In this document: piece by piece, positions 1 through 64,000 of the stretch
Layout: every line of letters begins with the position of its first letter
How positions within the stretch are numbered: the first letter of the stretch is position 1
Source: Eledone cirrhosa
Taxonomy: Eukaryota
DNA length: 64,000 nucleotides
Reading direction: 5' to 3'
Assembly: GCA_964016885.1 (NCBI GenBank)
Contig: OZ024743.1
Location: forward strand, 20,894,001-20,958,000
Position numbers and translations under genes: made by a program
The notes under the pieces: generated by a model
What the model saw: only the letters and a program-made list of their open reading frames with translations
What the model was told of the DNA's origin: nothing
The model's database searches: none

Positions 1-720
1 CCATCAGACTCTGATATTAGCATTCTTCAAAAAAGATGCCTATTTCCTGATAGAAAAGCACCTGTTGAAGAAATTGCTAAAAAATTGATTGAATTGTATT
101 CTATTCCTGAATTAAAATTTGTATGCATTTTACCTTTGAATGAAGCTGTTGATGAGTTGAATAATGAAATGATTAAAATATGCAACATAAATGCAGTGAA
201 ACTTGCTGCAAAAGATTCTGGTATGAGACAAGTAAATGGAAGAAAAAAGAAAAATGTTGAAAAAGGCAAAGACAAGAAAACTTCTGATACTGCTGGACTA
301 GAAACTTTGCTAAATGTTGGAATTGGAGCAAGAGTAATGTTGTAACGAAACATTGATGTAGATCAAGGCTTATGCAATGGTGTTATTGGAACAGTTATTA
401 AATTAATTGGGAACGGAAGCAATGTTGACAAAGTTTTGGTGTCTTTTGATACCAAAAAGGACAAACCCATTTCCATTGGAAGAGTTCAAGCAGACTATGA
501 AATTTCTCCTGGTGTTTTTGTCACCAGAACACAATTTCCATTGTCTCTTGCTTACTCTATAACAATTCACAAATCACAAGGAATTTCTGTGGATGGAATA
601 ATTGCTGATTTAGGAAATCAGATATTTTCTGATGGTCAAGAGCCAGAAAATTTTGCAATGTGTATCTATGTGACTTTGATCCAAGATCATTGATCATGGT
701 TGACAAATCTGCATGGGAAG
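1..720 (+). pseudogene. C-terminal half of a PIF1-family (SF1B) helicase, Helitron/Helentron RepHel-like; disrupted
   Basis: Reads GLETLLNVGIGARVML*RNIDVDQGLCNGVIGTV...RTQFPLSLAYSITIHKSQGISVD...IFSDGQ (PIF1 2B region and motif V). Stop at 343-345. Most of motif VI (YVALSR) is deleted near 640, with a frameshift into RARKFCNVYLCDFDP, which is the frame of ORF 660-1559. Confidence 0.88.
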
Positions 721-914
721 AGTACAACAAACTACGGGATAGTACTGGAAGAGCAGATTTGCCTCCATTGCCACCTTGCAGGAAAAAGCATCCTTGCATG
801 GCAAATGCTTCTAGCATCCCCAAGAAAAGAACTAAAAGACTTAATTTGGAAGAAAATTCAAACCAACCTGCCAAAAAGAAGAAAAGAAATGAAAACAGCC
901 AAACTTTAATCACT

Positions 915-1769
915 AAACATCAATTGATCAACCAAAGAAATGCTTGTTTTGCAAATTCAGTTGTGCAATCACTGAATCAATTGCCTGAATTTGTAGAGTA
1001 TTTGCATAATTTTAACAACATGAATGGAGTACATCAAGAATTAAGCAATATCATTTTTAATAATCTTAATAATGTCTCTAACTTAAGAAGAATAATTGGA
1101 GGAAGAATTTATGATGGAAATCAGCAATGTGCTCATGAATTTTGGAAAGAACTCTCTCTACATTTGGACTTGGTATTTAGAGAAAAACTTCAATTTATTC
1201 AAACTGATCATACTAGATGCATCCGATTGCATCAAACAAATTGCCAAGCTCTAAATAACAATGTTTGCAATTGTAATTCAAGACCTGGATGTGGTATAGA
1301 ATCTGAACTTCCATTTCAAATAAAAGAGGATTTGATATTAAATCCTATTAATGGCACACAACAATTTAAATCTCTACTTTCACCAACAAATACTTTGACT
1401 AAATACTGTGATACTTGTTCTGAAAATACTGAGCATCAAATAACTTCAAGAATTGAATTTACTAACGATTTCAAATATCTTGTCATCTCAAGTAGTAGAT
1501 TTTTGATTAATAATGAAGGAGAACAAAGAATTAATTGTGATATTATGAACTTTAGCTAAAAAAAGCAGCAAATATATGGCACAAATTTCACATTAAAAAC
1601 TGCTATTCTTCATGAAGGAGTATCATCTACGGCAGGCCATTATACTTGTCTGGTAAAAAGTGGTGCTGAAAATTGGGATGAAATTAGTGACAACATTACC
1701 AAAAAAAGGCACAAAAAAGTTCCTCCTAAGTTACCTAATGTGGTTGTATTGTTTATGGAAAAAATTTAG
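915..1769 (+). pseudogene. Ubiquitin-specific protease (peptidase C19/USP) domain in frame with the helicase C-terminus
   Basis: Cys box LINQRNACFANSVVQSL and QQCAHEF (QQDAxEF box), plus CxxC pairs. After one in-frame TAA (1557-1559) the same frame continues ILHEGVSSTAGHYTCLVK...WDEISDN...VVVLFMEKI* (His box and Asp), ending at TAG 1767-1769. Confidence 0.85.
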
Positions 1770-1777
1770 ATTTTGGA

Positions 1778-2012
1778 TTTTGGACTATTGATCTTGGACT
1801 ACCAACTTATAATTAGGACTACTGTTAATTCTGGACTACTTCATTTTGTTTTGGACTCTAATGCTGATTCTGGACTACTTAATTTTATTTTTGACTACTT
1901 GCTGCTTATTTTGGACTAAATGCTGATTTTCGACTACATAATTTTATTTTGGACTAAATGCTAATTCTGGACTACTTAATTTTATTTTGGACTAACTGCT
2001 AATTATGGACAA
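1778..2012 (+). repeat. Degenerate ~20-22 bp tandem repeat built on TTTTGGACTA(C)T
   Basis: About 12 recurrences of (g)gact(a) at ~20 bp spacing directly after the USP stop codon. Confidence 0.75.
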
Positions 2013-2414
2013 ATTATTGTTGAATTTGAGCTCACTATATATTGGCATTTTATTTATGTAGTACTTAATTTTATTTATTTTTGACTCAGTTATTTTAATT
2101 GCTTGTTTTTCTAGCATCTTTAATAACTTCACTTGTTAAGTTAAACTCTAAATTGATCATTAGAGTATAGTCAATTATAACTTTGTCTCTATGGGCACAC
2201 CCGAAGGCTTGTAGTAAGGGTGTTCAGAAAAGGCAAATGTCTCTATTGATTATATTCTACAAAATACCTTTTCAATTTTAATATTTTGGATTTTATAGAA
2301 ATATTGAAATGAAAAATTAATTTGTATTGATGTAAAAAGGATTGTAAATGCCTTAGCAAATGGTCAAGGTAATTTAAATAAAATAATTTGCTGCAATGCC
2401 TTAAAAAAAGGGGG

Positions 2415-3524
2415 ACTAGACCGAAAAATGTGGGCGCATGTGTATTAATATTATTAAATAATAATAAACCTGGAAAAGTACAGGAAAAGTAGAATTAACT
2501 CTTAAAATATTGAAGCTGGAATTTGAATTTGATGAATTAAATGTACAATAATAAGCCTATGACATCACACTTAATCACAAGGAGGTGAAGGTTGTTAAGA
2601 TGGCATGGAACAGGACGTTTCGGTGCAGGCATTTCTGTGCCAGCGTTTCAGCACAGGCATGTGGAATGGTCATTCCTAGCTCTTTCATGGATAGATTTAG
2701 AATAACACAAGAATGACCTAAAGACAACCAAGATAATTTTTTAATTTAATTATTAATTAAATAATTAGAAACGATCTAGAAATCACCTTGATTCATTAGG
2801 AATGGTCTAGTTAATCTTATCTAAAACATAGTCTCTGCTTTCCTCATAAGAAAGGAACAGTAATCCAGATTATCAATCAGAATGATATCGCACTTGATCA
2901 CTAAATTTTCTTTTTGAAATACAGTTGACTATCTATAATTGTCACTCAAAGGAACTGTAAAAATAACTGACAATTAGGGAGAGTTACAAAAAATAAAAGT
3001 TGGGCCAAAAATGGCGTTGACAATTAGGGAGAGTCAACTGTAATTCGATCTTGACAAATTTTGGCTTAACTTTTTTTTAAATGAAATTAGATTAATAATT
3101 TTAATATGATGACAATTTTATGCAAAATTTAGCTCATTACTTTTTACTATTAATTTCAATTAAATTTTAATGTCAATTTTTAAAGTAATACAGTATAATT
3201 AACCCACTAAAGGGACAAAAAAAGTGACAACTTAAATGAACTGACAATTTATGTAAAAAAGATTGATGACATTAATTGCATTTGGTTGGCAAAATGGTGA
3301 TTGCTGACTTAGGCAACCTGATGATTTAATATCTAATAAATACCCTAATTCATTATTATTTCTTATTATCTCTTGGCATTGCTAATTTTACTGTACATTG
3401 AATTCATCAAATTCAAATTCCAGCTTCAATATTTTAAGAGTTAATTCTACTTGTCCTGTACTTTTCTAGGTTTATTATTATTTATGAATATTAATACACA
3501 TGCGCCCACATTTTTCGGTCTAGT
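2415..3524. repeat. ~133 bp inverted repeat pair (2415-2547 and 3392-3524) with ACTAG...CTAGT outer ends
   Basis: actagaccgaaaaatgtgggcgcatgtgtattaata...gatgaattaaatgtaca is matched in reverse complement by tgtacattgaattcatc...catgcgcccacatttttcggtctagt. The right end abuts a TA-rich microsatellite. Confidence 0.9.
2922..3040. mobile_element. 119 bp Tc1/mariner-pogo-type MITE
   Basis: 23 bp TIRs cagttgactatctataattgtca / tgacaattagggagagtcaactg (3 mismatches), TA on both sides, with an internal extra copy of tgacaattagggagagt. Confidence 0.75.
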
Positions 3525-3759
3525 ATAGATATGTATATTATATATATATATAATATATATATATACATATATATAATATATATATTATGTATATTATATA
3601 TATATATATAGATATATGTTATATATATATTATATATTATATATATGACTCCAGTTCCTCATTGAAATAACAACCCAACAAGGAACTGGGCATATCAGAG
3701 TATTGACAATATTATACACCTAAACAACATATGTACTTGTCTATACCATAGTAATTCAA

Positions 3760-3814
3760 ACTGCCTGAAGAGGTCACAGCCAAAGATGGCTGTCACTGAA
3801 ATATATATAGCAGT
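3760..3814 (+). ncRNA. Minimal type I hammerhead ribozyme in a PLE-type pLTR fragment (~3647-3870)
   Basis: ACUGC-CUGAAGA-GGUCACAGCC(aaagau)GGCUGUCACU-GAAA-UAUAUA-UA-GCAGU: 5 bp stem I, long stem II, palindromic stem III. Confidence 0.85.
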
Positions 3815-3875
3815 AATAAACGAAGCTAAATTTTAATCATTTGACTTTTATTTAACTTTATTTTATATATATTAT

Positions 3876-4869
3876 AGTCCACGCTGTAATGTGGCCGTGT
3901 AGGCAACACGGTAAAAACCTCTCAGACCCACACTGTAAATGTGGTTGGTGTTAGGAAGGGCATCCAACTGTAGAAAACCTGCCAGACAGTCCTATGCGAG
4001 CAAGACAATCACTCTTGCCTCAAGTGGGACTACGCCCGTCCAAACCCATGCAAGCGTGGAACACGGACGTTTAACGTCCGTGTTCCACGCTTGCACAGGT
4101 TTGGACGGGGGTTTTCCCACTTGAGGCAAGAGTGATTGTCTTGCTCGCATAGGACTGTCTGGCGGGTTTTCTACAGCGGGATGCCCTTCCTAACACCAAC
4201 CACATTTACAGTGTGGGGCTGGGAGGTTTTTACCGTGTTGCCTACACGGCCACATTACAGCGTGGACTGTCTGGCGGGTTTTCTACAGCTGGATGCCCTT
4301 CCTAACACCAACCACATTTACAGTGTGGGGCTGGGAGGTTTTTACCATGTTGCCTACACGGCCACATTACAGCGTGGACTGTGTGTTTTTTTGTCGTGAC
4401 ACCTACACAATCTCATTTGTTTCGGCCTGGATGTTGTGGCACCAGCATAACTTTACATTGAAAGGGGCGGTGTGGATGGGGTGGGGGTGGTAGGACGGGG
4501 GTGTATTTTGTTAGAGATGCCTACTGACTGTAGTAGGTTTTCCTTTGTATTTAGGTAAGGCGGGTCTTCTCTATTACTGAGTACTGCCAAAGGTCTCGGT
4601 CCAGTGACATTGTCTTGGAGAGGTATAAGTGTGTGAGGTCGGAATTTATCAGCTCGTCCCAGGTTTTTCTGGGTCTGCCTACTCCGTAGCTACCGTCTAT
4701 CTTTATTGCCCTGCACTTTGTTATACAGCTGTCGTCTTTCATGCGCATCACGTGACCATACCAACGTAGCCTTCTCTCGAGTAAACAACATCTGATCCCT
4801 CTTATTTCTAATTTTTTCCTTAGTTCGCTTATGCTTTGCCGTTCACGTATGTTACTATTACACATCCAT
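3876..4869 (-). mobile_element. RTE LINE 3' fragment (minus, ~4070-4869) fused tail-to-tail to an inverted copy of its own 3' UTR (3876-4070)
   Basis: ORF 4551-4865 equals the C-terminus of the RT at 5629-7290. Palindromic junction acacggacgtttaacgtccgtgt near 4071. Internal ~110 bp tandem duplication (about 4152-4263 / 4264-4380) bounded by ggactgt. Confidence 0.9.
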
Positions 4870-4896
4870 TTATATATATTATATATATATATATAT

Positions 4897-5585
4897 TATT
4901 CATTAGTTAAGCAAAACCTGACAACAGATTTCACAAGGAAGACATTATTAAAAGATTGTCAACATATTTTAGTTTGATGTAAGGAATGTAGCGAATAATA
5001 ATATTAATAATAATAATGTCCCTTTACAATTGTTTCGTTACTCCATATAATATTTCTGGATCAAATATTTATATATAATTATTGATCTGGTTCAGTTGAA
5101 AATAATTAACATACGTAGAACTAGAGCAGCTCATCGGAACTTCAAAAGGAATATAAATTAAAATAAGGAAAGAATGTTACATAAATCTAATGTTCCACAT
5201 GTTAATTATTTTCAACTGAACCAGATCAATAATGATATATAATCATTTGATCCAGAAATATTATATGGAGTAGCGAAACAATTGTAAACGGACATTATTA
5301 TTATTAATATTATTATTATTTATCTCTACATTCCTTACATCAAACTAAAATATGTTGACATCTTTTAATAATGTCTTTCTTGTGAAATCTGTGGTCTTGT
5401 TTTGCTTAACTAATGAATATTTCCAGCTCTGTGCACCTAACCTCAAATGAACCCAGCCACCTAGTTGCCTTCCACTGCATATTGCACATTGAGCACATGA
5501 CTTTACGCTTTGGCTTCAAACTAATTCACCAATCTCTCCTCTCCTATCTCCATCTCTCTCTTTAAGATTGGTTACTCTTAAACTG
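4897..5585. mobile_element. Fold-back PLE-type pLTR remnant: inverted arms 4897-5112 and 5199-5420, with a hammerhead-like motif on minus (5023-5140)
   Basis: Arms are reverse complements. Minus strand reads GUU-CCGAUGA-GCUGCUCU...GGAGUAAC-GAAA-CAAUUG-UA; the right arm has GGAGUAGC-GAAA-CAAUUG-UA-AAC. The core has C instead of U4. Flanked by TA repeats. Confidence 0.65.
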
Positions 5586-5601
5586 TGTATATATATATAT
5601 T

Positions 5602-7670
5602 CATATCGACCCAATAGAGGGACCAGCAGTGTTAGTCGAGGGGAGTATAATAAGTAAGGCAATCAAGGATATGAAGACGGGTAAGGCGGCTGGGCCTTTG
5701 GAAATAGTTGCTGAGATGCTGAAGGCATCTGGCACGGTGGGACACACCATGGTCACCCGCATAGTTAACCAAGTCGTACAGAATGGGGTTGTTCCGAAGG
5801 ACTGGCATAGCAGCATCATCGTTAACTGTTATAAGGGTAAAGGAGACGCCCTAGATAGGAGTAACTATAGAGGCATTAAATTAATCGACCAGGTCATGAA
5901 GGTCACGGAAAAAGTAATAGCACAACTAATCAGAGAGAGAATTGACCTAGATGAAATGCAGTTCGGGTTTGTGTCAGGCAAAAGTACCACAGACGCTCTT
6001 TTCATTGTACGACAACTACAGGAGAAGTACCTAGCTAAAGGTAAACCCCTCTACTTAGCTTTTGTCGACTTGGAGAAAGCCTTCGACAGAGTCCCCCGCT
6101 CCATTATCTGGTGGGCTCTTAGAAAACTAGGCGTTGACGAATGGCTTGTGAGAGCTATACAAGCCATGTATAAAGAAACAGTCAGCAAGGTTAGAATTAA
6201 CAACGAATATAGTGAAGAGTTTAGCGTAAAAGTTGGCGTCCATCAGGGCTCTGTTCTCAGCCCCCTACTATTTATTATTGCCCTTCAGGCTATAACAGAG
6301 GAGTTCAAGACCGGCTGCCCATGGGAACTCCTATACGCAGACGACCTGACACTTATAGCGGAATCAATGGCCGAGCTAGAGAAGAAATTCCAAACATGGA
6401 AGCATGGCCTAGAATCAAAAGGACTTAAAATTAACCTGGCTAAGACTAAAGTTCTAGTTTGTAGGAAAGAAAATAAGGCAGCGGTCCCTTCTGGGAAATG
6501 GTCGTGCTCGGTGTGTAGGAAAGGCGTAGGTAGAAACTCCATTTTATGTCCTAAATGCAAAGTATGGGTGCATAAAAGATGTAGTGGGATCACAGGTAAG
6601 CTAACTAAGAACATAGATTTTACATGTGGCCGGTGCTCTGGTGCAATAAGTAGCAGCAAGTTCCCACCAAATACTAGCTCTTTCAATTGCGCAGAGGGTT
6701 CTGTAGAAATAGTGGACAGTTTCCGTTACCTGGGTGATAAAATCAGCAGTGGGGGAGGGTGCTCTGAAAGTACAGTAGCTAGAGTCAGAACTGGTTGGAA
6801 AAAGTTCAGAGAGCTTATACCACTATTAGCTGCTAAAGGATTCTCCCTAAAAATGAAAGGCAGGTTGTACGATGCCTGCATACGAACAGCAATGTTGCAT
6901 GGCAGTGAGACCTGGGTATTGTGTGCAGAGGATATACGCAGACTAGAGAGGAACGAAGCTTGCATGCTCCGCTGGATGTGTAACAGTAATATACGTGAAC
7001 GTCAAATCATAGACGAACTAAGGAAAAAATTAGAAATAAGGGGGATCAGATGTTGTTTACTCGAGAGAAGGCTACGTTGGTATGGACACGTGATGCGCAT
7101 GAAAGTCGATAGCTGTATAACAAAGTGCAGGGCAATAAAGATAGACGGTAGCCACGGAATAGGCAGACCTAGACAAACCTGGGACGAGCTGATAAACTCC
7201 GACCTCACACACTTACACCTCTCCAAGACAATGTCACTGGACCGAGACCTTTGGCGGTACTCAGTAACAGAGAAGACCCGCCTTACCTAAATACATAGTA
7301 AAACCTACTACAGCCAGGAGGCATCTCTAACAAAATACCCCCCCCCCCCGTCCCACCACCAACCCCACCCCATCCACACCACCCCGTTCTATGTAAAGTT
7401 ATGTTGGTGCCACACCATCCAGGCCGAAACAAATGAGATCGTGTAGGTGTCACGACAAAAAAACACACAGTCCACGCTGTAATGTGGCCGTGTAGGCAAC
7501 ACGGTAAAAACCTCCCAGACCCACACTGTAAATGTGGTTGGTGTTAGGAAGGGCATCCAACTGTAGAAAACCTGCCAGACAGTCCTATGCGAGCAAGACA
7601 ATCACTCTTGCCTCAAGTGGGACTACCCCCTTTCAAACCCATGCAAGTGTGGAACACGGATGTTAAACGT

Positions 7671-7700
<30 letters not shown>
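5602..7700 (+). mobile_element. 5'-truncated RTE-clade LINE with (GAT)n tail
   Basis: RT ORF 5629-7290, 3' UTR 7291-7670, (GAT)n tail 7671-7700. No endonuclease domain present. Embedded between TA repeats. Confidence 0.93.
5629..7290 (+). CDS. RTE reverse transcriptase (truncated ORF) with internal C4HC3 PHD-like finger
   Basis: YKGKGD..NYRGIKL, QFGF, FVDLEKAFDRV, GVHQGSVLSP, LYADD, FRYLG, RLRWYGHV, GRPRQTW. Finger CSVC..CPKCKVWVHKRC..CGRC. No true ATG start (5'-truncated element). Confidence 0.9.
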   Translation: MLVEGSIISKAIKDMKTGKAAGPLEIVAEMLKASGTVGHTMVTRIVNQVVQNGVVPKDWHSSIIVNCYKGKGDALDRSNYRGIKLIDQVMKVTEKVIAQLIRERIDLDEMQFGFVSGKSTTDALFIVRQLQEKYLAKGKPLYLAFVDLEKAFDRVPRSIIWWALRKLGVDEWLVRAIQAMYKETVSKVRINNEYSEEFSVKVGVHQGSVLSPLLFIIALQAITEEFKTGCPWELLYADDLTLIAESMAELEKKFQTWKHGLESKGLKINLAKTKVLVCRKENKAAVPSGKWSCSVCRKGVGRNSILCPKCKVWVHKRCSGITGKLTKNIDFTCGRCSGAISSSKFPPNTSSFNCAEGSVEIVDSFRYLGDKISSGGGCSESTVARVRTGWKKFRELIPLLAAKGFSLKMKGRLYDACIRTAMLHGSETWVLCAEDIRRLERNEACMLRWMCNSNIRERQIIDELRKKLEIRGIRCCLLERRLRWYGHVMRMKVDSCITKCRAIKIDGSHGIGRPRQTWDELINSDLTHLHLSKTMSLDRDLWRYSVTEKTRLT

Positions 7701-7701
<1 letters not shown>

Positions 7702-7919
7702 ATATATATATTATATGTATATATATATATGTGTATATATATATTATATATATGTATATAAATATATTATATATATGTATATATATATATGTATATATAT
7801 ATATTATATGTATATATATATATATTATATATATATATATATATAAATATATATGTATATATATATATATAATATATATATATACATATATATATATATA
7901 ATATATATATATTATATAT

Positions 7920-8040
7920 GTGAAGACATGTGGCTGACTGGTTAGAGAATTGGATTCGCAATTGTAAGGTTGTGAGTTCGATTCCTGGACAGGGCGATGC
8001 GTTATGTCCTTGAGCAAGACACTTTATTTCACGTTGCTCC
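7920..8040 (+). mobile_element. tRNA-derived SINE, 5' part
   Basis: A-box-like tggctgactgg, B-box gagttcgattcc, then the conserved core tgtccttgagcaagacactttatttcac. Confidence 0.75.
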
Positions 8041-9513
8041 TTCTACCTGGAGTTGCGAGCGATAGATAGTATTAGCAATTGGAAAGACCTACGGAAACAT
8101 TGTTTCCTCGGTCTGATTTGACGAAAGTCGATCGTTCCTCATATTATACATATATATATTATATAACAGACATCAACAACAGCAACACACACACATCCTA
8201 TGCCTCTCACCACCATCACCACAATCTTAACATACCCACTAGATAACAGTCAGGAATTAGAGAAAAACACCATGGAAGACATCCAGTAAATAGCTAACTC
8301 CATCCATCAGTGTATTAGTGTTACTATAGACAACCCAAGCAAACACCCCAACCATCGATTACCTGTACTAGACACAGAGCTCTGGATAGAAACCATTAAT
8401 AACAAAAAACAAATCCTCCATTCCCATTATGCCAAATCCATGACTTCCAAATATCTGATCCACCGAAACTCAGCTGTTTCGGATCACACCAAAATCAACA
8501 TACTGATTGCGGATTTAGTACGGGTGATGAGGAACGTGTCCCGCATGTGCAACAGCACATCATCCGCCGTATGCAGTTCTCTGGTTACAATCAGAGATAT
8601 AAAATCAGTGTATATGGAGGAGCCAGAACCAAGTGGGAACAAAATGGTAAATAATGATACAAATGGGACCTGCCCCTTGTATAGGAGCAAATTTTGGAAT
8701 AGAATAGAAAGAACTAGGAATAAGGTTAATAGAATAAACTCATGGTATTATAGCAATAAATACCAGAGTGTAATGTTCATCAATACAACCCCTAGAGGTG
8801 AACTAGCTTACAAATTTAGAAGGGCCCGAGATAAACTTAAACTAAATATTAAGATAGTGGAAAGACCAGGTACCTCCATAAAAACCCTTTTAGCAATACA
8901 TACCCTTTTCAAAGACCTCCCTGTATAGATAAGAAATGCATAACCTGTAAACTAAGCCCCCATATTAACTGCAAAACTAGAAACATAGTATATAGCATAA
9001 GATGTACTGAGGGACAATGTAAAGATAAGAATATAGTGTACATAGGTGAAACAGCTCTTAGTATAGGAGAACGATTAAATGAACACTGGCGAGAGCTTCA
9101 AGATAGAAAAGAATCATCAGTACTCCACCAACATGCTAAAATAGAACACGAGGGCAAATTAGAGAACATAGAAATAAAAATAAAATCTACACACAGAAAA
9201 AACGCAATGTTTAGACAAATCACCGAGGCAATAAACATAAATGAACTCCAACCAAAATTAAATAGAAAGCATGAATGGAATAGCAACATCACAACTTACA
9301 ATTAAGGACAAAATGAAAACACACACACATCGAACAAACAACCAACTAGTAACATGTAAATAGACAAACAAATAAACAAATAAATAAACAAATAAAAACA
9401 CACACAGACACCCAGATGTAACACATGTGCAACCTAAGCACACAACACACACAAAAACAAGATGTCGTAGGACAGAACAAAGGAGAGGTACAAAACAAAG
9501 AAAAGAATCCCCA

Positions 9514-9556
9514 GTCACTGAAGAGGTTACAGAATGTGTGACGAAAGAACTTTGAC
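9514..9556 (+). ncRNA. Minimal type I hammerhead ribozyme in the PLE pLTR
   Basis: GUCA-CUGAAGA-G-GUUACA(gaaug)UGUGAC-GAAA-GAAC-UU-UGAC. Stem I GUCA/UGAC. Confidence 0.82.
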
Positions 9557-9669
9557 AATATATGAACAACCGTCTGGTTGTGGAACCAACCAACCAACTG
9601 AAAATTTATAAATTTAATTTATAATAAATTGGAGTGAAAGCACTGGTGCGTGTGTTTCTTATTGGCAAC

Positions 9670-12600
9670 ATGGCCCTCCCAAAGTATAATAATATCGGTT
9701 TCAACACACGTTTTCAGATAAAGAATCTTGCTAAACAAATTCAGAAACAAAATATCGTAAGCCTTAGCCAGGCTAACAAGATACTGAATACCACCATGTT
9801 CTGTTGTCTACGAAAAACATTAACATCTCGACAACTACACTTTATAAAAGAATGTGACTCATCCCGAGTTTACACCAACACCATCAACACCGATATAAGA
9901 AGATTACAACTTACCAAAAACAAGCAGATAGGCTAAAACGAACACTAATTCTAAACATAAAAAAGATTTACAGAGAAATAAGTCAAGAAAAACATAAGCG
10001 TAACCTAATACAAGAAATAACTAAGATCACCACACCAAAAGAAAAATTAGAATACATAAACATTATACACGAAGAAGAAAAGTACATCATCCTAGAATGC
10101 AACAAACACTTTAACAAGAAATTAACGTGGCTCAAACAGATTAAACTAACCAAGAAACTTCAAAGAATAGAGATAAATATCCAGATAGGATTGATGGTAT
10201 AAACATGGCCGACGTCTCATTAATGGACGAATTTGACAACAACAACACAAATATATACGGCAACACTACAGTAGACCCTGATGAACTATCCATATTACAG
10301 CTACCACCTAAATATGCAACATAAAATAAGGTAAATATGATAAGATGCTTGTCAGAAATAGAAAAAATCATTTACAAAATTACATTGGAGCCTCAAAAAC
10401 AACAACAACAAAAAGAAAAACGAAAGTAACAACATAAACAACATACGCGCAAACACCCACACACAACACACATCCCAACAACTACAGACACAGACACAAA
10501 CAACGATAACAACAACAATACAACAATAATAAAAACATACACAGAAACAACAACAACAGACACAGACACAAACAACGATAACAACAACAGACAACAATAA
10601 TAAAAACATACACAGAGACAACAACAACAGACTCACAGACACAAACAACGATAACAACAACACACACAGACAACAACAATATCAACAACAACACAACAAC
10701 AACACACATCAACAACAGCAACACACACACATCCTATGCCTCTCACCACCACCACAATCTTAACAGACAAACAGACACAGAAAACAGATAATGACAGTAA
10801 CACAGAAGTAAGGGAAGGTAATGGGATTGAAAGAAGGGAGACTTTTGACACTGACAGAGGAAATAACCAGGACGAACACACAGACACAAAATAGACTAGA
10901 TAATAACAATGAGCCAGAGGAAAGAGACAGGAGTAACAATGAGAGACATAGAAACAACCATGAGGCTGTTTGTGGAAATAGAAATAGAAACAACAACACA
11001 ACCAACTATAGCGATAGAACACACAACACAGCCCGGAATTCTACTTTTTATAACCCTTCCGATATGTCCTTCGACCTACAACGAGTGCACGCCACGACTT
11101 TAGCTTTTAACAAATGCACACAATTGCCATCGCAGGTCGATGAACAAACAGAAGCACAATTTAGTATAGCTAGATCTAAATTTAGAAATATTATAGAATA
11201 GTATAGCAAGAAGCAAAACAGAAGGGAGGCCCAGCAACTGGGAGAAAAATCTGCAAATGGTTTGCGTAAGCTCATGCAGCGCTCATGTAATGGAAAGATT
11301 GCATGCTTTCCAACAGACAAGTCTGGCAGAATGTCTGTTGACAGTCTGTCAAACTACATCCAGGCAATGCAACCCCACATCACTAACACAAGAGAAGTAA
11401 CACCACAAGAGCATGAGGATAGGGAGAAAACCCTCAACGCTCATATGATGATGTGGACAAACATAATGCAGCCCAATAAACGGACTGCCAACAATGACGT
11501 GCCAGCGTTGTATGGGCTTCGAAAAGACCATAAGACAAACAGTGACCCAATCACAGGACCACAAACACGGCCAGTCTGTGGAGCTACCATTGCTAGTAAC
11601 TACAGACTTTCCTACTGCCTCTCCCGGATCGTACGCCCCATTATTGAAATTTCCCCAGATATATGTGACAGCATGGAGGACCTCCTCAGCAGAATCAGCG
11701 AAAATAATCGATCTAGGGTCCTAACAGACTGTATAATAAGTAGTATGGATGTAGTGTCTCTATATCCATCCATTGACGTGGATTTTGCTGTGGAGAAATG
11801 CGTAGAAATGATCAGTGTGAGCAATGTTGAATTCCGTGGGATTGATACCAGTGAGCTGGGACTCCTACTTAAACTTACTTATAATAATGATTATCTAGAC
11901 CTTAGCAACGTCTGCCCCACAAGGCCAGCAAGAGGCAGACCACCTACCATTACCTCAATGGTCAAGAAAACCCACACAGAAAGATGGTACGGGTGGACCA
12001 GAGCCATATAGACCCCCGAAAACCATGATGAACTTAAGAAAATGATTGCACATGCGGTGGGGGCCAGTATAAAACTAACCCTTAAGGAACATATGTTCAA
12101 ATTTAATGGAAAAACATATGCCCAAGAGGAGAGAGCAGCCATTGGTGTTAGCATTGCAGGTGACATAGCTAACCTATTCATGGTATGGTGGGACAATAAA
12201 CTTAAAGTTAAAGAACAATTAGAAGACAGCAACCTCTTAACCCTGATAATGTACTCCTGCTACGTTGATGATATAAATATCGTAGTAAAAACACCCCCAC
12301 TAGAGAACAGTCAGGAATTAGAGAAAAACACCATGGAAGACATCCAGTAAATAGCTAACTCCATCCACTAGAATATTAGAGTTACTATAGACTACCCAAG
12401 CAAATACCCCAACCATCGATTACCTGTACTAGACACAGAGCTCTGGTTAGAAACTATTAATAACAAAAAACAATTCCTCCATTCCCATTATGCCAAATCC
12501 ATGACTTCCAAATATCTGATCCACCGAAACTCAGCTGTTTCGGACCATACCAAAATCAACATACTGATTGCGGATTTAGTACGGGTGATGAGGAACGTGT

Positions 12601-13364
12601 CCCGCATGTGCAACCCCAAAGAACTAGAGAGACACATACAACACTTCATCCGCCGTATGCAGTTCTCTGGTTACAATCAGAGAGTTAAAATCAGAGTATA
12701 TAGAGGAGCCAGAATTAAATGGGAAAAAATGGTAAATAATGATACAAATGAGACCTGCCTCTTGTATAGTAGCAAATTTTGGAATAGAATAGAAAGAACT
12801 AGGAATAAGGTTAATAGAATAAACTCATGGTATGATAGCAATAAATACCAGAGTGAAATGTTCATCAATAAAAACCCTAGATGTGAATTAGCTTACAAAT
12901 TTAGAAGGGCCCTAGATAAACATAAACTAAATATTAAGATAGTGGAAAGACCAGGTACCTACATAAAAACACTTATTAGCAATACATACCCTTTTCAAAG
13001 ACCTCCCTGTATAGATAAGAAATGCATAATCTGTAAACTAAGCCCCCATATTAACTGCATATGTACTGAGGGACAATGTAAAGATAAGAATATAGTGTAC
13101 ATAGGTGAAACAGCTCGTAGTATAGGAGAACGATTAAATGAACACTGGCGAGAGCTTCAAGATAGAAAAGAATCATCAGTACTCCACCAACATGCTAAAA
13201 TAGAACACAAGGGCAAATTAGAGAACATAGAAATAAAAATAAAATCTACACACAAAAAAGACGCAATGTTTAGACAAATCACAGAGGCAATAAACATAAA
13301 TGAACTCCAACCAAAATTAAATAGAAAACATCAATGGAATAGCAACATCACAACTTACAATTAA
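9670..13364 (+). pseudogene. PLE polyprotein: N-terminal region, CAA-rich linker, RT, Cys-rich linker and GIY-YIG endonuclease; several stops and frameshifts
   Basis: PTDKSG, LYGLRKDHK, RPVCG, SMDVVSLYPSI (motif A), AIGVSIAGDIANLFM (B), CYVDDI (C), LPVLD, then VYIGETARS..RLNEH..RQITEAINI..PKLNRK. The start position is a guess. Confidence 0.88.
10395..10800 (+). repeat. CAA/CA-rich low-complexity tract with ~60 bp imperfect tandem units inside the PLE ORF
   Basis: cagacacagacacaaacaacgataacaacaac recurs near 10485, 10557 and 10628. Confidence 0.8.
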
Positions 13365-13623
13365 GGACAAAATGAAAACACACACACAGAACAAACAACT
13401 AACTAGTAACATGTAAATAAACAAACAAATAAAAACACACACAGACACCCGGATGTAACACATGCGCAAACTAAGCACACAACACACAAAAACAAGATGG
13501 CGTAGGACAGAACAAAGGAGAGGCACAAAACAAAGAAAAGAATTATATATATATATTATATTATATATATATATTATATTATATATATATATTATATTAT
13601 ATATATATTATATATATATTATA

Positions 13624-13821
13624 TAATAGGAACAAGTAAGACCCCGACGGCTGAGCTCAAGACGTTTCGACGGCTAATTCTGGACTCAGAATTAGCCATC
13701 GAAACGTCTTGAGCTCAGCCGTCGGGGTCTTACTTGTTCCTATTACCCACTCTACTACCCTAAGTATTGAGTACTTTGGTGCGTTATGGTCCACCTGGTT
13801 CCTTACCACATTTCCTTCGTT
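13624..13821 (+). mobile_element. Small hairpin element, copy A (hairpin 13624-13745 plus unique tail)
   Basis: ~59 bp near-perfect inverted arms with 4 nt loop; tail cccactctactaccctaagtattgagtact; TA repeats on both sides. Confidence 0.85.
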
Positions 13822-14018
13822 ATATTATATAATATATATATTATATTATATTATATATATATATATTTATATTATATATATATTTATAAAACCTTATTTA
13901 TTCTGGTATATATTTCAAGGGTACCAAAACTTTGGTACACTCTCATCTAATAAAATATAAAGTTTGTTTTATAAATATTCACATAACCAGGAAGAAGATC
14001 TTAATGGTTGAAGTTTTT

Positions 14019-14175
14019 CCTGTCCTTATCATCTCATTTCTACAGCTGAGTAAACTGGAGCAATGTGAAATAAAGTGTATTGCTGAAGGAAACAACACAT
14101 CACCCGGTCTGAGAATTGAACTCACAACCTTTCGATTGCAAGGCCAATGCTCTAACCACTAAGCCATGTGCCTCC
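14019..14175 (-). mobile_element. tRNA-derived SINE (5' half), followed by (TATG)n at 14179-14293
   Basis: Minus strand tggaggcacatggcttagtggttagagc...gagttcaattctc; near-identical to 39060-39214. Confidence 0.85.
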
Positions 14176-14208
<33 letters not shown>

Positions 14209-15071
14209 TGTATGTATGTATGTATGTATGTATGTATGTATGTATGTATGTATGTATGTATGTATGTATGTATGTATGTATGTATGTATGTATGGTTTCT
14301 CAATATTTCAAACAAATTTTATTTTCCGTACCATTTATTCCTCGCTTCCTAATCTCGGGTTTCAAATATTTAAGTCATAGCACTTCAAAATATATCACTT
14401 GTATATCTGATATCAATATCTAGTGAAATGATTAATATTCTGAAATATTCTGTGAAGTAAACTAATTAAGCAAAAGCAATTGCATAGAGTCCCACCAACA
14501 TTTTAATATCAAACTAGTATTCATTTTGAAATTTCCATGATCCAATAGATAATTTCTTGCTAAAATCTCTGAGACATCAAACAAAACCTGTGGAATAAGT
14601 CTTTCACTATTATACATGATATATTGTATGAGCATATAAAATGTTGATAACCAAATTTGATATCTAATTTTAAGTTGGATATTGTCTGTTGTGTCACTAA
14701 ACAGTTCACTGTGTCATAAATATAGTCCTAGTTACACTCGAAGGTTTCTAGAAAATGTTTTGTAAGTTTCTGTTACATTTAAATCATCTGTTTTATTCAC
14801 TATTCTTACATTGGTAGACAATGTATTAGCTAACTCATCAGTCATTTACATTATTGTATATGTGATTTATCAACAAACTATATATATATGTATATATATA
14901 TGTAGATAAATCGATCGTAAAATGATGAATTTCTTTTAATATAAGGAACTGTTTCTTTGTTTATTCATTATTTTATTAATTTATACATATATATATATAT
15001 ATATATATATAAAGACATTTTTTCCAATTCCAACCTGCCCGTCCCCTCAATCTATCTTATTTTTCATTCTT

Positions 15072-15107
15072 TCTTCTGATGAAGGACTAGTGTCCGAAAT
15101 GTTAAGA
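15072..15107 (+). ncRNA. Minimal type I hammerhead ribozyme motif
   Basis: UCUU-CUGAUGA-A-GGAC(uagu)GUCC-GAAA-UGU-UA-AGA, within a ~190 bp island between TA repeats. Confidence 0.75.
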
Positions 15108-15401
15108 CCCTCTTCCTGCTATATCAAGCGTTAACCTAATATATCCCTTCCATATACTGTACCGATTGTGTTGTTATTTCTGTTTACCCTTTACATATAT
15201 ATATATAATGTAATAATAACAAAAAGGATGAGGTGTTAGATCTTGATTACATTTATTGAGGTGTGATGCACATTGTGCGATTGATCATCTGAAGGTTTGA
15301 TCTATTTCAATCGGGCCTGACTCTGGAATCAAAAGCTCGTCGGACTTCTGGTGAACCTACAGTAACTGGACGTTACAAGCCCTAATCTATCTACCTACCT
15401 A

Positions 15402-15432
<31 letters not shown>

Positions 15433-15434
<2 letters not shown>

Positions 15435-17160
15435 CCAAAGATTTATATGGTTTGTTGATTATTCAACGACTACAACGAATACAATTTTACAATAGATTAG
15501 AAGCAAAAAAAAATATTTTTCAACTTCACTTTCACAATTAGTATCGTCTTTAAAGGACAATAACATTAAATACTCCATCTCTTGAAGGAAATTACGGTAT
15601 GCTTCCCCTTACCGGAACTCAGCAATCTCAGAATTTTGCCATCTTTCCAATGAAGAGATTCTTCACATAATCATGAACTATGACAATTTAATCAACAACA
15701 AAAATGAATTATTTAGTAGTTGTCATCATAAAATTGGTAAAACTTTCCAGGCAATGTACCAGTTCCAAACAAATAAGGACAAATAACAATTTAAATATAT
15801 GTAAATCTTGCCTAATTGAAGCAATAATTTATAAATATTTATATGTACTAGAATAACCTCATTGAGAGCTTTTTATCCTATGATTTGATTAGGATAGTTC
15901 CATATTTAATTAGACATCAATTAGGATATATACAATAGATAGTTTAAGGTTCTTAAGATATCGCTGGATGTGAGAGAAGAGATTCTCTATAAGTTAAAAA
16001 ATGCTTTTACATTGTAAATGAGTTATTTTCCTTTTGTTTACATTGTCCGAAAATTGTTTTGATTAGCTTGAAAAAACATATATAAAATATAAAATATGGA
16101 TTAATAAATAATGATTAATAGTTTAATAATACATAGACTTAAAAGTAAACTATATATATCAGAATAATTAAATACAGAAGTAAATATAACCATTCATTAA
16201 ATGAAATAAAATTTATGGAGAGGAAATATAACCACAGTTGGATTCTAAGAAATAAATGTAAATTAAAAAATAACGAAGTTTCACAAAAAGTGAATTTTTA
16301 AATTTTAAATTAATTTAGATAATAAATTAACAAAATATATTATATGTATTGATGGGGATATATGCATATTATTATATTTTAATACATATTTAATAATTAT
16401 TTAATTAGGCTTTAAAGATAAATTCTTTTAAAGTTGTAGTATAATATTAATAGAATATCTTACCTTATAATAAAAAATTAAAGAATTATAATAATCTAGA
16501 ATGAGCTAAATTAAATTAAATTAATTTAAACATATTAATTTGTAATTAACTTAAATATTTGATTGCTATAGAAAGTAATCTACGCCTAATAATCTGGATA
16601 CAATATAAACTTATAATTAACCAAAGCGTAATCCAATACAAGCGATATTCACTGATAAATATGAAAAAAATTTTAATTTCTAATTTTGTCTAGCAACGGT
16701 TTTTTTATTCTCCCCTCTATTTTATCTTTTCCTTTTCCTCTTCTTCGTTTTTCTTTATTCCTCTTCTTTTTTTCTTTTTTCTCCCTGCATCTTCCCTTTC
16801 TTCTGTTTTTATTCCCCTTTTTTCTTCTTTTTTTATTCATTCATTTATTTATTTGTTTATTTCCCTTCTTTTTCTTCGCATCTTCCATCTCAACTTCCCT
16901 TCTATATTTCTACCTTGCTCTACGTCCTCTTCTTCTCTAAGTTTAACATATTATTTGTGGTATAAAAACGTTGAGAGTTGGTAAAATAAATCACTGCCAC
17001 TATTGGAATGGAATAATCAAAACCGTAGCAGTATGTCGCATATCCAATCTTATATATTTTATCTGATGAAAACGTAGTTAATCACCATTGTACCTTTGAA
17101 ATATGTATAATAAAATATATATTTTGATTATGAGAATATTTTTCATTTATTAATATTTTG
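15433..17160 (+). mobile_element. Old PLE 3' remnant: decayed GIY-YIG C-terminus (15433-15786), long AT-rich 3' region and terminal HHR-like motif (17058-17110)
   Basis: TSLSQLVSSLKDNNIKYSIS*..FCHLSNEEILHII..LINNKNELFSSCHHKIGKTF aligns with the EN at 50283-50705. HHR-like CUGAUGA-AAACGUA...UACCUUU-GAAA-UAUG-UA-UAA. Continuity between these two parts is inferred. Confidence 0.65.
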
Positions 17161-17179
17161 AATAATATATATATATATC

Positions 17180-17371
17180 GGAAAATGTTTAACCCCAATG
17201 GCAGAGCTCAAGCCGTTTCGACGGCTATTTCTGGACTCTAACAGTCCAGAAATAGCCATCGAAACAGCTTGAGCTCTGCTGTCGGGGTTAAAGATTTTCC
17301 TATTACCCACTCTACTACCCTAAGTATTGAGTACTCTGGTGTGTCTGGTTCCTTACCACACCTCATTTGTT
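17180..17371 (+). mobile_element. Small hairpin element, copy B
   Basis: Hairpin 17180-17300, same tail as copy A, TA flanks. Confidence 0.85.
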
Positions 17372-18339
17372 ATATATATATATATATATATGGAAAATGG
17401 ACGTAAAACGATGATGATGATGATAATATAGTATAAATAATGGTGTGCTCATGCACAGAAATGCTATGAAATAGCATATATACATTTTTTTTCTGACTCA
17501 TCAACTTTCGGATCGTGGCGGACTGCCCAGCCTATTTCAGCATAGAAACTGGATGTAAGATGATGATGACGACAGTGATGATGATGACAACGGCAGTGGT
17601 AATCCGAAAGTTTTTAACAACATCTCAATTTAAGTAACAGGAGATAACAATACTACATATGTTTCCTATCATATTCATTTCATTTTCATATTTATATATT
17701 TTCATGTTTTTTTTTTATATTTATCATCTTCTATTTTCCCTTAAAATGATATTCTATATCTAATTAATTTAATAATAAAATTAGAGGGACATCATTTCAG
17801 TAATAATCAATAAATACATACACAGAAACACTATACATATAATATGAATGTGGAACATCCCTATTCAATTTATTTATTTTGCTCTTCCTCTTCATATCTA
17901 TATTTTCTATTTTCTTTTTCTCTACAATGAAAATTCTAGGAAAATGAAATGATTAATCAAATTACAATGACCTTGCTTTGTTTATAAATATATTCAACAA
18001 CTGGATGTTTGTAGCTACAGTTGACATAGAAATATATACATATATATCCCAATAGAAATAAATTGATACATTGATACATATATATAAACACATGCATATA
18101 TTAGTTAGTTATAATAAATGCATATACATACATATATTAAATTGTTCAAGCAAACACACAGATATAGAAACATATACACAATTACGTTTGAATACACACA
18201 AAGAAAAGGACATACAGACATATTAGTAGCACAAAACACTCAATGAGAATGGAAGACTTCATATAGAATAAGAAGAACATTGATCACAATTGCGATTTTT
18301 CAGTTGAAACAAATAAGAAGTTCAATCAACATAAATATA

Positions 18340-19420
18340 TTGGCTGATGTTCTTGGTGGAAACCAGCATATGAGAATTGGGACATGAAGTATAGGGACAA
18401 TTCCAGGGAGATTGGGAAACATGATGGAGGCACTGAACAGAAGAAGAGAGGAAATATATTGTGCTGGAGACAAGATGGAAGGAAAGCAGTGTTAGATTGG
18501 TGAAAGAAAGAAAAGGACGAAAGTAAAACTTTGTATGTCAAGGGTTTCTAAAAGGTGCGCACAGTGTTGGTATTTTGATTTCTGTAGAGTCTGTACACAG
18601 TTAAGTCAATATAGCTAGATTCAGTGAATAGTTGATGATGGTGAAACTGGTGATTGAAAAGGATATGGATATACCCTACAGGCAGGTCAGAATGTTGAAG
18701 TGAAAGACAAATTTTGGTCTACAATAACGATCATTAAAATTTTGAACAATTAGGAAGTTATTGTGGTAAACATGTGGAAAGGAGTAGGGGTTGTGTTAAT
18801 GCAGTCCATTGGGTCTACGAGTATGGTGTGAGGACTGGAAAGGGTGAAAGGATTTGGAAGTTTTTTTATTGAGCTGAGATGTCTATCTATAAGATCTAAT
18901 TCCAGGAATATGAAAATAAACTTCAGGTGGATTCTCATCAAACATCAACTCTCCAACATAAGTGAGATAGGAAAAACCTTCATGATACAACAGTAATCCC
19001 ACTGACGGATGGTGTCACGCAGCACCATCTAGTTGTCTGTGACCTGAGAATGAGAGGTGGAAGGAGAGCTCAGTGTAGAAAATATCATACTAAGACTGGT
19101 TGAAAGAGGCAACTGCTTGGGAGGCACTAAAAGAAGAATGGGAGTGCTTGGAGGTCTCTGAAAGATGGCTTGTTAGGAGTTGTTAGAGGTGTTGTGACAT
19201 GAGGGCTATCAAGACACTTGAAAAATGGTGGTGAGATAATGAAGCTAAAAAGAGGGTTGATGAGATGGGGAGGGTGGCAGGCAGAATATCAGAAAGATGA
19301 AATTTATGGCAAATTTTAAAGCATGTGGTGAGGTTGAAAGTACAAGTAGGTGATTGTATGGAGTGTTCAAACAAACTCCATTAAATGTATATACAGAAGG
19401 TAAGTACATCTAAAGAGTAT
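18340..19420 (+). mobile_element. Highly decayed RTE-type LINE (endonuclease/linker region)
   Basis: Residual peptides VKDKFW, VTQHHLVVCDL and KWW*DNE; purine-rich; no open frame. Confidence 0.45.
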
Positions 19421-19586
19421 TGATGTAAATTAAGTGATGTGGCAGCTACATTTTAGTGTAAAGTGTTTGGGTGGGGGCTGCAAGGAAAATGGCTTGTATT
19501 ATTGATGTAGTCAACATTTATAGTATGACCTAGCTATTTTATTAATATTCTTCAGATATGTGTATATGTGTGTTTGTGTATATATA

Positions 19587-20473
19587 CGAGGTGTGTCAGA
19601 AAAGTTCCAGGTCTGATGTCACAAAAGATTTATTTCAAACCCAAACTTCACACTAAGAGTTTTCTCCTTCAAAGTAATCCCCCTGGAGTCTAATGCAATT
19701 TTCCATCCTTTTCTGCCACGCTTGCATGCACTCCTGGAACGATTCTTCCAGGATCCTCCGTGGTTCTGTCGTCACGGCCTTTTTGATGTCGTCCACGTTT
19801 TCAAAACGAGTCCCCTCCAGGTCGTACTCGAAGATCCATGACTCATCACCGGTGATGACTGTCTCTAGCAAGTCTGGTTCGGTTTCAAGACGCTCGAGGA
19901 TGTCCTGGCACACTTGCATGCATCGACCCTTCTGGTCATCGTTCAGCAGTTTTGGCACCATCTTCGCGCAGACTTTCCGAATGTCCAAATCTTCAGTGAC
20001 AATCTTCCAGACGCTTTCCCAATTCATGCCCAGCTCATTTGCCATCAGTCAAACAGTCAGCCAACGATCGCTACGCACCATCTACCTGACGCACTCAACG
20101 TTGACCTCAGTCCTGGTTTTTGAGGGCCTTCCACTCCTGGGGTCATATTCCACGTCCTCACGTCCTTCTTTAAACCTCTTGCATCACTCAAAAACACGTG
20201 AGCGTGACATCGTCTCATCTCCATACACAGATTTCCCCAACCGTACCAGAAACTTCAAGTTTGTTCGTTGCTCTGTACTCATTGATTGACGACCTGAAAC
20301 AGAGGACATGTATATAAAATTATGAAGAAAAAAGTTTGATCGCTGCAGAGAGTTAAGATTACAGTTACATACTCCAGGGGGATTACTCTGAAGGGGAAAA
20401 CTCTTAGTGTGAAGTTTGGGTTTGAAATAAATCTTTTGTGACATCAGTCCTGGAACTTTTCTGACACACCTCG
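19587..20473 (-). mobile_element. Internally deleted mariner DNA transposon with ~100 bp TIRs
   Basis: cgaggtgtgtcagaaaagttccagg... / ...cctggaacttttctgacacacctcg with TA TSD. Transposase pieces EQRTNLKFLV, KVCAKMVPKLL and ITGDESWIFEYD join directly to GTRFENVDDIK (second and third catalytic Asp deleted). Confidence 0.95.
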
Positions 20474-20514
<41 letters not shown>

Positions 20515-20599
20515 ATACATACACATAAACACACATAAATATGTACATATATATATATGTGTGTATGCAAACAGAAATAACAAAGCAAATGACACAGTA

Positions 20600-21660
20600 C
20601 AGTGAAGAAATATATTAGTTTTATGCTTGATATAGTAGGAAAATAGTCTTAATATTTCGGTTGCAAGACCTTCATCAGAAAATAGAAAGAGAAATTAAAG
20701 AAGAAATAGAAAGATAGAGGAGAGTGAACCATGGAAGTAACGAAAAAAAGTTTCTTTGAGAACAAGTAGGTCTATTCAGATTGCCATCTCTTGGAAAACT
20801 GGAATCCAGCATTAGTCATGTTTTAAAAGGAGGTGATCAAAGGCATCTGTGCTGAAAAGGAATAAAATTGTTTTGTTATAGAATGTGTGTGTGTGTTTAT
20901 CGTTTTGTCTGTACATAGCTATGAGGATATGTGTGTGCATATATAAATTTAAGAGAGTGTGCATGTTTGTTGTTAGTCTGTACAAAGCTGTAAGAGTGTG
21001 TGTTTCTGGCTGTAACTGAGCCATAGGACCCTAGTAGGTGAATATGTGCACATGCGTGTGTGACATTGGACAAGGTAGGAGTGACAGTGGCTAGGGGTAT
21101 AGAAGTAAGTACCAGCATATGTGTATATGTGTGCAATGGTAAATAAAGATTAAAGAGATTGGGGAGGGGAGTTGAGTCCATTAGGGAAACAGGACCTAAG
21201 GCAGAAAATCAGGCTCTGCTCAGTCTTGGTGTACGAGGCCAGCAATATGTGACCTAAAAGGACACCTAGGACTGAATATATAGGAGGAGTGGCCTCTGGA
21301 ATGGAAGTGATGAGCGATGCAGGTATCATTACCAAGTTGTATGTCCTTCAAGTGGTCTTCCAGATGGCAGCCTGTTTGTCTGATGTATATGGACCTGAAA
21401 AGGGAACACCGGAGGGCTTAGACTATGAGGGTAGAAGTGCAGGTGAAGGGATGGCAGATACAGAAAAAACCATTGGTGTCTGTGAGAGTGGTGAGGTTAG
21501 AAATGAAGGAACAAGTGTTACAGCAGGGACGAGAGGAGAAAAATCAATAAGGAAACAATATGACAGAACAATACAATAGAATGGTGATATATATTATTTT
21601 AATGCTTGATATAGTAGGAAAAACATCTTCCATCAAAAGATAGGATAAGAGTGAAGAACT
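20600..21660 (-). mobile_element. Decayed PLE 3' end with partial direct repeat and HHR motif (20647-20681, minus)
   Basis: Minus peptide EQSLIFCLRSCFPNGLN resembles a PLE GIY-YIG C-terminus. atgcttgatatagtaggaaaa is repeated near 20623 and 21602. Minus strand UU-CUGAUGA-A-GGU(cuugca)ACC-GAAA-UAU-UA-AGA. Confidence 0.6.
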
Positions 21661-21794
21661 AGAAAGTTAGACATATATACATATGCATGCATGCATTTAC
21701 ACACACATTCGTACATACACACACACACACACACACGCGCACATGCACGCACCTGCACACACACACACATATATCAGTGGCCTAATGTTAGGTA

Positions 21795-22066
21795 TTGGTG
21801 TTAGGAAGGGCATCCATCCGTAGAAAACCTGCCAGATAGTCCTATATGTGTGAGACTCGGTCACCCAACCAGCCCTGCCTCAAGTGGGACAACTCCCGTC
21901 TAACCCATGCTAGCGTGGAAGATGGACGTTAAACGAAGATGATGATGATGATGATATGGTGGAGGTCCTGTTCTGGCATTCAATCTCTGTCGGGTTCTAT
22001 ACTAAGAGTGTCATAATTTTGTCCTGCCCATGCTAGCGTGGAAAATGGACATTAATCAATGATGAT
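21795..22066 (+). mobile_element. RTE-type 3' UTR / SINE tails (two adjacent)
   Basis: ggtgttaggaagggcatcc...cccatgctagcgtggaagatggacgttaaac(GAT)n. Confidence 0.7.
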
Positions 22067-22080
22067 ATATATATATATAT

Positions 22081-22335
22081 GGAAAAGAGTCAGGACCCCG
22101 ACAGCTGAGCTCCAGCCATTTTAACAGCTAGATCCAAATGGATTGAGTTCGGATCTAGCTGTCAAAATGGCCGGAGGTCAGCCGTCAGGGTCCTGTCTCT
22201 TTTCCTATTACCCACTCTACTACCCTAAGTATCGAGTACTCTAATGCATTATGTTCAACCTGAATCAAAGCCAGCTCAGTGCCTTGGGTTTCACAAAATG
22301 TAGGATTCTGTTTCTCAGGAAACACGGCTGAATGA
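22081..22335 (+). mobile_element. Small hairpin element, copy C
   Basis: Hairpin 22081-22205, same tail tattacccactctactaccctaagtatcgagtact. Confidence 0.8.
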
Positions 22336-23359
22336 ATATGTATGTATCTGTGTGTGAGTTATATATGTAAGTTTATGTGTATGTGTATATATGTATGTAT
22401 GTATTTATATATATATATATATATATATTTATGTGTGTGTACTACTTTCACTTTTATGTCTTTTCCTCACATCTTCATTTGTTTGTTTTCCAATTGTCCC
22501 TCATATATTATCTTTACTTCATTTTATAAACTCTATCAATATAACCCAACAGAATGATACTAGACAAATATTCTTTTATAGATCCTTCACTATAAGTTCC
22601 TACTTTCATATAGATCAGTTATATTGCTTCTTTTACTATATAAAATTCAAGATATAAATCTTAGAAAATAGAGAGAATAATGAATAAGACTTACAATAAG
22701 ATATTGATAAATCTGTTATGTCAGTTCTTCAAAATGCTAATGTATATTTTGAAGGCTCTCTAAAACCATATTTTAAAAATACAATCTTCTAAGAGCTATT
22801 AATATACAGAAAAAGTCTATTGTCAAAATAGATATCTGAAAAAGACATGAATATAATATTCTAGAATTGAATTTGTCTTTATAAACTTATTTTATAATTA
22901 TTAAACAGCTAACTCTCTTTTGTTTTTCTTGAACTGGCAAGTTTGATTTTTATTTTATTTTTGTTAAGTAAAAGTTCAAGAATATATATATAGAAGAGTT
23001 ACTGTGAGTGTAGAAGCAGGAGATATGGATGTTGCATTAGTCACCATTTAGTTAATTGGCTGTTATGTCATGAAAATACTAAAAGCAAAGCCAGCATTTA
23101 TAAAGATCACTCAACAATAATGATCAACAGGTCTCTAATCTCATCTCTTTTCTTGTCATAATCTTGGAGGCCCAAGTTACCTTTGTATGTTGGTAATATC
23201 ATTTTCTCCAGTTCTCTATGCTCTGAGTTTAAATTAACCCCTCACATCCCCTGAGCTCAACTTTGCCTTTCATCTTTTTGAGGTGGAAAACAAATGTACC
23301 AATCCAGTACTTGGGTCGATTCTTCCACTAATATCTCTTTCTTACTTTTGCTCTACCAT

Positions 23360-23455
<96 letters not shown>

Positions 23456-26400
23456 ACACACACACACACACATTAAGAAATCAGGTATGTTCAGATCTGG
23501 AGAGAGATGAGCTTTGCCAGGTTTAAAGCCCAAGTCAAACCATGTCATGACAGTTTCCCTATGACTCCATCAGGAATTGCAGATCTATACACATAATATA
23601 GTTTTCATTGTAAAATCTGTTAAAGATCTAGAAATGTTTGAAACTTGATACCATAGGCATTGCTCATGTTAATGTTTTTCTCCAATCTTTGTATACAATA
23701 TCTTCAATTACTTTCTCATATCATTTTAGTACACAGTTAGGAAATATTCATATTTCTTATTTTATAAATCCTTTTATTACTATTGTTAGTGATTCAGCTT
23801 TACATAATATTTCATATGAATGAATACCTGGGTATTCTATTTATCCTATTTTATATTTCTCAACCTATTTTTACCTGTTCATACCTAAGTTTTGATCACC
23901 TAAAATGTTATATATACATATACAGAGGCCACAATTTATTAATCCTTTCTATCATACCAAATATATTTGCTGTCTCTAATAAATTGACTAACACCCCTCT
24001 GGCAATGGTAATCTGGCAAACATACTAACTTTAACAATATCAAAATATAAATTATACTTTTCACAAGGAAGGGCTTTCTGAAAAGATACATTATAAACAT
24101 TGCTTTATTACACCTTAAACTTGGGTATTATTTTCTAGATCAACAGTTGAAAAGCAAACAGAAAATTGTAATTTAAATTTTTTTTTATTAAAAAAAGGAA
24201 TACAATACATTGAACTTACTTTATTTACCAGAAGTAATTAATATTTCTAAGTATTGAATCTTATTTACATTGCCCAGTAACTTAATAAGATCATGGCTTT
24301 TGAAAGTAATTTAAACATAGTATGTGCTATACTACAGCATGTTGAGCTCAAACTGGAATAATAATCAGTAGCTTTTTGGAATGCTACAGCAACTATAGTA
24401 TACCCAGTAGTCTCATTGATTGATATATTGATTTTCTTCATGTTTCTTTTGTCCACACCAAACAATACCACCTACCTGATTCTATTGCTATATGAAGGTC
24501 ACATTAACACAGTAGATTTTCTCTCATGTTTCTACATCAACTCTATAAAAAGCTTTAAATCTATTTTTTATGCAAGGTGCATTGAGAATCAAGTTGACTA
24601 TTTAAAGAAGTTCACACATTACCCAAGCTAGAATGTATTTGCCAAATTTTCAAACTTCTAAAAGGAAAATTTAGAACAAAGTCTTTAGTAACATGTAGCT
24701 AACAAAACTTCAAAGGATTTTCTGTATGTTAGTTGTGAAACATTGTTTGGAAACTAAATTGAGACCTATCATCCCCGAATCCTACTATCTTCAGCATATG
24801 TTAGCTCTTTAGATCATTTCTTTTGTTTTAATACTGCATTTTTTATCAGATATTTTTGCCAGAATTATATCACTGTGAGAGATATTAATCATAACCTGTA
24901 TATTTTATATTATTCATTTAAGTTAATGTTCAGTATATCTGCCCTCCAATGGCTGTCCATTTACTTTCTGAAGTTAAAATAGTGTGTAAGAGATAATCAC
25001 TTATTCTGAAGATCTATTTAGATAAATGTAAGAAATGTTATTTTCTAAGCTTTTAGCTTTACTACTTTGATACTAAAAATTTGGCTATTAATTTTCTAGA
25101 TTTTCTGAAGTAAGCCAGCTTCTTTTATGTCTGTGAGAGGAGAAAACATGTATATGAAGCTGTTTAATAAAACTTTCCTCATACTATTTTTTTCCATTAA
25201 GAATAAGTTTTATTGGTCTAGTAATACATTTTTTCCATTAAGAAGTCATTTTTTTGTTTGTTTTTTGTATGTCTTTTTTTTTTGGGGGGGGGGGGGGGGG
25301 CTAAGTTTCGATATTTTTAATCATTATATAGATTTCTTTCCTTAGCTACTTTCTGCCTCAGCTTTGTTTATCAGCTATTCCATGCCTGTCACTGTTCCTC
25401 TTTACAATCCTTCTCTAAACAAAAGCAAATATTGCATATTTCACTAGGGCTACAAGAAATTGTGAATTACAATGTTATTCATATTTCAGCCACAATTGGA
25501 AAACACCTTAGAGTTGATATAAGTACCTAGTTTTGTTTGGAATAATTTTGCTATTTTGCTTCACTTGCTCTGCTCATGTGGGAAACACACAATTCTTCTT
25601 TCCCTCTCCAAAGAAAATAAAAGTTCAGTCGTCTATTCAATAAATTATATCCATTTATGCCAATCTGAATGTAGTCAACTTTGATTAACACTTATAAAGC
25701 ATACAGCTTTACTAACTTCCGAATGTGTATATTAACACATTGCTAAATCTTTGAACATTTTCTTTTCTTTTTATTAGTTGGTTTTGTAGCATCTGCAAGC
25801 ATATATATTTTTCATCTTAAAATGTCTGCTATTTCAATATTAAGTCATTTCATATTATCTCTGAAATTATTTTATTATATGTGCATAAAATTTCAGTTGT
25901 AATAATTTAATATTTGATTTATGTGTCAGAAAACTTCATTGATTAAGATTCATAAAATACATCTTTTGATTTAAAAAGTAGAGACTTCATATGATTTCAA
26001 TCAATACCTGCCTACAAAACAGCAATATTTGTGTCCCACTATTTGTGATACTGAAATAAAAATCTATTCCACCCTAATAAAAGTATTTAACTGCAGTATT
26101 ATCTTGCATATTTAATAAAAGAAAATTTTTCGTGGCAACAGAATTGATGATGATGATGTAATATTAACAAGTTTATTTTGTTAGTTCATATTGTGTTCAA
26201 TGTTTTGAATTCATTCCTCTACTATATTAAAACATACTCATAGAAACTGTATTCTGTCTTACCCTGCCAAAAGGCTTTGAAATGTATTGCTGAAAAAATA
26301 TCTTTCTTACCTCTTCTATAAAAACTATTTTATATTTTTGTAATAGAAAAGGATATTACTATAAAACATTCCCTCAAAAAAACTTTTTTTAAATATATTT

Positions 26401-28529
26401 GATATGGTTTAAAATAGGTTTTATTTTAGATATATATTTTATCCAGTTGAGCTACAGAGTACATTATGTGATTCATAAATATGAATTATATTTTACATAC
26501 TTTCCAGATAATCTGCTCTTTATGCTCATTATAAATGATATACTACACAGAGTTAATTATTTTTAAATATCTAATTTATAAGAATGCTTTCACAATGTAT
26601 TTTCCAAATGAGATGTTTTTCATGGTTATGTTATGTATTTAACTGTTACTAACAATTAGGTAGAAATATTAAGCTACTGTAAATTGAAATAGAATAGGGT
26701 TTCATGACATGAAAAATATTTAGAGTATGAGAGACAACATCAATTTATAAGTTCAAGCAGTTAATTATGAATTAATAACTTGCTTAATGAAATGATGTAA
26801 GTCCAGATTCATTAATATTCAATCTTACACTATTGGTAATTAGATTGATACGTGAAATCTTTACATTTTTCAATTCTTCATTTGATGTTTAAAAGATATT
26901 TTCTGTATTTTCTTTTTGTTCCAATTTGCATTATAGGATGAAGCCATAAACTCTTATTCATTATGATTATTGTTAAAGTTTAGTGCTAATTGTAATGTCT
27001 AAATGAAGCCTAATTGCAGTTAATGATTTTAAAGTTTAGCTACACTTCACAATAACATTTGATCAATCAAAAAAGCTAAAATAGCAGCTGAATTCATTTT
27101 TTTTTTTTTTTTTTTTCTTTCTGAATTCCATTATTTAATCTAACATATTTTAAAATACAATGCTTAGTTCACAATCTGAAAACCTTGGAAGAGCTAAAAG
27201 AAAATTTAAAACTTACACTTAAAAGTATTGAAAGAATATAATAAATATTAGGCTTTATAAAATAGCCTTTCAAATGTTGCCTTATTTTGAAGGTAAACAT
27301 GCACTGTAGAGAGAAACTTAGTTCATTGTAAGCAATAATACTTGCACATATATATGAAATACCGTTTTATTCTTGACAAGTTGACAGCAAGCATTTACTT
27401 CAAGTGCTCTATCTTAACTCTTAAAGTTTTCAAGTTGTCTTTAAAGGTGAGTAAGTGAATCAATACACCTTTAAAAGTAATAGAGTTTTTAATTTTTCTC
27501 AGACCTACATTATCTCAGTTTTGAAAAGAACATTAGGGGGCATATTTTTAAAAGCTAGAAAGATATTCTATTTATTTCAATTTTATTTTTCATGATGTAA
27601 ATTCTTTATATATTTTGTTGTTATCGTCGTCATCATCATCATCGTCGTCGTTTTAACATCCGCTTTCCCTGCTAGTATTCATGGTTATCAATTTCTGTTT
27701 TATTTTCATTTCCCCTTGCTTTTATCTATCACCATGATTACATATAAACCTGGAAGTAGTTGTAGGACTATAATCTTGCTGGACTGGAGAAAATTCTACT
27801 CATTGCCATATAGAATAGTGGATACTCTTCTACATGTCAATTAATACATATTGAATTGTAAATTTTAAATATTCATAGCATCAGAGGCTTAGTACAGTGC
27901 ATTGAATACTCAATTATCCAATAACTATATCAGTCACTGAAGCCAGAAAAATAGGATTATTCAATCTCACTATTAAAGAATGGCAAGTTTCTGATGGATT
28001 TACATAGTAAATAGAATAGATATTTGCAAACAAAGATCTTCAATAGTGTTCATTATCTTGAACAAACATATTTTCCCTTCCATTTAACAGAGATTTGGCA
28101 TTAAAATTCCCTCCACATTTGTTATATATACATGACAATCAACTTTTCATCCTTCTTACTCAGTTCTTATTCTCATCTAAACATATCTTCCATGAGGCAG
28201 GGTATCCTTGCTCCCCACCCTCTCTCTCTCAGTATAGCCGAGATGACACTTTAGTTGAATCAAGATGATGACTTCCTTAGTGCTTGTGCCATGAACAATG
28301 CACCCATTACACTGTAAAGTGGTTGATGTTTAGGAAAGGCTTCCAGCAGTTGAATTAATGCCAAAAAGATTGAGAGAACTCATCAGTCACATAATGTCAT
28401 CGATATGACAACTTCTCTAGTGTTGCTGCCATGATAAAATGCACCCAGTACACTGTAAAGTGTTTGGTATTAGGAAGGACATTCAGCTGTAGAAAACATG
28501 TCAAACAAAAGGCCGAGAAGTCTTTTTAT

Positions 28530-29330
28530 TTCTGTTAAGGATCCCTAAAAGACTGTCATCTACAAATGTGTGTTCACAAATGTGAAATTGACTGAACCAA
28601 GAAATCAGACAGACATTGAAAGGGCACTGAAAGAGGTAATGCCTAATATTCAGCATATTGCAAGGGCTAGGCAATATGTTGGCAAAAGTGAAGCTCTGGC
28701 CATTAAACACTCCATGGTATTTAGGAAGAAGGACAGTAAGGGTTAAGATCTCTGGGATCCCATCAGAGGTGAATATCTGGAGGATATTCACCTGCATTGT
28801 CCTTGAAGGAAGCAATATCCTCCTGGAAGTGAAAAGAACCAAGCAAGAAACTGGTCCTGGATCATTGTGAAGGTACTACTTTACATCAAACCAGATGACA
28901 TCCACAAATTTCCAGATCTTGTTGCCTTCTGTGTAGGCAAACTGGCCACTTTAGAGCTTTCTGTCCTTAATAGAAGATAAGGAAACCACCAGGCCACTTT
29001 GCTGCCAATATCAGGACCCCAAGAGCCACAACAACAACAACAACAGTGGCACTAACCATGGTAGCAGCAGCAAAATCAACAATAAAACCAACAACTGCAG
29101 CATCACCCACAAATGCAATAGAAGCACCACCAACAGACAATGGGAAAAGCTCCCAGGAGGTTTCCCTATGAAACTCTCTCTCTTCTCTAAACACAAGCAC
29201 ACTCTCATCCATGTCAGAAACAAAATCCACAGACACTGTTGCCTCCTCATCTCAAAGTGAAGATGAGAGGGAACCCCAAAACAAAAAAGAAAATGCACAA
29301 AAGAATTGTCTTGCAGTGTACCAACACACA
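28530..29330 (+). mobile_element. Decayed LINE ORF1 (gag-like, L1/Tx1-type) remnant
   Basis: PWYLGRRTVRVKISGIPSEV (RRM-like), then a CX2CX4HX4C knuckle CLLCRQTGHFRAFC at 28923-28964 and a low-complexity T/A/P tail. Confidence 0.65.
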
Positions 29331-29415
29331 GCAGAAACCTACAATAAATACAGGCACATCTAATTGAAAGAGCCAACTTAGTCACACACTGTGTCAGCCT
29401 GAATATCCCTGTTAA

Positions 29416-29699
29416 TCCTTTATTTAGCATTTACATTATATATATACTATTGTATTTTTATGGTAAAGGCTTTACCTCACATAATTATCTCACATAATAT
29501 CGAATCTATGAGATTTTGATATTATTTATTCTGAGAACAATATCTTAACGTTGGTGTGAGTGACGTTAAGAAACAAAAAAAAAACCCAAACAGAAACACA
29601 CATATGACTATAATCTGGCACCAGCAGAGTTATGGACGGTTTGAACAGAAATAGGTGAGAGAATTCTGGCCGGATATGGCTGGTTTAAATGCTAATAGG
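29416..29699 (-). mobile_element. piggyBac-type MITE (same family as 46116-46328) carrying a foreign ~65 bp insert
   Basis: TTAA at 29412-29415 and 29700-29703; body is the reverse complement of the 46116 copy apart from 29564-29626. Confidence 0.7.
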
Positions 29700-30715
29700 T
29701 TAAAGGTACATATGTCTGTGAAATGCTCAACTATTTAAACTTTAAGCAGGTTGTCATCATTGCAAATTAATGGAGATCCATCGATTGATCGATCATGTCA
29801 TCGTTATTTTGCCTCAGTTATATAAAAGTATGTGATTTCATGGTAAAAAATATATTTATTTGTTATAGAATTAGATATGAATTATATTAGAAATCCTATA
29901 TTTTGCTGATTCTGAATGTCGCAATGCATCAAATAAAACTTCCTTGAAATTGAAGTGCTTCAAATAAGACTTCTGATGTCGTTGAACTTATGTCAGTTTC
30001 TGTGGTTCCTTTCTCCACAGTTTCTTTATGTACATACCAATACACAGGCATCTACTTGATGAACTATTCTACTCAACCTTAATCCTATAGTCAATCCTAT
30101 TTTAGATGTTACTATGAAATATATAAATATAAATATATATATTGTTTACTTCTCAGTAAGAAATACTTCTTAATATTTGTTATTTTATCATCAATTGTTC
30201 CATTTATACATTTTTATTTATAACATTTTTTTTTCTGAATAAATATAAATTATTGATCCCATCCTGGACAAATATTTACATATCATTCAAAAGCTGTAGT
30301 CTATCAAGGTCACTGTTAAAAATAGAAAATTATCGATTTGAAGAATAAAATATATTTTTTTCCTATTTGTTATTCAAAACATTGGAAAAGATTTTATACG
30401 TTTTGAAACTCTTTGCAAACTTTTGAAACAATCATAGGGATTAAATTAGTAACTGAAGTAAAAGTCTGAAACAATTTTTTTTATCTGATTTGAGGTCTGA
30501 TTTAATGATGTCGGAAGAAAATCACTTTATCAATATATTTTATATAAATATCAAATGAACTTTTACAACAATTTGGTTTTTCACTATAATAATATTTTGT
30601 TTTCATTAAATATTACTTTTATAACTCTGCTGGTGCCAAATTATAGTCGTATGTGTGTTTCTGTTGTTTTTTTTATTTTTGTTTCTTAACAATTTACTGT
30701 CTACCTTAATTTCAG

Positions 30716-30811
30716 ATATTTGCTGATTTACGAAGAAATAAAATTCATATCATCATTGGAGATTTTTTTGACTATGCAGCTCGCTTAGTTATGTGTGAAG
30801 CATATCAACAG
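30716..30811 (+). CDS. Host exon: GABA-B-receptor-like Venus-flytrap (ANF-receptor/PBP1) domain
   Basis: ttcag|...|gtatt, 96 nt, phase 0: IFADLRRNKIHIIIGDFFDYAARLVMCEAYQQ (compare GABA-B RIIxGxFxExxARxVFCEAY). Confidence 0.9.
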
Positions 30812-32762
30812 GTATTTGTAAATTTTTGAATTTATTTGAAAATATTCCTACATTATATATTATTTCATTGCTATTCATATAATATATTGTCAGTTTTGTT
30901 TATAAAATCACATTTTAGTTTAATCTGTAGATGAATTTATGTATTTAAAAGTTAGTTAACAACATTTACGAGCTCAACATCAAAGTACTGTTGACAAAGT
31001 TTAAGTAAAAGCGAGCAGAAATAAAATCTAAAATGTTATTCCCTATGAATCTAATAAAATAGCTTAAGTGAAGGTGAGTGATAAATTTAGAAACAACAAA
31101 CATTAATTTAAAGATAATATTCTATTGTTGCTCTTTAGACAGCAATAAATTCTGTCATATGCAGAACTTTGGAAAATGTTTGTAACAAATTGAATGTGGT
31201 TAATCTGTATCAGTTATTTATGTTCTGCCTTTTGGGAACCATAATTTGCTAAGATTACTGCATCAGGATTTCATTGTATGAGTAATGCTATAATAAAAGT
31301 ACAACAATGACTAAAGTGATGATAAAATTAAACTAATTGATAATTCTGTGTCAGTTGACTAAGGCTATTCCCTTTGGTTTCAGCATTTAACATAATCTTT
31401 ACAACATCTGGACAATCTAACTTAAAACATTGCAGTGAACAATATTTTGTTTGTTATAGCTGTCTTTGATAGAAGGTTTGACTAATATAACTCAATACAT
31501 ATTCCTTTTTATCAAAAGTGTAGTTGCATGTAGGTTGTGATACTTTGTGCAGATTGTATTATGTATTGTTACAACTCATATCTACATAAGGTTTGTTTAG
31601 CATTTTAATGTTATATCAAGTCACCATTTTCCCAGTGGCTTAAGGCGGGATTTGAATTTACAATGCACAAAGTCAGAACAGATATTGCTAGGCTTTCATT
31701 CTGCCAATCCAACACCTTGAAATAGTGCATTATTTATCAAGGCTGAAAAGATGGAAATCAAAGTTGGTCCTAACTGGTTTCCAGATCAGAGTGCTGAGAG
31801 CCAGAACAAGTACTAGTTCTGCCAAACCACCACTTTATGCCTCATCCAAACTATGGTATCATGTCATATAGAAAGCTGATTCTATGCTGATATTTTTGAA
31901 AGCTACTGTGTATGTTACATCACCATCATTATTGTTTTCTCTGCTAGTAAGTGTTGGATCTGTTCAACACTCAAGTGGAGCTACTGACTTTCAGGTGCAA
32001 CAAGGGTCAGACAACTGATCCTGCACTTTACGAAGTACATTTTATCATGACACCATCAAAAATAGGGAATTTGTTATGTCCTCTCCTGAAGACTCCTCTC
32101 AAACCTTTGTTTGGTGGGTTTTCTATAGAGGGCTGCCTCTTTTATCATCAACCAATTTACAGAGTGTACTGGATACATTTGTCATGTAGATCATGAACAC
32201 TAGGAAGATTGTCATGTCTATGGCACAACTGAAGTGTCCTCCTGACCCTTTTGTTTACAAAAGCAATTTACAAAATGCTTGTCAATATCACTTCAAAATA
32301 GAATAAACTACATATGTTTAATTGTTGTATGTTGAAGTTACATATTTCAAATGACAATATAATTGTTAATCAAAGACAATCTTTTCTTTTTGTCTATATT
32401 GAATCCATTATCTAATTTGCATTTCTGAATATGAATTGAAATTTACAAAAACAAATGAATTGTTGAAAGATTAGTCAATACATTGAGGAGATAAAAGTAA
32501 TGGTATTGAAAAATGTAGTAAATGGCATATAGAATGGTTATGTATTACAGGGGAAGTTGCTGAAATGATAAGGCACTGTTGACCTCAGAAGAAGTTTTGA
32601 CTCAGATGATAAAAAGCTGGAACAAATACAATACATTGTCTGATGCACTAACAACTCTGCTTGTCCACTATATATACATAATTCAAGTTCGTATTGTTGT
32701 CTATATTTCTTAATATCTAGATTTATAGTCTAATTCTTATCAAATCATCTATTACTTTCCAG

Positions 32763-33035
32763 AAAATGACATCATATGAAGGCTACGCTTGGTTTCTACC
32801 AGCTTGGCTTTCTGAAGACTGGTGGGATGTCGACTACTACAATAGTCCACCAGGACGTGATGACACTCGGCCACAGGAAGCAGTGCCTTGCTCAACAGAA
32901 GAAATGGAACAAGCCGTTGAAGGATATTTCATTTTGTCCAAGAGCTTTTATAACGATAATGGAAAGAAAAGTGTTGCAGGAGATATCACTGTGAATAAAT
33001 TTAGATCAATATATGCCGTCAAAGCCGGAAAAGCA
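32763..33035 (+). CDS. Next host exon of the same GABA-B-like receptor ectodomain
   Basis: ttccag|...|gtaag, 273 nt, phase 0, in frame with the previous exon: KMTSYEGYAWFLPAWLSEDWWDVDYYN...VPCSTEEMEQAVEGYF (compare YVWFLxGWYxDNWW...CTxEEMxxAxEG). Confidence 0.92.
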
Positions 33036-36000
33036 GTAAGCAGCAACTTTTTTCACTTTTAATTCTTTATTTGAAAATTACGCAGCTATTTATAGATACT
33101 GTTTATTTTCTTTGCAACTTTAAAGCTGTCATGTGATGAATACTTAATGTGAATGGATCGTAGATTACAGCTAATACAATGTCTTAAAATTAAGGAATCA
33201 GCTTATTTTTATTGATTATTGCTAGTTGTTTATTTGTGTTTTATTATTATTGATTACAAAACAAATTAACTGTGAATGCAATTCTCATTTTTTCAGTGTG
33301 TGTGTGTGTATGTGTGTATCTACTTAGTAATCAAAGTAAGGATTAAGTAATAGTGGGCAATTATAGTTAATATTCTACCTATGCAGTATAAATAATTGAA
33401 GACAAAGCCAGTTGGAGAGGCAATTTTAATATTAGGAAAACATTTGAAGGATGTTGATGCTGAATAATGAGATACTATCTGGGTTCATTGTGTAAATATT
33501 TTATTATTTTACATTTTGCTCTACATTTATTTTAGCAATGTTTTATTTTTAGAATGTAATTATAGTTGATACATGATGTGTTCTACTTTTACATAACATC
33601 CATTAGAAAATAATTAAATATTTTAAAGAAAACAAAAGAAATGTCTAACAAACAAACTTCAGATTAACCTTGTTGACTGTTGATCATGTTTTGGTGTTCA
33701 TTCCTATTTGAATCCATTTTGATATATCTCTTAAATCCCGCTTCTCTCTTCTACAGTTCCTCATGCACTACCATCACTCTTCTCTATATTAATTTTTTTA
33801 TTATATTTGAAATGTTCTAAAAATTGATTAGGCATTGCAAAAAATCACAATTTCATCTGTTTGCAATAATTAAGTTTCTATTTATAATATCTAAAAGAGA
33901 ACTTAAAGGATTGTAATGCTTTTTCTTCTGCGTTATTAGGATAGTACAGCTTTATCTCACTAACAAAGAGGAATCTCAGCTGCAATCATTGATTAAACTT
34001 ATCAATATTTCAGAGCCTAATGCTCCACTTTTGGGACTATATTGTTGCTTTGTTTGATTTTCATAAAAGCCCTATTACTTCTCGGATTGAATTATATCAG
34101 AGCTTTTTCTATGTGGAATCTAAATTTAATTAGAAAACTACAAACCTCTTTCATTTGAATAAAACGACTTTTTCCAAAGATTTTTAAAAAAGAAACAACA
34201 TGTTGTTTGTATGTGGCAACTATGTATATATTCATGTAGGAGGAAAATAACTCAGTTGGTGATATATATTTGACTAGCAGATCATTAGTTGTAAGTTCAT
34301 ATGCACTTAAGGTATTGTTATGTCTTCAAGCAGGACATTTTGTGATCTATTTCACCTAGTTGCAGAAAATAGGTTCCATATTTTTGCTAGATTTGCTGGA
34401 AATATTAACTCTTATATCATATATATTACTTAATACAGAAATTGTCTCATGTATTAAATTTCATTATCATCATCATCACCACCGTTTAACATCTGTTTTT
34501 CATGCTTGCATGGGTTAGACATGTTGTCATATTCTGTATCTAGACTGGTCAGTTGAGCAAATCTTGCTCATAATGTTCCATTTTTGAATTGATTTCTATG
34601 GTTGGATGTTCTTCCTAATACAAAATACATTAGAGTGTGTACTGGGAGCATTTTATCATGGCACCAGTACTACCATCATACAGAGTGGTCTTGGTGCATT
34701 TTGTCATAGCACCAGGACTACACAGAGTGGGTTATGTGAGATTTTATCATGGCATCAATAAGACTGCTTTACAGAATGGGCAGGATGTATTTTATCGTGG
34801 CACTAGCACTACCACATTACCACACTAGGGTGTTTGGTATATTACTGAATGCAATGGTACATGTCAATTTTATCAAATCCTGTAGCTCACAAAGACATTT
34901 ATGACTGTCTATTTACATGCATACAATATCGATTAAAAGTTCAGTGTCAACATAAAGCTCACCTATAACATTTAGACTTCACTTTCTTTACCACTATAAT
35001 TTTCTAGGTCCAAGCTTAACCTTTGTATTCCACTTAAACAAATTCTTAAGACAGATTCATTTATTATTCATTCTAGTTTTAAACATAAACTTTATGTTAG
35101 CTAATATTTTTACTTGTAAAAATCCTTTAACACAGATCATATCTGTCTTTCATACTATGACACTAATATACATACAAACAACATTTATATTTTTGTATTC
35201 TATACCATAAAGCCTATTAATGTTTCATCAAACTCATGAACATCAATTTATGTTCCCCATAACAAATTATGTTGTGCACATTATTGTGACTTTAAAAACA
35301 TCATTTGCTTTTTATTATGCTTCTGTTTAGTTTAGGTTTGCTTTTAATTTTCTGTTGGCTCCTCATGTAAAATGTAAAATGTTTGCTAGTTAATTGCTTT
35401 TTATTTATATTCAATGTTTTCAGTGATCACATAAATTGTTAAATGAACATTTGCAGCCTTAGTTTGTTCTTGTCATATTATTTTCTTATGGATGGCCATA
35501 TTGTTGTTGTCTCCATAATCTCAAGTGATCAATTTGTTCATATTTCTGTTGGAACTCTTTTTACTTTGTCTTTTTCTTTGTTTCTCTGTAATGTGTATTG
35601 GTCATTTAGAGATTGACTGGTGTTAATCCACACTTTGATAATACTGACGTAAAACAGTATAGCATAGAGAAATCTTGCCTAATGTTATAGGGATCTAAAC
35701 AATTAGATGTCATTTATCCTCATATTTATAGCATTATTCACAAACTAAAATCTCAATATTGATACTTATATTACTTAACTGATTCTCATTATGTGCATAT
35801 GATTACTTTATGTTAGTATTAGTTGTTATATTAGTAGTGATTATTAACATACTAACATTTGTTAACTACAATAATAATTACTTCTAACATTGGCACAAGG
35901 CCAGTAATTTAGGGGAGGGGAAAGTTTTTGACTGGTATTTTATTTCATCAACTCAAGAAGAATGAAAGGCAAAGTTAACCTTGGTATGATTTGAACTCAG

Positions 36001-36092
36001 AACATAGAAATTTGTAACTAAATATCTCAAAATATTTTGTCTGATGCTCTATCAATAATACAAATCCACAACTCTTTTAACAACAACAACAC

Positions 36093-36372
36093 ACTCAGAG
36101 TTGCTGAAGCATGGAACAAACTACCTGCATCAGTTGTTAGCTGTCGGGACACTGCATCCTTCAAAACTTCCATGCTTCCTGAAATTCGTCAATACAACAA
36201 CTGATATTTCCCCTCCATACACACAGATGCCTGTATCTGTCTGTATATCATGACTCATAAATTGTTCACTTTCCTGACATTTGTATATTATTATATGTAC
36301 TATACATGCACCTTTGATGAGTTGTAGTACACCTAAGCACTGTACACAATAATTTTCATTATTATTATTATT
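36093..36372 (+). mobile_element. CR1/L2-type LINE 3' end
   Basis: RVAEAWNKLPASVVSCRDTASFK (typical CR1-group RT C-terminus), 3' UTR and (ATT)n tail. Confidence 0.75.
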
Positions 36373-36386
36373 AATAATAGTTTTGT

Positions 36387-36580
36387 AGGGGCGGTGGATT
36401 GGCAGTATCGGTAGAGGGTCGGACGCCATGCTTTCCAGCATAGTTACCTCCCTTTACGATCTGAGTTCAAATCCAGCCGAGGTTGACTTTGCCTTTCATC
36501 CTTACAGGGTCGATAAAATAAAGTACCAGTAATGCACTGGGTAATTGCTGGCCTTGTGCCTAAAGTAGAAACAATTATTA
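36387..36580 (+). mobile_element. Second SINE family (tRNA head plus gactttgcctttcatcc...gtcgataaaataaagtaccag core); partial relatives at 46868-46972 and ~23220-23330
   Basis: B-box gagttcaaatcc; the core is repeated elsewhere in the window. Confidence 0.7.
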
Positions 36581-38836
36581 TTAATAATAGTTTCTGAGAT
36601 AGGTGCAAATTAACAAATGTCTAGGGAGAAGGTAGAATCAATAAATAGTACTTGACTGGTATGTATTTTAATAATTCCAAGATAATCAAACATTGGCAAG
36701 ATTTAAACTCAGAATGTCGAATTAAAAAAGAATCATTGAAATGACTTTAGTTTGCCAAACCACTGTTTCTACCACTTCACCACCATACTTATGGTAATTA
36801 TTTTTCTTTAGGCACAACATTCTGATAAAGGGCTCTAAAGAATTGAATAAACCCCACCATTTAATTGTTACTATATTATTAATTCCTAAGAATAAATATA
36901 CAATGCAGACTTTTGCAGGATATAAAGAGAAAATCCTTAAAAACAACAAGGCATATTGTTTAGTACTCTACCATATCTGCCTCTTTTACATTCTAGTAAG
37001 TCATATGTAATCATAGACCAGTAATAAGGTAAATTAAATCTTGAAGTTTACTATCAGGATTAAATTTATGTTGCTTCACTGTTATAGCTTTATACATTAC
37101 AGCACATTTCCTTTTCATTGAATGAGATTTAGTTTCAATAGGTGGTTTTGCTGTTGCAATGACAAAAACCTCCAGTCTACATTGTAAGACAGCAGTGCTT
37201 GTGCTCCTATGAAAAACACCCAGTTCACCCTGTAAGATTGTAACACTAAAATGATTCCTTTACACACTGTAAAGGGTGTAGGAAGGGTATCCTGCCATAG
37301 AAATTGAGCCCAAAACAATCTAGCTTCAGCATGTGACATCTCTTCTAACCCATGCAAGCATGTAAAATAGACATTAAATGATGATGATGTATCTTCTCTG
37401 TGTCATAAAAACACACCCCAATACATTTCCTCTCCCTACCATCACTCTATTTTGTATAAACTCACTACCAAGTGAGCCTGGCGGAGCAGCACCTTACTCC
37501 CTACAGACAGAATGTTTACAGTTTCTTTCATCTTTTTGTATTTTTTTCTTATTAAAACAAATGGAATCTTGCTTGCAGTTTCAAGGCTGTCAGTTGGCAG
37601 TGCTTTTTAATATAGCAGAATTGAAAATGTTAAAAAAATGTTAATTATAACATTATAAACCATTTAAATTTAAGATAATTATTGTAAACAAACAATAATT
37701 ATTGTAATATTATCAAATTCTTTCTTACGTAGTTTTCTCTGCCTTATTTATTGATTTCAGTATTCTTACATGAAATTGCCTCAGAGAAACTTTATCATTT
37801 TAATCTAAAAGTGTGTAAATAGGAAATACAGTATATCAAAAATACAGTGAAATATCTTGGAATATTCCTTTCACTTTACAATTAATTTTTTACTGCATGA
37901 ATTTAAAGTTTTCTTCAAAATTTTATAATTTTTACTGAAATTTTAAAAATTTATTTTCCAGCAGCTGGAATCAACTTAGACTGCAACAAATCTTAACTGC
38001 ATTTACTCGTTAGACATAAATATAGATAGTTTGGAGGAACTGATAATATAACATTAATTTAAAGCTGATGTAAATATTGTCATAGTATAGAATTTGTTGC
38101 TGTCTTTTGTAATTTATGGTAATTGACAAGATATTTGTGTCTATAAATTACAGGGTATTTGTAAAGTCACTCTGCTGTTACATATATACCACAGCTCCAG
38201 TACTATGGGCATGTGGTTAGAATGTCTCAGGAAAGAATCACTGCAAAATTACGGGAAAAACCAACCAGATGGGACCCAGAAGTAGACTGAGCAAGATGGT
38301 TGGATAACATGGTCATGGTTGGGGATCCAGCCGGATCAGTTGGAGACAGTTGTTTCTGACAGCACCAGCTGGAAAGAGTATTGATTCTGCACTCACGACC
38401 CTCTCAGGAATAAGTGAGTGAAGAAGAAGATATATATATATAAATGTGGTTGGTGTTAGAATGAGCATCTTGCAGTAAAAATCTCAGCTAAAATCAGTTC
38501 CATTTTAGGCGCAGCTAACTGGCCAGACTTGTATCATCACATGCAAGCATGGAAAATAGGTGTTAAACAATGATGATGATATATATATATATACATGATG
38601 GTGATTCAAGAAAAAGCACCCAGTCCACACTGTTAGATGGTCATGCTGGTGACATGACAAAGAGTGCAGAGTCCACACTGTAATGTGGTTGGTGTTAGGA
38701 AAGGCATCCAGCCATAGAGACCAAGCTAAACTACAGATCCATACAGTCTCCAGACCTGACTTGTCTCATGATGTGACAACCCATCTAACCCATGCAAACG
38801 TGGAAAATAGATGTTAAATGATGATGATGATATATA

Positions 38837-38867
<31 letters not shown>

Positions 38868-39214
38868 TTCATTTTCATTTCATTTCATTTTTTACGTCCG
38901 CTTTTTCCCTGCTTGCAAGGGTGAGACGGGAACTGATTCTGGCTTGATTTCTACAGCTGCATGCTCTTCCTAACACCAACCTCATTTACAGTGAGTGCTG
39001 GGTGCTGTTTTGCCGTGGCACCTCCACGACCACTTTGCAGTGGAATGAGATGTACCCCAGTCCCTATCATCTCATTTCTACAGCTGAGTAAACTGGAGCA
39101 ATGTGAAATAAAGTGTCTTGCTGAAGGAAACAACACATCACCCGGTCTGAGAATTGAACTCACAACCTTTCCATTGCAAGGCCAATGCTCTAACCACTAA
39201 GCCATGTGCCTCCA
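38868..39214 (-). mobile_element. Full-length tRNA-derived SINE with RTE-derived 3' tail
   Basis: Pol III boxes at the head. The tail ggttggtgttaggaag.gcat.cagctgtagaaa...tgcaagc..ggaaaa.cggacgtaaaa matches the RTE 3' UTR (7536-7670). Ends in (GAAAT)n. Confidence 0.88.
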
Positions 39215-39218
39215 TACA

Positions 39219-40434
39219 TAAGGTTTATCCCCAAAATAATGGTACTGATGTTTTATTTAAAGTACATTAAATGTAATTAAATTACAAGTTCTCTCCTTCA
39301 AAATATGACCCTTAGGAAGTCACATAGTGGTTCCAACATTTTTTCCATTGATCATAACAGTACCAAAATTCATTTTCTGTGTTGTTAGCTCATCAGTTAC
39401 AATTTTTTGTATGTTTTCCACAATCCCAAAATGATGACCCTTCAACTTTGATTTCAAATTAGAGAAAAGATATAAATCACACGGAGCTAGATCTGGGCTG
39501 TAGGGAAGATGTGGAAGAGTGGGAATGTTTTCTTTCACCAGAAATTCTCTAATTGAAAGTGCTGTGTGAGTAGACGCATTATCGTGGTGCAGTACCCAAT
39601 CTCCTACAATGTATTTTTTGATTCGCTGGACACATTTTCGAAGTCCTTCCAAGATATCTTTTGAGAACATGGCTGTTGAAAAAAATAATAATCTGTTCAT
39701 GCAAGCTTTCGGACAGGAAGAATTTTTCATGTCATTTCTCACTTTGCCATTTTGTCTCTGGATCATACTCAAATACTTATATTTCATATCTTGTTGTTAC
39801 TTTATCAAAGAAATTTGGCTCAGTTTTGAGGCTTTCAAGCTAATCCAGACAAATTTCAAACCATTTCAATTTTTACTTCACAGACAAGAGTTTGGTCACT
39901 AATTTTGCACAAATTTTTTACATTTGGTCAGTTAAAATTCTGTGAACTTTTCATCCATGCCTATTTCTTCTGCAATAATCCTAACACTTTATTGGTGATC
40001 TTTTGCCATCACCGCTCATATCACTTCCATATTTTGATTATTTGTTAACAAGATTGGCCTTCCAGAACAAGGTTTGTGTTCAACATTTTCTAGATTTTTT
40101 TCTTTGAAAGCTTGTGCCACTTAAAAATGATACTTCACAACAGAGTGGCATTACCATAAGCTTGTGTTAAAGAATTAAATATATTTGGTGGCAGATTTGT
40201 TGAGTTTCACACAAAATTTGATTGTATATCATTGTTTGATCTTTTCTTGCATCGCAAACATAAGGATTTATCAACATGTCTATATATAAACAGCTCACGG
40301 CTGACTCAGTCGATCATTTTGAAACAAGTATGTACATGCAGCCAATGTTGTAACCAACATGTCTATATAAATCAAGGTGCTGCTTTGCCATGTACATAGG
40401 AAAATCAATACCCTTACTTTTGGGACAAACCTCA
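39219..40434 (-). mobile_element. Decayed near-full-length mariner (DD34D) transposon
   Basis: Imperfect TIRs taaggtttatccccaaaataatggtactgat / atcaatacccttacttttgggacaaacctca; WVLHHDNASTH and PYSPDLAPCDLYLF motifs in ORF 39320-39787. Confidence 0.92.
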
Positions 40435-40444
40435 TATATGTGTG

Positions 40445-40825
<381 letters not shown>

Positions 40826-43800
40826 GCACCTCAGCAAAACTACTGACAAGCAAACAGCATACCAACTACATTGGTATGGGTCAGTGATGCACATGGAGAA
40901 TTATTACTGGGTGAAGAAGTGCCAGGAAATACCAGTGGAAGGAAACTAAACAAGGAAAGACCTGGGCAGAGGTTGTGAGAGCTGACCTCAAATAACAGAG
41001 TCTCATAGAGGAGATGAGTGGACAGATGCCATGCTGAGAAGGACATAAAAATGATGATGATGTATATATATATAGGGATGTATATGAAAGCATATACTAT
41101 ATATTTATGTATAATAAACATACAAGAGCTGTTCTATGAATCTAACAAAAATATATATATATTCATACTTTGATAGACCTTGGCCACTATTGGTCTAGGC
41201 CATGTCTAACAAATTAGCACCACCTGGCGAAGTCTTTCCGATCATGTTTCACACCTCAGTTTTAGAGACCAAGGTCCATTCCAATAAAGTGTTATTGTTG
41301 CTGGAATCCTGTCTGAGTATAAGGGTTTTATCTGGAATTTCTCGAAGGAATTGTCCAGGGGTCTTTTGACTTTTATGGGATCTTTTTCTGTTTTGATGTT
41401 TGTTGGTATGTTATTAAAACAAAGAGGACCAATACACACACACACGCACACATATATACCAGGCAACTCATCTAACCCATGCTAGCATGGAAAAATGGAG
41501 AATAAATGATGATGATGATGACAATATATATATGTGTGCATGTGTATGTATAAACAACAGGTTTCAACAGTTTCCATCTACAAAATTCCACTCTAAAAGC
41601 ATTGGTTTACCCATTGTTATAATAGAAGATATTTGCCTAAAGCACCACACAGCAAGATTGAACCCATAAATACACAGTTGTAAAGTGACTGTCTCTTCTT
41701 ATTCATAAAATTTATTTTTAAAAAGTTCTATATATATACTAGAGAACTGTTCCAATAATTTCAGTGTGATTTTATTTAGTATTTTATAGTTTATTTTCTT
41801 ATCCATTATTATTAACTATCATCCAATGCAATATGTATATTACTTATATGTAATCACTATTTCTCATTGGTGCTTTAACATGCAAATTTGTATTTGATAT
41901 TCATATAACATCGACATACATTTTAGTTATATCTTAAATAGATTAAAGAGCTTTATCAATTTCAGACAGATTTTAACTATATATAATTTCTTTTATTTTG
42001 CATTGTCAGGTATATTGTAAAACATTTTTGCCTGTCATTGTAGCCAATAGACACAGTTAAATTACTTAGTATATTTTCAGTTCTTTATTTCTCAGTTGCA
42101 TTCATATGAGAATATTTTCTAAGAATACAGCTTTAGAATAATACTTGCATTTTGTATAGTGAACTGGTTGACTCAGAATAAGTTCACCTTTATATCCTAA
42201 AGGTTTCTGATTATATTAGAAACAGCATTAAATCTTTTGTTTGTGTCATAAGCAAAACATTTTTTTATCTTTGCTCTAACAATAGTCATTTACAATTCTT
42301 GATATCATTTTTTTTATGTATTCCATAGTTTATAAGGGTTTTCATCTTAGTGTGTTTCTTTATCATGTTAAAATTATGAGGAGTCTTCAGATGGTACTTC
42401 TAGATTTGTATAGTATATCAATTGAAGATATTAGTTTTGCCCAAATAAATCATTATAAAACCAAAGAAACTTTATTACTTCTGTCCAAAATTGACAGCGA
42501 CTAATAATAACTTTTGCTAAGCAACTTGGAAAATGGTAGGAAAAATCTCAGAAATACAAAGATATTTTGATGCTCAAAGATATATTGGGATTTTATGAAT
42601 CCATAATTTATATCCATAGTTATAAGACTGCACAACTTGTGTAATCATAAAAATATTTAGTTAGCTTAATATTTCATTCTTTTTCTGACATCCACAAATC
42701 AATGAATTTGGAGAAGAGAAAGGCATCTTTTTATAACACATTTTTTTTTTCTCTCTGGAACATTGACCTGGAACTCTGACCTAGAATTTTTTCTATTCAG
42801 ATATAAAACAAAAAATCAACAGACAATCTACAATTCTGTAATATTCAGAGAGACATATTTGCAAAGTGTTATTTGTCTGCAGTAAAACAAGCTTTACGTC
42901 ATATGATATTGTAAAGATATTGTAAAAGATAAAATAAACAGTAATATTTATAATAAATATATTGATAATCATTTCACAAAATAAAAATCAATTTATTCAC
43001 AATATAAAGACTCCTAACCTCCAAGAAGAATTGTTAATTAAGCTACTTTTGAAAAATGCTGATTTTCAGAACTAATATTTCAATGAGATCCTCTAAACTA
43101 AATTGTTAGACAAGTTCATAGTTGATTCATCATTTCATTTGGATATTTGTATGATATTCACTATTGTTGTTGTGTAGCTCCAGACCAGCTGAGATCAAGC
43201 TGCCTTATGGTATGTCAGTAGTTGGCCAAACAACTAGTCATTAGCCACAAGTTTGTTGTTCTAGTTATATCATGTCGCTGTCAGAAAGATGTACTATACA
43301 CTCCAAGATGCAGTAATGACTCATGTAGAATGCACTATGACAGTCTAGATATGTGAACTCTTTATTGCACAGTTTGTGTTGGTACATCTGCAGTTATTTA
43401 GACCCCACCCCACCTCAAGGCTAGTTCTTAATGGAGAAAAACTATTATCAAAGGTATTCCAACCATGACCCTTCCATATTAATTTATAATACGGACTACA
43501 TTGTTTAATGTAACCTTCTCTTTTTGGTGGACATGACAGAGACATGAGGATCTGTCAGAGTGCAATAGTTTCTGTTCTTATGCATTTGCTATATGTGTAT
43601 CTTTTGTAGTGTTTAGTTGATAAGGTATTGTATCAAACAGAAAAACTAATATTGTGGATTCATATCTAACACTGAAATGTTGTATTACTGGCAGCAAAGC
43701 ACAACTATGTATGCTTCAATGGACCTGAATGTTGAAAATAGATAGAGCATTTCTGGAAATAATATATTATCTAAATGGAGATTGTTGTTGCTTAACTTAA

Positions 43801-43971
43801 GATCAAGGATATTTTAGCTTGTACCATCCTATCTTTTATTTAGACATAGTATATTTAAGTCTATATTATCTATTGTTCTTTTTTTTTTAAAGATGTTGAG
43901 ATAGGAAAGTGGTTTAGTTGTTATTTCTAACAGAAAGATTCTATTTAATGCTGCAAGTTATTACCACCATA

Positions 43972-43984
<13 letters not shown>

Positions 43985-44004
<20 letters not shown>

Positions 44005-44430
44005 CTTTGACATTCGCTTTTCTATGGTTGTATGGGTTGAATGGGTCTTTTCTAGCACAACATCCCTCCACTTATTGCAGTTCTTCGCTATCCCCTCATC
44101 ATCCATATGCATCACATGTCTATACCAGTGCAGTCCTCTCTCCTGCTCACTACATTAAATTTTCTTATACTCAGTTTTTCTCTCAGTTCATTGTTCACAC
44201 ATGTTAACATTGTACATCTATTCAAGTATGCTTGCCTCATTTCACTCCAGCCTTTTCCTGTCCTCTGCTTCCACTCTGCATGTCTCACTACCATGCAACA
44301 TTGCCCATTGCTCACAGGCATCACACAGCTGACCTTTTAGCTCTTAGTGAAACACCTTCTGTTGTCAACAGCTTTTTTCATCCTGTTCTTATTCTAGCAA
44401 CTATGCTCTCAGGGCAATCTCATCCACTGC
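43985..44430 (-). mobile_element. Old RTE-type LINE 3' fragment
   Basis: Minus peptides NELREKLSIRKF..REDCTGIDM, (CAT)n tail at ~43985-44003. Similar old fragments lie at ~40860-41060 (+) and ~58620-58990 (-). Confidence 0.55.
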
Positions 44431-46115
44431 TACTTAGATCATTTTCAGCCCCTAGAACCATGGAAATGTGGACATCAATCCTTCCTAGAATTTGAAAAAG
44501 TTTATTTCACTGATGCTCTTACTAGCAACTATTGCTGTACATCTGCTACACTAAACACTATCTTTCTCTTTTCTCCTATGACTTGTACACACAGTTGTCT
44601 AGAATTGAGATCAGAAAACAACTATATATGTAATCATTGTAATGGAAACATTATACATAAATGAAATTATTTCCAATTCATCCATTTTAAGAATGAAATG
44701 AGCTCAAATTAATTTATATCAGGCTAAATACTGGACTTCTAAAGTGTATCATTGTTACAAACAAGCTCTATTCTGTCATAATTCGATTTTCTGGACTGTT
44801 AATCTCATCTGGCAAAGTAGTTAAGAACTTTGAAATACTGTATTCAAAACAAAGGTTCTAATTTTAAACCCTGTCCATGGAAATGTTTATGTAGGAATAG
44901 GGTATCTAAAGATGATCAAGTATTAGACTAATTGAAACACTGTATGAAGCATAAAAAGGAGAAAAATGTGATTAATAGTTTGGAAAATTGAAATTATTAT
45001 CACAATAATTTATATCAAAAATTGTTATCTCTGTTCTATAGTGTAGTCAACAATTACCAAATATTATGGTCTTTCAAAGTTTGTCATTTTGTATAGAAAT
45101 CATGGCTTCTGGACAGCTAGAAAACTATTTGATAAATTATAAATGTTTGATATGGTGTATCCTCTTCTCCTTCATAGTTATACTTGATGAAAATATTAAA
45201 GAAATAAAAATATGAAATAATAGTTGCAACAGTAAAAATCAAAATTCCACATTCCAAAAATCTGAAATAAATACTATAATACCTAAGTTACCGGATCTGA
45301 GATTATATCAGACTTGTCAACTCTCCCCGTGGGAGATCTCCCACCCACTTTAGGGTGGGTGAGAGATGTCGTCTCTTGTGAAAATGGGTATAGCTTTTAT
45401 TATGTAAAATCTTCCCATTTTGCCTCATTTCTCCTCGTTTTGGGGCACTGTCTTTCATGGTACTCCCTGTTTGGGTTTTTAGAGGTTGGCAGGTCTGTTA
45501 TAGTGAATTATATTTATGTATTATCAGAAATATGATTTGCATATAGAGGGTTGCTGTTGCATGATATGCAAAATAGTATAGTCCCCACCCACCCCACCAA
45601 AAAGAAGTGTATTCTCCTTATCTCGAATGTATTATTGCCATAAGGTCTCGAATCAGTGTTTTCTCCAGTCATATTTAGGTGAAACTCCTGAGTTAGACAA
45701 CAGAATGGATATCTCAGATGAAGATAATAGTCTGAAAACAAACATTAGTATAAATTAAACTCATAAAAATACAAAGACAGACAGGTTTGTCAGTTCCCAC
45801 TAACCTTACAGAACTTTTGATACATGTCAGCTTTTGACTTCATGCAAAAATTATGCTTAGCTTATAAATGGCTAAAATAATTTGCATATATAAGATAGTT
45901 TGACAACTGTTAAATATTCTTTTTACAATAAATACATAAAAACAAGAATATTCAGCATACTAAAGTTTATTCTTTTATTATTTGATTGATTTCAGTCATT
46001 GAACTATGGTCATGTTGGGGTAATGCATTCAAGGGTTTTGTCAATCATAGCACCCCCCAGTAATCATTTTCGACTGCTAGTTTCAATCCTTGCTAGCAGA
46101 TAAAATAGATGTTAA

Positions 46116-46328
46116 CCCTTCAGCATTTAAAACGGCCATATACAACCAAAATTCTTTCACCTTTTTCTGTTCAAACCAGCGATAACTGGCTGTTCATACT
46201 GGCATTGTTCTCAAAATAAATAACATCAAAATCTCATAGCTTTGATATTATATGAGATAATTATGTAAGATAAAGCCTTTACCACAAAAATACAATAGTA
46301 TGTATAGAGTAATGTAAATGGTAAAGGG
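46116..46328 (+). mobile_element. piggyBac-type MITE
   Basis: TTAA|CCCTTcagcattta ... taaatggtaAAGGG|TTAA. Confidence 0.8.
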
Positions 46329-46984
46329 TTAAATGATGATGATGATGGTACATATTTTATCAATCTATATTTCATTAGAATAAGTTATGGAACATAATAG
46401 GTCAAAGCATAAATACAACATAAACATAGGCATGGACACACACACACACATACATGACACACACACACACATACATGCTTTTCACCAACCAAACTACATT
46501 CACAAGGTGTTGTACAATCTGATGCAACAGTAGAAGACAATGAAGGTGCTGCACAGTTGGGTCAAAACAAAGACCACATGATTACAAAGCAATCTTCTTA
46601 GCCACACTGATATTCCTGTATGTACACACATACCACACACACATGTATGCACATACTCATGTACACACTCACACCTTAAATAGTCTTCATGTGGAATAGA
46701 TTTAGAAGATATACATTGAATTGCACTACCTATATATGTGCAACAACAAAATGTATATCTATTACTATTACCTCTAATAATTATATATATATATATTTAT
46801 ATAGTTTATGTAATGAAATGAAAATTCAACATCCCCATCCATATTATTAGATATTATATGTATATAATCCCACCGAGGTTAACTTTGCCTTTCATCCTTA
46901 TGGGGTCGATAAAATAAAGTACCAGTAATGTACTGGGTAATTGCTGGCCTTGTGCCAAAAGTAGAAACAATTATATGTATATAT

Positions 46985-47160
46985 ATACATAAATGACTTC
47001 TACGTGACTAGAACCATTTCATTTGTCTTGAAAACATCATGAATTCCTGATTATTTCATATGAATGAAACAGTTCTAGTCCTGTAGAAATCATTTGTATA
47101 TATAATAAATATGCTTCTTTGTTACTAATGTATTGAGTACCTTATTTAACTGCATTTCTT
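46985..47160 (+). repeat. Degenerate hairpin element (arms ~46985-47035 and ~47050-47099) with gtattgagtac tail
   Basis: aaatgacttctac.tgactagaac / gttctagtc.tgtagaaatcattt; tail motif shared with hairpin copies A-C. Confidence 0.55.
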
Positions 47161-47442
47161 TTCAATCTTCTTCAGAAAACTATCCGTAATCATATACACA
47201 CACAAACACGAACAGTTACCAGATTGAGCATGAAATCTCGTTCCACAAAAACGGGTGTGCACATACACACAAACACATTGTATAAAATAACTCCTCTAAA
47301 GAATACTTTGATAACACAGACACACACACACATCGAATAAAATAACTCCACTAAACAGTAGTGTAATAACACACAGATACACACAAATGCATACACACAT
47401 TGTATAGTATGATTCTTCTAAATAATACACACACACACACAT

Positions 47443-47553
47443 ATCATCATCATCATCATCATCATCGTTTAACATCCATCTTCCACGCTTGCATGGGTTT
47501 GGACGGGAGTTTTCCCACTTGAGGCAAGATTGGTTGTCCTGCTCGTATAGGGT

Positions 47554-47608
<55 letters not shown>

Positions 47609-47641
47609 TCATATATATATATACATTCATATATATATACA

Positions 47642-47681
<40 letters not shown>

Positions 47682-48247
47682 ACGTTTAACGTCCGTGTTC
47701 CACGCTTGCATGGGTTTGGACGGGGGTAGTCCCACTTGAGGCAAGAGTGATTGTCTTGCTCGCATAGGACTGTCTGGCAGGTTTTCTACAGTTGGATGCC
47801 CTTCCTAACACCAACCACATTTACAGTGTGGGTCTGGGAGGTTTTTACCGTGTTGCCTACACGGCCACATTACAGCGTGGACTGTGTGTTTTTTTTGTCG
47901 TGACACCTACACGATCTCATTTGTTTCGGCCTCGATGGCGCGGCACCAACATAACTTTACATAGAACGGGGTGGTGGTGGGACGGGGTGTATTTTGTTAG
48001 AGATGCCTACTGGCTGGAGTAGGTTTTACTATATATTTAGGTAAGGCGGGTCTTCTCTGTTACTGAGTACCGCCAAAGGTCTCGGTCCAGTGACATTGTC
48101 TTGGAGAGGTGTAAGTGTGTGATGTCGGAGTTTATCAGCTCGTCCCAGGTTTTTCTAGGTCTGCCTATTCCGTGACTACCGTCTATCTTTATTGCCCTGC
48201 ACTTTGTTATACAGCTATCGACTTTCATGCGCATCACGTGTCCATAC
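47443..48247 (-). mobile_element. RTE LINE 3' fragment (47644-48247) plus an extra 3' tail copy (47443-47550)
   Basis: YGHVMRMKVDSC...EKTRLT* and a 3' UTR closely matching 7080-7700; (CAT)n tails. Confidence 0.92.
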
Positions 48248-48439
48248 TTATATATATTCATATATATATATATAGATAGATAAATATACACGGGTGTGTA
48301 TGATTGTGTATAGAAGATTATATTAATAAAAGGAATTCCAACTTTGTCTGATTTACTCGTTTTATTTACAATCCTTTAAAATTTATAATGGTATTATAAT
48401 GAAATAGTATGATAGAATATTAAATGTTAAGTGTTAATT

Positions 48440-48476
48440 GAACAAGTACTTTCATGCTTTCGCAATCTTCAGATTC
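48440..48476 (-). ncRNA. Minimal type I hammerhead ribozyme
   Basis: Minus: GAAU-CUGAAGA-U-UGC(GAAA)GCA-U-GAAA-GUAC-UU-GUUC. GNRA-capped stem II, palindromic stem III (AGUACU), stem I GAAU/GUUC. Confidence 0.82.
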
Positions 48477-48662
48477 ATAATGTGTGGTGACAGTCAAGTT
48501 TGCAATTTTCAACTGTACATTCATATATATATATATGATATATATATATAGTGATAGAACACTGGAAGGTAATATATATGATATTATATATATATAGTGG
48601 TAGAACACTGGAAGGTAATATCCGTAGTGGTAGAGCACTCAGTCCATGGGACAAGTTAGGTG

Positions 48663-48851
48663 GAAGTGGTTACACAACAGTTAGTTCACCATACCGAGAA
48701 CAATTGTTTCACCTTAGCGGATCCTCAGCTCGTAATGGACATTGTTATATGGAACAGCATATGGTTCCGTATAACAATGTCCATTACGAGCTGAGGGTCC
48801 GCTAAGGTGAAATAATTGTTCTCGGTATGGTGAACTAACTGATGTGTAACC

Positions 48852-48887
<36 letters not shown>

Positions 48888-48951
48888 GTGGTTTCACATC
48901 AGTTAGTTCACCATACCGAGAACAATTATTTCACCTTAGCGGACCCTCAGC
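48663..48951. repeat. 93 bp-arm hairpin (48663-48755 / 48764-48856) plus a third partial arm (48885-48951)
   Basis: gaagtggttacac...tatatggaac (agcatatg) gttccgtata...gtgtaaccatttc; TA repeats adjacent. Confidence 0.9.
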
Positions 48952-49520
48952 AATATATATTTATTAAAATAACAGATTAAAGTTTAAGCAAAGAACCGCT
49001 GCTTTCACCCTTAACGGGATCTTCTAAAGTTAACAAAGTCAATCTGTGAACGCAGAAGTGAATATTTCAAAAAATGTTGCAACCGGAGGAAGACAGGAAG
49101 ACGATACTTTGGTTCGTGGAAACTTTCCCTGGCAAAGAACAGGAAAAAAACGAATATAATACGTCATTATTTGGAGCGGTGAAAAACAATTACACGCAAA
49201 GACAAAACCACGTTTTTGGTATAAAAGAAGTCGTAGACTAATATTCTATTAGGTGGTACATAGAGACGTTCTCTGGCAATGAACGGAAAAAATGAAGATA
49301 ATACGTCATACGTGGAGCGTGGAGAACAATTGCACGCAAAGACAAAACCACGTAAATGGTATAACTGAAGTCGTAGACTAAAATTCAAACTAGGAAACCG
49401 AATGATTCTTGGCTTCAGAGTTAAGAATAAAGTAAATAAAATACAGAGGCAATTGAAATTAAATAAATACATACATGCATCCATATAGTACATACACAAG
49501 CATACGCGAAAACACTCGCC

Positions 49521-49853
49521 ATCATCATATCATCATCATCATCATTTTACGTCCGGTTTTCCCTGCTTGCAAGGGTGGGACGGGAACTGATTCTGGCTTG
49601 ATTTCTACAGCTGGATGCCCTTCCTAACACCAACCTCATTTACAGTGAGTGCTGGGTGCTTTTTTTGCCGTGGCACCTCCACGACCACTTTGCAGTGGAA
49701 TGATAGCGACCCCTGTCCCTATCATCTCATTTCTACAGCTGAGTAAACTGGAGCAATGTGAAATAAAGTGTCTTGCTCAAGGAAACAACACATCACCCGG
49801 TCTGAGAATTGAACTCACAATCTTTCGATTGCAAGGCTAATGCTCTAACCACT
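49521..49853 (-). mobile_element. tRNA-derived SINE inserted into the left PLE arm only
   Basis: Matches 38890-39200, (GAT)n tail. The empty site gtatacctatggcgag is seen in the right arm (~52054-52069). Confidence 0.92.
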
Positions 49854-51047
49854 AGGTATACAAATACACGCACATATAAATGTGTGTGTGTGTGCGTGTG
49901 CATAAATAATTAAATAAACGTATATAAATAAATAAATACGTATATAACAAGCGCACACACATACCTACATGTAAATACACATGTTCGGAGACGCACGTCA
50001 ACCAAGACACGAAGTACACATATACACACACCCTACATACGTATGAACTCGCATACTCACATAGTCGCAAAACTCACGTATACACATAACCAAAACATAT
50101 GTACCAGAATATATAAAATATACGCCATAACATATACAATCAAATATACGTACGAGAAAGTATACGTACCTTCACAAAACATACAGGTAATATATACTTA
50201 CCTATACAAATAAGTAATGGTATAAACAAAACATATACTTAGCTACCACATCAAGACGTAAAATATCCACGTATAGATCGTACTATCCGTTAGGGTATAA
50301 TGTGGGGCTGTAATACAGGAAAGTTTTGTGCAATTTATGTTTACAAGCCGAAATTGCCTCAGATTTTTTGTTTAAGATGTGGTCTGTGGCATAGACTATT
50401 TCCAGGGCCTCAGCGGCGCAGAGGTCACATGGTCTTTTATTTCCGTTATACGATCTAGCCCTAGCTAGGATCTCCCAGTGTAACTTATATTGGGTGTGGT
50501 TGTCTTTTAGACTCCAGATATAAGCTGAAAGTGACGTTATATTCCTTCTTAGAGGGGAACGAAAAGAATGGGTATGCATGTAAAGACGCTGCTTAAATCT
50601 ATTGGCGGTTAACCCTATGTAGGCCCTACGGGACGTGGGTGTTTCAACCTTACATTTGTAGACAATGTTACTAGAGAGGAATTTCCCGGATAGGGGGGCA
50701 GTCAACCCGATTCCTACAATTACAGTTAGTACTAACTACAGGGTTGCACGTGTTCCTACGGCTAGGTAGTTTAGCTAAATTTGAAGCTATGATGTTATGT
50801 GCAAGGTTAGGAGTCGTAGATTAAAAAATGTTAATAGTATTTCTATTAAAAATGTTACTATATTTATGTGTAGGGGGAAAATGCTTCGTAATAAGGGAGA
50901 GAAAGATCTTAGCTAATGGTGTGGCCCCCTCAATATTATATGGTGGGTTATACCATATAATGCGTCAGGATCTATTTCTTCTAGGTATATTCTCGTACTC
51001 TGTATATGGCAAGAGCTTCATTGTAATATGTGGAATGGTCGTTGGTT

Positions 51048-51689
51048 GCCACACCATTAGCTCAGATCTGTCTCTCCTTTATTACGAAGCATTTTCCCCC
51101 TACACATAAATATAGTAAAATTTTTAATAGAAATACTATTAAAATTTCTTACTCTATGACTCCTAACCTTACACATAACATCACAGCTTCTAATTTAGCT
51201 AAACTACCTATCTATAAGAACACGTGCAACCCTGTAGTTAGTACTAACTGTAATTGTAGGAATCAGGTTGACTGCCCCCTATCCGGGAAATGCCTCTCTA
51301 GTAACATTGTCTACAAATGTAAGGTTGTAACACCCACGTCCCGTAGGGCCTACATAGGGTTAACCGCCAATAGATTCAAGCAGCGTCTTTACATGCATAC
51401 CCATTGTTTTCGTTACCCTCTAAGAAGGAATATGACGTTACTTTCAGCTTATATCAGGAGTCTAAAAGACAACCACACCCAATATAAGTTACACTGGGAG
51501 ATCCTAGCTAGGGCTAGATCGTATAATGGAAATAAAAGACCATGTGACCTCTGCGCCGCTGAGGCCCTGGAAATAGTCTACGCCACAGACCACATCTTAA
51601 ACAAAAAATCTGAGGCAATTTCGGCTTGTAAACATAAATTGCACAAAACTTTCCTGTATTACAGCCCCACATTATACCCTAACGGATAG
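51048..51689 (+). pseudogene. PLE RT thumb end plus GIY-YIG endonuclease (5'-truncated)
   Basis: IVY..YIG, R, H, E and N residues of GIY-YIG with a Cys-rich linker. Confidence 0.88.
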
Positions 51690-52766
51690 TATGATCTATA
51701 CGCGGATATTTTACGTCTTGATGTGGTAGCTAAGTATATGTTATATTTATACCATTACTTATTTCTATAGGTAAGTATATATTACCTGTATGTTTTGTGA
51801 AGGTACGTATATTTGATTGTATATGTTATGGCGTATATTTTACATATTCTGGTACATATGCTTTTGGTTATGTGTATACGTGAGTTTTGCGTCTATGTGA
51901 GTATGCGGGTTCGTACGTATGTAGGGTGTGTGTATATGTGTACTTAATGTTTTGGTTGACGTACGTCTCTGAACATGTGTATTTACATGTAGGTATGTGT
52001 GTGCGCTTGTTATATACGTATTTATTTATTTATATACGTTTATTTAATAATGTGTATACCTATGGCGAGTGTTTTCGCGTATGCTTGTGTATGTACTATA
52101 AGGATGCGTGTATGTATTTATTTAATTTCTATTACCTCTGTATTTTATTTACTTTATTCTTAACTCTGAAGCGGAGAATCATTCGGTTTCCTAGTTAGAA
52201 TTTTAGTCTACGACTTCAGTTATACCATTTACGTGGTTTTGTCTCCACGCTCCACATATGACGTATTATCTTCGTTTTTTCCGTTCATTGCCAGATAATG
52301 TCTCTATGAACCACCTAATAGAATATTAGTCTACGACTTCTTTTATACCACAAACGTGGTTTTGTCTTTGCGTGTAATTGATTTTCACCGCTCCAAATAA
52401 TGACGTATTATATTCGTTTTTTTCCCGTTCTTTGCCAGGGAACGTTTCCACGAACCAAAGTATCGTCTTCCTGTCTTCCTCCGGTTGCAACGTTTTTAGA
52501 AATATTCACGTCTGCGTTCACAGATTGACTTTGTTAGTTTCAGAAGATCCCGTTAAGGGTGAAAGCAACGATTCTTTGCTTAAACTTTAATCTGTTATTT
52601 TAATAAATATTTACTCTGCGGTTTTTATATATTTGATATATATTTATCCTTATCAAGCCCTCTTTGGATTTTAGTCTTCAAATTTATTATTATTACTATA
52701 TATATATATATATAGACATTCATATATCTATATCTATATATATATATTTATCATACATGTATATAT

Positions 52767-55065
52767 CATCATCATCATCATCATCAACGTTTAACGTCCG
52801 TGTTCCACGCTTGCATGGGTTTGGACGGGGGTTTTCCCACTTGTGGCAAGAGTGATTGTCTTGCTCGCATAGGACTGTCTGGCAGGTTTTCTACAGTTGG
52901 ATGCCCTTCCTAACACCAACCACATTTACAGTGTGGGTCTGGGAGGTTTTTACCGTGTTGCCTACACGGCCACATTACAGCGTGGACTGTGTGTTTTTTT
53001 GTCGTGACACCTACACGATCTCATTTGTTTAGGCCTGGATGGTGTGGCACCAACATAACTTTACAGAGAAGGGGGCGGTGTGGATGGGGTGGGGGTGGTG
53101 GGACGGGGGTGTATTTTGTTAGAGATGCCTACTGACTGTAGTAGGTTTTACTTTATATTTAGGTAAGGCGGGTCTTCTCTATTACTGAGTACCGCCAAAG
53201 GTCTCGGTCCAGTGACATTGTCTTGGTGAGGTGTAAGTGTGTGAGGTCGGAGTTTATCAGCTCGTCCCAGGTTTTTCTGGGTCTGCCTATTCCGTGGCTA
53301 CCGTCTATCTTTATTGCCCTGCACTTTGTTATACAGCTATCGTCCTTCATGCGCATCACGTGACCATACCAACGTAGCCTTCTCTCTAGTAAACAACATC
53401 TGATCCCTCTTATTTCTAATTTTTTCCTTAGTTCGTTTATGCTTTGTCGTTCATGTATATTACTATTACACATCCAGCGGAGCATGCAAGCTTCGTTTCT
53501 CTCTAGTCTGCGTATATCCTCTGCACACAATGCCCAGGTCTCACTGCCATGCAACATTGCTGTTCGTATGCAGGCATCGTACAACCTGCCTTTCATTTTT
53601 AGGGAGAACCCTTTAGCGGCTAATAGTGGTATAAGCTCTCTGAACTTTTTCCACCCAGTTCTGACTCTAGCTACTGTACTTTCAGAGCACCCTCCCCCAC
53701 TGCTGATTTTGTCACCCAGGTAACGGAAGCTGTCCACTATTTCTATAGAACCCTCTGCGCAGTTGAAAGAGCTAGTATTTTGTGGGCACTTGCCGCTACT
53801 TATTGCCCCAGAACACTGGCCACATGTAAAATCTATGTTCTTAGTTAGCTTACCTGTGATCCCACTACATCTTTTATGAACCCAAACTTTGCATTTGGGA
53901 CACAAAATGGAATTTCTACCTACGCCTTTCCTACACTCTGCGCATGGCCACTTCCCGGAGGGGACCGCCGCCTTATTTTCTTTCTTACAAACTAGAACTT
54001 TAGTCTTAGCTAGGTTAATTTTAAGGCCTTTTGATTCTAGCCCGTGCTTCCATGTTTGGAATTTCTTCTCTAGCTCGGCCATTGATTCAGCTATGAGCGT
54101 TAGATCATCTGCGTATAGGAGTTCCCATGGGCAGCCGGTCTTGAACTCCACTGTTATAGCCTGGAGGGCAATAATAAATAGTAGGGGGCTAAGAACAGAG
54201 CCCTGATGAACACCAACTTTTACACTAAACTCTTCACTATATTCGTTGTTAATTCTAACCTTGCTGACTGTTTCTTTATACATGGCTCTCACAAGCCATT
54301 CATCAACACCTAGTTTTCTAAGAGCCCACCAGATAATGGAACGGGGGACTCTGTCGAAGGCCTTCTCCAAGTCGACGAAAGCTAAGTATAGGGGTTTACT
54401 TTTAGCTAGGTACTTCTCCTGTAGTTGTCGTACAATGAAAACAGCGTCTGTGGTACTTTTTCCTGACACAAACCCGAACTGCATTTCATCTAGATCAATT
54501 CGCTCTCTGATTAGTTGCGCTATTACTTTTTCCGTGACCTTCATGACCTGGTCGATTAATTTAATGCCTCTATAGTTACTCCTATCTAGGGCATCTCCTT
54601 TACCCTTATAACAGTTAACGATAATGCTGCTACGCCAGTCCTTCGGAACAACCCCATTCTGTATGACTTGGTTGACTATCCGGGTGACCATGGTGTGTCC
54701 CACCGTACCAGATGCCTTCAGCATCTCGGCAACTATTTCCGAAGGCCCAGCCGCCTTGCCTGTCTTCATATCTTTGATTGCCTTACTTATTATACTACCC
54801 TCGACTAACACTGCTGGTCCCTCTATTGGATCGATGTGGGGGAGACTGTCTTTCTCCCATTTAGTAGCCTTTCATAGTGACACTTCCAAGCTACCTTCTC
54901 ATCGGCGTCGGTGATGGCAAGTACGCCGTCATCGTTAAGTACACACTTCTCCCCAACAATATCACTGTTTTCCTTGACACATTGCCTAGCAATCCTGAAC
55001 ACCTCACGTTTTTGGTCCTCACGTTGTAGAACATGCTTGAACTTTCTTTCCTCTGCTTCCCTTCA
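52767..55065 (-). mobile_element. 5'-truncated RTE LINE, same family as 5602-7700
   Basis: (CAT)n tail at 52767-52785, 3' UTR, RT ORF 53159-54811, additional upstream sequence to ~55065. Confidence 0.93.
53159..54811 (-). CDS. RTE reverse transcriptase with PHD-like finger (truncated ORF)
   Basis: Same motifs as 5629-7290; 3-codon deletion (RAIQAMY to RAMY). Confidence 0.9.
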   Translation of the reverse strand: MLVEGSIISKAIKDMKTGKAAGPSEIVAEMLKASGTVGHTMVTRIVNQVIQNGVVPKDWRSSIIVNCYKGKGDALDRSNYRGIKLIDQVMKVTEKVIAQLIRERIDLDEMQFGFVSGKSTTDAVFIVRQLQEKYLAKSKPLYLAFVDLEKAFDRVPRSIIWWALRKLGVDEWLVRAMYKETVSKVRINNEYSEEFSVKVGVHQGSVLSPLLFIIALQAITVEFKTGCPWELLYADDLTLIAESMAELEKKFQTWKHGLESKGLKINLAKTKVLVCKKENKAAVPSGKWPCAECRKGVGRNSILCPKCKVWVHKRCSGITGKLTKNIDFTCGQCSGAISSGKCPQNTSSFNCAEGSIEIVDSFRYLGDKISSGGGCSESTVARVRTGWKKFRELIPLLAAKGFSLKMKGRLYDACIRTAMLHGSETWALCAEDIRRLERNEACMLRWMCNSNIHERQSINELRKKLEIRGIRCCLLERRLRWYGHVMRMKDDSCITKCRAIKIDGSHGIGRPRKTWDELINSDLTHLHLTKTMSLDRDLWRYSVIEKTRLT

Positions 55066-55104
55066 TTCATATACCTGCATACATGCACACACACACATAA
55101 ACAC

Positions 55105-55155
<51 letters not shown>

Positions 55156-57128
55156 CATGTATACATATACCTAAATACACATACTATAATATTAAATATT
55201 AACTTTAGGTAAAAACCAGAAAATATCTACATTTCAAAAGACTCCAAGACAATATCGACAAGCACATTCGTACCAAATTTACATATATGTCATGTGGCTT
55301 ATGGTATATATGTAAATATCATTCCATTTACATATATCTAAATGTCATTTATGACACATATTGATAGTATATGCATAAGTCATATATGTAATAAATTCAT
55401 GTATATGAATGTCACAAAGTCTCAACTTTGACTTTATTGCATGACACCTTGAACATGTGTAGCCTCAGGCAAAACCAAGTATTGGAAGAGAAATTGACTA
55501 GAATAAAATTGTATGGAACTATGTTGGGCAGACGATAACAGCAAAACAAAAAATTTTTTTTAAAGCTGATGCTGCAAGGGAAATAACTTTGTATAGTGCT
55601 GAAAATAAAAGGTAGTCCAAGTAAAGTTGGAAACAGCTTTTGTTAGAAAAAAATGGCCACACATTGCACATCAAATTCCTGCTGGATTTTTTCAGGAACT
55701 GTAGTTGAGTCCCTCTTATGAAGTGAATGCTTCAAAACAGCATGTTTCACACACTTTTTCTCAAAGATATCACATCCATACTTGATCTTTCTCTATGATG
55801 TACGGTCTTCAGCCAGTCTCTCCCATTTTTCCATATCTATCTTCAGAGCTTTAAGATTGTCTTAAAACCAAATCAGTGTGATATTTAGATGCCAATGCTG
55901 AACATTTAGATTATAGATACAGTCTATCTCAGAAGCTTCCACACAGTTTCCATCTACCAAATTTCACTGCTAAGACTTGGGTCAGTATTTGTGATAAATA
56001 AACCTGCCCAGGAGGCTACACAGTGGAATTAAACACAAGACCTCATGATTGTAAAGCAAAGAGCTTTATCACTCAGCCTTGCTGGATTCAGGAAGGAGTT
56101 TTTAGTCATGTGAGGGATTTGACAACCTCCCTTGTGCTGGTACCATGATGAACCTTCTCAGTATACTCTGCAAAATAGCTGGTGTTAGGAAGGGCATCCA
56201 GGTATAGAAGCCACACCAGAATATAATATACAAATGAGATACATACATACATTACTGACACTACTATTTCGATGAGACTTATATGTGAGTTAGTAAAATA
56301 TTTATGAAAACATACTACCTGCATACATTTCAATAGTTTATAGTTTTCTTTCAACTATCTATATTTCTCTTCATTTACATAATTCTTGTTATTTTACATT
56401 AGTATAGCAATGATGTAACTGAATATCATGTCTAAGTATCATTTTGAAATGTTGCTTTACACCAAAAACTAAAAGTTACTTTACACATCTTAACTTACAC
56501 TAAATTAAATAAACTACATTGTTCTTTTACTGCACCCATTCATGTCAATGTCTGTGAAATGTAGTGATAAACTTGATTACATTCATTTGATGGCAATGCT
56601 GAAAACTCAATTATCATGTAGTCTATACAGTAGCTTCAGTAAATAAAAACACAAATATGATTTTGTTCTTTTTATGAGATATTTCTTTCCTATAAGAACA
56701 GTTTTTGACTCATTAATTCCTCATCCTTTTTAAAGAATAATCCATTGCTGAAACCAACGTTGTCTTCAATCCATCAGTAGAAACACATAAAGAAGATACC
56801 GTATGATTGTGAATAGATTATATCACTAATATGATTTAATACTTTCATCTTGGAATATATGGAAAATTATTCCCAAGCAAAAATGCAAAATCTTTAGTTG
56901 CATTTAAAAGAAGAGCAGACCTACTGTGCATATGAAAGCAAATATTTTTTTCTTTAATTTAATTCAAGTATATCATCATATGTTTTTTCTATAACTTTCT
57001 GTCTTTTTCTCACACATACACATGTATGCACATATCCAGATGTACACACGCACACATATATATATATTCTGGATATGTGTATGTGTATGTGTTTGTATAT
57101 ATATATATATATATATACAAACACATAT

Positions 57129-57162
<34 letters not shown>

Positions 57163-57163
57163 A

Positions 57164-57610
57164 TGGAGGCATGTGGCCTAGTGGTAAGGATGATGGGCTT
57201 ATGATCATAATGTCATGGGTTCAATTCCTGAGTTGTGGAGGGCATCCAGCTGTAGAAATCAAGCCAGATCAGTTCCTGTATGAGCAAGGCATGGTCAGCC
57301 GACCAGACACTGCCCACAACAGGACAACCCGTCTAACCCATGCTAGCGTGGAAGAACGGACGTAAAACGGTGATGATGATGATGATGATGATGTGTTGTG
57401 TTCTTGAGCAAAACACTTCATTTCACGTTGCTCCAGTATACTCAGCTAAAAATGAGTGCCAGCAATAGCTGTAGTTTTAACCCTGCAATGGACTGGTGTC
57501 CTGTCCAGGGGAAAGTCTTGTACTCTTATGGCTTCACGCCATGAAACCAGGATAAGCAGCACCCAAATGAGCCTTCTGGCTTAAGACAGACTTTAGACTT
57601 ATATAAAGAA
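57164..57610 (+). mobile_element. tRNA-derived SINE interrupted by an RTE-type 3' tail (57238-57393)
   Basis: A-box tggcctagtgg, B-box gggttcaattcc; the core tgttcttgagcaaaacacttcatttcacgttgctcc resumes after the (GAT)n tract. Confidence 0.7.
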
Positions 57611-59039
57611 CCCCTTTGGCATTTGCACCTAGAAAACTGTCCTCCGAGGTGCAAGTCCAGGCAAGTTTGTTTATGGAAGACCAGCAGTCACCCATACATA
57701 CCAATCTCCCCTCCTCATGCCACCGATGTTGTCCAAGGGAATGGTATTGGCTGATACAGCTTGGCACCAGTGATGTCGCAACACATTTCTACAGCTCAGT
57801 AAGGCATATGGCTTTGAAACAAAGCTTACATGTATTTCTGCACTTTATAGTTTTCATTTGGTGTGTTTTATCTGTGCACCAACTCTAGGGAGGAGGTTAT
57901 ATCTTTGACATAATTGTAGAGTCCTCTCAACCCTTTGTTTGATAAGTTTTCTATGGATGATTGCACTCCATTATACTAACCACATTACAGAGTGTACTGG
58001 GTGCATTTTTATAACATCAGCACTAGAGAGATTATCATGTTTGTGATGTGACTAAAGAGTCCTCTCAACACTTATGATATGCTTTCTAAGACTGGATCCC
58101 CTTCATAACACCAATCTTTTTACATAGTCTACTGAATCTATTTTATTGTGGCACCAGTAATAAGAAAGTTGTTGGCCACTGACTCAATTGAAGGGCTCTT
58201 TACCCTCTGGGTTGGAGAGATGATGACTTGTCCTATGTGAGATGTGTTAAGGGAGAATCAAGAGTAAGAAAGATGATCAGCATGATATCAAGAGTGAATA
58301 TCAATAGGTGGGAAAAGCAAAGAACAAATATAATGTCATGAATGTATGACAAGTGTAATGTGATGGGTGTATGACAATTGTGATTAGTTTTTCAGGGTAA
58401 TGCAAGAAAGGAAGTGTGTGGGCTGACCTTGGATAGAATGAGGGTATAGTGCTGATGAGAACAGACACTAAGGAGCTGTGACTGCTTTAGTAGGATTTAA
58501 CAGGATGATGAGAAAAAGAAAGGTGTGAGAATAGTTGCTAAGTAATTATGTTGGACAGGGGGTGCATGAATGGGTCAGATCACATTCACATACTGGTAGA
58601 TAAGACTTTGCCAGTACAGCATGTCTTCAATTCTCACAGTCATTTGTCATGTTTGTCATAAGGTCAATCTACACTTCTTCATCACTTCTCTTCTTAGGTC
58701 TACCACTTCCATAAGTCGCCATCCACTGAGATTATTTTGCATGTCTTTTCTCTTGCACATTACATTGCTCTTATGCCTAGTTATCCTAACAGTGACACTA
58801 CCTCCCTGGATATTATCTATCCTGTTCTTACTCTGGCTACTATACTTTCTGAGCATCATCCACTACAACTGATTAGCTGTGCTGGGTAGAAAAAGCTTTC
58901 AATGACTTCAGTCCCACTATATATCTTGCATCCATAGAATTTCTGCCAATTCCTCTTTGACATATTGAACAAGGACGTGTCTTTGACAATATCAGAGTTT
59001 TATGTTCTTTTCTTCTATATACATATGCATATATACTAC

Positions 59040-59083
<44 letters not shown>

Positions 59084-59268
59084 ATATATATATATGGAGT
59101 CATGATAAAAGCATCCAGTTCATACTGTAAATTTGGTTAGCATTAAGAAGGGCATCCAGCTGTAGAAACCAAGCCAAAACATGGTTCTTAGACCTGTTTA
59201 CCTCAATAGGACAGCACATCTAACCCATGCTAGCATGGTAAATGGATGTTAAACGATGATGGTGATAT

Positions 59269-59299
<31 letters not shown>

Positions 59300-60670
59300 C
59301 ATACGCACACGCATACACACACACATATATATAAATCTATTCATCCATACACATATATATATATATGAATATATGATTGACACTATTCCATTACACTGGA
59401 ATTGGGGAACATTAAAGTTATACATCCTAGAATTAGATGGAATATTCCAGAAATATATTTCTTTAGCTGTATTGCTATTGCCACATATAATATTTCACAA
59501 GTGATTATTTTATCATTTGAAAACAAATTTAGATTTGTTATTAGAATGTTATCTCTGATATATAATATTTGTTTGATATTTTTGCTGTAGTATTTTTTTG
59601 AAATGTCTGTTATCATCAAACATGATGTGATTCATATAATTCACTCAAATAATATTTGTTCTTCTATCATATAAGTGTTATTGATGTATTATTATCTCTG
59701 ACTATTACTATATACTGTGAATAGCATTTCCCATTCTTCCATATTAAAACATGATTGGACAAAATTGAAGATATGAGTTCAGTAGGGTAGAATATATGGT
59801 ATAGTGATTATCCAACTCTTCGTGTACTCAAGCTGATATTTCATAGTACTAAATTTTCTGTATTTATGTTTTTTGTGTATGTGTGTGTGATTGTGTATGT
59901 CCTATCGGTATATTCTTTTCTCGTATTCTTTGTATGTAAGAGAAGGTAAAATGTATTATATATATATTCCTCTAAGAGCAAATAAGACTTTGTATTTTTT
60001 TCATCCCTGTTTTTATTTTGTTTCATTTATCAACTATATATATATATATGCATATGTGTGTGTATACATGTTTATTTGTATATATTCATATTTGAGAATA
60101 CTTTCAATAATTTAATGTAAGCCATAAAATATATCAATACTCATCTCAGACCTGAAACTGTATTTTATTATATATATGTGTGTGTGTGAGCACATGCATG
60201 TGAGTATAGATGGGTTAGACAAATCAAGAGATCACATCTTGTTAGTATGATCCATTTTTGGCTTGGTTTTCCATAGCTGGATGCCATTCCTAATGCTAAC
60301 CACCTTACAGAGTGCATTGAGTGCTTTTTTGTAATAGCCCCAGCCCTACCACCTTCCAGGGTATATTGGATGCTTCTTTTCATAGAACCAGCACTGCCTC
60401 CTTACAATATTAGGGTGCTGAGTGTGTCAGGCTGGGGAGGCAATGATGGGAGTGGATTGCAGATGTTGGGGAGGGACATTCTACTATGGATGAGAGAAGG
60501 AAGCATAATAAACAGAGTGGGAAAATTCTTGAAGCAATTACTTCTGTTGGTAATTAAATACTTCAGATTAACAAGCATATTCTGTGATGATTACTTACTA
60601 AGTGTGATACTTCAAAGTAGTGAAATGTTGACATTAGATGCAAGAAGATATCATTTGACATTAGATATTA

Positions 60671-61167
60671 CTAGCAAAAAAACCACCCTTCGAGTGGTTT
60701 TCTGCTAGCATGTGTAGTGTGCATATTGATATTATACGCAAATATATATGCATGTAGATATGAAACATCAAATAAAATCGTAATTGACAATATACACAGA
60801 AATTGAACGTTGACTGCGTTACACTGTCTTATGTAATCAATAACATAATCCATGATACATTAAAAAAAGACGATATTATATATAAACTGCATTAGGAGAA
60901 AATTAGTGACGGAAATATATGAATGTTTATTTAAGCGATCGCTAACCGGAAGTGTTGACATTTGAAAATTTTAAAGAAGTGAATCTTAAAATAAGCAACA
61001 AAATTATTTATATTAAGAATTTTAATCAAGAATAACGAAATTTAGTGGATAAATTATGCAATATTCATTCATTATTTATTCAAAGTAATCCAACTTATTT
61101 TACAAATGGGATAAAAAAAATATATTCTGGACGCAGTCCCGCACTCTTTACTTTACTATAGTTTAGA
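60671..61167 (-). mobile_element. Non-autonomous Helitron (497 bp)
   Basis: Minus strand A|TCTAAACTATAGTAAAG ... AAAACCAC(tcgaagg)GTGGTTTT-tttg-CTAG|T: 5' TC, subterminal hairpin, 3' CTAG, A|T target, no TSD. Confidence 0.78.
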
Positions 61168-61228
61168 TTTGTATAATTAAGTACTTAGTTCTCAGAATAC
61201 ATAGATACACACACACACAAATATATAC

Positions 61229-61274
<46 letters not shown>

Positions 61275-61456
61275 GTATGTATATATATATATGTATATAT
61301 ATATGTATATATATATATATATATATATAAATATATATATATATACATATATATATACATATATAGATATAGATATAGATATAGATATAAATACATATAT
61401 GTAAGTATGTATGTATACGTACATACATATATGTATACAGACAGACGTACAGTAGC

Positions 61457-61524
<68 letters not shown>

Positions 61525-61651
61525 GTATCAGTTTACCGAACATTTATTATAATGTTCGCTTTGTTCGTTTGTAAACAAACGGACAGCCTGATTTACGCCG
61601 TACAGTGTTCAGGCAACCACGTCACCTTTTTGTTCAACACTGACACAGGAA

Positions 61652-61692
61652 CGATGTACTACTTTCCAGCTTGTTAGCTATCGTCAGCACCG
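61652..61692 (-). ncRNA. Type I hammerhead ribozyme, array unit 1 (variant stem III)
   Basis: CGGUG-CUGACGA-U-AGCU(aaca)AGCU-G-GAAA-GUAG-UA-CAUCG. Confidence 0.75.
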
Positions 61693-61943
61693 TATACCTT
61701 TCTGCCAGATGGTTGAACGTTCAAAAGTATATACTTTCCTTATGAAAATTAACGGCTGAGCAGCCTAATTTGCATATCGAGTGAGTTCAGTCGGCCAGGC
61801 GCACCGAAAACGATAAATGGAATAGAATGAAACGAAATTTCATTTCTCACTCTTAGTAAGGCACTTACTTAAATGTAAGTATGTATGTATACGTACATAC
61901 ATATATGTATACAGACGTACAGTAGCATGTATGTGTGTGTGTG

Positions 61944-62011
<68 letters not shown>

Positions 62012-62160
62012 CAGTCACGCATATATATATGCACGTATCACTTTACCAAACATTTATTATAATGTTCCTTTGTTCGTTTGTAAACAAACGGACAGCCTGA
62101 TTTACGCCGTACAGTGTTCAGGCAACCACGTCACCTTTTTGTTCAACACTGACACAGGAA

Positions 62161-62201
62161 CGATGTACTAGTTTCAAGCTTGTTAGCTATCGTCAGCACC
62201 G
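62161..62201 (-). ncRNA. Type I hammerhead ribozyme, array unit 2
   Basis: CGGUG-CUGACGA-U-AGCU(aaca)AGCU-U-GAAA-CUAG-UA-CAUCG. Confidence 0.9.
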
Positions 62202-62594
62202 TATACCTTTCTGCCAGATGGTTGAACGTTCAAAAGTATATACTTTCCTTATGAAAATTAACGGCTGAGCAGCCTAATTTGCATATCGAGTGAGTTCAGT
62301 CGGCCAGGCGCACCGAAAACGATAAATGGAATAGAATGAAACGAAATTTCATTTCTCACTCTTAGTACGGCACTTACTTAAATGTAAGTATGTATGTATA
62401 CAGACGTACAGTAGCATATATATATATATATATATATGTACATACAGGCACACATATATATATGCACGTATCAGATTACCGAACATTTATTATAATGTTC
62501 GCTTTGTTCGTTTGTAAACAAACGGACAGCCTGATTTACGCCGTACAGTGTTCAGACAACCACGTCACGTTTTTGTTCAACACTGACACAGGAA

Positions 62595-62635
62595 CGATGT
62601 ACTAGTTTCAAGCTTGTTAGCTGTCGTCAGCACCG
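62595..62635 (-). ncRNA. Type I hammerhead ribozyme, array unit 3
   Basis: As unit 2, with C instead of U at the first stem II position. Confidence 0.88.
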
Positions 62636-63050
62636 TATACCTTTCTGCCAGATGGTTGAACGTTCGAAAGTATATACTTTCCTTATGAAAATTAACGGCT
62701 GAGCAGCCTAATTTGCATATCGAGTGAGTTCAGTCGGCCAGGCGCACCGAAAACGATAAATGGAATCGAATGAAACGAAATTTAATTTCTCACTCTTAGT
62801 ACGGCACTTACTTAAATGTAAGTATGTATGTATACGTACATACATATATGTATACAGACGTACAGTAGCATGTATATATATACATATATATATATACATA
62901 CAGGCACACATATATATATGCACGTATCAGTTTACCGAACATTTATTATAATGTTCGCTTTGTTCGTTTGTAAACAAACGGACAGCCTGATTTACGCCGT
63001 ACAGTGTTCAGGCAACCACGTCACCTTTTTGTTCAACACTGACACAGGAA

Positions 63051-63091
63051 CGATGTACTAGTTTCAAGCTTGTTAGCTATCGTCAGCACCG
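63051..63091 (-). ncRNA. Type I hammerhead ribozyme, array unit 4
   Basis: Identical to unit 2. Confidence 0.9.
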
Positions 63092-63328
63092 TATACCTTT
63101 CTGCCAGATGGTTCAACGTTCGAAAGTATATACTTTCCTTATGAAAATTAACGGCTGAGTAGCCTAATTTGCATATCGAGTGAGTTCAGTCGGCCAGGCG
63201 CACCAAAAACGATAACTGGAATAGAATGAAACGAAATTTCATTTCTCACTCTTAGTACGGCACTTACTTAAATGTAAGTATGTATGTATACGTACATACA
63301 TATATGTATACAGACGTACAGTAGCATG

Positions 63329-63362
<34 letters not shown>

Positions 63363-63520
63363 CATACAGGCACATATATATATATGTACGTATCAGGTGA
63401 CGTGGTTGCCTGAACACTGTACGGCGTAAATCAGGCTGTCCGTTTGTTTACAAACGAACAAAGCGAACATTATAATAAATGTTCGGCAAACTGATACGTG
63501 CATATATATATGTGTGCCTG

Positions 63521-63591
<71 letters not shown>

Positions 63592-63704
63592 GCTACTGTA
63601 CGTCTGTATACATATATGTATGAACGTATAGATACTTACATTTAAGTAAGTGCCGTACTAACAGTGAGAAATGAAATTTCGTTTCATTCTATTCCATTTA
63701 TATA

Positions 63705-63754
<50 letters not shown>

Positions 63755-63755
<1 letters not shown>

Positions 63756-64000
63756 TAGCAGTGGTACCCGGGATAAGGTATTTTGGAATGTGAGCCCCCA
63801 ACAGACCTAATCGTGGAAAAACTGCATGCCTGGACAATATGTAAAGAAAATAAAGCGAATACCCTGAAGGCTGGATAATCTTTAAGATTTTCCTCGATGA
63901 AGCAGGTCAAATACAGGTTTTCACCTAATTTAGGCCCTAGCAGATCAAGAAAATGAATTTTTTTTATGTGCATAATATGCCTTCAAATTTCAGGAAAATC
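63755..64000 (-). mobile_element. Possible Helitron 3' terminus running off the window
   Basis: Minus strand ends TACC(ttatcccg)GGTA-ccactg-CTAG|T into a TA repeat; the hairpin is weak. Confidence 0.4.

What the first reader, a model, noticed from the sequence alone, without database searches (positions are those of the whole stretch)
1..1769. Intronless PIF1 helicase fused to a complete USP deubiquitinase domain: unusual rolling-circle-type transposon protein
Seen: repairing two stops and one small deletion gives a single frame running from PIF1 motifs V/VI through a basic NLS-like linker (PKKRTKR, PAKKKKR) into a USP domain with Cys, His and Asp catalytic residues. Established: Helitron/Helentron RepHel proteins end in PIF1 and may add an AP endonuclease or OTU protease; other DNA transposons carry Ulp1/C48 proteases. 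A C-terminal C19 USP is not the textbook architecture to my knowledge. Inference: a transposon- or virus-derived helicase with its own deubiquitinase, possibly countering host ubiquitin-based silencing or degradation. The Rep/HUH domain would lie upstream of the window, so the element class is not proven.
Basis: partly seen in the sequence, partly recalled or inferred. Interest (0 to 1): 0.78.

Follow-up and report, generated by a model that had tools for sequence, protein, structure and literature searches.

The report
Dead Helitron2 transposon with fused deubiquitinase
This is the broken tail of a multi-copy rolling-circle jumping gene whose transposase runs in one reading frame from a helicase into a ubiquitin-protease (USP) domain that likely protected the transposase from degradation; that these elements carry such a domain is already published, but the single-frame fusion and the unusual element ends refine the published picture.

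Summary
Window 1-1769 is the decayed 3' part of a PIF1-helicase-USP frame with three lesions. It lies in a 4.27-kb non-autonomous deletion copy of a Helitron2/HLE2 rolling-circle transposon; this copy has no Rep domain upstream, but longer copies in the same genome carry DUF6570, HUH-Rep and the whole helicase. The fusion is ancestral: 10 of 29 family copies are open across the helicase-USP junction, no break there is shared by more than two, a sister-family copy reads 2,411 codons with one stop, and 45 of the top 150 database relatives show the same fusion. The domain has a USP fold, conserved Cys/His/Asp and zinc cysteines, and is under moderate purifying selection (dN/dS 0.23-0.45). UCH capture by HLE2 elements was already reported (HELIANO, PMC11417382), there counted among separate ORFs. 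What this adds: the single-frame fusion, relatives with OTU in the same C-terminal slot, and hybrid ends (TC...CTRR, apparent A|T target, 5' hairpin, short asymmetric inverted repeats) like the Phytophthora proto-Helentron. Activity and substrate are untested. A new variant of a known kind; moderate interest.

The parts
1..737 (+). C-terminal part of PIF1 helicase of the RepHel transposase (2B domain, motif V, remnant of motif VI); broken by a stop at 343-345 and a 19-bp deletion near 640. The frame continues about 285 bases upstream of the window, then meets an internal deletion junction.
738..914 (+). Proline- and lysine-rich linker with two basic NLS-like motifs (819-839, 867-887); predicted disordered in the sister-family model; dN/dS not distinguishable from 1
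   Evidence: NLS role is inference
915..1769 (+). Compact USP (Pfam UCH, PF00443) domain: Cys 945, His 1638, Ser 1686/Asp 1689, four zinc-type Cys (1218, 1290, 1407, 1416); stop at 1557-1559 before the His box
1828..2014 (.). Degenerate 18-21-bp tandem repeat in the element's 3' non-coding part
   Evidence: shared by family copies
2415..2551 (-). 137-bp inverted copy of the element's 3' end, 836 bases inside it; present in most family copies
3482..3493 (+). 3' asymmetric terminal inverted repeat (12 bp, one mismatch in this copy), complementary to the 12 bp that follow the 5' hairpin upstream of the window
3520..3523 (+). 3' terminus CTAG, followed by T of a (TA)n tract; the 5' terminus (A|TC, 10-bp hairpin) is 745 bases upstream of the window at G000:C4:20893256; element length 4,268 bp

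Best explanation
The window holds a dead, internally deleted copy of a Helitron2/HLE2 rolling-circle transposon whose full-length transposase runs in one frame from DUF6570, HUH-Rep and PIF1 helicase into a USP domain that was likely an active deubiquitinase and would most likely have protected the transposase itself from ubiquitin-dependent removal. Shown: the domain order and single frame; the multi-copy family with defined ends; that 13 of 19 examined copies, this one included, share one internal deletion, so the deleted form was itself amplified; USP fold (predicted model), conserved catalytic and zinc residues, purifying selection. From established Helitron biology (recalled): Rep nicks one end and stays covalently bound to the DNA while the helicase peels off the strand; copies without Rep are moved in trans. 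Inferred: catalytic activity (about 0.8), and a cis role in stripping ubiquitin from the large, DNA-linked transposase so that it escapes the proteasome or DNA-protein-crosslink repair (about 0.45 among possible substrates). Element identity alone: about 0.95.
For: 46 matches to the helicase-USP stretch in the own genome, 40 of 60 candidates scored, 90-97% identity for the long ones. Rep-bearing copies L042 and L043 give DUF6570, Helitron_like_N, REP_ORF2-G2P, PIF1 and UCH in order. Junction open in 10 of 29 family-A copies, no stop or frameshift there shared by more than 2; open in 10 of 14 family-B copies that hold both motifs. L067 reads 1,904 + 507 codons in one frame with a single stop inside the helicase. 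57 of 150 best relatives have helicase motif V upstream of a USP hit, 45 nearly full; Pfam alone finds UCH in 8 of 14 RepHel proteins over 1,500 aa. Cys, His and third/fourth acidic residue together in 45 of 53 aligned USP domains; zinc Cys in 50-53 of 53. Model pLDDT 84, best matches USP30, USP21, USP2 at E 1e-16. dN/dS of USP 0.45 (0.27-0.76) between B subfamilies and 0.23 (0.13-0.37) window versus L067. Helitron-borne VTD domains are active deubiquitinases and the same protective role was suggested for them (PMC9741609, passages). Ser at the third position occurs in active USP16/30/45 (PMC10867860, passages).
Against: No activity, expression or substrate data. Selection on the USP is clearly weaker than on Rep (0.10) and helicase (0.13), and the A-versus-B estimate is near saturation (dS 1.96). 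8 of 53 aligned domains lack a catalytic residue. None of the 30 family-A loci has a USP free of stops and frameshifts, and 13 of 26 share the stop before the His box, in both deleted and Rep-bearing copies, which could mean late masters had already lost the USP (or a mutation hot spot beside an A run). The relatives were picked with a query that holds the USP, so their share is not a frequency. HLE2 placement rests on the DUF6570 marker and the ends, not on a tree with reference RepHels.
Confidence: 0.75

Rival explanations
1. The USP acts on host chromatin or silencing factors (for example ubiquitinated H2A/H2B) at donor or target sites rather than on the transposase.
For: Tethered to a DNA-binding nuclear protein through a basic linker; a chromatin role was proposed for Helentron OTU domains (PMC4067079, passages).
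Against: No substrate evidence either way; interchange with OTU in the same slot suggests a generic chain-removing need rather than a specific substrate.
Confidence: 0.25
2. The USP is a captured passenger, tolerated at the C-terminus and not needed for transposition.
For: Weaker selection than Rep and helicase; 8 of 53 lack a catalytic residue, and a stop before the His box is in 13 of 26 family-A copies; many HLE2 elements have no UCH (PMC11417382, section 23).
Against: dN/dS intervals exclude 1; catalytic and zinc residues kept across proteins about 25-35% identical; a second deubiquitinase class fills the same slot in two clades.
Confidence: 0.12
3. The protease processes the long polyprotein or removes another ubiquitin-like modifier (NEDD8, SUMO, ISG15-like) rather than ubiquitin.
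For: Self-processing was proposed for Helentron OTU (PMC4067079); zebrafish Helitron VTDs also cleave NEDD8 (PMC9741609); identity to solved USPs is only 14-19%.
Against: The model keeps the whole fingers-palm-thumb USP fold with the zinc ribbon, which in known USPs holds ubiquitin (established knowledge).
Confidence: 0.1
4. A host gene (single-copy or domesticated) or an endogenous virus gene.
For: Small giant-virus USPs are as close in fold (E 1e-15) and in language-model features as cellular ones, so a viral source of the domain is not excluded.
Against: Dozens of dispersed, independently decayed copies with sharp Helitron-type ends; only RepHel domains between the ends in the copies scanned; this copy has four stops or frameshifts.
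Confidence: 0.02

Closest known systems
UCH-bearing HLE2 elements, subgroups c and d of the HELIANO survey (Li et al. 2024, PMC11417382; sections 22, 23 and 24 passages, supplement parts 1-2 read)
   Same: RepHel with DUF6570, no AP endonuclease, a captured UCH (PF00443) domain, animal host.
   Different: The paper counts UCH among 17 domains encoded in ORFs separate from RepHel; here it is in frame at the C-terminus in two families and many relatives. Subgroups c/d came mostly from lungfish and axolotl; membership of this family in c/d was not tested. Figure 7 (position of UCH) could not be seen.
Phytophthora proto-Helentron and Fusarium FoHeli / HLE2-reverse (PMC4067079, PMC5148889, PMC11417382; passages read)
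   Same: HLE2-type transposase without endonuclease; 5' stem-loop; short asymmetric inverted repeats with the 3' copy some 30 bp from the end; proto-Helentron ends in CTAG and inserts between A and T.
   Different: Here the 5' end is TC (proto-Helentron TT), the hairpin and inverted repeat are adjacent, the host is an animal, the 3' kilobase is bounded by a long inverted repeat, and the protein ends in a USP. HELIANO states it found nothing like proto-Helentron in 404 genomes.
Helentrons with VTD (Herpes_teg_N) or OTU deubiquitinase domains (PMC9741609; passages read)
   Same: A deubiquitinase in the transposase ORF; VTDs shown to be active.
   Different: Other DUB classes; those elements end in an AP endonuclease, absent here; HELIANO places OTU upstream of RepHel, whereas relatives here carry OTU at the C-terminus in place of the USP.
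Cellular USPs (USP30, USP21, USP2) and small giant-virus USPs
   Same: Fold, Cys and His boxes, zinc ribbon; Ser-Asp pair like USP30.
   Different: 14-19% identity; compact (about 285 aa), no accessory domains, fused to a transposase.

Membership tests
Helitron-like elements (HLE) | RepHel protein: HUH-Rep followed by PIF1 helicase | tested here: met
   Full-length copies L042, L043, L067; absent from the window's own copy, which is a deletion derivative
Helitron-like elements (HLE) | Dispersed copies with sharp, conserved ends | tested here: met
   5' end found in 18 of 19 family-A and 9 of 14 family-B loci; 3' end in 18 of 20 family-A and 8 of 19 family-B loci
Helitron-like elements (HLE) | No target-site duplication, shown by an empty site | tested here: inconclusive
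   Three flank searches, 15 paralogues: none joined both flanks; most copies sit in (TA)n
HLE2 / Helitron2 | DUF6570 marker domain | tested here: met
   E 4.9e-19 (L042), 9.2e-18 (L067); marker per PMC11417382 section 23
HLE2 / Helitron2 | Asymmetric terminal inverted repeats and a terminal hairpin | tested here: met
   10-bp 5' hairpin with different but fully paired stems in three subfamilies; 11-12-bp inverted repeats that differ between families A and B on both arms. A 3' hairpin is weak or absent (-1.7 to -4 kcal/mol)
HLE2 / Helitron2 | Usual T|T insertion site | tested here: not met
   A precedes TC in 27 of 27 5' ends; T follows the end in 25 of 26 3' ends: HLE1-like, as in proto-Helentron; exact boundary not proven
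HLE2 / Helitron2 | Phylogenetic placement of RepHel in the HLE2 clade (and subgroups c/d) | not tested
   No reference RepHel set or HELIANO HMMs at hand
Helentron (strict sense) | C-terminal AP endonuclease | tested here: not met
   The frame ends directly after the USP; no Exo_endo_phos hit
HLE1 (canonical Helitron) | 5' TC, 3' CTRR, A|T target | tested here: met
   A|TC in 26 of 27; CTAG in 17 of 18 family-A ends; CTGG or CTGA in 7 of 8 family-B ends
HLE1 (canonical Helitron) | HLE1-type transposase (no DUF6570), strong 3' hairpin, no inverted repeats | tested here: not met
   DUF6570 present, inverted repeats present, 3' hairpin weak
USP deubiquitinases (PF00443) | USP fold and Pfam match | tested here: met
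   UCH 41-49 bits, above the cut-off, in L067 and L062; Foldseek E 5e-17 to USP30; profile E 1e-28 to USP2
USP deubiquitinases (PF00443) | Catalytic Cys, His and third/fourth residue | tested here: met
   Cys 28, His 25, Ser 26, Asp 27 of 30 family-A loci (rest mostly gaps); 45 of 53 in the wider alignment. By sequence alignment; triad geometry in the model not measured
USP deubiquitinases (PF00443) | Isopeptidase activity on ubiquitin | not testable with these tools
   Needs an assay

The most novel reading that the evidence does not exclude
A broad HLE2 lineage has a dedicated C-terminal deubiquitinase slot on its transposase, filled by a USP and at least twice refilled by an OTU, because the covalent RepHel-DNA intermediate is a target of ubiquitin-dependent DNA-protein-crosslink removal; and the families here are the first animal elements with proto-Helentron-type hybrid ends (HLE2 protein, TC...CTRR, A|T target), which classifiers could misfile as HLE1.
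Probability: 0.25. Interest if true: 0.7.

Novelty: new variant of a known kind. Interest (0 to 1): 0.4.

Why it matters
Rolling-circle transposons have picked up deubiquitinases of three classes (OTU, VTD, USP), which points to ubiquitin as a host barrier to transposition that nobody has tested. This family makes the test easy: a sister copy has a naturally intact 285-residue USP, and the ends are defined. It also corrects an annotation point (UCH is in frame with RepHel, not a separate ORF, at least in this lineage) and gives an animal example of hybrid HLE1/HLE2 ends. The locus itself is a dead repeat copy with no function of its own.

Tried and rejected
Word-index protein search with the USP region against longer proteins: 456 candidates, none significant; the HMMER search then found many, so the blank meant nothing. 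Single-sequence fold failed (pLDDT 33); repeated with a 43-row alignment. Empty-site test inconclusive. No complex prediction was obtained. Within-family-A dN/dS against one reference (helicase 1.18, USP 0.57) is not used, because the pairs are not independent. Host range is poorly known: of 30 relatives looked up only 3 name an organism (Octopus bimaculoides P0001, Caenorhabditis auriculariae P0076 and P0119), so horizontal transfer was not tested. Origin of the USP (cellular or giant virus) unresolved: both match about equally. The Tako8 hit is a repeat artefact and was dropped. Rejected: separate ORFs (no shared break at the junction); host gene or virus (see rivals); Helentron in the strict sense (no endonuclease). 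Literature searches for the fusion; only PMC11417382, its preprint and PMC9741609 were relevant, and none of the passages read describes an in-frame RepHel-USP; Repbase, Dfam and subscription journals were not searchable, the preprint's supplements were not seen, and figures are not held.

Full report
OBSERVATION. Frame +1 holds the Pif1 2B region and motif V with a stop at 343-345; near 640 the frame moves to +3; frame +3 runs through the helicase end, two basic motifs and a USP domain with a stop at 1557-1559, and ends at 1769 (positions). Pfam gives weak hits on the pieces (Pif1_2B E 2.4e-4; UCH E 3.6e-4 and 1.3e-5). Against an open natural copy the frame switch is a 19-bp deletion that removes most of motif VI, shared with one other copy. 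The stop at 343 is in 2 of 30 loci.

THE ELEMENT. Window 600-1800 has 46 matches in the 3.0-Gb own genome (40 of 60 candidates scored), the long ones 90-97% identical; the median distance from the window to 24 copies is 0.028 substitutions per site. Comparison of 19 copies puts the left end 745 bases before the window and the right end at 3523, 4,268 bp in all. Upstream of the window the helicase frame continues only about 285 bases, to just after Walker B, with one more stop, and then meets about 450 bases of 5' terminal sequence. This copy therefore has no Rep and no Walker A. 13 of the 19 copies share the same deletion junction, so the deleted form was itself amplified. Two of the 19 (L042, L043) keep the missing part: DUF6570, Helitron_like_N, the HUH motif (REP_ORF2-G2P E 1.2e-6), PIF1, UCH, in that order; a Rep search found 4 close copies among 26 matches. 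The other matches are a second family (B, 68-73% DNA identity in Rep), 19 loci fetched. One of them, L067, reads 1,904 codons, one stop inside the helicase, then 507 codons in the same frame.

IS THE FUSION REAL? If helicase and USP had been separate ORFs, copies would share a break between them. Between motif V and the Cys box, 10 of 29 family-A copies (1 of 30 too short) are open, and no stop or frameshift is shared by more than two. In family B, 10 of the 14 copies with both motifs are open. Outside this genome, a HMMER search of 1.84 billion representatives with the 507-residue piece gave, among the best 150, 57 proteins with motif V upstream of a USP hit and 45 with more than 80% of the domain (the profile was seeded with 10 of these hits, and the query favours USP-bearing proteins). 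Independently of that profile, Pfam finds UCH in 8 of 14 RepHel proteins longer than 1,500 aa, 6 of them with DUF6570, Helitron_like_N, PIF1 and UCH together. Only 3 of 30 relatives looked up name an organism: Octopus bimaculoides (P0001, 43% identical, the best hit) and Caenorhabditis auriculariae (P0076, P0119). The host of the window is thus likely an octopus-like mollusc (inference). The continuous frames show no introns.

IS IT A WORKING USP? A model of the L067 piece with a 43-row alignment has mean pLDDT 84, a disordered linker and a well-defined C-terminal domain that matches USP30, USP21 and USP2 (E 5e-17 to 1e-16, 18% identity) and small giant-virus USPs about equally (E 1.2e-15). 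In 53 aligned domains (3 from this genome) the catalytic Cys is kept in 46, His in 49, the following Asp in 44, four zinc-type Cys in 50-53; 45 have a full set. The canonical third position is Ser here (26 of 30 family-A loci) and Asp, Asn or Ser in relatives; PMC10867860 (passages) reports the same variation in human USPs, active enzymes with Ser, and dependence of most tested USPs on the fourth residue. dN/dS between two B subfamilies is 0.10 for Rep, 0.13 for the helicase, 0.46 for the linker (interval includes 1) and 0.45 (0.27-0.76) for the USP; window USP against L067 gives 0.23 (0.13-0.37) with dS near saturation. So the USP was maintained, less strictly than the core. Against: no family-A locus has an unbroken USP, and the stop before the His box is in 13 of 26 copies of both structural classes; this is either a hot spot beside an A run or loss in late master copies, and I could not tell which.

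A DEUBIQUITINASE SLOT. Nine relatives have an OTU motif where the USP would be; Pfam gave OTU hits in 9 such tails, 7 above the cut-off, and P0062 has USP then OTU. A tree of 160 helicase residues from 71 proteins (47 with short tails left out, midpoint root) puts the OTU-tailed ones in two supported clades (0.995, 0.981) among USP-tailed ones; one is sister to a USP clade at 0.90, deeper nodes are weak. This suggests, but does not prove, two replacements. dS between B subfamilies falls from Rep (0.48) to USP (0.17), which would fit later exchange of 3' parts.

ENDS. 5': A then TC in 17 of 18 family-A and 9 of 9 family-B ends found, followed by a 10-bp hairpin whose stem differs between three subfamilies but stays fully paired, then an 11-12-bp sequence whose complement lies about 30 bp before the 3' end; both arms differ between families A and B. 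3': CTAG then T in 17 of 18 readable family-A ends (2 of 20 loci interrupted); CTGG or CTGA then T in 7 of 8 family-B ends. The 3' hairpin is weak. A 137-bp (family A) or about 190-bp (family B) inverted copy of the 3' end lies about 1 kb inside. The empty-site test failed to fix the boundary. These are HLE1-type end dinucleotides on an HLE2-type protein with Helitron2-type inverted repeats, the mix described for the Phytophthora proto-Helentron (PMC4067079 passages; PMC11417382 section 24 passage) and partly for Fusarium FoHelis (PMC5148889 passages).

MECHANISM. Established for Helitrons (recalled; ssDNA copy-paste also in PMC5148889 passages): Rep nicks and binds DNA covalently, the helicase displaces the strand, Rep-less copies move in trans. 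Inferred: the tethered USP removes ubiquitin from the transposase or its DNA adduct and so prolongs its life; the same role was suggested for the active Helitron VTD domains (PMC9741609). Rivals are chromatin substrates, self-processing or another modifier, and passenger status.

WHAT IS KNOWN. HELIANO (PMC11417382, sections 22 and 23 read whole; supplement parts 1-2) lists UCH among 20 stably captured domains, almost only in HLE2, enriched in subgroups c and d, and counts it among 17 domains in ORFs separate from RepHel. The association is therefore published; the in-frame fusion was not found in the searches made. Earlier notes of this scan report the same fusion in other animal and fungal genomes; they are unchecked leads, not support.

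VERDICT. Real, correctly read in the main, but a dead copy of a known kind of element. New variant of a known kind; interest 0.4.

Noticed in passing
P0071, P0072, P0075, P0085, P0096, P0097, P0133, P0136, P0138, P0062 (one search hits): Related helicases end in one to three OTU domains instead of a USP; P0062 has USP followed by OTU.
   Followed up: partly
window 2415-2551 and 3388-3524; family B e.g. L063 7317-7545 and 8195-8385: A long inverted copy of the 3' end about 1 kb inside the element is kept in both families though their sequences differ; function unexplained (the 3' kilobase could fold back, or look like a MITE).
   Followed up: partly
window 1557-1559: The same stop is in 13 of 26 family-A copies, across deleted and Rep-bearing classes; hot spot or master polymorphism unexplained.
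   Followed up: partly
L067 versus L052-L065: Synonymous divergence falls from Rep (0.48) through helicase (0.36) to USP (0.17), suggesting recombination between subfamilies.
   Followed up: no
L097 about 1118-1145 (reverse strand): The centre of the 5' hairpin is inverted relative to all other family-B copies.
   Followed up: no
L067:150-1100: The N-terminal part of the family-B frame has a hydrophobic start and about five 17-residue tandem repeats with no Pfam match.
   Followed up: no
window 5566-7290 (+), fragment at 4551-4895 (-): 574-aa reverse transcriptase plus PHD-finger frame, likely an RTE-type LINE (class recalled), with a related inverted fragment nearby.
   Followed up: partly
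window 4152-4382: 112-bp tandem repeat, also found next to the element's left end and elsewhere in L031; an unrelated dispersed repeat.
   Followed up: no
L031:3126-6635: A 3.5-kb self-inverted region (94% identity) just upstream of the element.
   Followed up: no
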